Source of the DNA: Algoriphagus sp.
GTDB taxonomy: Bacteria > Bacteroidota > Bacteroidia > Cytophagales > Cyclobacteriaceae
Length of the DNA: 44,498 bases
Direction of reading: 5' to 3'
NCBI GenBank assembly: GCA_044236565.1
Contig: JBIIGH010000001.1
Location: 1 to 44,498, forward strand
In this document: piece by piece, positions 1 to 44,498 of the stretch
Numbering within the stretch: position 1 is the stretch's first letter
Layout: every line of letters begins with the position of its first letter
The notes under the pieces: model-generated
Seen by the model: only the letters and a program-made list of their open reading frames with translations
What the model was told of the DNA's origin: nothing
Database searches by the model: none
Position numbers and translations under genes: made by a program

Positions 1-1056
1 AAATCGGGCTGTAGCCAAGTAGGGGAATACACCCTACTTCCTATACCCCCACTCAGCTTACAAACGACCACTACCTTACAAGCGACTCAAGTTCCCCTAC
101 AGATTTCAGCACTCCTTCAAGCAAATGCCACAGGAGGAACTCCTCCCTACACCTACCGCTGGAGTACGGGCCAATCGACGTCTCAAATCACGGTGCTTGA
201 AAGTGGTGTTTATGGAATTGAGATCCTGGACAGCAAGGGCTGTAGCCAAGAAAGTGAATTTGCAGTGACAGTGCCGCTCCCGATGAACCTGTCTTTGCAA
301 GTAAATACGGTTCCCCTCTGTGAGGAGGGAGGGCAGGAGACCATCGTGCAACTCCAGCTTACGGATGGTTTGCCGCCTTACCAAATTACCTGGTCGAGAG
401 GTATTCCTTCCTCGGATGGAAGGGTGCTGGTCACCCGGGAATCAGGAGTCTTTGAAGTGGAAGTGAAGGATGCCCTAGGCCTCGTTGAAAAGCGATCGTT
501 CACCATCGCGCCTCGTCTTACCGGACCCCTGGACTTCAGCTACTTATTTGCGAGCCAAGCGGAATTTCAAGCTAACTTGGTCGGATTTGACGTAAACTTT
601 AGCCCGCAGGCCACCTGGCCTTTTATGGTTATTTCCTGGGACTTTGGAGACGGGAGCAGCAGCGCTGTGCTAAATCCAAGTCATCGCTATGCCAAGAAGG
701 GTACCTATTTGGTGACACTGACGGTATTGGATGATTCGGGCTGCTTGATCAAGGCCAGTCAAGAAATACAGGTCCTAGACTATTTTCTCGAAATACCGAA
801 TGTCTTCACCCCCAACGGTGACGAACTCAACGATACCTTCTTTCCCAAGTTTCGATTTGTCCGAAACCTGCAGCTGCAGGTGATGAACAAGTGGGGGGAA
901 CTGATTTACCGCTCTCATAGCCAAGAAGATCCGGGTTGGGATGGACTTGTCTCTGGCCAAAAAGCCCCTGAAGGGGTGTATGTGTACAAACTTCGCTACC
1001 AAGTTCCTGATGGTCGCACGATCACTTCTTCTTCCACCTTTCTTTTGGCCCGATGA
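1..1056 (+). CDS. T9SS type-B (gliding motility-associated C-terminal domain) substrate with SprB-like repeats and a PKD domain; 5'-truncated by the window edge
   Basis: Frame is open from base 1 (KSGCSQ...GGTPPYTYRWSTG); PKD motif WDFGDG...NPSHRY; C-terminal IPNVFTPNGDELNDTF...NKWG...WDG...GVYVY type-B CTD motif; overlaps the start of a porP/sprF-family gene. Confidence 0.9.
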   Translation, partial: KSGCSQVGEYTLLPIPPLSLQTTTTLQATQVPLQISALLQANATGGTPPYTYRWSTGQSTSQITVLESGVYGIEILDSKGCSQESEFAVTVPLPMNLSLQVNTVPLCEEGGQETIVQLQLTDGLPPYQITWSRGIPSSDGRVLVTRESGVFEVEVKDALGLVEKRSFTIAPRLTGPLDFSYLFASQAEFQANLVGFDVNFSPQATWPFMVISWDFGDGSSSAVLNPSHRYAKKGTYLVTLTVLDDSGCLIKASQEIQVLDYFLEIPNVFTPNGDELNDTFFPKFRFVRNLQLQVMNKWGELIYRSHSQEDPGWDGLVSGQKAPEGVYVYKLRYQVPDGRTITSSSTFLLAR

Positions 1057-2084
1057 ACAGGAACCTAAAATCCATCCTTCTGGCCCTCACGGCACTGCTT
1101 CTCTGCGTTCAGGGAAGGGCGCAGGATTTTCAATTTTCCCAGTTTTATGCTGCCCCACTTTATTTAAATCCAGCGCTGACAGGCATTAGCCAGGAAACGC
1201 GCATGGGTTCGGTGTACCGCAATCAGTGGCCAGGCCTTGACTACCAATTCACCGCCTTTACCGCCTACGTGGACCATTACAGCTTTGATTACAAAAGTGG
1301 GATGGGGCTTAGTGTAAGTTCCTTCTCTGAGGAGTTTTTGAAACTCAATACCACAGAAGTTTCAGGCTACTACGCCTACAATTTGCAGCTTTCTGAGCGT
1401 GCCAACTTTCAGCTTGGCACCCAGATTTCTTACATCCAAAAACGAGGAACACTGGAAAATCTGCTTTTTGGCGATCAGATCGATGTGTTTAACCAGACCA
1501 CTCTTCCCAGCTCTGCGGATGCAGTAGGGGGCTTGGAGCCCTTCAGCTATTTTTCTGTGGGCCTTGGAGGCGTGCTGACCTGGGACAAGCTCTGGGTAGG
1601 TATTTCTGGGCACCACTTGAATCGACCGAATATGGCTTTTTATGTCCGCGACGGGCAAACGCAACATTGGCCCAAATACTCCCTTCAAGCAGGCTACACG
1701 ATACCCCTTGAGGAGCCGGAGTTTTGGGAGGAAGGCTCCGGGAAATTTGTGCACTTCATGGCCAACTACAAGCGCCAAGGCCCCTTCCAATTTGTAGACG
1801 CTGGTGTGCAGGTACTGCTCAACCAGCTCGTAGTAGGCGCAGGCCTTCGCGGGATGCCTATCCAATCGGACTTGCCCAAGCGGGAGTCGGTCATTGGACT
1901 TTTTGGGCTCAACCTGTCTTCTGGCTTGGCGGTGGGCTACAGTTACGATTACCCGATTTCGGATGTTGGTTCCCAGACGCTTGGTTCCCACGAACTGAGT
2001 TTGCGCTACCAATTTTTTTACGGCACCCCCAAGTCTCGCGGACAGCGCTCTCGCGTACTTCCCTGCTTTTCGTACCTCAGGTGA
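1053..2084 (+). CDS. PorP/SprF family type IX secretion system membrane protein
   Basis: Signal peptide followed by QDFQFSQFYAAPLYLNPALTG, YRNQW, GYSYD and GSHELSLRY, the family signature; ATGA overlap with the upstream type-B substrate. Confidence 0.92.
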   Translation: MNRNLKSILLALTALLLCVQGRAQDFQFSQFYAAPLYLNPALTGISQETRMGSVYRNQWPGLDYQFTAFTAYVDHYSFDYKSGMGLSVSSFSEEFLKLNTTEVSGYYAYNLQLSERANFQLGTQISYIQKRGTLENLLFGDQIDVFNQTTLPSSADAVGGLEPFSYFSVGLGGVLTWDKLWVGISGHHLNRPNMAFYVRDGQTQHWPKYSLQAGYTIPLEEPEFWEEGSGKFVHFMANYKRQGPFQFVDAGVQVLLNQLVVGAGLRGMPIQSDLPKRESVIGLFGLNLSSGLAVGYSYDYPISDVGSQTLGSHELSLRYQFFYGTPKSRGQRSRVLPCFSYLR

Positions 2085-2142
2085 TTTTTTCCTAGCGATT
2101 TAGCTACTTGTTCCCGGTTGGCGGCTTTACCTAGGATTGTTG

Positions 2143-2150
2143 TACCTTTG
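2143..2150 (+). promoter_or_regulatory. Bacteroidota sigma70 -7 promoter element (TAnnTTTG)
   Basis: TACCTTTG 17 nt upstream of the ATG at 2168. Confidence 0.6.
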
Positions 2151-2167
2151 CCACAGAAATTTGATTT

Positions 2168-3355
2168 ATGAAGTTACATAACAATACCATCAGAGGCGTT
2201 CACACAGCCTTGGAAGCCATATTTGAACAAGGACAGTATGCGGACAAAGTCATTGAACGCACGCTAAAGTCCAATCCCAAGTGGGGTGCAAAGGACCGTT
2301 CCTTCATTGCGGAGACGACTTACGAGATGGTGCGCTGGTGGAGATTGGTCAATTTTCTCAGCCCCTCCAAGGATCCTTGGGATCTCTTTGGTACCTACTG
2401 GCTGATGCAGGGAAATGAGCTCCCCTCTTGGGATGAATTTGCCCGCCTGCAACCCGAAAAAATCAAATCCAAATACGATTCCATTACCGATCCAGGTCTA
2501 TTGGAATCCATACCCGCATGGCTTCAAACGCTCGGTTCCCAAGAATTGGGCGAGAAGTGGGAAGCTGAAATCCACGCCCTCAATGAGGAAGCGGAAGTGG
2601 TCTTGCGTGTCAATACGCTAAAAACTACCCGTGAGCGTCTCAAAAATCTACTGGAAGCGGATGGCATCCGAAGTTACTTGGTCAAGGGCTACCCAGACGC
2701 CTTGGTACTCGAGGAGCGCCAAAATGTGTTTCGCCATCCTTCCTTCAAGGAGGGCTTGTTTGAGGTTCAAGATGCCAGTTCCCAGTTGGTAGCCGCCGCA
2801 CTCCAGGTAGCACCAGGCATGCGGGTCATTGACGCTTGTGCGGGTGCCGGAGGGAAGTCCCTTCACCTTGCTGCGCTAATGGGCAATAAGGGCAAGGTGA
2901 TCTCCATGGATGTGGAAGAGTGGAAGTTGCAGCAGGCAAAGCTTCGAGCACGGAGAAATGGAGTTTCCATCTTTGAACCCAAAATCATTGAAGGTTCCAA
3001 AACCATCAAGCGCCTCAAAGAATCAGCCGATCGATTGTTGTTGGATGTGCCTTGCTCCGGATTGGGGGTGCTGCGCAGAAACCCAGACACGAAGTGGAAG
3101 CTCTCTGCAGAATCCATCGCGAAGGTTCAAGTCACCCAACAGGAAATTCTTCAAAGCTATCCCTCCATGTTGAAAAAGGGAGGCCAATTGGTTTATGCTA
3201 CCTGCAGTGTACTTTCTTCGGAAAATGAGGAGCAGATCAAGAAATTTTTGGCGAGCGAAGCAGGCAAAGACTTTGAATTGATTGAAGACCGCAAAGTGCT
3301 CGCCCAAGAAAGTGGATTTGATGGGTTTTATATTGCACGGTTGTTGAAGAAGTAG
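2168..3355 (+). CDS. RsmB/NOP family class I SAM-dependent RNA (cytosine-C5) methyltransferase
   Basis: FEVQDASSQ, DACAGAGGKS, DVPCSGLG.LRRNPD and YATCS motifs. Confidence 0.92.
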   Translation: MKLHNNTIRGVHTALEAIFEQGQYADKVIERTLKSNPKWGAKDRSFIAETTYEMVRWWRLVNFLSPSKDPWDLFGTYWLMQGNELPSWDEFARLQPEKIKSKYDSITDPGLLESIPAWLQTLGSQELGEKWEAEIHALNEEAEVVLRVNTLKTTRERLKNLLEADGIRSYLVKGYPDALVLEERQNVFRHPSFKEGLFEVQDASSQLVAAALQVAPGMRVIDACAGAGGKSLHLAALMGNKGKVISMDVEEWKLQQAKLRARRNGVSIFEPKIIEGSKTIKRLKESADRLLLDVPCSGLGVLRRNPDTKWKLSAESIAKVQVTQQEILQSYPSMLKKGGQLVYATCSVLSSENEEQIKKFLASEAGKDFELIEDRKVLAQESGFDGFYIARLLKK

Positions 3356-3358
3356 GGG

Positions 3359-3539
3359 ATTGTACGAAGTACTAAGTACAATGTACCAAGACGATTAGAA
3401 CCAAGAACCAAGAGATTAGACTTACTATTCTACTACTAGGAATTTCTTGCTAATCAGGAGCAGCATTCGTCTTGGCTCTTGTGTCTCGGCTCTTACTTCT
3501 AAAGGATCTTTGTACTTCGTACTTGGTACCTTGTACAAT
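3359..3539. repeat. Imperfect inverted repeat with heptamer-periodic arms (GTACNAA units plus AAGAACC/GGCTCTT units)
   Basis: Left ATTGTACGAAGTACTAAGTACAATGTACCAAG versus reverse complement of right ATTGTACAAGGTACCAAGTACGAAGTACAAA; inner arms AGAACCAAGAACCAAGAG / GTCTTGGCTCTTGTGTCTCGGCTCTT. Confidence 0.8.
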
Positions 3540-3582
3540 AATATATTTTTGACATTTCTAGTAATCCAACACAAATTCCATG

Positions 3583-3590
3583 TAACTTTG
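3583..3590 (+). promoter_or_regulatory. TAnnTTTG -7 promoter element for guaB
   Basis: TAACTTTG 36 nt upstream of the guaB ATG. Confidence 0.55.
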
Positions 3591-3602
3591 ACGGGCAAAT
3601 AG

Positions 3603-5105
<1,503 letters not shown>

Positions 5106-5110
5106 GCAAG

Positions 5111-5142
5111 GGAAACCGGTCTAAAAGCCGGTTTCTTTTTTT
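5111..5142 (+). terminator. Rho-independent terminator after guaB
   Basis: GAAACCGG-loop-CCGGTTTC followed by a T run. Confidence 0.8.
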
Positions 5143-5192
5143 ATTTTTGTTTCATCCGCTTACAAAAAGCGATTTTGCCCTGTCCAGCCTCT

Positions 5193-6245
5193 ATGTTTTC
5201 TACGGTGTACAAAAAGATTATCAAACCCCTCCTTTTTCTACTGCAGCCCGAAACTGCCCATCACTTTACCTTTGGGATGATCAAATGGTCCTTTAACTTT
5301 CCCTTGCTGAAGCCGGTTGTTTCTTCGCTATTCAAATTGGAGGATCCAAGCTTGCAACGGGAAGTATTTGGTTTGAAATTTTCAAACCCTGTTGGCTTGG
5401 CTGCAGGCTTTGACAAGGACGCAAAATTGATTGATGAGATGGCCATGCTGGGTTTTGGTTTTATTGAAATCGGCACACTCACCCCGAAGCCCCAAGAAGG
5501 CAATCCCTTGCCTCGACTTTTTCGCTTGCCTGAAGACGAGGCCCTGATCAACCGCATGGGATTTAACAATGGTGGCGTACTGGGAGCCATCGACCGGCTC
5601 AAAAAAAGAAAATCTTCTGTTATTGTGGGTGGCAACATCGGCAAAAACAAGGTGACTCCAAATGAGCAAGCGCTTTCTGACTACTTGTATTGCCTCGAAG
5701 CGCTGCATCCCTACGTAGACTATTTTGTGGTGAATGTAAGTTCCCCCAATACACCCAACCTACGCGACCTCCAGGAAAAGGAACCCTTGAAAAAGTTACT
5801 GCTAGGAGTCAAAGAAGCCAATGCAAAGCACCCGCATCCTAAGCCCATCCTACTCAAGATCGCCCCAGATCTGAGCAATGGACAGCTTGACGACATCATT
5901 GAGATTGTACGAGAAACGCAAATTGAAGGTGTCATCGCCACCAATACCACGCTGGATCGCTCCAATTTAAGTACAGACTCCACAAACCTCGAACGTATCG
6001 GTGCCGGTGGAGTGAGTGGAAAGGCCTTGGAAAAAAGAAGTACGGAAGTGATCCGCTACCTCCATCAGCAGTCGGGAGGAGCCTTCCCCATCGTTGGGGT
6101 GGGAGGGATTTTCTCCGCAAAAGATGCAATCGAGAAGCTGGAAGCGGGCGCAAGCCTAGTTCAAGTATACTCGGGCATGATTTATGAGGGACCCAACTTG
6201 ATCAAAGAAATCAAGAAGGGCCTACAGCTATATTTCGCAAAGTAA
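5193..6245 (+). CDS. pyrD: Quinone-dependent dihydroorotate dehydrogenase (start may be GTG at 5205)
   Basis: [45 protein letters not shown]. Confidence 0.96.
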
Positions 6246-6298
6246 GTTGGCATTCTTGACACTTTTGGCTAACATTAACCTTCGTATTTTATTTTCAA

Positions 6299-8815
6299 AT
6301 GGCATCCGAATCACCCAAGACCAATACGTTTCGAAAGAAAGCTGAAAACGCGCCCAAGGCGAGTCCGGAGCCTAAAAAGCCTGCTTTCTCGGTTGGGAAA
6401 ATAGAAACCAAACAGGTGGGCATCACCTTCGGTATTATTTTGATTTCGATCAGTATTTTTCTGGGAGTCGCTTTTGCCTCCTACTTGATGAACGGGCCAC
6501 AGGATCAGAGTCTGGTCATGAACAATGCAGACCAATCGATCCGGGATGCGGCCAAAGAATCTAAAAATTGGTTGGGATACTTAGGTTCTCAAGCGGCCCA
6601 TTGGATGATTTTCCGTTGGTTCGGGGTAGCAGCTTTCCTTTTTCCCCCCTTCTTATTTCTAATTGGCTTTCGTTGGACCTTTCAGGTTTCGCTCTATTCA
6701 CTTACCCGCTATGCGGTATTTGCCTTGTTTTTTGCAGCATGGATCGGTTTGGTCACTGGCTATGCAGGGATCTTGATCGAAGGATATTCCTATTGGAGCT
6801 TTGCTTCGGGGGGATTGGGCTATGAACTTGCGAAGCTTTCCTATGACTTTTTGGGAATGGGTACCTGGTTGCTGATTTTCGGTACCCTATTCATTTTCAT
6901 CGTGTTGTTTTATGGGATACAGCAACTGAATTGGTTTCCACCCAAGGCCAAGCCTGCAGATGAATTAGAACTCGACGAGGATTCCAACTCGAGCATTCCT
7001 TCTCCATTTTTTGGCGCAGCCGATGAAGAAGAGATTGAGGACGATGGTAGTGCTTGGGAGGTCAAGTCCGACGATCCTGAATTGCCTATGGCAGGGGATA
7101 AAGTGGACTTTAGTTTGGTAGAAGAACCAGCGCCTATTCCAGCCCCTCCACTGCAATTACCAGATGACCTTGAAGAAGATCTTTTTGATGTACCGCAAGT
7201 GAATTTGCTTGAAGGAGAAAAAGAGGGGTCGGTTGTTCTCAAAGAAGGAAATTTCACTGTAAAAAAAGGGCCAGAGGAAGAAAAAACTGTGGACGAGGTA
7301 GAAAATCTGGATCCCTACGATCCTACACTAGACCTACCCCGATACAAGTACCCAACGATAGACTTGCTCAACGAATACGATGTCAAGAAAGTCACAGTTT
7401 CCCGTCAGGAACTCGAGGAAAACAAGGACAAGATCGTGACTACCTTGGAGAACTTCCAGATTGGTATCCAAGGAATCCAGGCGACCATCGGACCTACGGT
7501 GACCTTGTACGAGATTATCCCGAATCCCGGGGTGAAAATCTCCAAGATCAAAAACCTGGAAGATGACATCGCCTTGAGTTTGGCGGCCTTAGGAATCCGT
7601 ATCATCGCTCCTATTCCGGGTAAAGGAACAATTGGTATCGAGGTGCCCAACAAGAATCGAGAATTGGTGCCGGCTCGCGCTGTGCTGGGCACTGAAAAAT
7701 TCATGAAGTCCGACAAGGACTTACCCATTGCCTTAGGAAAAACGATCTCCAACGAAGTTTTTGTAGCTGATCTAGCCAAAATGCCTCACTTGCTGATGGC
7801 AGGAGCCACCGGACAAGGAAAGTCAGTTGGCCTTAACATGATTTTGGCCTCTTTGATTTACAAGAAGCACCCCTCTCAACTGAAGTTTGTCTTGGTGGAT
7901 CCCAAGAAGGTGGAATTGACCTTGTTCAACAAGATTGAACGGCATTTTCTTGCCAAGCTTCCTGGCGCAGAGGAAGCAATCATCACGGATACCAAGAAAG
8001 TAATTCATACGCTCAACTCCTTGTGTATGGAGATGGACAACCGCTATACTTTGCTCAAGGAAGCGGGGGTACGGAATTTGAAGGAATACAATGCCAAGTT
8101 TGTGGCTCGGAAACTGAACCCCGAAAAAGGACATTATTTTATGCCCTACATCGTGCTGGTGATTGACGAGTTGGCGGATTTGATGATGACTGCAGGCAAA
8201 GAGATCGAAGCGCCTATTGCGCGCTTGGCACAGCTCGCTCGAGCCATTGGCATTCACTTGGTGGTCGCTACGCAGCGTCCTTCGGTGAATGTGATCACAG
8301 GCGTGATTAAGGCCAACTTCCCCGCCCGACTATCGTTTCGTGTGACCTCCAAAATTGACTCGCGCACCATTTTGGATGCAGGCGGAGCAGATCAATTGAT
8401 CGGAATGGGGGACATGCTCCTATCTGTCGGATCTGAAATGACTCGTATCCAATGCGCCTTCCTAGATACCCCAGAAGTGGATGCAGTCTGCGATTGGATT
8501 GGGGAACAAAAAGGCTATTCCTCGGCTTACCTACTACCAGAATATGTTGGGGAAGATGGGGAAGGCTCAGGGATGGACATCGACTTGTCTGATCGTGACC
8601 CATTATTTGACGAGGCGGCACGTTTGATCGTTCTGCACCAGCAGGGCAGCACCTCCTTGATCCAGCGCAAGCTGAAGTTGGGATACAACCGTGCCGGCAG
8701 AATCGTCGATCAGTTGGAAGCTGCAGGAGTGGTGGGACCTTTTGAAGGATCCAAAGCGCGTGAGGTTTTAATTCAGGACGAAGTAAGTTTGGAACGGTTA
8801 TTGAGTAGTTTGTAA
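6299..8815 (+). CDS. ftsK: DNA translocase FtsK
   Basis: N-terminal TM segments, acidic linker, Walker A GATGQGKS, IDELADLMM, ATQRPS, gamma domain LIQRKLKLGYNRAGRIVDQLE. Confidence 0.97.
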   Translation: MASESPKTNTFRKKAENAPKASPEPKKPAFSVGKIETKQVGITFGIILISISIFLGVAFASYLMNGPQDQSLVMNNADQSIRDAAKESKNWLGYLGSQAAHWMIFRWFGVAAFLFPPFLFLIGFRWTFQVSLYSLTRYAVFALFFAAWIGLVTGYAGILIEGYSYWSFASGGLGYELAKLSYDFLGMGTWLLIFGTLFIFIVLFYGIQQLNWFPPKAKPADELELDEDSNSSIPSPFFGAADEEEIEDDGSAWEVKSDDPELPMAGDKVDFSLVEEPAPIPAPPLQLPDDLEEDLFDVPQVNLLEGEKEGSVVLKEGNFTVKKGPEEEKTVDEVENLDPYDPTLDLPRYKYPTIDLLNEYDVKKVTVSRQELEENKDKIVTTLENFQIGIQGIQATIGPTVTLYEIIPNPGVKISKIKNLEDDIALSLAALGIRIIAPIPGKGTIGIEVPNKNRELVPARAVLGTEKFMKSDKDLPIALGKTISNEVFVADLAKMPHLLMAGATGQGKSVGLNMILASLIYKKHPSQLKFVLVDPKKVELTLFNKIERHFLAKLPGAEEAIITDTKKVIHTLNSLCMEMDNRYTLLKEAGVRNLKEYNAKFVARKLNPEKGHYFMPYIVLVIDELADLMMTAGKEIEAPIARLAQLARAIGIHLVVATQRPSVNVITGVIKANFPARLSFRVTSKIDSRTILDAGGADQLIGMGDMLLSVGSEMTRIQCAFLDTPEVDAVCDWIGEQKGYSSAYLLPEYVGEDGEGSGMDIDLSDRDPLFDEAARLIVLHQQGSTSLIQRKLKLGYNRAGRIVDQLEAAGVVGPFEGSKAREVLIQDEVSLERLLSSL

Positions 8816-8846
8816 GCGATGCCTTACGGATTACGGCAGACCTTCC

Positions 8847-9500
8847 ATGAAATTTAAATTTCTTTTTTTTGCATTTTTAGCTTCCTGCTTCCTCGCGGCA
8901 CCTAGCCAAGCTCAAAAAGACCCCAAGGCGAAAGTAGTGTTGGATGCCATGAGCCAAAAATTTCAAAGCATGAAGGGTTTTACCGCAAGCTTTGAATACA
9001 CCTTCCAAGATGAAGGAGGAGCAGGTGACCGGCAAACCGGAGAGGTAGCGGTCCTAGGCGATAAGTACCGTCTCAAACTTCCAGATCAAGAGATTTATAA
9101 CGACGGCAAGACGGTGTGGACCTTTATCCAAACAGCAGGATACAAGGAAGTAACGATCAACGATGCTGCCGGGATGGAGGGAGAATTGACCCCTTCCAAC
9201 ATCTATACCCTGTACCAATCTGGATTTAACTACAAGCTTTTGGCAGACAAAACCTACCAAGGGAAGCCCATTTCCACGGTAGAATTGACTGCATTAAAAT
9301 CCAATGCCCCTTTCAAGCAGGTTCGCCTGCTCGTAGAAAAAGCGACGCAGCAGCTGTTGGGCTGGGAAATGCTGGATGGGCAGGGAGGCGTTTTTACTTA
9401 TTCGTTTAAAAATCTCAAAGCATCCCCAAGCCTTCCGTTGAGCTACTTTATGTTTGATGTGAAAAAATATCCAGGCATAGAAGTGATCGACCTGCGATAA
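8847..9500 (+). CDS. lolA: Outer membrane lipoprotein carrier protein LolA family
   Basis: Signal peptide, DGKTVWTF motif, C-terminal EVIDLR; usual position downstream of ftsK. Confidence 0.85.
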   Translation: MKFKFLFFAFLASCFLAAPSQAQKDPKAKVVLDAMSQKFQSMKGFTASFEYTFQDEGGAGDRQTGEVAVLGDKYRLKLPDQEIYNDGKTVWTFIQTAGYKEVTINDAAGMEGELTPSNIYTLYQSGFNYKLLADKTYQGKPISTVELTALKSNAPFKQVRLLVEKATQQLLGWEMLDGQGGVFTYSFKNLKASPSLPLSYFMFDVKKYPGIEVIDLR

Positions 9501-9527
9501 GGGTTGAAAAGCGATTTAATTTAGATT

Positions 9528-10058
9528 TCAACTCCCTTTTTCCACCTTTTCAAGAAGTTCTTGGCCTGCTTCCTTTACAGTGGGTAAAATTGGACCTAAG
9601 ATTTCTAAAACTCCCGGAGTAAGCGGCTTGAGGTAGGACAAGTACTCACTTTTTTTCTCCCAATCTTTAAAGACATCTAGCTCGATTCTACCCAAAACCC
9701 ATACGAGTAGGCTGATAAAAAATCCGGTTCGAACGATACCGAGTACAGCTCCTCCCAAACTATCGAGCCCACCCAAGAGCACCAGGGCCATCATTTTTTT
9801 GAGCGCCTTACCGGCAAGGTTGGCTAAGAAAAGGGTGGAGAAAAAAATCAGTAAAAATGCAAGGATGGGTAAGCCAAAAGCCGATTGATCTGTTTCGGTA
9901 GCCAGCCAGTTACTTACCCCTTCCATAAAATAAACTCCCAGCACGATAGCCAATACAAAGCCAAGCAGGCCGATAATACTCATCAGCAGGCCTTTTTTGT
10001 AACCCTCATAGGCTCCTAAGCCCAAAAGGAGAAGGATGACTACGTCTACCGGTTCCAA
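9528..10058 (-). CDS. CvpA family (colicin V production) membrane protein
   Basis: D.VILLLLGLGAYEGYKKGL and LGGLDSLGGAVLG motifs; hydrophobic; TTG start. Confidence 0.85.
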   Translation of the reverse strand: MEPVDVVILLLLGLGAYEGYKKGLLMSIIGLLGFVLAIVLGVYFMEGVSNWLATETDQSAFGLPILAFLLIFFSTLFLANLAGKALKKMMALVLLGGLDSLGGAVLGIVRTGFFISLLVWVLGRIELDVFKDWEKKSEYLSYLKPLTPGVLEILGPILPTVKEAGQELLEKVEKGS

Positions 10059-10059
10059 T

Positions 10060-10512
10060 TTAATTTGCCAATAGGAGTTTGACCTGCTCCGAAATCGACT
10101 TGCCGTCTGCTTTTCCGGCCAACTCTTTGCTCGCCAATCCCATTACTTTACCCATATCCTTGGGTCCAGTAGCTCCAGAGCTCGCAATGATAGCTTGAAT
10201 TGCTTGTACCAGTTCCTCCGTAGACAAGGCCTTCGGCAAAAACTCCTGAATCACCGCCAACTCGGCCAATTCCACTTCTAGGAGGTCGGCACGATTTTGC
10301 TTTTCGTAGATTTCAGCAGAATCTTTTCGCTGTTTTGCTGATTTGGTGAGCAACTTTAGCTCGTCTTCCTCACTCATGGTACCGGAGAAACCTTCCTTCG
10401 TTTCTTCCAATAAAATCAGGGATTTGATGGAGCGAAGGGCGGTTAGACGCACCTTGTCCTTGGCGATCATTGCCGATTTTATTTCACTTTCTATTCGCTG
10501 CTTTAAAGCCAT
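10060..10512 (-). CDS. GatB/YqeY domain-containing protein
   Basis: [19 protein letters not shown]...LRSIKS...KQRKDS...KDMGKVMG...GKADGK; start revised to ATG at 10512. Confidence 0.92.
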
Positions 10513-10573
10513 AAGTTCTAGTTTTGTGTTATACCAGTACAACAACGTAAAAATACCCTTTTTTGGTGCTGAA

Positions 10574-11290
10574 ATGACAAAGCTAAGTGTAAATATCAAC
10601 AAGATTGCCACCATCCGAAATGCCCGAGGAGCCAATAATCCCAATGTGGTCAAAGTGGCCTTGGACTGCGAACGGTTTGGAGCACAGGGGATCACCGTGC
10701 ATCCGCGCCCAGATGAGCGGCATATTCGCTACCAAGATGTGTTGGACTTGGCCCAGGTAGTGCGTACCGAATTCAATATTGAAGGCTATCCTGATGGACG
10801 ATTTATGGAGCTTATCCGAACCGTGAAGCCTGCTCAAGCCACCTTAGTTCCTGATCCTCCCACAGCCATTACTTCCAATACCGGTTGGGATACGATTCAG
10901 CATCAAGCAATGCTTCGGGATATCGTCGCGGAGCTTCATGAGATCGGTACCCGAGTGTCTATTTTTATCAATCCAGAGGTCAAGTATTTTGAGCCAGCCA
11001 AGGATACTGGCACAGACCGGGTAGAGTTGTATACCGAACCTTATGCATCGAGTTATCCTTTAGACCGGGAAAAAGCCGTGCAGCCCTATGTGGAGGTGGC
11101 CAAGCTAGCTACCGAACTCGGTTTGGGACTCAATGCGGGCCATGACTTGGACTTGCACAACCTAGCCTACCTCAAGCAGCACATCCCGCAGCTGGAAGAG
11201 GTGTCGATAGGTCATGCGCTGATCTGTGATGCGCTCTATTACGGTTTGGAAAACACGATACAGTTGTATCGCAGGCAGCTTGAACTGTAA
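10574..11290 (+). CDS. pdxJ: Pyridoxine 5'-phosphate synthase
   Basis: [46 protein letters not shown]; start revised to ATG at 10574. Confidence 0.97.
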
Positions 11291-11297
11291 TTTTTTT

Positions 11298-11650
11298 GTC
11301 AACGGTCGACGGTCAACAGTCCACAGTAAATTGTGCTTTGATGATGGAAAACGTATTAAAAAATTGATTCTAACTTCCATCCCACAGCGAATCGGCTGTC
11401 GACAGTGGACTGTCAACCGTTGACCAAAATGTCCACAGTAAATTGTGCTTTGATTATAAAAAACGTATTAAAAAATTGATTCTAACATCCGTTTCAAAAC
11501 GAACTGGCTGTCGACAGTGGACCGTCAACCGTTGACCAAATATCAACAGCAAATTGTGCTTTGATTATAAAAAACGTATTAAAGGATTGATTCTAACTTC
11601 CATCCCACAGCGAATCGGCTGTCGACAGTGGACTGTCAACCGTTGACCAA
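11298..11650. repeat. Three tandem ~111-112 bp repeat units with heptamer-periodic inverted arms
   Basis: Units start at about 11319, 11431 and 11542; each ends GGCTGTCGACAGTGGAC(T/C)GTCAACCGTTGACC; the leading arm GTCAACGGTCGACGGTCAACAGTCCACAG is its inverse. Confidence 0.92.
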
Positions 11651-11703
11651 AAATTAAAAACAAATTCAATTTTTTTATTTTTTAACATTTTTACATCTAG
11701 GAT

Positions 11704-12054
11704 ATGGCATTCAAATTTGAAGAGTTAAGGGTATGGGAAATGGCTATAAGCCTTTCGGCTGAAGTAAATGTTTTGATTAAAACTTTTCCTGTGGAGGAGC
11801 GATTTGTACTCAGCTCCCAATTTCAACGGGCTGCAGATTCGGTAGCATTAAATATTGCAGAAGGCTCTACTGGTCAGTCAACTGCAGAATTCAAGAAATT
11901 TCTCGGATATTCGATTCGATCTGGAATCGAAGTTATCAGTTGTTTGTATTTGGGAAAGAAAAGAGGAATTATCTACGAGGAAGATTTTTCAAAACTTTAC
12001 TCCACTTATGAATCGTTAATTGTCAAAATTCAGGCGCTTAAAAACTCTTTTTGA
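11704..12054 (+). CDS. Four helix bundle protein (23S rRNA IVP / bAvd-like family)
   Basis: FEELRVWE.A...FP.EERFVLSSQFQRAADSVALNIAEGS...EF.KFL.YS.RS..EV signature; 116 aa. Confidence 0.93.
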   Translation: MAFKFEELRVWEMAISLSAEVNVLIKTFPVEERFVLSSQFQRAADSVALNIAEGSTGQSTAEFKKFLGYSIRSGIEVISCLYLGKKRGIIYEEDFSKLYSTYESLIVKIQALKNSF

Positions 12055-12077
12055 CTCGTGGTTTGATTACATAACCA

Positions 12078-12342
12078 ATCTGCTGTGGACAGTGAACTTT
12101 TAACTTTTCAAAATGTCAACGGTTAACGGTCGACGGACCACAGCCAATTGTATTTCAGCGAGCAAAAAGGTATTAAAATTTGGATTGCAAACTCCATTCC
12201 TAAACGAACTGGCTGTCGACAGAGGACTTTGGACCGCTGACCAAAAAATTGTAATTAACTTATGAATAAAGTAGTATTATTTTGATTCTAAATTTGTTTC
12301 CACCACGAATCTGCTGTCGTCTGTCGACTGTGGACCGTTGAC
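12078..12342. repeat. Diverged copies of the same unit downstream of the four-helix-bundle gene
   Basis: Partial arm CTGTGGACAGTGAAC at about 12083; full two-armed unit 12115-12243; unit ending CTGTCGACTGTGGACCGTTGAC at 12342; core motifs AATTGT, GTATTA and GATT..AA shared with the upstream units. Confidence 0.85.
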
Positions 12343-12349
12343 CACATGT

Positions 12350-13108
12350 ATGCAACTAAACTTCAAAAAATCTGGCACCGGCCCACCGCTCGTTATCCTC
12401 CATGGACTATTTGGTTCCTTGGATAACTGGTTTTCCATTGCCAAGGAACTCGTTGAGCACTATACCTTGTATCTTGTAGATCAGCGCAACCATGGGGATT
12501 CCCCCCATTCCAACGACTGGAATTATGGGGTCATGGTGGAGGATTTACGGGAATTGCTGGATGCCGAGGGCCTGGATTCTGTGTACTTGATGGGGCACTC
12601 CATGGGCGGAAAGACCGTGATGAATTTTGCAGTGACTTATCCTGAGCGCGTACGTAAACTCATCGTGGGAGACATTGCTCCCCGACACTACCCGATTCAT
12701 CACCAACGGATCTTGGAAGGACTCAATGCGCTGAACCTGCAAACATTGCAATCCCGAAAAGAAGCGGATGATCAGCTGGCTGCCTTCATCCCAGAACTGG
12801 GAATCCGCCAATTTTTATTGAAAAGTTTGGGTAGGGATGCGAACGGATTCGCATGGAAAATCAATCTCCCTGTAATCACCGAGCAGATTGAAGAGGTGGG
12901 CAAAGCCTTGGAAGAAGGAACCATTTTTGATGGCCCTACTTTATTTTTGGGAGGAGCGAATTCTTCCTACATACAGCAGCAAGATCTGCCTGACATCAAC
13001 ACCCATTTTCCAAATTCTGAATGGGTCTCCATCCCAGATGCTGGACATTGGCTCCATGCGGAACAGCCCGAGGCGGTGGTAAAAGCCATTCGCCGATTTT
13101 TGGGTTAA
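12350..13108 (+). CDS. Alpha/beta fold hydrolase (YbfF-like esterase)
   Basis: LHGLFGSLDNW, DQRNHGDS, GHSMGGK, DIAP, AGHWLHAE; ATG at 12350. Confidence 0.92.
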   Translation: MQLNFKKSGTGPPLVILHGLFGSLDNWFSIAKELVEHYTLYLVDQRNHGDSPHSNDWNYGVMVEDLRELLDAEGLDSVYLMGHSMGGKTVMNFAVTYPERVRKLIVGDIAPRHYPIHHQRILEGLNALNLQTLQSRKEADDQLAAFIPELGIRQFLLKSLGRDANGFAWKINLPVITEQIEEVGKALEEGTIFDGPTLFLGGANSSYIQQQDLPDINTHFPNSEWVSIPDAGHWLHAEQPEAVVKAIRRFLG

Positions 13109-13147
13109 AAAAAGAACTGTTGCAAAATCTGCAACAGTTCTTTTTTT
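13107..13147. terminator. Bidirectional Rho-independent terminator
   Basis: A7-GAACTGTTGCA-loop-TGCAACAGTTC-T7 between convergent genes. Confidence 0.85.
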
Positions 13148-13238
13148 GCTGTATTTTTCAACGCAGATCTTCACGGAAAAAAACGCAGATTTAGTTCTAT
13201 GTGTAAAGCTGATTTTTAACTTGAGCCCAAGGAAACTT

Positions 13239-13292
13239 AGGTTGGAAGTTCAAATAGGACGGCTGTCGACCGTGGACCGTTAGCCGTCGACC
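13239..13292 (+). repeat. Partial copy of the dispersed repeat (AGGTT.GA.GTTCAA plus heptamer arm)
   Basis: AGGTTGGAAGTTCAAATAGGACGGCTGTCGACCGTGGACCGTTAGCCGTCGACC; lacks the GATTATCCGC hairpin. Confidence 0.7.
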
Positions 13293-13295
13293 ATT

Positions 13296-14630
13296 TCACT
13301 TCACTTTCTTCCCATGCTTCATCACCAAATCTACATCTTGCAGTAGGTTGATGTAGCGCAGCACATCGCCTTTTACCGCGATGATATCGGCATATTTTCC
13401 TTCGGTGATGGTTCCGTAATCTTTATCAACTTTCATCGCTACCGCAGGCCAATAAGTGGCCGCCTTGATGGTAAGCAAGGGGTCCATTCCAAAATGGTTC
13501 ACCCATACATCCAGTTCGTTCCAGGTACTTTGGCTGTGAAATTTCATCGGGATGCCACTATCTGTACCGATAAGCATCACAACACCACTTTCTTTGAGCT
13601 GGGCAAACTTACGGTCTAAGGTAGGCTTTCGCACTGGAGTTAGCTGGAAGTAGGACATTCTACCTGGGAATCGGAGCGAGGCACGAATATCTCTTACGAT
13701 AGAGTCAGGTAGTCCCAAATGCCAAGAGGTATCGTCTAATTTTTCAGGATTGTCTCGCACGAATTCGTAATTGAAAAGCCCTTCTACTGTTGGCGTCCAG
13801 AAAAGTGGCCCCAAATTCATTTTGGCAGCGCGCTCTTTCATTGCCTTCATGATGTCTTCGGGATATTCCGGTGCAGAACTCAGCCCTGTATGTTCAAAAT
13901 TATCCACCCCAATTTGTAGTCCGATTCGAATCTCGTCAGGACGGTGGGAGTGGCCCACCACCATTTTTCCATATTTATGCGCTTCGTCCACCACGGCTTT
14001 AGCCTCTTCCAAGGTCATTTGATCTTGGTCGATGAGTTTGATTACATCCACACCTGCATCGATGAGTTTCTTCACCTTGGCACGGGCATCAGCTGCTCCA
14101 TTTACTCCCCAACGGAAGGCTTCAGTACCTGGATAGGGTGCTTTTTGGATGAATGGGCCAGATACATAGATGGTAGGTCCTGGGATTTCGCCGTTTTGGA
14201 TGCGTTTTTTGACATTGATGCTGGCCTCTAGTGGGGCGCCCAAATCTCGGGCACTCGTCACGCCGGCTAGCAGCAATTGATGGGCTGAGGAAGGCATAAT
14301 CACCGACTCAAACACATCGATGTAGGTGCTGTCCCAATGGCTATAGTCGCTATGTCCGTTGAGCATCAAGTGCACGTGCATGTCCCAAAGCCCAGGAAGG
14401 ACGCTCATCCCTTCGGTAGAAATGATTTCTGCTCCTGCAGGAATAGCCAAGCTACCTACCTGACCTACGGCCTTGATCCGTTCTCCTTCCACGATGATGA
14501 CTGAATTTCGAATGGGTGTTCCTCCAAAGCCATCAATCAAGGTACCCCCAACTAGGGCTTTGAGCTGCTGAGCAAAAGAGGTGAGGCTCAGTAGAAGTAG
14601 GAAGGCGAAAAGGAGTGTTTTTTTCAACAT
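13296..14630 (-). CDS. Secreted amidohydrolase family protein (prolidase/imidazolonepropionase-like)
   Basis: Signal peptide MLKKTLLFAF...FAQ, PGLWDMHVH, GVTSARDLG, GTDSG, GKYADIIAV; start revised to 14630. Confidence 0.88.
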   Translation of the reverse strand: MLKKTLLFAFLLLLSLTSFAQQLKALVGGTLIDGFGGTPIRNSVIIVEGERIKAVGQVGSLAIPAGAEIISTEGMSVLPGLWDMHVHLMLNGHSDYSHWDSTYIDVFESVIMPSSAHQLLLAGVTSARDLGAPLEASINVKKRIQNGEIPGPTIYVSGPFIQKAPYPGTEAFRWGVNGAADARAKVKKLIDAGVDVIKLIDQDQMTLEEAKAVVDEAHKYGKMVVGHSHRPDEIRIGLQIGVDNFEHTGLSSAPEYPEDIMKAMKERAAKMNLGPLFWTPTVEGLFNYEFVRDNPEKLDDTSWHLGLPDSIVRDIRASLRFPGRMSYFQLTPVRKPTLDRKFAQLKESGVVMLIGTDSGIPMKFHSQSTWNELDVWVNHFGMDPLLTIKAATYWPAVAMKVDKDYGTITEGKYADIIAVKGDVLRYINLLQDVDLVMKHGKKVK

Positions 14631-14715
14631 GACTTGGATGGGAGAAAGTAAATGCCCCAATAAGGTACGGATTTCGCACATTAAATTTTAACTTTCGATA
14701 GCTATTCATCCCTCT

Positions 14716-15426
14716 ATGCCCAAAGGAAAGTTATTTATGATCCCTACTGTGCTTGCCGAAAACACGGCACATTGGGTGATCTCTCCTCAAGTTCAAGAAG
14801 TCATTTCCCATACCAAGATCTTTTTGGTCGAAAACCCACGTTCCGCGCGGCGATACATTTCCAGTTTGAAGTTGGGAATCAACATTGAAGAATTACATAT
14901 GGAAGTTCTAGACAAAGACACCCCTCCAGAGCAGGTGTCTCGGTTGATGATGCCGCTTTTGAACGGGGCTGATATTGGAGTGATTTCCGAGGCGGGCTGC
15001 CCAGGAATTGCCGATCCTGGTGCCTTGGCCGTAGCTTATGCTCACCAAAAAGGGATTCAAGTGGTGCCCATCTCTGGCCCTAGCTCCATGTTTCTAGCGC
15101 TGATGGGCTCGGGATTTTCGGGCCAATCCTTCGCTTTCCATGGCTACCTTCCTATCGATAAGAAAGAAAGAGCAATGACCTTGAAGCGCTTGGAGCAGGA
15201 ATCGCTTCGTGAAAAACGGGCGCAGCTCTTTATGGAAACCCCTTTTCGCAACAATCAATTGCTGGCCGATGCGCTGTCGTCCTTGTACCCACAGACGAAG
15301 TTGTGTATCGCCAAAAATCTCACCGCTGCGGATGAGCTGATCCAAACCAAAACCATCGCAGACTGGAAAAACCATCCCCTCGATCTACATAAAGTGCCCA
15401 CCGTATTTATCCTCCAAGCCTTCTAG
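14716..15426 (+). CDS. SAM-dependent methyltransferase, RsmI-like/tetrapyrrole methylase family
   Basis: ISEAGCPGIADPG, PISGPSS, SGFSGQSFAFHGYLP, METPFRN. Confidence 0.88.
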   Translation: MPKGKLFMIPTVLAENTAHWVISPQVQEVISHTKIFLVENPRSARRYISSLKLGINIEELHMEVLDKDTPPEQVSRLMMPLLNGADIGVISEAGCPGIADPGALAVAYAHQKGIQVVPISGPSSMFLALMGSGFSGQSFAFHGYLPIDKKERAMTLKRLEQESLREKRAQLFMETPFRNNQLLADALSSLYPQTKLCIAKNLTAADELIQTKTIADWKNHPLDLHKVPTVFILQAF

Positions 15427-15427
15427 C

Positions 15428-16498
15428 ATGTTTACCATCGACGCACACCTGGACCTGAGCATGAATGCCCTCGAGTGGAACAGGGACCTTACCCGCCCCC
15501 TCGAAGAGATCAATGCCCGAGAGCTGGGGCTGACTGACAAGCCAGATCGTGGCAACGGGACTGTATCCCTTCCTGAGCTTCGCAAAGGAAATGTGGGCTT
15601 GGTGGTCGCTACGCAAATTGCCCGCTATGTGGCCCCAGATAATCCCTTGCCGGGCTGGCACTCACCCCAACAAGCCTGGGCGCATACCCAAGGGCAGTTG
15701 GCCTGGTACCAAGCCATGGAGGAGCAGGGGGAACTGAAGCAAATTCGAAACTTGCAGGAGCTGGAAGCGCATTTGGCCTACTGGAATCAAGGGGAAGACA
15801 AGAGTCAAAAAGCAATCGGATTTATCCTCTCCTTGGAAGGAGCGGACTCCATCGTGAACCTAGATTACTTGGAAAAAGCCTACGGATATGGCCTCCGTGC
15901 CCTCGGTCCAGGGCATTATGGCCCAGGACGCTATGCTTATGGTACCGATGCCTCCGCACCACTCTCCCAACAGGGGAGGGACTTGCTTCGCAAAATGGAT
16001 GAATTGGGAATCATACTGGATACCACCCACCTCTGCGATCTGGCTTTTTGGGATGCCTTGGATTTGTTTCAAGGGCCAGTTTGGGCCAGCCACAACAATT
16101 GTCGTGCGCTTGTAGACCACAACCGACAGTTTTCCGATGACATGATCAAAGCCTTGATTGCTCGTGGAGCGGTCATTGGTGGCGTATTTGATGCCTGGAT
16201 GCTCAGCCCAGGTTGGATTCGGGGAAAAAGTACCCCCAAGGAGCGAAACGTAACCCTAGCCACAGTCCTAGACCACATGGACCATATTTGTCAGCTTGCA
16301 GGCAATGCGGATCACATCGGTATTGGTTCTGATCTGGATGGTGCTTTTGGAAAAGAACAGTGTCCCGCTGATCTGGATTCGATCGCTGACCTACAAAAAA
16401 TCCCCGCACTCCTCCAACAGCGGGGTTATTCCCCTCAGGACATTGAGAAGGTCATGCATGGCAATTGGCTTCGGTTTTTGAAGAAGGCCTGGAGCTAG
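15428..16498 (+). CDS. Membrane dipeptidase (peptidase M19) family protein
   Basis: DAHLD, SLEGAD, ILDTTH, WASHNN, HIGIGSDLDG, GNWLRFL. Confidence 0.9.
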   Translation: MFTIDAHLDLSMNALEWNRDLTRPLEEINARELGLTDKPDRGNGTVSLPELRKGNVGLVVATQIARYVAPDNPLPGWHSPQQAWAHTQGQLAWYQAMEEQGELKQIRNLQELEAHLAYWNQGEDKSQKAIGFILSLEGADSIVNLDYLEKAYGYGLRALGPGHYGPGRYAYGTDASAPLSQQGRDLLRKMDELGIILDTTHLCDLAFWDALDLFQGPVWASHNNCRALVDHNRQFSDDMIKALIARGAVIGGVFDAWMLSPGWIRGKSTPKERNVTLATVLDHMDHICQLAGNADHIGIGSDLDGAFGKEQCPADLDSIADLQKIPALLQQRGYSPQDIEKVMHGNWLRFLKKAWS

Positions 16499-16574
16499 AT
16501 TTTTCCCGAATGGTGCCCTTTGAGGTAAATTCTGACCCTAATTTTTAGATTTTTTTTAGTTTCAAGGATTGTTA

Positions 16575-16588
16575 GGCAATCGATTTCC
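16575..16588. promoter_or_regulatory. Candidate LacI-family operator
   Basis: GGCAATCGATTTCC, a near-palindrome with central CG, upstream of the MFS-GH13 operon next to a LacI gene. Confidence 0.55.
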
Positions 16589-16704
16589 GAAGGCTTTTCT
16601 GAAAATAGCGGGTGCTTTGGTACTTTTTCCTATTTTTTAGAAAGCGAAACTTCGTATTTTTTGAAGGATTATTGTTCTGAATAGTCCCCAACCCAAAATC
16701 ACCG

Positions 16705-18186
16705 ATGCGTAAGCCTTCTTTGTCTTTTACCCAAATCATCAACATGAATGTTGGTTTTTTTGGGATCCAATACAGTTTTGGACTTCAGCAAAGCGCTGTC
16801 AACCCCATCTACGACATGCTGGGTGCTGCGCCTGACGAGATTCCACTGCTCAACCTGGCTGGTCCGATGACTGGTCTCTTGATCCAGCCCATCATCGGCG
16901 CACTCAGTGATAGCACTTGGAGTGACCGATACGGTCGACGCAAACCCTATTTCTTTATCGGAGCTTTGCTCTGCAGCATCTGCTTGTTTTTCTATCCCTT
17001 CAGCAGTACCCTTTGGATGGCAGCAGGCTTGCTCTGGGTGCTAGATGCAGCCAACAATACTGCGATGGAGCCTTACCGAGCCTTGATTGCGGATTCCTTA
17101 CCCGAGGAACAGTATGGAAAGGGCTTTTTGACCCAAAGCTTCTTCACCGGCTTAGGCATCACCTTGGCCAACTTGTCCCTCTATTTTTTTCAGATCTATT
17201 TCAAAGGCAGCTGGGGCGCACTACCCGTTTGGGTCTATGCCTCCTTCTTTTTGGGTACGGTCTGCTCCATCACTTCGGTGCTTTGGAGCATGTCCAAAAC
17301 ACCCGAATACCCACCTTCTGAAGCAGAGCTTGCTGCCCTGAAGATTCGAAATCAGGGGATGCCTCATCCTGCTATCCAGTTTTTTCTATCTATTCTGACC
17401 ACTCTCATAGCCTATCTGGTCTTTTTGCTGCTGCTTCCTTTTGCACTGTTTGACCGAGGGCTTATCCGAAAAGTACTTTCTTGGGTAGATAGCAAGCCTG
17501 CTTTACGTGTGCTGTTTGCGCAAAATCTAGAGATTGTAGAGGCTATTTTAGTAATGCCTTCTGTGATGTGGAAACTCGCCTTGGTGTACCTTTTTCAGTG
17601 GTATGCCCTGTTTTGCTACTGGCAAAATTCTGCCAAAAGCATCGCGCTTTCTGTATGGAAAGTGACTCCCTCCAGCGATCCTGCTGCCTATCAAGAAGCG
17701 GTGGGTTGGGCCGGTTTGGTGAATGGCTGGTACAACATTGTTACTTTCCTCTCTGCGTTCTTTTTGGTGGGTCTTGCCCAAAAATTCGGAGCTAAAAGAG
17801 TGCATTTCTTTTGCCTCCTGCTAGCCGGCATAGGCTTGTTGATTTTCCCGATGCTTGAAAATAAATATGCCCTATTTATCCCCATGGCTGGATTTGGGAT
17901 CGCTTGGGCCAGCATGATGGGGATTCCTTACCTGCTGGTCGTCAATGAAATTCCCAAAGAACGCTACGGCGTGTACATGGGCATTATCAACATGATGATC
18001 GTCATCCCCATGATCTTCCAGACCCTGACCTTTGGTTACATATCAAAGAACTTCTTAAATAACGATGCTGGGCAAGCCATCCTTTTTGGAGGAGTCCTGC
18101 TCTTGATTGCCGCAGTAGCGACCCTTCGGATCAAAGAGACTAAGTCTACCGCTGCCTCCACTACTCAGTCAGCTTCTGGCCATTAA
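16705..18186 (+). CDS. MFS sugar transporter (maltose/sucrose GPH-like)
   Basis: [62 protein letters not shown]. Confidence 0.9.
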
Positions 18187-18217
18187 CAAATTTCATCACC
18201 CACACCTTGCGTACCCC

Positions 18218-20173
18218 ATGTCGGTAGAAGTTTCACTTACTGAAAAAATTACAGCCCTTTTCCAGGCCCATTCCCTAGCTACCCAAGGTGCAGACCAGGA
18301 GTTTGTGGCCCGGTTTCATGCCAGTCTCCCCAAAATTCAGACCCTTTTTCAAGAGCTGTATGGAGCGCATGAAGGAGCCGAAGATCAGCTGATCGAACTC
18401 TTACGGAGCCTGATTCTGGGTTACCAAGCCCGCGAGGAGCAACTCAAAGCTCGCGATCAAAAGAAGGTGGCAGAAGGACATTGGTTTCTCAGTCAATCGC
18501 TGGCCGGGATGAGTTTGTATGTGGATCGATTCGCAGGAACCCTCAAAACCATGCCTTCCAAGCTTCCACACCTGCAGGATTTGGGAGTCAACTTCCTCCA
18601 TTTGATGCCGCTTTTTGAAAGTCCGCAGGGAGAGAGTGATGGGGGCTATGCCGTTTCCAATTTCAGAAAGGTAGATCCCCGTTTCGGTAGCCTGGAAGAC
18701 CTAATCGCTTTGCGCAAAACCATGCACGAGCAGGGGATGTACCTGATGCTGGACATTGTACTCAACCATACTTCTCATCAGCATGAATGGGCAATGAAGG
18801 CCAAGGCTGGGGATCAAGAATACCAGAATTACTACTATACCTACGAAAACCGCTGGATCCCCAACGAGTTTGAGCAGGCCATGCCGGAGATATTTCCCGA
18901 AAGTGCCCCGGGCAACTTCACCTGGAATGAGGAGATGAAGCGCTGGGTTATGACGGTATTTCACAACTACCAGTGGGACTTGAATTTCAGCAATCCCAAG
19001 GTGTTGCAGGCGATGGTGGAGACCATGCTATTTTATGCGAATCTTGGGGTAGACCTCCTTCGCATCGATGCGCCGGCCTTTATTTGGAAGCAAACGGGTA
19101 CCTCCTGTCAAAATCTTTCCCAGGCACATACCTTACTCCGCTTGATCAAGCAGTGCGTGGAAGTGGCAACGCCTGGGATGGCCCTGCTTGGCGAGGCGAT
19201 CGTAGCGCCCAAGGACATTATGAATTACTTTGGTACGGGAGACTACGTAGCTCAAGAATGTGATTTTGCCTACAACGCCACCCAAATGGCTTTGCAATGG
19301 GACATGTTGGCTTCTGGAGATACGAGTGTGATGCTTCAAGCCCAAGCAGATATTCTCCGCAAGCCTTACGGTACCTCTTGGATTACGTACAGCCGTTGCC
19401 ACGATGACATCGGTCTTGGCTATGAAGATGCCAGCATCGCTCAAGCAGGAAAGGATCCCTACTTGCACCGGCGATTTTTGAAGGAGTATTATTCCTTTTC
19501 TGGGGAACAGTGGATGAGCCCTGCCCGTGGCGCTCTGTTTTCCTCCAATCCAAAAACGGGCGATGCGCGGATCAGTGGCACGCTTGCCTCACTCTGTGGC
19601 TTAGAAAAGGCCTTGTATGAAGGCAATGGCCCAGCAATTGAGCAAAGTATTCAAAAAATCCTGCTCATGCAGGCTCATTCGATCTTTTTGGGTGGACTAC
19701 CCATGCTGTTTTATGGAGATGAAGTCGGCTACACCAACGATTACCGGTACCAGCAGGATCCGGGGAAAAGCTATGACAACCGCTGGATGCACCGTCCTTT
19801 GCTGGACTGGGAAAAGGTCAACCGTCGGAAAACGGAAGGGACCTTGGAATACCAGTTGTTTGAAGGAACCAAGAAGCTGTTAGCCATCCGAAAATCTAAG
19901 GAACTGTTTGCCGACCTGAGCAATGTGTCTTGGATGACTCCCCACAACATCCATGTAGCGGGATTGATTCGCAGAAAAGGGGAAGACAGGTGCTATTGCT
20001 TGTTCAACTTCAGCGATCGCCCAGCGGGACTTACCTGGTATGCCTTCCGGGAGCAAGGGGAGAAGTCTACTTTCCTTTTTGACCACTGGACTCAGACTAG
20101 CTATACGCTAGGGCCTGACCACGAACATTTGGTGCTAGAGCCCTACGGGTTTCGCATTTTGGAACCTCGATAA
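18218..20173 (+). CDS. GH13 amylosucrase/sucrose hydrolase-like glycoside hydrolase
   Basis: SDGGYAVS, DIVLNHTS, QWDLN, catalytic RIDAPAF, GEAIV, RCHDDIG, RISGTLASL, NRWMHRP. Confidence 0.88.
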   Translation: MSVEVSLTEKITALFQAHSLATQGADQEFVARFHASLPKIQTLFQELYGAHEGAEDQLIELLRSLILGYQAREEQLKARDQKKVAEGHWFLSQSLAGMSLYVDRFAGTLKTMPSKLPHLQDLGVNFLHLMPLFESPQGESDGGYAVSNFRKVDPRFGSLEDLIALRKTMHEQGMYLMLDIVLNHTSHQHEWAMKAKAGDQEYQNYYYTYENRWIPNEFEQAMPEIFPESAPGNFTWNEEMKRWVMTVFHNYQWDLNFSNPKVLQAMVETMLFYANLGVDLLRIDAPAFIWKQTGTSCQNLSQAHTLLRLIKQCVEVATPGMALLGEAIVAPKDIMNYFGTGDYVAQECDFAYNATQMALQWDMLASGDTSVMLQAQADILRKPYGTSWITYSRCHDDIGLGYEDASIAQAGKDPYLHRRFLKEYYSFSGEQWMSPARGALFSSNPKTGDARISGTLASLCGLEKALYEGNGPAIEQSIQKILLMQAHSIFLGGLPMLFYGDEVGYTNDYRYQQDPGKSYDNRWMHRPLLDWEKVNRRKTEGTLEYQLFEGTKKLLAIRKSKELFADLSNVSWMTPHNIHVAGLIRRKGEDRCYCLFNFSDRPAGLTWYAFREQGEKSTFLFDHWTQTSYTLGPDHEHLVLEPYGFRILEPR

Positions 20174-20195
20174 AACGCAGGCCTGAATAGCTGAT

Positions 20196-21221
20196 TTAGG
20201 ATTTAGTAGAAGATCCGCGTACGAGCAGTTTGGTTTTCAGCTGCACTGTTTCGGTGTTGTTGAAATCTGTGTTTTGGAGTTGTTCAATCAACATTTCCAC
20301 CGCTTTAGCGCCCATCTCTTCGCCAAACTGGTCTACCGAACTGAGTGTAGGGCTGGTGAATTCAGAGAGCATCCAATTGCTAAATCCAACAAGGCCGACT
20401 TGGTTAGGGATGGAATAATTGGCCGACTTGAGGTAGTTCATCGCACCCAAGGCCACCAAATCGGTGATGCAAAAAAGGGCATCGGGTGGATTTTGACTTT
20501 CCATCAGGGATTTGGTAAAGGAAAATCCCTCCTCTTCCGTGATGTCAAAGCAAGACTTCACCCATTCTTCTTGCAGGACTAACCCATGATCTTCGAGCGC
20601 TTTTTTATAGCCTAGGAAGCGTTGTTCCGCGTTTTTTACTTTCATCCTTCCGCTAAGGTGAGCGATTTTGCGATAGCCCTCACGAATCAGGTGGGCAGTA
20701 GCTTGGTAGGCGCCTTCAAAGTCATCGACCACCAACTTAGGACTGGGAAGGGATTCCGTGATCTTATCAAACTGGACCACTGCCTTGCCTTCATCCAAAA
20801 ATGCCTGCAAGTGCTCAGCTTCCTTTGTTTCGTTTGAAACGGAGATGATGAGTCCATCTACCCCCATGCCTAAAAGGTATTGGCTAGCCAGGACCTCTTC
20901 TTTGAGGTGGTCGTAGGATTGGGCAAGTAGGACGCTGTAGCCTCTCTTTTTTGCGGCTTCCAAGGCTCCGCTGATGGTGGTGGAGAAAAAGTGATGCACG
21001 ATTTGCGGAACAATCATCCCCAAAATAGAGGTTCGATTTTTTCGAAAATTAACCGCCATCGTGTTCGGCACGTACTGGTGCTTGGCCGCATATTCTTTGA
21101 CGAGTTGTATCGTTTCCTCCGAAAGTGATGGATAGCCATTGAGTGCTCTGGAAACAGTCGAAGGGGAAAGTTTGAGTTCCTTTGCGATGTCTTTTAGCGT
21201 AATTTTTCGCTTTTCATTCAT
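20196..21221 (-). CDS. LacI family transcriptional regulator
   Basis: ITLKDIAKELKLSPSTVSRALN HTH, YVPN hinge, periplasmic-binding-type effector domain. Confidence 0.95.
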   Translation of the reverse strand: MNEKRKITLKDIAKELKLSPSTVSRALNGYPSLSEETIQLVKEYAAKHQYVPNTMAVNFRKNRTSILGMIVPQIVHHFFSTTISGALEAAKKRGYSVLLAQSYDHLKEEVLASQYLLGMGVDGLIISVSNETKEAEHLQAFLDEGKAVVQFDKITESLPSPKLVVDDFEGAYQATAHLIREGYRKIAHLSGRMKVKNAEQRFLGYKKALEDHGLVLQEEWVKSCFDITEEEGFSFTKSLMESQNPPDALFCITDLVALGAMNYLKSANYSIPNQVGLVGFSNWMLSEFTSPTLSSVDQFGEEMGAKAVEMLIEQLQNTDFNNTETVQLKTKLLVRGSSTKS

Positions 21222-21326
21222 GAGCAGAAGACTAATTAAACAGTAAAACAGGTTGAAAAAGCATACTTTCTAAACTACTTATTTCTAGGGAGAATGTTTT
21301 GAAAAACGGAGGAATTCTAAAAAATT

Positions 21327-21369
21327 ACCTTCCTTTTTGCCTCGATTCAATCGAGGCAAAAAGGAAGGT
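21327..21369. repeat. Perfect 21-1-21 palindrome downstream of pheS (possible terminator)
   Basis: ACCTTCCTTTTTGCCTCGATT-C-AATCGAGGCAAAAAGGAAGGT. Confidence 0.85.
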
Positions 21370-21400
21370 GAAGATTGGAGTAAAGTGGAGGTAACCTTTG

Positions 21401-22429
21401 CTACAGGAGGGGCCTAAACTGCTTTAAGAAGCGCACATCGTTTTCGGTAAAGAGGCGCAAATCCTTGATTTGATTTTTGAGCATGGCGATTCGCTCGATT
21501 CCCATTCCAAAGGCAAAGCCTGTGTATTTCGTAGAGTCGATACCGCAATTTTCCAAGACATTTGGATCCACCATGCCTGCACCACCGATTTCTACCCAGC
21601 CACTGTACTTGCATACGTTACAACCTTTACCTCCACAGATTAGACAGGAGATATCAATCTCTGCGCTGGGCTCGGTAAAGGGGAAGAAAGAGGGGCGAAA
21701 GCGAACTTTTGTTTCCTTGCCAAACATCTCTTTGGCAAAGTGGTACAGCGTATTTTTTAGATCGGCAAAACCGACATTTTCATCCACATAAAGGCCTTCG
21801 ACCTGATGAAAAATGCAATGTGCGCGTGCAGAGATTGCCTCGTTTCGGTATACCCTACCTGGGGAGAGGGTACGGATGGGAGGTTTTTGATTTTCCATCA
21901 CCCGAACCTGCACAGAAGAGGTATGGGTACGGAGTGCGATGTCTGGATTTTTCTCGATAAAAAAAGTGTCCTGCATCTCGCGAGCAGGGTGATTTTCTGG
22001 AAAGTTCAGTGCTGAAAAGTTGTGCCAATCGTCCTCAATTTCAGGCCCTTCGGAAAGGTTAAATCCAATGCGTTCAAAGATTTCGATGATGCGTTGTCTT
22101 GTAGCAGTAAGCGGATGGATCGCTCCCAATGGAGAATTGGAGGGAGGCAAAGTCAGGTCAATATCGGCCGTCTTTTGTTTTTGGTTGGATGCAGCAACCT
22201 TCTCAATCAGGGCTTGAAATTTCTCTTCTGCAAGTTGCTTTACCCCATTGACGAGTTGACCATACGCACGCTTTTCCTCATTTGGAATGCTGCCCATGGC
22301 TCCCATCAATTCTCCGACCACACTTTTCTTGGAAATAAATTCCATTCGGTAGGCCTCCAGTTGCTCTGGGGTAGTTGCGTCTGCTGCAGCGATGGCAGCT
22401 TTGATGGCTTCGATTTTCTCCTGATACAT
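21401..22429 (-). CDS. pheS: Phenylalanine--tRNA ligase alpha subunit
   Basis: HPAREMQDTF, LRTHTSSVQ, FHQVEGL, FPFTEPSAE, GFAFGMGIERIAM. Confidence 0.98.
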   Translation of the reverse strand: MYQEKIEAIKAAIAAADATTPEQLEAYRMEFISKKSVVGELMGAMGSIPNEEKRAYGQLVNGVKQLAEEKFQALIEKVAASNQKQKTADIDLTLPPSNSPLGAIHPLTATRQRIIEIFERIGFNLSEGPEIEDDWHNFSALNFPENHPAREMQDTFFIEKNPDIALRTHTSSVQVRVMENQKPPIRTLSPGRVYRNEAISARAHCIFHQVEGLYVDENVGFADLKNTLYHFAKEMFGKETKVRFRPSFFPFTEPSAEIDISCLICGGKGCNVCKYSGWVEIGGAGMVDPNVLENCGIDSTKYTGFAFGMGIERIAMLKNQIKDLRLFTENDVRFLKQFRPLL

Positions 22430-22451
22430 GAGTTGCCGGTTAATCCTGTGG

Positions 22452-22459
22452 CAAAGGTA
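22452..22459 (-). promoter_or_regulatory. TAnnTTTG -7 promoter element for pheS
   Basis: TACCTTTG on the minus strand, 22 nt upstream of the ATG. Confidence 0.6.
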
Positions 22460-22477
22460 CCAATTTCTAAATTTTTA

Positions 22478-22513
22478 GGGTAATCGCCTAAGAGTTTCCT
22501 TCAGCGATTACCC
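22478..22513 (-). terminator. Hairpin downstream of the outer-membrane protein gene (possible terminator)
   Basis: GGGTAATCGC...GCGATTACCC stem; no clear U-tract on the minus strand. Confidence 0.45.
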
Positions 22514-22523
22514 CAAATTGTGT

Positions 22524-25418
22524 TTACCAAGTTCGTCCACCCTGTGGCCTTCCCATCATCCACGGTTGCTGCGGCTCGGCTGCTGGCTGCTTGAAGTTAC
22601 CCAAAATGTAGGTGAAGGTAATCATGCCATAGCGGGTGAGTACGTTCGTAAAGACGTCAGTTACGGCCACGTCTGAAATGGTACGGCTGATGCTGTTGTT
22701 TTGGTTGAGCACATCAAAAAGAACCGCCTTGAGTTCTGCCTTGTTGTTTTTCGCAAAGCGGAATCCGCCCTCCATGTTCCAAAGCCAAAAGTTTTGGTTA
22801 AATCCTTCGGAAAGGCCGGAGTATAAGGAGTGTGCCACATTATTTCCCATAAAGAACTTACCATTCTTCGATGAGAAGTAGAGGCGCATGTTCGATTCTT
22901 GCTGGTAAAAGTTGTTGTCAAGATTCTGCTGCAAGGAGGAGTTGACAATGTTGTAGGAACCCGTAGTGCTGATCGAGAAATCTACATTTTGGCTGATGTT
23001 TGAATTGAAAGTCAATCCTTGGCTAAGTGTGGTGTTGTCATTCAGGTTGGAAACTCCATTAATCAAACCTGGCGTACGGTTGAAACTTACCCGCGTATTG
23101 ATGTTGAACTGGGTTTTCAACTTCTTTAGTGGTGCTCCATAGGTCAAGAAGAAGCTGGAGCGGATGTTGCCATCCAAGTTGATCGGTCGAGAAAGCTGGC
23201 CTCCAGAACGAAGGAGAATCTCGTTGTTGATCAAGGTATCTTTTGTAGTCAAGAAAGTGCTATTTCCAATGAAATCCGAAGTAACGGAATGAGTCACAAA
23301 TAGGAACAAGGTCCGTGATTTCTCGAGGTTGATTTTGCTGATGTTGGCGAAAATGTTGTGGTTGTAACTTTGCCCCAAGTCAGGATTTCCCACCCGTAGG
23401 TTGAGTGGGTTCTGGTTGTTGACTACATTTTGAAGTTCACTGACGCTCGGTTCGTTGGTGCTGGTTCGGTAACGCACTCTCCAGCTGAAGCCTGTTTTCC
23501 GGTTGCGGTAATTCAAGTTTGCGCTAGGAAGGAAGTTGTTGAAACTTCTATTGAAGGTTCCCGGAACTGGGAAGAAGGCCTCGTTGTCTAAGCGAGCATT
23601 TTGGTAGTCCATGTTTACATTGACAGACCAAGCTTCCTTGTTGTAGGCGTAGCCCGAACGAAGCCGTTGGGTGATGAATTTGTTGTCAAACTCATTACTC
23701 AAAGCCGTATCCAGAAGAGCTTTGCGTTCCTCGTCGATCTGGAAAGTTTTTTGATCGGAAGCCGTGGCATTGTTTCCTACCTGGTAGCCAAAAGTTCCAA
23801 TTGCATTTTTGCTCAACTGCTCCGTAAAGGTCAGGTTGACGCGGTAGTTGAATCCTTCATTCAGTGAATAGGTTTCCTGCGTAGCGGTGTCCAAAAGATT
23901 TCTACGGAATTCACGGCTTGCGGCCAAAAGGTCAGAGTCCTGGTCTCGATTGGACCAAGCGGTAAACACTTCGGTAGAAAGTGTTCGGCCCTTTTTATCG
24001 AATTTGTAGCGGTAAGTCAGGTTATTGGATAAGTTGACCGCTTTGGTAGTTGCATTGCTGATGGATCGAAGTGCGGAAAGGGAATCGCCCAAGCTATTGC
24101 GGGTAAGCGCATCTCGATCGCTGAAGGTGCTGTTGTCCTGGAAGGAAAGGCTAGGCGTAAGCACGATCGAGTTTTTCTCATTGATATCCGCTTCAATTCT
24201 AGCATTGGCGCGGTGGTTACTATTTTTAACGGTATTGATCAGGTTTTCTTCGTAAAACTGGCGGAGGTTCGCGTTTACAACCGTTTCACGGTTGGTGATT
24301 TGACGCAGGGAGTTGGCTGTATTGTTGAAGAAATAACTACCAGTTACGTTGACTTTTTTACCCCATTTGTCGGAATAGTTCAATCCCATCGCATTCGTAG
24401 TTACGATGCCTCCAGAGTTGCCAACGAGGAAGTTATTGTTTCCTCCACCGCCCCATTGGCCTCCACCAAATCCTCCACCACCCATGCCACCCATCATTCC
24501 TCCTCTACCCGCTCCCGCAGAAGCATTGGCAGTTAATCCAGCAAGGTCTTGACTGGAGAAGTTTTGTTGGTTGATGTTGTTGAAAAGGCCCAGCACGGAA
24601 ATCCGCTGGTCTCCTTTAAAGAAGTTGACGCTACCTCCAGCGGCATAGCGGTCGTCGTTGCCGTAGCCTGCATAAGTTCTTCCGAAGGAACCATTTTTGC
24701 GATCGGAGCGAAGGATGATGTTGATGGTCTTGGTGTAACTTCCGTCGTCAAATCCAGTGAGACGGCTTTGGTCAGAGCGCTGGTCCAGGACTTCTACTCG
24801 ATCAATAGCATCTGCTGGCAAGTTGCGGAGCGCAATATTCGGATCGCTACCAAAAAATTCACGGCCATCTACTAAGATTTTTTGTACCTGTTCCCCTTGT
24901 GCTTGGATTTGGCCTCCTTGCATGGTGATGCCTGGCATCTTTCGAATGAGGTCTTCTGCCTGGGCATTGGTTTGTGTTTTGAATGCATTGGCATTGAAGG
25001 AAGTGGTATCTCCTTTTTGCTCACCTACAACGCTGACGCCTTTGACTAGCACCTCACCCAAGACTTTGGTGTCTTCGAGTAGGATCAGTTCGCCTAGCTC
25101 CACTGGCTCACGCATGCTGTGAATTTTTGTGATGGTTTTGTAGCCTAGAAAGGTGATTTCAAGCTTAACCTCTGGGATAAAAGGTCTGGCAATTTCAAAT
25201 CGCCCATCTGCACCCGTTACGGTACCGCGAAGCAAGGAGTCAGTGACGGTTTTGATTAAGACATTGGCGCCGATCATGGGCGTTTTTGCTGCTCCATCGA
25301 TGACCTGTCCGGTAAACTTTCGTTCGGGTCGGGCTTGGTCGGTTGGGCGCTGCCCAAAGGATGGAAGCGCAACAAAAAATGAAAAAATTAAAAGAAAAAG
25401 GAAGTGGTAAGTTTTCAT
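22524..25418 (-). CDS. TonB-dependent receptor-like outer membrane beta-barrel protein with an N-terminal carboxypeptidase-regulatory-like domain
   Basis: Signal peptide, GANV...GRFEI...FLGYK domain, plug-like AEDLIRKMPG...VDGREFFG.DP, C-terminal FDVLNQN...YGMITFTY; start revised to 25418. Confidence 0.85.
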   Translation of the reverse strand: MKTYHFLFLLIFSFFVALPSFGQRPTDQARPERKFTGQVIDGAAKTPMIGANVLIKTVTDSLLRGTVTGADGRFEIARPFIPEVKLEITFLGYKTITKIHSMREPVELGELILLEDTKVLGEVLVKGVSVVGEQKGDTTSFNANAFKTQTNAQAEDLIRKMPGITMQGGQIQAQGEQVQKILVDGREFFGSDPNIALRNLPADAIDRVEVLDQRSDQSRLTGFDDGSYTKTINIILRSDRKNGSFGRTYAGYGNDDRYAAGGSVNFFKGDQRISVLGLFNNINQQNFSSQDLAGLTANASAGAGRGGMMGGMGGGGFGGGQWGGGGNNNFLVGNSGGIVTTNAMGLNYSDKWGKKVNVTGSYFFNNTANSLRQITNRETVVNANLRQFYEENLINTVKNSNHRANARIEADINEKNSIVLTPSLSFQDNSTFSDRDALTRNSLGDSLSALRSISNATTKAVNLSNNLTYRYKFDKKGRTLSTEVFTAWSNRDQDSDLLAASREFRRNLLDTATQETYSLNEGFNYRVNLTFTEQLSKNAIGTFGYQVGNNATASDQKTFQIDEERKALLDTALSNEFDNKFITQRLRSGYAYNKEAWSVNVNMDYQNARLDNEAFFPVPGTFNRSFNNFLPSANLNYRNRKTGFSWRVRYRTSTNEPSVSELQNVVNNQNPLNLRVGNPDLGQSYNHNIFANISKINLEKSRTLFLFVTHSVTSDFIGNSTFLTTKDTLINNEILLRSGGQLSRPINLDGNIRSSFFLTYGAPLKKLKTQFNINTRVSFNRTPGLINGVSNLNDNTTLSQGLTFNSNISQNVDFSISTTGSYNIVNSSLQQNLDNNFYQQESNMRLYFSSKNGKFFMGNNVAHSLYSGLSEGFNQNFWLWNMEGGFRFAKNNKAELKAVLFDVLNQNNSISRTISDVAVTDVFTNVLTRYGMITFTYILGNFKQPAAEPQQPWMMGRPQGGRTW

Positions 25419-25544
25419 AAATTGGTTGTAGTACACCTTCTTTGACTCCAATAGGGAGCAAAAGGTTTAATGGAGGTGTGGAGTAAAATTGGAGTGGGAA
25501 TTCTAAGGGATAAGTGGTTTATTTTCAGTCTAAAAGTCGGGAAA

Positions 25545-25883
25545 TCAAGAACCTTGTTTCATGATCTCTGCATACGAAATTCCGTAATGGCTTTCATGGT
25601 AGGTCACTTTGCCCTTTTGGATAAGCAGTACTTGTGGGGATTCATGAGGGATGCCAAAGCGCTCCGCGACCCTATTGGATACCGATCGGAAAGCGATCAA
25701 ATCCAAGTAGTAAGGGGTAATTTTATCAGCGTCTTCAGGTTTCCAGTTTCGCAAAAGCCGATCCAGTGACATGCTGCTGATGGAGCAGCGGGTGCTGTGT
25801 TTGAATAGCAATACAGGCTTCTCCTCACTTGCTGCGATTACTTGATCAATTTGGGCTTCTGAGGTGAGTTTGTTCCAGTTCAT
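25545..25883 (-). CDS. ytxJ: Bacillithiol system redox-active protein YtxJ
   Basis: FKHSTRCSIS and HESPQ motifs. Confidence 0.9.
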   Translation of the reverse strand: MNWNKLTSEAQIDQVIAASEEKPVLLFKHSTRCSISSMSLDRLLRNWKPEDADKITPYYLDLIAFRSVSNRVAERFGIPHESPQVLLIQKGKVTYHESHYGISYAEIMKQGS

Positions 25884-25916
25884 GTACTCTTTTCGCTACT
25901 TTTGTAGTTAATCTTG

Positions 25917-25924
25917 CAAAGGTA
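25917..25924 (-). promoter_or_regulatory. TAnnTTTG -7 promoter element for ytxJ
   Basis: TACCTTTG on the minus strand, 33 nt upstream of the ATG. Confidence 0.55.
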
Positions 25925-25952
25925 ACCTAGATCTTTCGAACTCTCAAGTACA

Positions 25953-27356
25953 ATGACCGCGCCAACTTTCTGTATTGCAATTAAAAGAACTTTAATTTTT
26001 TGGATTGGAGCAGGGCTCTTGGCCGCATCCTGCAAGTCCTTGGATCCTGCTGCGAGCTTACCGCTACCAGTAGTTCCCGGTACCAAGTCTTCCTTGAATG
26101 TGCCCCTCGAAATTCCCTTTTCGACCCTTACAGCTTTAGCCAATCGCGAAACTCCCTCTCTGATTTTCCGTCAGCGGGGCATGGATTTAGGGAATGGGTT
26201 GGTAGGTGATTTTGAATTTTCAAGAAACGGTAAAATCCAGCTTCGCGCCTTGGATCAACAGCGTTTGGAGGTGGTGTTTCCGCTAAAAATTCAAGGGGAA
26301 ATTGGCTTGAAGCCAGGAGGCATTCGAAATCTTCTGCAGACCAAGGTGCCGATCAACCAGGCCTTGGCTCCCGTTTTTGTGATCAACCCTCAAGTTCAGT
26401 CCAACTGGTATTTGGGGATATCTGAGTTTGAACTTTTGGACTTGGGAGGTAAAATGGCGCTGTCTGTTCTGGGGATTGAGCTGGATTTAAGCCCGCTGGT
26501 CAGACAAGAGATTCGCCGATTTGCGAAGCAAGAGCTTACTTCCAAGCCGAATTTGCTTGCACTCAAACCGATGATGGAGTCGATTTGGAACCAAGTGGGC
26601 AAGCCGATTGTGGTAGACGTAGAAGGCAAAAAAACCGGTCTCTCCATCCGACCTGACTCCGTGAAGCTTCGAGAGTACCTGCAGCCCAACAAGGGCTTGC
26701 ACCTGGATCTGGGTTTTCAAGGTCAGGTCCAAATACACCCTGCTACAGCCCTTCCTAGCCGAGCTTTTCCACTTCCTACTATCTCCCCCAATACCGATGC
26801 ATCCAATCGAATCGACCTGGAGTTGCCCCTCACTTTCACCTACGCCGAACTGGATGCCCTCATTCAACAATCGTTTGGGGGACAGGCGATTCGAATGAAT
26901 AAAACTTATGTTTTTCAAGCCAAACAATTTCGTACACAAGCGTATGGGGATCGCTTGGGAATTACCGTTGCCTTTACGGCTGTCAGCAATAAAGGAGGAG
27001 AGTTGACTGGAGAACTATTTCTGGCCGGCCAACCCGTCTATGATCCCCTGAAGCAAGTGCTGCGCGTGGACAATTTGGATTTTGTGATGAAAAGCGGCAG
27101 TGCCAAAGCAATGTTGGGAACCATGATAAAGAAAGGGAAAATCAACAAGCAACTCAGCCAACGGATGAAAATGCCGCTGGGAGAGACTATTGGAGAAAGC
27201 TTGAAAGGATTGCAAGGGCGTCTCTCCCTGCAGACCTCCGTGGCCAATTTAGCTATTCAAGGTTTGCAAATCGTACCCATTGGCTTTTACCCGACAGCCA
27301 CTGGACTGGCTATTCCCCTCAAAGCTACCGCCACCACTGCCATTCAATGGAAGTAA
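25953..27356 (+). CDS. DUF4403-like putative lipoprotein
   Basis: Lipobox LLAASC; S.LNVP.EIP start of domain; size and G.L.L.G.P.YD motif recalled for DUF4403. Confidence 0.65.
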   Translation: MTAPTFCIAIKRTLIFWIGAGLLAASCKSLDPAASLPLPVVPGTKSSLNVPLEIPFSTLTALANRETPSLIFRQRGMDLGNGLVGDFEFSRNGKIQLRALDQQRLEVVFPLKIQGEIGLKPGGIRNLLQTKVPINQALAPVFVINPQVQSNWYLGISEFELLDLGGKMALSVLGIELDLSPLVRQEIRRFAKQELTSKPNLLALKPMMESIWNQVGKPIVVDVEGKKTGLSIRPDSVKLREYLQPNKGLHLDLGFQGQVQIHPATALPSRAFPLPTISPNTDASNRIDLELPLTFTYAELDALIQQSFGGQAIRMNKTYVFQAKQFRTQAYGDRLGITVAFTAVSNKGGELTGELFLAGQPVYDPLKQVLRVDNLDFVMKSGSAKAMLGTMIKKGKINKQLSQRMKMPLGETIGESLKGLQGRLSLQTSVANLAIQGLQIVPIGFYPTATGLAIPLKATATTAIQWK

Positions 27357-27375
27357 GGAATGCAGTAGATTGAAG

Positions 27376-27415
27376 AACTAAAAAAGGCAGATCATCCGAT
27401 CTGCCTTTTTTAGTT
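27376..27415. terminator. Bidirectional Rho-independent terminator
   Basis: AACTAAAAAAGGCAGATC-ATCC-GATCTGCCTTTTTTAGTT between convergent genes. Confidence 0.88.
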
Positions 27416-27454
27416 GATGGTTAAACGCCTTTTTAAAAGTAACTATTCAATTTA

Positions 27455-27556
27455 AAGCTTGAAGTTCAATTAAATGAGCTGTGGACCGTGGACTGTGAGC
27501 GATTATCCGCAGTGATTACCAGGTAGGTTGTGCCACTGATCGAATTGCGGATAATC
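27455..27556 (+). repeat. Dispersed repeat copy A (heptamer arm plus GATTATCCGCA-N34-TGCGGATAATC hairpin)
   Basis: GAAGTTCAATTAAATGAGCTGTGGACCGTGGACTGTGAGC, then stem 27501-27511/27546-27556. Confidence 0.85.
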
Positions 27557-27561
27557 CTTTT

Positions 27562-29454
27562 TTATTTTCTTCCGGCTTTGATTTTTTCGACTACTTCGGG
27601 GTCCAAGAGGGTAGAGATGTCTCCCATGCCGTCTAGGACGCCTTCTGCAATTTTTCGCAGGATGCGGCGCATGATTTTTCCGGAGCGTGTTTTTGGCAAG
27701 CCTGGTACGATTTGAATTTTGTCTGGCTTGGCAATCGGTCCGATGATTTTGGAGACCGTCTCTTTAATTTCTTGAATGAGGTTGTCCTCACTTCGATTGC
27801 TCAAATCACAGATCACAAAGGCATAGATGCCTTGCCCTTTGACCTCGTGGGGGTAGCCAACTACGGCAGATTCGATCACTTTTGGATGCTCGTTGATTGC
27901 ATTTTCTACCTCCGCAGTACCCAGTCTATGTCCGGACACATTGATGACATCGTCCACTCGACCCAGGATTCGGTAATAGCCATCGTGGTCGCGCTTGACT
28001 CCATCGCCAGTGAAGTACTTGTTTTTGTAGGTGGAAAAGTAGGTTTGCTTGCAGCGATCGTGATCTCCATACGTGGTTCTGATCATGGATGGCCATGGAA
28101 AATCGATGCAAAGGTTGCCCTCCACAGAGTTGCCGCGAAGTTCTTTGCCCTCTGCATCGACAATGCTGAGTTGGATACCGGGCAATGGCAAAGTAGCGTA
28201 AGCTGGCTTCGTAGGGGTGATGCCCGCGAGTGGGGAGATCATAATGCCTCCGGTTTCTGTTTGCCACCAGGTATCTACAATCGGGCATTTTCCTTTGCCG
28301 ATGTGGTTGTGGTACCAGTGCCAAGCTTCTTCGTTGATGGGTTCGCCTACGGAGCCGAGCACTTTGAGGGAGCTCAGATCATGACCTGCAATGGGCTCGG
28401 TGCCAAAGGCCTGAAGGGCTCGGATGGCTGTTGGGGCGGTGTAAAAAACATTGACCTTGTACTTTTCAATGATCTCCCAGAATCTCCCAGGATGGGGATA
28501 GGTGGGTACCCCTTCAAACATCAGCGTGGTGGCGCCAGCGAGTAGGGGGCCATACACGATGTAGGAGTGTCCAGTGATCCAGCCAATGTCAGCGGTACAC
28601 CAGTACACGTCACCTGGGGTGTATTGAAACACATTTTCAAAGGAGTACTTGGTGTAGACCATGTAGCCTCCGGTGGTGTGGACCACTCCTTTGGGCTTGC
28701 CGGTAGAGCCAGAGGTGTAGAGGATAAAGAGCATGTCCTCGCTATCCATCTCAGTGGCTTGGTTGACGGATGACTGCCCCACTACCGCTTCATGCCACCA
28801 GTAATCCCTTCCTGCGAGCATCTGGGTTTCTTGGCCAGTGCGTTGGTAGACAAGGACTGTTTCTACTGGTGCTTTTTCAAGGGCTTCGTCAACGATTTCT
28901 TTGATGCTAATTTGTTTGTTGCCCCGGAAGTTGCCATCTGCAGTGAGGACGGCTTTGGCTTTGCAGTCCAGGATGCGATCGGCTAGGGAGGTGCTGGAGA
29001 AACCAGCAAAAACCACCGAGTGAATGGCACCGATCCTAGCACAAGCAAGCATGGCGATGGCTGCTTCGGGCACCATTGGCATGTAGATGATCACGCGATC
29101 CCCTTTGCCGATGCCCTTGGAAAGCAACGTGTTTGCAAATCGGCAAACTTCCTCAAAAAGCTGACGGTAGGTAAGCGTACGTCCTGCTTCCCCAGGTTCG
29201 TTGGGTTCCCAGATGATGGCGGGCCGATCGCCAAGGGTGTAGAGGTTTTTCTCAAAAATATTCTCGGTGAGGTTGAGTTTGCCATCGACGAACCACTGTA
29301 CCTCGGGAGTTTCAAAGTTCCACTCCAAGACCTTGGACCAGCGTTTTTTCCAATGAAAGGAGTCGGCAATTCTCGCCCAGAATTCTTCAGGCTGTGCCAC
29401 ACTTTTTTGGTATTCGTGAAAGTAGCCGCTGAGGGTATGTAATCGATCACTCAT
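27562..29454 (-). CDS. acs: Acetate--CoA ligase
   Basis: YTSGSTGKPKG, WCTADIGWITGHSY, DTWWQTETGG, PKTRSGKIMRR. Confidence 0.97.
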   Translation of the reverse strand: MSDRLHTLSGYFHEYQKSVAQPEEFWARIADSFHWKKRWSKVLEWNFETPEVQWFVDGKLNLTENIFEKNLYTLGDRPAIIWEPNEPGEAGRTLTYRQLFEEVCRFANTLLSKGIGKGDRVIIYMPMVPEAAIAMLACARIGAIHSVVFAGFSSTSLADRILDCKAKAVLTADGNFRGNKQISIKEIVDEALEKAPVETVLVYQRTGQETQMLAGRDYWWHEAVVGQSSVNQATEMDSEDMLFILYTSGSTGKPKGVVHTTGGYMVYTKYSFENVFQYTPGDVYWCTADIGWITGHSYIVYGPLLAGATTLMFEGVPTYPHPGRFWEIIEKYKVNVFYTAPTAIRALQAFGTEPIAGHDLSSLKVLGSVGEPINEEAWHWYHNHIGKGKCPIVDTWWQTETGGIMISPLAGITPTKPAYATLPLPGIQLSIVDAEGKELRGNSVEGNLCIDFPWPSMIRTTYGDHDRCKQTYFSTYKNKYFTGDGVKRDHDGYYRILGRVDDVINVSGHRLGTAEVENAINEHPKVIESAVVGYPHEVKGQGIYAFVICDLSNRSEDNLIQEIKETVSKIIGPIAKPDKIQIVPGLPKTRSGKIMRRILRKIAEGVLDGMGDISTLLDPEVVEKIKAGRK

Positions 29455-29478
29455 GAGTGGGGTAGTCTAGGGTATAAA

Positions 29479-31164
29479 TCAATGGTTGGATGCTTTTCCT
29501 GCTCCTTTTGGGATTCGAATTTCCTGGATTAGTTGTTGGACATGGCTTGGAGGAGCAGGAGTCAACCAAGATACGCCAAAGCAAACCAAGAAGTTAAGCG
29601 CCATTCCTAGGGAGCCAATTCCCTCTGGGGAGATTCCCCACCACCAGTGTTCGGCGGTGTTGAGTTCGGGATACACAAACTTGAAGTAGCTAATGTAGCT
29701 GATGGTGAATACAAGGCCTGTCAGCATGCCTGCGATGGCTCCTTCCTTGTTGACCCGGGTAGAAAATATTCCGAGCAAGATCACCGGGAAGAAGGAGGAA
29801 GCGGCAAGGCCAAAAGCAAATGCTACTACTTCGGCTACAAAGCCCGGAGGGTTGATGCCAAAATAGCCCGCCAAAATCACGGCGCCTGCGGCAGAAAGCC
29901 TAGCAATCCGGAGTTCTTTTTTATCCGAAATATCGGGGCGGAATGTCTTGAATAAATCACGCGATATGGAAGTGGAAATTACAAGCAAGAGGCCTGCAGC
30001 TGTGGACAATGCCGCTGCCATGGCTCCAGCAGCCACTAACCCAACTACCCAATCAGGGAGCTGTGCGATTTCTGGGCCCGCCAAAACCATGATGTCTTTG
30101 TCAATGCTTAGCTCGTTGGTAGCAGGGTCTGCCAGGTATTGTACCGTGCCGTCCCCATTTTTATCTTCGATTTGAATCAACTTGGTTTGCTGCCAGTTTT
30201 GAACCCATTCTGGGAGCTGATCAATTGGTTTCTCGGAGGTGGACTGGATGATGTTGTACATTCCAAAGGCAGCTACTGCCGGTGCTGTGGTGTACAGAAT
30301 TGCGATAAATGCCAAGGCGTAGCCAGCAGAAAGTCGGGCGTCTTTTACCTTGGGAACGGTAAAAAAGCGAACAATCACATGGGGAAGGCCAGCTGTTCCT
30401 ACCATCAAGGCCAAGGTGATCATGAATAAATCGGGGATACTTTTCTTGCCAGAGGTGTAGTCAGCAAAGCCTAGGTCACCCAGCACTCCATCTAGCTTAT
30501 CCAAAAGTGGAACTCCCGCGGCTACATCTCCCCCAAGTCCGAGCTGTGGAATAGGATTGCCGGTGAGTTGCATGGAAATGAAGATGGCCGGAACCATGTA
30601 GGCAAAAATCAACACACAGTATTGGGCGACTTGGGTGTAGGTAATGCCTTTCATTCCTCCCAATACGGCATAGAAAAATACGATGGCCATGCCGATCACT
30701 ACTCCCCATTCGATGGGAAGCTCCAGGTAGCGGGAGAAAACGATGCCTACGCCACGCATTTGTCCTGCCACATAGGTAAAGGAGATGAATAGGGCACAGA
30801 TGACAGCAACGACTCGGGCTTTATTGGAGTAATAGCGATCGCCTACAAAGTCAGGAACCGTGAATTTTCCAAATTTCCGAAGGTAAGGCGCGAGCAAAAG
30901 TGCAAGCAACACATAGCCTCCAGTCCAGCCCATGAGGTAAACCGAGCCATCGTAACCTGAAAAGGAAATGATGCCTGCCATAGACATGAACGAAGCGGCA
31001 GACATCCAGTCTGCAGCAGTCGCTAAACCGTTGGCGAGGGGAGAAACTCCTCCTCCGGCAACATAAAATTCTTCGGTAGATCCCGCACGACTCCAAATGG
31101 CAATGCCAAGGTAAAGCGCAAAGCTAAGTCCAACGAGTAAGTAGGTCCAGGCGAGTAAATCCAT
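29479..31164 (-). CDS. Sodium:solute symporter, ActP-like (probable acetate permease large subunit)
   Basis: NGLATAADWMSAASF, GTAGLPHVIVRFFTV, AAALSTAAGLL; adjacent to acs. Confidence 0.9.
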   Translation of the reverse strand: MDLLAWTYLLVGLSFALYLGIAIWSRAGSTEEFYVAGGGVSPLANGLATAADWMSAASFMSMAGIISFSGYDGSVYLMGWTGGYVLLALLLAPYLRKFGKFTVPDFVGDRYYSNKARVVAVICALFISFTYVAGQMRGVGIVFSRYLELPIEWGVVIGMAIVFFYAVLGGMKGITYTQVAQYCVLIFAYMVPAIFISMQLTGNPIPQLGLGGDVAAGVPLLDKLDGVLGDLGFADYTSGKKSIPDLFMITLALMVGTAGLPHVIVRFFTVPKVKDARLSAGYALAFIAILYTTAPAVAAFGMYNIIQSTSEKPIDQLPEWVQNWQQTKLIQIEDKNGDGTVQYLADPATNELSIDKDIMVLAGPEIAQLPDWVVGLVAAGAMAAALSTAAGLLLVISTSISRDLFKTFRPDISDKKELRIARLSAAGAVILAGYFGINPPGFVAEVVAFAFGLAASSFFPVILLGIFSTRVNKEGAIAGMLTGLVFTISYISYFKFVYPELNTAEHWWWGISPEGIGSLGMALNFLVCFGVSWLTPAPPSHVQQLIQEIRIPKGAGKASNH

Positions 31165-31165
31165 A

Positions 31166-31429
31166 TCAGTCTTCGTTGACGTTAAATTCCTTGTCCAACT
31201 TATTCATCCGAACCACGTAAACAAATATCAGGACTAGGAAAGCGTAAATGGCTCCTTGCTGGGCAAACCAAAATCCTAATTTGAAGCCTCCCATTCGAAT
31301 GCTGTTGAGCTCCTCTACCCATAGAATTCCACAGCCAAAGGAGACGATAAACCAAATAAAAAGTAGGATTGCGAGCGTTTGGAGGTTTTTTTTCCAATAC
31401 TGCTCCATTTTTGAGGGAGAGGATGACAT
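31166..31429 (-). CDS. DUF4212 / symporter small subunit
   Basis: YWKKN...GFKLGFWFAQQG...MNKLD motif directly upstream of the SSS gene. Confidence 0.9.
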   Translation of the reverse strand: MSSSPSKMEQYWKKNLQTLAILLFIWFIVSFGCGILWVEELNSIRMGGFKLGFWFAQQGAIYAFLVLIFVYVVRMNKLDKEFNVNED

Positions 31430-31685
31430 GTCGGTGACGGTTAGTCTGGGTTTAATTTGGCATTCATCAAAAAAAGCAAGGCGATTTTTGATGGAAGAAA
31501 TATAACCTAAAAAATAGAAGGAAAAGACCTTTTTTCCAAAGGTGGAACCGCTTGGAGAAGTTAAGCCTCAATGCGTTTCACAAAAACTTTTCCATCTGGA
31601 ATCGTCCAAGTCCTTGAAAATAAGTACAGTAAAATTGGAAGGGTATTCAGTTGGCTTGAGCCAGCAGGAGATCAAAAAGTAAAAA

Positions 31686-32438
31686 TCAAATCAAGTATTC
31701 TGATGCGAAAGCTAGCGCTGCCGCCAAAAAGGTAATGGCCAGCTTGTTGAGCTGAAACTTGTGGTGCGGGCTACTTTCAAAAAAGATGGTGGTAGAAATA
31801 TGCAGGAAACCCCCGGTAACTAGGCCATACAAAATGCCGATTCCTTCGGTTGAGAGAAGTCCCTGATTGATAAAGAAGGCGCTGGAAAGCATGCCCAATG
31901 GAGATCCAAGCGCAAAAATAGTGAGCAACACAAGGGTCCATTTTTTAGAAAGGGAGGCACCGAGAACGGCTGCTAGCGCAAAGGCTGCAGGACCTTTATG
32001 CATCAGAATACCAAGAAGTACTGTTTTGTCGCTGTGCTCCTGCGCCAAAGCAAGTCCTTGCTGCGCAGACGAATCTCCATGTGACAGCAGGGTGCCTTCC
32101 AAAAAAGCATGAATAAACAAGCCGATCATCAAGGTAAAAACACCCTTGGAAGTGGAAGACTCGTGCTTATGAATGTGCCCATGCTCGATTCCTGCCGACC
32201 AAAACTCCAAAAGCTGTTGCAAGAGAAAGCCGATCAGGATGTACACTCCCATGCGACTGGGATTGTAGGCGCTCGAAAACAATTCGGGTAGGATATGCAA
32301 GATGGTAATGGAGAACAGGTAGGATCCTGCAAATACCAGCACCAGTTTGAAGTATTTTTCTTTGAGTACTGGGGTGACAAATACCAGGAGACCAGCGAGT
32401 AGCGCAGTGAAAAATAGAAGAATAAAATTTAGCGCCAT
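31686..32438 (-). CDS. ZIP family metal (zinc) transporter
   Basis: LHILPE, His-rich EHGHIHKH loop, HAFLEG, LMHKGP, GGFLHISTTIFFES. Confidence 0.9.
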   Translation of the reverse strand: MALNFILLFFTALLAGLLVFVTPVLKEKYFKLVLVFAGSYLFSITILHILPELFSSAYNPSRMGVYILIGFLLQQLLEFWSAGIEHGHIHKHESSTSKGVFTLMIGLFIHAFLEGTLLSHGDSSAQQGLALAQEHSDKTVLLGILMHKGPAAFALAAVLGASLSKKWTLVLLTIFALGSPLGMLSSAFFINQGLLSTEGIGILYGLVTGGFLHISTTIFFESSPHHKFQLNKLAITFLAAALAFASEYLI

Positions 32439-32478
32439 TGGATTAACCTTGCTGTAAACTCAGAGAAGGATTTTTTTG

Positions 32479-32531
32479 CAAAGGTATAAAAATTCAACAG
32501 TGTTGCACTATGAAATGCAATAATATTGCAT
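32479..32531 (-). promoter_or_regulatory. ZIP promoter (-7 TACCTTTG) with two candidate Zur/Fur-family boxes
   Basis: TACCTTTG at 32479-32486 (minus strand); ATTCAACAGTGTTGCAC at 32492-32508; perfect ATGCAATA-A-TATTGCAT at 32515-32531. Confidence 0.6.
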
Positions 32532-32539
32532 AAGTCAAT

Positions 32540-33595
32540 TTACTCGATTGGAAAGGAGAGCATAGCTTTAAGTTCTGGACTAGCGTATAGTGTAAGTCCT
32601 TTGCCTTTTTCATTGTAGATCAAAATCATCTCAACATCCTTCCGTTCGGAGTCGATCCGGATGGCATCTTCCCATCCGCGAACAAGTAAGGATTGCGCCA
32701 GAATAGCTGCTGCTTTCGAAGTTTTGGCGAGTACAGTAGTTTGGAGGAGTCCATGATTGACGGGATAGCCAGTCCGGGGATCCAGCACCCATGCTTTTCG
32801 TAGTGAGTCTTGTCTGTAGGACTGCGTAAAATCACCCGCAGTGGCTACCGCTCGGTTTTGCAAGGCAATCCAGCCTTCCTTTGCCTTCCCGAGGCTATCC
32901 AGGCGTTGGGTTTTGAATTTCCAAAGTTCTTGTCGCTCGTTGACACCTTTTGCTAGGGTATGCTTGCCAATCTGCAAAAAGTAGTTTCGAATTCCTTGCT
33001 TTTCCAAGAACAGGGCCACCTGGGCCAAGGTTAGCGTTTGGCCATAATCCAACAGGTTGATCTTAAGTCCCGTTTTTTCTTTTCGTATTAGGGTGTCGTT
33101 CAAGATAAACTTAGGCATTCCCACATTATCGAGTAGGGCAGCAATGTTTGCACTATCCTTAATCCCTGCTCTTGAGGCTGAAAAACTCCATCCATCGTAG
33201 AGAATTCCAGCTGTAGGATCCCAAGAGCTTTCAGCATTTTTGGAATCTTGGCTTACCATTCGTAGTAGGGCCAGGAGATCTTTGGAAGGCCTGGGGAGTG
33301 AATCCTGACGATTGAGTTGGTACAGCTCTGAGCGGGGTGAATCCATCAAGTACAACTGGGCTTGATGGTTCAAGAGGGAGTCAAGTTTGGCCTTTACATT
33401 TGCCCGCTCGGGATGGTATAAAAAAAGATAGGGCTGATCCATAAACTCCCCATTCCAGGTGATTAATCCATTTTTTCGAGCTACCTCATCCACTGAAGAT
33501 CCTCCGTCTGTGCTTGACCTGTACAAATAGACGATCAGGACCATGCCAAGTAGTACAAAGGAATAGATTAAATTTTTTCTTGCGTTCGGACTCAT
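32540..33595 (-). CDS. ApbE-like FAD:protein FMN transferase family protein (divergent)
   Basis: SELYQLN, DPT.G, AVATAGD and LDPRTGYP motifs; several canonical residues differ. Confidence 0.75.
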   Translation of the reverse strand: MSPNARKNLIYSFVLLGMVLIVYLYRSSTDGGSSVDEVARKNGLITWNGEFMDQPYLFLYHPERANVKAKLDSLLNHQAQLYLMDSPRSELYQLNRQDSLPRPSKDLLALLRMVSQDSKNAESSWDPTAGILYDGWSFSASRAGIKDSANIAALLDNVGMPKFILNDTLIRKEKTGLKINLLDYGQTLTLAQVALFLEKQGIRNYFLQIGKHTLAKGVNERQELWKFKTQRLDSLGKAKEGWIALQNRAVATAGDFTQSYRQDSLRKAWVLDPRTGYPVNHGLLQTTVLAKTSKAAAILAQSLLVRGWEDAIRIDSERKDVEMILIYNEKGKGLTLYASPELKAMLSFPIE

Positions 33596-33721
33596 CAGGG
33601 AGGAAAATTTGAAACAAAATTAGTACCTTTTTTTTAACCTTATGCGAAAGATTCACATCCCCAGCCTTTCCGGTTTTTTCTATTGTGGATATCCATTTTA
33701 TTGCCAATAACCAGAGAAAAT

Positions 33722-33837
33722 AAGGTTAGAGGTTCAAGAAGGTGAGCTGTGGACCGTGGACCGTCAGCTGTTAACGATTATCCGCATTTATATATAGGAG
33801 AACTGAGCTACTGGTAGGATTGCGGATAATCATATTA
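33722..33837 (+). repeat. Dispersed repeat copy B
   Basis: AAGGTTAGAGGTTCAAGAAGGTGAGCTGTGGACCGTGGACCGTCAGC; stem 33776-33786/33821-33831. Confidence 0.88.
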
Positions 33838-33864
33838 GTTATATTTGTAGCTAGCGCAACGCAC

Positions 33865-34896
33865 ATGAGAGAAGATTACTTGTCAGGAGACGAAGAACAG
33901 TTAGGGCCCAAGGACCGGGAGTTTGAGCGTGCTTTACGCCCGCTAAGCTTTGAAGACTTTACGGGGCAAGCTAAAATCATCGAAAACCTTCGTGTGTTTG
34001 TTCATGCTGCCAAAAAAAGAAACGAACCCCTAGACCATGTGCTCCTCCATGGACCTCCTGGTTTGGGAAAGACCACCCTCAGTCACATCATTGCCAACGA
34101 GCTTCAGGCGGGAATAAAAATCACTTCTGGCCCGGTGCTCGACAAGCCCTCTGACTTGGCAGGTCTTTTGACTAATCTGGAAGAAGGGGATGTCTTATTC
34201 ATTGACGAAATCCACCGCCTCAATCCGATTGTGGAGGAATACCTCTATTCGGCAATGGAGGATTACCGCATCGACATCATGCTGGACAGTGGGCCAAATG
34301 CCCGATCTGTCCAAATTTCCCTCAGCCCCTTCACCCTAATTGGCGCTACCACACGTTCGGGATTGCTGACCTCCCCACTTCGGGCGCGTTTCGGCATCAA
34401 CTCCCGTTTGGAGTACTACGACGCCAAGTTGCTCACCGATATTGTATTGCGCTCAGGGGGCATCTTGCAAACTCCTATTGATGAAGTGGCGGCATTCGAA
34501 CTCGCACGCCGAAGCCGAGGCACGCCGCGTATTGCCAACATGCTCCTTCGTCGTACTCGTGACTTTGCAGAAGTAAAAGGCAACGGTACCATCACCTTGG
34601 AAATCGCGAAAATGGCCTTGAATGCCTTGGATGTAGATGAAAATGGTTTGGATGAAATGGATAACCGCATTCTCTTGACGATCATCGAAAAATTCAAAGG
34701 AGGGCCTGTTGGCCTAGGAACTATCGCTACAGCTTGCGGGGAAGAAGCGGAAACCATCGAAGAGGTATACGAACCCTTTCTTATTCAAGAAGGCTACCTC
34801 AAGCGTACCTCTCGCGGGCGAATGGCCACCGAGCTGGCTTACAAGCACTTAAAAATAAAACCGACAGGGGCAAGCGGAACCCTGTTTGATATTTAA
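33865..34896 (+). CDS. ruvB: Holliday junction branch migration DNA helicase RuvB
   Basis: [45 protein letters not shown]; start revised to ATG 33865; TATATTTG promoter-like motif at 33840-33847. Confidence 0.98.
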
Positions 34897-35027
34897 TATG
34901 ATTATCCGCAATCATGCCAGTAGCTCTCCTCGCCTATTTAAAACTGCGGATAATCGTTGACAGACCATAGGCCACGGCCTACAGGCTTTCAACGGTCCAC
35001 AGATCACCTAATTGACCCTCAAACCTT
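34895..35027 (-). repeat. Dispersed repeat copy C (inverted; similarity to copy D extends to about 35075)
   Basis: Stem 34900-34910/34945-34955; reverse complement reads AAGGTTTGAGGGTCAATTAGGTGATCTGTGGACCGTTGA...GATTATCCGCAG...TGCGGATAATCATATT. Confidence 0.88.
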
Positions 35028-35079
35028 TTTTCCTCTCTTTAGTGGTGAAAAAGCGGATAATAAGAATATTTAAAATACT

Positions 35080-35117
35080 AAAAAGCCCTACTCCAAATCC
35101 ATGAAGTAGGGCTTTTT
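35080..35117. terminator. Bidirectional terminator between ruvB and kynU
   Basis: AAAAAGCCCTACT...AGTAGGGCTTTTT. Confidence 0.75.
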
Positions 35118-35149
35118 GCTTATTGTAGACAGTTCGGGTCCTGATTTTT

Positions 35150-36439
35150 TTAGGCGAATTTTTTGAGCGATTGCTCCAAAACTCGAGCAAATCGGTACAC
35201 ATCCTCGAAGCTCGTGTAAAGTGGCGCTGGTGCCAAGCGGATCACGTTTGGATTTCTCCAATCTCCTACCACTCCCTGCCCGTACCATTCGTCAAAGACC
35301 GCTTTGCCTCCCTTGTGAATCAACAAAGACAATTGGCATCCTCGCTCGGCTGGATTTTTTGGGGTGATGATTTCCAATACTCCTGAATCCCCGCTGATCT
35401 CTTCAATTAAATATTCCAGGTAGCCGGTCAATTGGATGCTTTTTTCACGAATGGCAGGCATGCCTGCTTCTTGAAATAGGTCCAAAGAAGCTTGGTGCAC
35501 CGCCAAGGAGAGGACGTTGGAACAAGCAAGTTGCCAACCGTCGGCTCCATGCATGGGTTGAAATCCTTTTTCCATTTTGAAGCGCTCTGCTTCACTATGG
35601 CCCCACCAGCCAGCAAACCGATGAAGGTCTGGTCGATCGGCATATCGCTCGTGAACAAATATTCCAGAGACATTTCCAGGACCTGAATTCAGATATTTAT
35701 AGCTGCACCAAGTTGCAAAATCTACATCCCAGTCGTGAAGTTGAAGTGGAGCATTTCCTGCGGCATGGGCCAAATCAAATCCAGCTACCGCTCCCACTTC
35801 ATGAGCTGCTTGGGTGATGGCTTGGATGTCAAAAAGTTGCCCTGTGTAATATTGGATTCCAGCCATATTGATCATAGCAAGGGAGGAACCCTGTTTGCGA
35901 ATCTCTTCGACAATATCTTCGGTACGCAAGGTAAACTCCCCTGTTCTTGGCAGCAATTCCACCAACACGTCATTGGGATCGAGACCATGAAACTTGATTT
36001 GAGTTTCCAGCATGTATTGGTCCGAAGGAAAGGCTCCGCCTTCTACTATGATTTTAAATCGAGTAGGAGTGGGCTGGTAAAAGGAAACCATCAAAAGGTG
36101 CAGATTGACCGAAAGGTAATTCATGGCAACCACCTCCTCGGGCAAGGCACCTAGGATTTGAGCCAGAATGGGCTTTGATTTCTTCCGTACCGAATACCAA
36201 GGATCTTCCCCATGAAAATACCCATCTACCCCCATGTTTGCCCAAGCGGCCATCTCCTTCTCTAGGTAGGATGCAGCAGTTTTTGGCTGTAAGCCTAGGG
36301 AATTGCCGCAGAAGTACAGGGCATCTTTCCCATTGATTTTGGGGAAGTGAAAACGGGATCGAAAATCCGCCAAGGGATCCAATGCATCTAGCCCTTTGGC
36401 AAAAGATTCGGTGTATTGGTAGTGAGGGAAGGGCGTCAT
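35150..36439 (-). CDS. kynU: Kynureninase
   Basis: YFCGNSLGLQP, AFPSDQY, FDLAHAAGN, WCSYKYLNSGPG, GWWGH, IRLAPAPLY. Confidence 0.96.
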   Translation of the reverse strand: MTPFPHYQYTESFAKGLDALDPLADFRSRFHFPKINGKDALYFCGNSLGLQPKTAASYLEKEMAAWANMGVDGYFHGEDPWYSVRKKSKPILAQILGALPEEVVAMNYLSVNLHLLMVSFYQPTPTRFKIIVEGGAFPSDQYMLETQIKFHGLDPNDVLVELLPRTGEFTLRTEDIVEEIRKQGSSLAMINMAGIQYYTGQLFDIQAITQAAHEVGAVAGFDLAHAAGNAPLQLHDWDVDFATWCSYKYLNSGPGNVSGIFVHERYADRPDLHRFAGWWGHSEAERFKMEKGFQPMHGADGWQLACSNVLSLAVHQASLDLFQEAGMPAIREKSIQLTGYLEYLIEEISGDSGVLEIITPKNPAERGCQLSLLIHKGGKAVFDEWYGQGVVGDWRNPNVIRLAPAPLYTSFEDVYRFARVLEQSLKKFA

Positions 36440-36663
36440 TGTGGAAGGGGATATTGGGTGTCTATTCTTAGAATCAAGCTACTCGATTTTTGTTTGGATA
36501 GATCGATTAATCCTGGGCTAATTTCAATTTTAATCGAATCCAAAAGGGCCGTCCGCTGGCTCAGTTTTTTTCGAAAGATACATCCAAAACTAGTTCAAAG
36601 TCCAAATCGGAACTTCCAACCTGTCCTTTTTTTGGCTTAATTTGTGTCAAGACTCCCAACTCC

Positions 36664-37650
36664 ATGACCTACCCCATTGCGGACCTTCATTGTGATTTAC
36701 TTTCCTTTATGGCGAAAGTTCCAAAGGCAGATCCCTTTGATCCCGATCAAATCGCTTGTGCCTTTCCTTTGCTAAAAGCTGGGGGAGTGCGGGCGCAGGT
36801 GATGGCCATTTACACCGATGTACATCCCGAGAGTATGGAATTGGCAAGTCGGCAGGCGGACCTCTTTGTGAAGCTTCTTGAAGACCATCCGGAAACGGTA
36901 TGTAGATGGGATGCAGCCTTTCAGCAGCAGCTGGAGACCACCGAGCAACTAGGAATCATTGCTTCCATTGAAAATGCTGCTGGCATAGGTACAGCAACAG
37001 CCACTTGGAAGGAAATCTATGCACAGTTTGATGCATTGCTGGAAAAAGTAGGTTCACTCGCCTACATCAGCCTCACGCATCATACCGAAAATCGATTTGG
37101 TGGAGGCAATTACACCGAAGGAATTGGCTTGAAAGAAGATGGCAAACGCTTGCTCGACTACCTAGCAGGCAAGCGTATTCCCGTAGACCTTTCCCATACC
37201 TCCGACCTTTTGGCGGAAGGAATTTTACATCACATCGACCGACACCATTTACCAATTCCAGTGCTGGCTAGTCACTCCAACTTCCGAAGCATTTGGGACC
37301 ACAAGCGAAATTTGAGTGATGAATTTGCACAGGAGATTATCCATCGTGAGGGCATCATTGGGGTCAATTTCCTGCGGGCCTTTTTGGATAATGAGCAGCC
37401 AGAAAGATTATTTGAACACCTGATTTATGGTTCCAAGCTCAATGAGCAGGCGATTGCCTTTGGAGCAGACTTTTTTTATACCCAGGATTTTCCAGACTCG
37501 AGTCGTCACCCTATTTATTTTCCTCTGGCCGAAAATGCCAGCAAATACCAAGGCATTCTAGAGCACCTCAGTCAGGAACTTTCGGAAGTGCAGCTTGGAA
37601 AATTGGCCTATGAAAACGTCTTTCATTTTTACCAAAAACTCTGGAGCTGA
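36664..37650 (+). CDS. Membrane dipeptidase (M19)-like protein
   Basis: DLHCDLL, SIENA, VDLSH, ASHSN, FGADF. Confidence 0.8.
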   Translation: MTYPIADLHCDLLSFMAKVPKADPFDPDQIACAFPLLKAGGVRAQVMAIYTDVHPESMELASRQADLFVKLLEDHPETVCRWDAAFQQQLETTEQLGIIASIENAAGIGTATATWKEIYAQFDALLEKVGSLAYISLTHHTENRFGGGNYTEGIGLKEDGKRLLDYLAGKRIPVDLSHTSDLLAEGILHHIDRHHLPIPVLASHSNFRSIWDHKRNLSDEFAQEIIHREGIIGVNFLRAFLDNEQPERLFEHLIYGSKLNEQAIAFGADFFYTQDFPDSSRHPIYFPLAENASKYQGILEHLSQELSEVQLGKLAYENVFHFYQKLWS

Positions 37651-38264
37651 TGTCAAGCCACCACTTTGTCAAGGAGCAGCAGGAACCTGCAGTTTTTATA
37701 TTGAATCCCAGCGGAATCAATTTTGAAAGTGTCGCCCCACTTTTGGAATGGTCGCCTACCATCCTTGTGGATCAAGAAAGTGTGGATGTGGTACTGAGTT
37801 GGGGAATTAAAATCGATGTGGTTCTGGCCACTTCTTCCTTTCAAGAGGAAAACATGCAGCTGCTGGAAGAACAGTATCCGCTCCGTTTTTTGACAGTTTC
37901 TGCTTCACAATCCTTGGAAGAGGGCCTTCATTATTTAGTGGCTTCGCAGCACAAGGGCGTTCATTTAGTGGGCCTAGATCACCTCCTTTGCCTCCAACTT
38001 GAAGAGAAGACCAACTTCTTGGATTTGACTCTAGTGGATGGGGATTGGAAATACTATCCGGTCAAAGGAGGGAAGTTTTCGAAGTGGTTTGCAGCTTCGG
38101 AAATACAAATTTTAGCGACAGAAAATCAGCCCTTGGAAATATCCAATGCCAACGGTCAACTCCTTTTCCCAGTCCAGTACTTGACCCAAATCGAGGTTCC
38201 AGAGGGCACTTCTACCTTCTCCAGTACGGGGATTTTTTGGATAGGAGAGCGAGTAAGGGCTTAG
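37650..38264 (+). CDS. Thiamine diphosphokinase-like protein (Bacteroidota type, divergent)
   Basis: MSSHHFVKEQQEPA...LLEWSP...GIKIDV...QYP N-terminus typical of Bacteroidota TPK homologs. Confidence 0.7.
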   Translation: MSSHHFVKEQQEPAVFILNPSGINFESVAPLLEWSPTILVDQESVDVVLSWGIKIDVVLATSSFQEENMQLLEEQYPLRFLTVSASQSLEEGLHYLVASQHKGVHLVGLDHLLCLQLEEKTNFLDLTLVDGDWKYYPVKGGKFSKWFAASEIQILATENQPLEISNANGQLLFPVQYLTQIEVPEGTSTFSSTGIFWIGERVRA

Positions 38265-38292
38265 CATTTTTCGGCTATTTTTTTAAACAGCC

Positions 38293-38365
38293 TAGAATAG
38301 ACCACAATAGAATAAAACCACATAGACACATAGGTTTTTTTTCTATGTGTCTATGTGGTTTATTC
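38293..38365. repeat. Intergenic hairpin with internally repeated CACATAG arms
   Basis: GAATAAAACCACATAGACACATAG-GT8-CTATGTGTCTATGTGGTTTATTC, preceded by a degenerate TAGAATAGACCACA copy. Confidence 0.8.
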
Positions 38366-38437
38366 CTTCAACAAGATGTGGATACTATACGCTTGTTTTT
38401 GGGTTCTTTTTTGTAATTCTTCAGCTTTAATGAGCTG

Positions 38438-39298
38438 CTATTTTCCCTTACTCTTTTTGGGTTTGTTATTCTCTTCAGGCAGTGCTTTTAAAGCATCTTT
38501 GGCATTCAAAGAGGTTACTACTTTTTTACCTGTTTTGTCTTCCAATTCCAACCTTGCCACTTTAGCTACATTACCACCTTGTTTGGCCACTTTCTTATTT
38601 TCCTCAAAATCTTTTGGATTGGTAGCAGCCGATATTTCTTTTGTAGAGGCTTCTGCAAGCATGTTCAAGATCAACTCGGTATTGGTCATGTTATCCCGTA
38701 AATTCTCCTTTTTTAAACCTTTTAGGACTTTATACTCCTTGGTGGTTTTGTCGCTCCAGGCTTTGGAAATAATATCGGTGAGTGTAGCAAACTGCACTCC
38801 TTCTTTCAGACCTCGTTTTTTCCATTCATCGGTGAGTTCTTTCCGTATCTCAATGCTTTTCAATCGTTGGTTGATCCAGTTTTCAGAGTAGCCAAGTTTT
38901 AGGTATTGCTCCAACCCCCGGTCTATACTCAATTCTGGATCTTGCATTTCATCCAATCGTTCTGATCCTACCTGAGCCAACCATACCTTAAAGGGCTCTG
39001 CTTTGGGCGATGGAATGGATTGTATTAAACGAAAAAGTTGCTCGACATCAGCTACATCGGTCATTCGCATTTTGCCGTCGGCAGCCAGCATTTTCAAACC
39101 GTGACAATTCGTCACGGTTTCATTTCCTTCTTCTTTTAATCGTTGTTTAAGCTTTCTCCAATAGGCATTCGCATCACTACTTTCGGTGAGTAATGCAATT
39201 ACATCCACAATAGAGATATACCATTTCTCTTGCTTGTCATCCCAAATGCTGCGCACTTGCTTTTCTTCAAACAGTTTGATGGCAGTCTCTTTGGTCAT
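38438..39298 (-). CDS. BRO-N domain-containing protein (antirepressor-like)
   Basis: IKLFE...VRS.WD...WY.SIVDV...YWRKLKQRL...LKM.AADGKMR.TD...RLIQSIPSPKAEPFK.WLA; C-terminal LRDNMT..EL. Confidence 0.85.
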   Translation of the reverse strand: MTKETAIKLFEEKQVRSIWDDKQEKWYISIVDVIALLTESSDANAYWRKLKQRLKEEGNETVTNCHGLKMLAADGKMRMTDVADVEQLFRLIQSIPSPKAEPFKVWLAQVGSERLDEMQDPELSIDRGLEQYLKLGYSENWINQRLKSIEIRKELTDEWKKRGLKEGVQFATLTDIISKAWSDKTTKEYKVLKGLKKENLRDNMTNTELILNMLAEASTKEISAATNPKDFEENKKVAKQGGNVAKVARLELEDKTGKKVVTSLNAKDALKALPEENNKPKKSKGK

Positions 39299-39316
39299 GG
39301 TCTACTCGAGTTTAAA

Positions 39317-40051
39317 CTAATTTCCTACCACAAGAAACAATCCTGCAGCTACTAGTGCTCCCAAAATTGGGCCTACTACAGGAACCCAAGCATAGCCCCA
39401 ATCTGAGTCACCCTTGCCTTTTATTGGCAGGAGCTGATGCATGATTCTTGGACCCAAGTCACGGGCAGGATTGATGGCATAGCCGGTAGTGCCACCCAGT
39501 CCTAGTCCAATAGTCCAGACCAATAGGGCAACAGGAATGGCGCCAATTGAACCCAAGCCGATAGGTGTTTTACCTGCATCTTCCAGGTTGGCTCCAGCGA
39601 TGTAAAGAATCACAAAGACCAATACAAACGTTCCTAGGGCTTCTGAGAGCACGCTGGTTGAAAAATTCCGTACCGTTGGATCTGTACAAAAGACGCCTTT
39701 TTTCAAGCCAGGATCATCTGTTAGGTCAAAATGATGCCGGTACATGGCCCAGGCCAATCCCGAACCAAGCATCGCGCCGCCAAGTTGCACCAAAATGTAT
39801 CCAGGAGCCAAGGCCCAATCAAATTTGCCAACCGCTGCCAAACCAATGGTAACAGCCGGATTCAAATGTGCTCCGCTAGCAGGTCCAGCAATGACTACCC
39901 CACAAAATACGGCGAAAGCCCATGCCGTGGTGATGGCGATAAGTCCGGCCCCATTTCCTTTGGTGCCTGGCAAAATCACATTGGCCACTACACCTGTTCC
40001 CAAAAGAAGCACCACTGCGGTGCCTATAAATTCTGCTACTAATGGATTCAT
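39317..40051 (-). CDS. glpF: MIP/aquaglyceroporin glycerol uptake facilitator
   Basis: [10 protein letters not shown] and [13 protein letters not shown]; located in the glp operon. Confidence 0.93.
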
Positions 40052-41547
40052 TCTTCCCAGTTTTTAGTTCGTTCAACTGCTTTATGCCAAAAATGTACTA
40101 ATTTTTCTCGTTTGCTGTCCTCCATAGCTGGAGAAAAGGTCTTATCCGGCTGCCATAATTTTTGGAGTTCCTCCTGATCTTTCCAGAAGCCCACTGCTAG
40201 CCCTGCCAAAAATGCGGCGCCCAATGCGGTAGTCTCAATGATTTTTGGGCGTTTGATTTCACAATCCAGTAGGTCTGCTTGAAACTGCATCAGAAAGTTA
40301 TTGGCCGTGGCACCCCCATCTACTCGGAGTTCTTGTGTAGGCTTGCCAGAATCCTTTTCCATGGCCTTAAGCACATCGAAAACCTGGTAGGCAATGGCCT
40401 CCAATGCCGCTCTCGTGAAATGTGCGGTAGTGGTGCCTCGGGTAATTCCAAAAAAGGCACCTCGGGCCTGTTGATCCCAGTGCGGCGCGCCCAATCCTGC
40501 AAGGGCAGGAACGAAATATACCCCCTCGTTGCTGGCGACACTGGTGGCCAGCTTTTCGGTTTCCTTGGCGTCGCTGAATAGTTTGAGGCCATCTCGAAGC
40601 CACTGAATCGCTGCACCTCCAATAAATACAGACCCTTCTAGGGCGTAGTTGATTTCATTCCCAATCTTCCAAGCCACCGTTGTGAGGAGCTGATTTTGGG
40701 AGCGAACGGCCTCCTTACCAGTATTCATCACGAGGAAACAGCCGGTTCCGTAGGTGGTTTTGGCCATGCCCGGCTGGGTGCAGAGTTGCCCAAAAAGGGC
40801 TGCTTGCTGATCTCCAGCTACTCCGGCAATTGGAATTTTGGTGTTGAGTACATCTCCAGCAGTTTCAGTGAATACCTCACTGCAGCTTTTGACTTCTGGG
40901 AGCATGGAGCTAGGGATATTAAAAAGATCGAGCAGTTCCTGATCCCATTGTTGGGTATGGATGTTGAAAATCAGCGTGCGGCTAGCATTCGTGATGTCGG
41001 TGAGGTGGCTTTTGCCAGCAGTGAGCTTCCAGATCAACCAGGTGTCAACGGTTCCAAAGGCCAGTTCACCCGCTTCTGCGCGTTGCTGAGCTCCGTCTAC
41101 ATGGTCGAGAATCCAGCGGATTTTGGTTGCAGAAAAGTAAGCGTCAATGACAAGCCCGGTTTTTTCTGCGATTTGGTCGGCCACCCCTTTTTCTTTAAGT
41201 CCATCGCAATAGGCAGCGGTACGACGGTCTTGCCAGACAATCGCATTGTAGAGGGGCTTGCCCGTGCGTCGATCCCAAACGATAGTGGTTTCTCGCTGGT
41301 TGGTGATGCCAATGGCAGCCACTTGGTCGGGACGAATTGATTTTTGAAGCAAGGCCTCCATCAGTACGCTGGACTGGCTAGACCAGATCTCTTCCGGGTC
41401 ATGTTCCACCCAGCCCTGCTGGGGGAAAAATTGGGTAAATTCCTTTTGAGCGAGGGAGACAATCTCTCCTTTTTGATTAAAAATCAAGGCTCGGGAACTG
41501 GTAGTGCCTTGGTCTAAGGCTAAAATATAGGGTTTGTCAGCGGGCAT
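40048..41547 (-). CDS. glpK: Glycerol kinase
   Basis: [44 protein letters not shown]. Confidence 0.97.
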
Positions 41548-41579
41548 TTTGGGTGGTTGCTTCTAGTGAGAACTTGAAT

Positions 41580-43148
41580 TTAGCGGGTATGAATCATATA
41601 TTTTTCAGCTATTTTATTAAAATTAATTAATTCCGAAGCAATCCAGCTTTCATCCTTTTGAAGGACCTTGGCCATGGTGGTTGCTACCCGTTCTGCTGCT
41701 GCTACCGCCGCTTCTGGATCGAGAATTAAAAATCGTATTCTCCGAGAAAGCACATCTTCTACGGTGAGGGCCATTTCCTGCTCGCATGCCCAAACTACCT
41801 CCGCTAGAATATTTGGGAAGTGGGGATGAATGAGTTCCGCCAACGCTGGATCTTGAACTGCCAGCGTTTGGATTTTTTGGGCGTCCGACCCATACACTGC
41901 CCAGTGTCCAGCAGGAATAGTTTCGGTGTAGCCATGAATGTGTTGCTTCGATGTGGCACTTGCAGGGATGGCTTTGCCGGTGATTTGGGTAAAAAAGTTA
42001 ACGGTATCTTCTCCCATTTTACGGTAGGTAGTCCATTTTCCTCCGATGAGGGAAACTAGTCCACTTGGAGAGACGATAACTTTATGGGAGCGAGAGATTT
42101 CCTTGGTTTTGGTGCTTCCTTCTTGCGGTCGAGCAAGCGGTCGAAGACCAGCAAAAACTGCCTTTACATCTTTCCGTATTGGTTTACGAGTTAAATAAGC
42201 CCCTGCCGTTTCCAATACAAAATCAATTTCCTGTTGAAGGGCTTCTGGCTCTAGTTTGGCTTTTTCGCGGATCGTATCGGTGGTGCCCAGCAGGAGTTTG
42301 CCGTGCCAAGGCACACCAAATAAAACTCGTCCATCCTTGGTTTTAGGAATCATCAGCGCATCCTTGTCTCCTAAAAAACTCAAATCTAAAATCAGGTGGA
42401 TTCCTTGACTGGGTTGAATCGTTTTGGCTGCCTGTGGGTTATCAAGTTTCAGAATTTTATCCGCAAAGACACCCGTGGCATTGACGATCATTTTGGCTTG
42501 GACCTGAATGCTTTCTTTGCGATTTAGGTCTTGAACTTTTAGTCCCGTCAGCTTGCCGCTAGCATCTTTGCTCAGCCCTGTGATCTTGGCATAGTTGAGG
42601 AGGCAAGCCCCGAGCTCATCCGCCGTTTGTGCGAGGTGAATGGCCAGTCGTGCATCGTCAAACTGCCCGTCGTAGTAACAAACTGCTCCTTGGAGCTCTT
42701 TCGCTTGAAGCTGGGGAAGGCGTCGAAGGGTTTCATCCTTGGAGACGAATTTGGAGGAGCCGAGGCTGAGGCTGCCAGCCATCCAATCGTAGATTTTCAG
42801 CCCGACGCTGTATTGGATCCTTTCCCACCAGGAATAGATCGGGATGAGGAAGGACTGTTTGTGGGTGAGGTGAGGGGCGTTTTTGAGGAGAAGTCCACGC
42901 TCTTTGAGGGCTTCAAAGACTAGCGAGAGTTGCCCTTGGGCTAGGTAGCGCACTCCGCCATGAATCAATTTGGTACTTCTGCTGGAGGTGCCTTTGGCCA
43001 AGTCGGCTTTTTCAAATAGGGCAACAGCTAGTCCTCTGGAGGCAGCATCCAAGGCCACGCCTAGGCCTGAGGCTCCGCCACCGATGATGGCGATGTCCCA
43101 AACCTTGTTTTTTTCGTGAAGACGGTGGAGGTTGATCTCCCGGTTCAT
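41580..43148 (-). CDS. glpD: FAD-dependent glycerol-3-phosphate dehydrogenase/oxidase
   Basis: IIGGGASG, GTSSRSTKLIHGGVRYL, DGQFDDARL, AGLRPL, GGKWTTYRKM. Confidence 0.94.
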   Translation of the reverse strand: MNREINLHRLHEKNKVWDIAIIGGGASGLGVALDAASRGLAVALFEKADLAKGTSSRSTKLIHGGVRYLAQGQLSLVFEALKERGLLLKNAPHLTHKQSFLIPIYSWWERIQYSVGLKIYDWMAGSLSLGSSKFVSKDETLRRLPQLQAKELQGAVCYYDGQFDDARLAIHLAQTADELGACLLNYAKITGLSKDASGKLTGLKVQDLNRKESIQVQAKMIVNATGVFADKILKLDNPQAAKTIQPSQGIHLILDLSFLGDKDALMIPKTKDGRVLFGVPWHGKLLLGTTDTIREKAKLEPEALQQEIDFVLETAGAYLTRKPIRKDVKAVFAGLRPLARPQEGSTKTKEISRSHKVIVSPSGLVSLIGGKWTTYRKMGEDTVNFFTQITGKAIPASATSKQHIHGYTETIPAGHWAVYGSDAQKIQTLAVQDPALAELIHPHFPNILAEVVWACEQEMALTVEDVLSRRIRFLILDPEAAVAAAERVATTMAKVLQKDESWIASELINFNKIAEKYMIHTR

Positions 43149-43250
43149 GTAGCCTTGGTTTAGACTAAATGTAACTAGGAAAATGAGAAAATGGAATCTA
43201 GATTTTATTTAATCTGATTTCCCTCTTTTTCATCATAAACTAGAGAAAAA

Positions 43251-43359
43251 AAGGTTTGAGGTTCAATTAGATGAGCTGTGGACCGTTGACTGTGGTCTAT
43301 CAACGATTATCCGCCGTTTTAATAGGCGAGCTAGGCAAATGGCATGATTGCGGATAATT
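43251..43359 (+). repeat. Dispersed repeat copy D (similarity to copy C extends left to about 43200)
   Basis: AAGGTTTGAGGTTCAATTAGATGAGCTGTGGACCGTTGACTGTGGTC...GATTATCCGC...GCGGATAAT. Confidence 0.88.
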
Positions 43360-43366
43360 AAATAAT

Positions 43367-43864
43367 TTAAAACTCCTTGTAAAGTTTACGAACCACTTTG
43401 GCCCCATTTTTCTCTAGGGTCACTACATAAATAAAGTCGTATTCCAGGTCGGTCAAGTCTGCAAATTTTTCTCCTTCACCCACAAAAGCATTGGCCAGTT
43501 GGCTGACGGTATTGCTATGGCCCACTACGAGGATATTCCCTTCACTGCTCCGAAGGTCGGCAACAAAAGCTTCTTGATTTTTGGGATCATAATATTCTAC
43601 GGTTACTCCTGCCCCCGCTGCAGTGGGTTGAGCGGTATTTCGTGTGCGTGTATAATCGGTAGACAATACCCGTTTGATGCTTTCTTTTTCAAGAATCTGC
43701 GCTAGTTTTTTAGCGCGTACCTCTCCAACGTATGCGAGTTCCGGGTCTTGTCCTTCCAATTGCTTTTCGGCATGACGAACAATGTAGATCGTCTTGGGAG
43801 AGTTTTGTGCAGTACAGGCACTTAGAATTAGCAGAAAGCTGAAAAGGAGGATGTAATTTTTCAT
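43367..43864 (-). CDS. Histidine phosphatase (SixA/phosphoglycerate mutase family) lipoprotein
   Basis: Lipobox LSAC, RHAEK, RT..TA, LVVGHSNT. Confidence 0.88.
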   Translation of the reverse strand: MKNYILLFSFLLILSACTAQNSPKTIYIVRHAEKQLEGQDPELAYVGEVRAKKLAQILEKESIKRVLSTDYTRTRNTAQPTAAGAGVTVEYYDPKNQEAFVADLRSSEGNILVVGHSNTVSQLANAFVGEGEKFADLTDLEYDFIYVVTLEKNGAKVVRKLYKEF

Positions 43865-43884
43865 GAGTTAGCTAGGGGGACTAT

Positions 43885-44121
43885 GGAAATACGATTGAAA
43901 TATAATGGAAATAGCCTGAGCAAGCTCAGGGAAATAGAGAACTCAATTCGTATTTCTACTTATTTCAGGAAGCTGCCCGCCGCGGCGGGTATTTCCCTTT
44001 AGTATTTCACGAAGCGTAGCGGAGTCTATTTCTATTGTATTTCAATAAGTTATTTCACGTAGCCTGCCTTCCGCAGGCAGGCGCAGCGGAGTTTATTTCC
44101 ATCGTATTTCAATGGTATTTC
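43885..44121. repeat. Compound intergenic repeat: 11-nt-periodic GAAATA/TATTTC arms with nested GC-rich mini-palindromes
   Basis: GGAAATACGAT-TGAAATATAAT-GGAAATA versus TATTTCCATCG-TATTTCAATGG-TATTTC; CCTGAGCAAGCTCAGG, CCCGCCGCGGCGGG and CCTGCCTTCCGCAGGCAGG. Confidence 0.75.
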
Positions 44122-44127
44122 GTTTTA

Positions 44128-44498
44128 TCATCCCGAAAACGTATTATCCAAATGCTGATCCTTGGTTTTTACGGTTTCCAAGTCAAGAAACTGCTCCCAG
44201 AATTCAGTTTCAGGAAGTGCGGCTCTCAGAAAGAGTTTTTCCTTTTTGATGGGATGTTCAAACACCAGGTGGAATGCATGCAGGTTGATGCTCGCGTCAG
44301 GATTGGGTTTGGCAAAACCGTACTTCACATCTCCACGAATGGGGCAACCCATCGAAGCGAGCTGCACGCGAATTTGATGCGGTCGGCCAGAGATAGGACG
44401 AACCTCCAATAGGTAGTGGTCATTCATGTGGCCAAGCACCTTGTAGTTGAGTTCGGCCTTTTGGGAGCCAGGAACTTCCATCTCGTGGGCTGTCACAA
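44128..44498 (-). CDS. RluA family pseudouridine synthase, C-terminal part (5' end outside the window)
   Basis: GRPHQIRVQLASMGCPIRGDVKYG and LHA..L.F.HP. Confidence 0.9.
   Translation of the reverse strand, partial: VTAHEMEVPGSQKAELNYKVLGHMNDHYLLEVRPISGRPHQIRVQLASMGCPIRGDVKYGFAKPNPDASINLHAFHLVFEHPIKKEKLFLRAALPETEFWEQFLDLETVKTKDQHLDNTFSG

Follow-up and report, generated by a model that had tools for sequence, protein, structure and literature searches.

The window analysed here, a 44,498-nucleotide stretch of a genome whose nearest cultured named relatives are Algoriphagus species, contains a four-helix-bundle gene and a set of heptameric repeats between two host genes, pdxJ (10574..11290; PF03740, TIGR00559) and an alpha/beta hydrolase gene (12350..13108; PF00561), with all features of the block described on the forward strand. 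A left arm of four heptamers, L1 (11298..11326), begins 7 nt past the pdxJ stop, which ends at 11290, and the terminal right arm (12315-12342) ends 7 nt 5′ of the hydrolase ATG at 12350. These borders were re-measured and agree with the initial annotation, which had also assigned four GTNNAC-N heptamers to each end; this holds for the left arm, whereas the right arm comprises three exact heptamers and one variant. Downstream of the start of L1 come the three tandem units already recognized (11320..11652), each composed of an 8-nt left-arm remnant, a ~70-nt spacer and a right arm (11397-11424, 11509-11536 and 11620-11647), spaced at 112 and 111 nt with 86-87% matches. A 51-nt A+T-rich leader (11653..11703) then precedes the gene, which encodes 116 aa (11704..12054). 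The gene-proximal left arm is degenerate in relatives and is gone from the leader of this copy. What had been described as about three more diverged units 3′ of the gene consists of a partial unit (12055..12104), which ends in a decayed right arm at about 12084-12104 that is probably the gene's original right arm, and two diverged units (12137..12347) that match the first unit at 72% and 69% and contain two right arms, a degenerate one at about 12213-12242 and the terminal one. A second left arm, L2 (12115..12142), had been overlooked; its position inside the block makes each side its own hairpin set.

The stretch was detected in 18 lake-water DNA runs, which contained 88-94% of the words sampled from it. 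Contigs of four of these runs extend from 11623 through the gene, showing 0-1 differences, so the assembly is sound at this locus; the tandem part of the block fragments into short contigs, as repeats do. Joints in DNA-run contigs with less than 30 nt on a side were disregarded as artefacts of the repeats. A promoter and terminator scan gave hits at chance level only. An Rfam identity was considered and rejected, the one match scoring 21 bits against a threshold of 140.

As anticipated, the gene encodes a four-helix-bundle protein, with matches to PF05635 (E 1.8e-28; 99.3 bits against a cut-off of 33.8) and TIGR02436 (E 4.3e-26; 91.3 bits against 24). Its structure model (pLDDT 95) superimposes on the pentamer Xcc0516 (2GSC) with TM 0.92, Z 19.8 and rmsd 1.1 over 110 aligned residues, on BT_0352 with Z 17.4, and on Avd of DGRs (4DWL, 8UB7) with Z 14.1-14.3 and rmsd 1.7-2.2 (104 aligned residues at Z 14.1 and rmsd 1.7), although identity to Avd is only 4-5% in the structural alignment and there is no sequence match. 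The proposed kinship to pentameric Avd-type proteins is thus supported by a predicted fold, and the protein is likely a homopentamer, to judge from 2GSC and 2RLD, with five chains each. It is under purifying selection (dN/dS 0.02-0.09 in the four pairs with unsaturated dS). PF05635 genes occur in 58 of 61 genomes of the genus, in up to 17 copies each, and to our knowledge the family has no known function outside DGRs, despite solved structures. A search of viral contigs with the query used found no relative. One paralog in this genome (G000), at C200:555-869, has an in-frame stop and lies between what we take to be a DinB/PolIV-like gene and an HTH regulator.

Comparison of the pdxJ-hydrolase junction across the 29 relatives with the best pdxJ matches showed the gene in 9 of them. 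Arms flank it in all 9, and the arrangement named in the initial annotation as contrary to its proposal, the gene at this site without repeats, was seen in none. Seven of the nine have a minimal form, with one four-heptamer arm per side and a gap of 484-508 nt (~490-510 nt); the other two have extra units. The minimal cassette is also present in several named, cultured Algoriphagus species. Among relatives in which the gene is absent, G016 has a single gene-less hairpin whose sequence is that of the ~111-nt unit, G034 and G010 have a left arm only, and about 14 have, as read by eye, runs of another heptamer just 5′ of the hydrolase start; the sister genome G006 likewise has no copy at this junction. 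In other genera of the family, pdxJ lies upstream at 18 of 30 hydrolase loci, none of the 18 has the gene, and at 7 of them the two coding sequences abut, within 3 nt or overlapping. An insertion into a tight operon junction, as first proposed, is therefore borne out. The empty site sought for it exists in other genera but not as a clean empty allele among the 29 relatives within the genus, and the target duplication also sought was not found for lengths of 2-11 nt; IS-type ends were likewise not found at the cassette borders.

With the gene in 9 of 29 relatives and in none of the 18 junctions of other genera, the cassette is best read as a single early entry in the genus that was then often lost or replaced. 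Although 7 of its 14 branches lack support, the gene tree is broadly congruent with that of the hosts, so most of the history at this site is vertical. Between G000 and both G020 and G070, dS is 0.37-0.43 for the gene and 1.44-1.49 for pdxJ. At fourfold sites, G000 and G020 differ at 12 of 44 positions in the gene versus 52 of 103 in pdxJ, and the contrast has p values of 0.011 and 0.006 for G020 and G070, respectively. These values, together with the absence of the gene from the sister genome G006, are consistent with lateral exchange of the cassette between related lineages at an occupied site; in other genome pairs the divergence of the gene relative to pdxJ varies both ways.

Both arms of this type are present in 32 of 92 distinct near relatives, at ten host sites that include the pccB-M42 peptidase junction, recX-crtI in both orientations and one Thermodesulfobacteriota record. 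In 24 of 28 cases the left arm begins at a distance of -2 to 8 nt from the preceding stop codon, and in 10 it includes the final base of that stop; in 16 of 21, a gap of 6-15 nt separates the end of the right arm from the following start codon. Between the convergent recX-like and crtI-like genes, the cassette has one orientation in L129 and L099 and the other in L138 and L140, and where this was measured (L129, L138, L140) the final base of the stop codon is also part of the arm; inversion through the arms or two insertions could have produced this arrangement. The pccB-M42 peptidase junction holds two PF05635 clades with different words (L098 and L144-L147 versus L083-L086, L100 and L208), suggesting replacement at an occupied site. 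A related cassette in L152, L198 and L201 (L164 by its flank) lies between two ORFs resembling halves of one split gene, presumably methionine synthase, and the coding frames of both flanking ORFs extend into the arms in L198 and L201.

The co-occurrence of PF05635 genes with periodic inverted arms, which the initial annotation had suggested checking, was surveyed at 144 loci retained from 170 after duplicates and loci with short flanks were dropped, a Bacteroidota-heavy set in which kin are not independent. Of these loci, 56% have period-7 runs on the upstream side and 60% on the downstream side, as compared with 1.8% and 4.1% for 1602 control genes of this genome; at the same loci, periods 4-6 and 9-11 give 0-1% and period 8 gives 7%. 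The two flanks are inverted, with 6.6 shared 6-mers versus 1.7±0.2 after shuffling and 2.2 in direct orientation. Across the 144 loci the word tracks the protein clade, as simple linkage would lead one to expect, and some clades with similar proteins have different words. As judged by eye, all four PF05635 genes in this genome are flanked on either side by a word particular to the gene, weakly so for the broken C200 copy. At the class level, word and clade co-occur in 5 of 15 versus 14 of 185 genomes (p 0.007), a weak result obtained with loose patterns and uncorrected for kinship. That gene and arms form a unit is supported by their constant association at the pdxJ site, the recurrence of the same clade at ten sites and the PF05635-specific period-7 flanks; the earlier proposal that protein and repeats constitute one system thus stands for the gene and its arms and is not supported for the ~111-nt array as an RNA array of the protein.

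The reading that best accommodates the insertion, the clade-linked word, the purifying selection, the ten host sites and the variable number of units is that of an old cassette on which hairpins have piled up, with a protein that probably acts as a pentamer reading its own 7-base word, more likely as DNA, and with rare movement. We give this reading as a whole about an even chance. According to it, a PF05635 gene between inverted arms of four 7-nt repeats inserted at the pdxJ-hydrolase junction, and gene-less hairpin copies of the same arms have accumulated on the cassette in this lineage. The gene would be expressed by read-through from the host operon, and its product would assemble into a pentamer and bind its own arms, more probably as DNA. 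Because the copy number of units varies, we infer that units are gained and lost by slippage or by unequal recombination between arms. The cassette may be exchanged occasionally between related lineages at the same site, and probably moves rarely, with the help of some enzyme or by recombination.

Several observations weigh against this reading. In the solved complex of a homolog, Avd, the ligand is an RNA stem-loop and not DNA (bioRxiv 2023.10.23.563531). The cassette has neither the duplication nor the IS-type ends of a transposed element, nor a clean empty allele in the genus, and this genome, which is 76% complete, yielded neither an RT (PF00078) nor an IS1595 transposase. The number of arms shows no correspondence with the orthologue: the strict arm pattern, which ranges from 0 to 116 per genome across 61 genomes (maximum 8 in 199 genomes outside the genus), is absent from G067 and G068, where the orthologue is present, and occurs 57 times in G006, which has none at this site. 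The gene-proximal arms have decayed here while the protein is intact, and the tracking of clade by word is expected from linkage, with different words beside similar proteins in some clades. The history of the site is, in addition, mostly vertical.

The foremost alternative is that the cassette works as RNA. The closest described element is the S23p IVS of 23S rRNA, known from Coxiella burnetii and Leptospira as an ORF between ~28-nt inverted ends with variable-copy heptamers upstream of the ORF; the Coxiella element forms a 28-bp stem with heptamer repeats and is cleaved by RNase III (PMC4990558). It shares with the cassette a PF05635 ORF, inverted ends of ~28 nt, heptamers in variable copy and the absence of a transposase. 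The cassette differs in lying between protein-coding genes, pdxJ and the hydrolase gene, and not in 23S rRNA, which excludes it from the group, and in its extra hairpin units; moreover, its protein is under purifying selection, whereas the IVS protein is decaying. By analogy, the arms might pair in the operon transcript as an imperfect ~28-bp stem from which RNase III releases the gene-bearing piece, and the pentamer might bind this stem through flipped-out bases, as in Avd, whose RNA stem-loop is bound by all five protomers (bioRxiv 2023.10.23.563531). Any left arm is able to pair with any right arm, minimal cassettes are predicted to fold with about 21-26 expected arm-arm pairs that enclose the gene in 8 of 13 gene-bearing loci, and at the sites compared the cassette has the same direction as the host gene upstream of it. 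In the fold predicted for the present block, however, the terminal arms share 0.8 expected base pairs and pairing is local (L1 with R1/R3, L2 with R6), so that the gene is not enclosed.

Sequence variation in the arms argues in the same direction. Among 31 oriented cassettes there is no covariation between arms (20.26 Watson-Crick pairs versus 20.27 in shuffled pairings, p 0.55; energy, p 0.055), and only 7 of the 31 form their stronger duplex on the sense strand. Mismatches on the mRNA strand, taken over all word families, are more often A-C than G-U (31 versus 13 clusters at 80% identity, p 0.01; 22 versus 10 at 70% identity, p 0.05), whereas 121 terminator-like hairpins scored alike show the opposite bias, with 41 G-U and 8 A-C. 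The absence of covariation and the A-C excess indicate that selection keeps the word and its period and not a tight mRNA stem; cleavage of an imperfect stem by RNase III, or a protein that requires flipped-out bases as Avd does, would still be compatible with these results. RNA-run contigs, derived from related strains and possibly from DNA carry-over, bridge pdxJ to the first arm and the gene to the hydrolase; no pdxJ-hydrolase excision joint was present among them, as assembled contigs that carry no end, strand or level information. The IVS-like stem around the whole block that was originally envisaged is not borne out, and an IVS-like RNA element of any form seems to us possible but clearly the less probable option. 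The wobble result moves the focus from RNase III mapping to a comparison of DNA and RNA binding, and the locus offers a direct test, with one protein, one degenerate 28-nt word, and cognate and non-cognate words in one genome.

Arms are by no means confined to the pdxJ block, which holds 6 of the 157 found in the 2.38 Mb genome (104 with four heptamers, 24 with five and 29 with three). They are not chance occurrences, since two block-shuffled genomes gave 0 and 0 and the first ~111-nt unit folds with a z of -6.3. None of 100 arm clusters lies inside a called gene, and 41 of 88 classifiable clusters lie between convergent genes according to our own gene calls. Half of the dispersed arms are accounted for by a MITE of the IS1595 type: 76 of the 157 lie in this ~150/169-nt element, which has 51 full copies, 13-bp ends common to PF12762 elements of the genus, and an 8-bp target duplication (5.2 of 8 matches versus 3.1±0.2 in shuffled controls, with the peak at 8). 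Both MITE-like ends are found at 5 of 20 PF12762 loci, 2 of them with a perfect 8-bp duplication, and MITE insertions are polymorphic, with precise empty sites in relatives. The dispersed carrier therefore has the ends, duplication and empty sites of an IS1595-type MITE, unlike the pdxJ cassette, which has neither 13-bp ends nor a duplication; the best match between the inner flank of the MITE and cassette leaders has an E of 0.35. Four MITE copies lie in the window, at about 27416-27559, 33684-33834, 34897-35065 and 43213-43362; they contain a second, internal occurrence of the end sequence together with a single heptamer arm, and their empty sites are found in G007, G016, G020 or G070.

The positions of the dispersed arms bear on a second alternative, in which the protein has been domesticated as a post-transcriptional regulator that binds heptamer runs on mRNA near stops and starts, much as TRAP does, tuning the translation or decay of an arm-marked regulon. 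Such a role would fit the long vertical retention and the purifying selection, as well as the start of 33 of 129 arms within 15 nt after a stop codon, versus 7.2±2.7 by chance, a distance at which REPs are reported, on the basis of earlier work, to stall ribosomes (PMC12306157). It is at odds with the scarcity of arms close to start codons (1 of 110 ends within 15 nt) and with the even strand distribution, 14 versus 14, of solo arms located between co-directional genes. Nor would a regulon be expected to have nearly half its arms riding in a MITE with polymorphic empty sites, to turn over its word families at arm-bearing sites among close relatives, or to do without the gene at the pdxJ-hydrolase junction in 20 of 29 relatives, and we regard regulation of this kind as unlikely. 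Such turnover is seen at two dispersed-arm sites, where relatives show other heptamer families against the same stops. At C268:1263-1388 and C274:2108-2233 of G000 (L236-L239, L242-L244), whole spacers between convergent genes are swapped among close relatives, and arms of different families abut the same stop codons. Within the window, a solo arm at 13264-13291 lies 4 nt past the stop of a convergent amidohydrolase gene; it is present in several relatives, and the whole spacer is absent in G008.

It is still less likely that there is no functional link at all, with heptamer runs arising as insertion by-products and the protein serving an unrelated cellular role. Arms are abundant without the gene, their copy number varies freely, and the proximal arms decay beside an intact protein, all of which such a dissociation would explain. 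It would leave unexplained the strict period of 7, the inverted layout and the four-heptamer length, which are kept across saturated synonymous divergence and at ten sites, and the presence of each PF05635 gene's own word on both its sides, to the extent that reading by eye and the weak C200 case allow.

The least probable of the alternatives, and one we consider highly doubtful, is that the ~111-nt units constitute an RNA array (CRISPR-like or guide-like) dedicated to the protein, which would process and bind it: the units are regular, 86-94% identical, flank the gene and, when full, all fold strongly, but their spacers are homologous across units and not variable, they are missing in 7 of the 9 gene-bearing relatives and number 1-3 per side in close relatives, like arrays occur elsewhere without the gene (five units in G070 where G000 has one), and no Rfam family comes near threshold. 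The initial suggestion of an RNA array for the pentamer is accordingly set aside. Gene-less hairpins and tandem arrays occur at C97, C109, C117, C189 and other places, and the spacer of the block has matches (E below 1e-5) at three places that lack a gene. The array is secondary, a product of ordinary repeat growth that is not specific to the cassette.

In REP/BIME and REPIN-RAYT systems, inverted repeats occur by the hundred between genes and form hairpin doublets and tandem mosaics, and the same repeats flank a gene present in single copy. The dispersed arms described here correspond to REP/BIME sequences in being numerous, intergenic and inverted and in forming hairpin pairs and tandem mosaics, and they are similarly enriched between convergent genes and just after stops, the proximity of REPs to stop codons having been reported (PMC12306157). 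The flanked gene, in contrast, encodes a four-helix bundle and not a Y1/HUH transposase, the three Y1_Tnp (PF01797) genes of the genome lie elsewhere with other repeats or none, and the repeat itself is a degenerate period-7 run. Two of these Y1_Tnp genes (L005 and L006, at C140 and C29) have REP-like palindromes unlike the heptamer arms. The protein shares its fold with Avd, itself a nucleic-acid-binding pentamer, but the cassette has no RT, template or variable repeat nearby, and the units differ from a CRISPR array in having no unique spacers. TAACTGA heptamer repeats of Beggiatoaceae, Cyanobacteria and Bacteroidetes are intergenic, patchily distributed and located near starts and stops, with no known mechanism (PMC4679880). 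They resemble the arms as period-7 intergenic runs near start or stop codons, with the difference that the word is another and that the run described here is tied to a gene family; the main text of that report contains neither 'helix bundle' nor 'intervening' (PMC4679880). Our literature search, which covered mostly open-access articles, found no description of heptamer-armed PF05635 cassettes outside rRNA.

The locus links the PF05635 family with period-7 intergenic repeats. Extending the preferred reading of a word-reading cassette, we tentatively speculate, at well below even odds, that PF05635 proteins could each recognise a 7-base word particular to their clade and could be the active component of a class of transposase-free mobile cassettes. 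Such cassettes would insert at stop codons, spread by homing between relatives into sites already occupied, and leave behind the gene-less arms and hairpins that account for many unexplained bacterial heptamer repeats; rRNA IVSs would be a special case, a cassette that inserted in rRNA.

Other repeat families accompany the one described. At 3362-3536 in the window lie arms of a second heptamer family, which has dozens of intergenic runs in G000; its cognate gene clade precedes lpdA in relatives and was not found in the incomplete G000. In a 10-kb contig of another genome (L116, G023:C52), mosaic tandem units of ~115 nt made of several heptamer families occupy every gap between genes, which include AAA-ATPase-like and ABC-permease-like ones. 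Finally, at C147:252-626 of G000 (L067), a PF13366 gene (GxxExxY, PD-(D/E)XK-like) is followed by its own tandem ~100-nt repeats, constituting a second family in this genome in which a small gene is associated with repeats.
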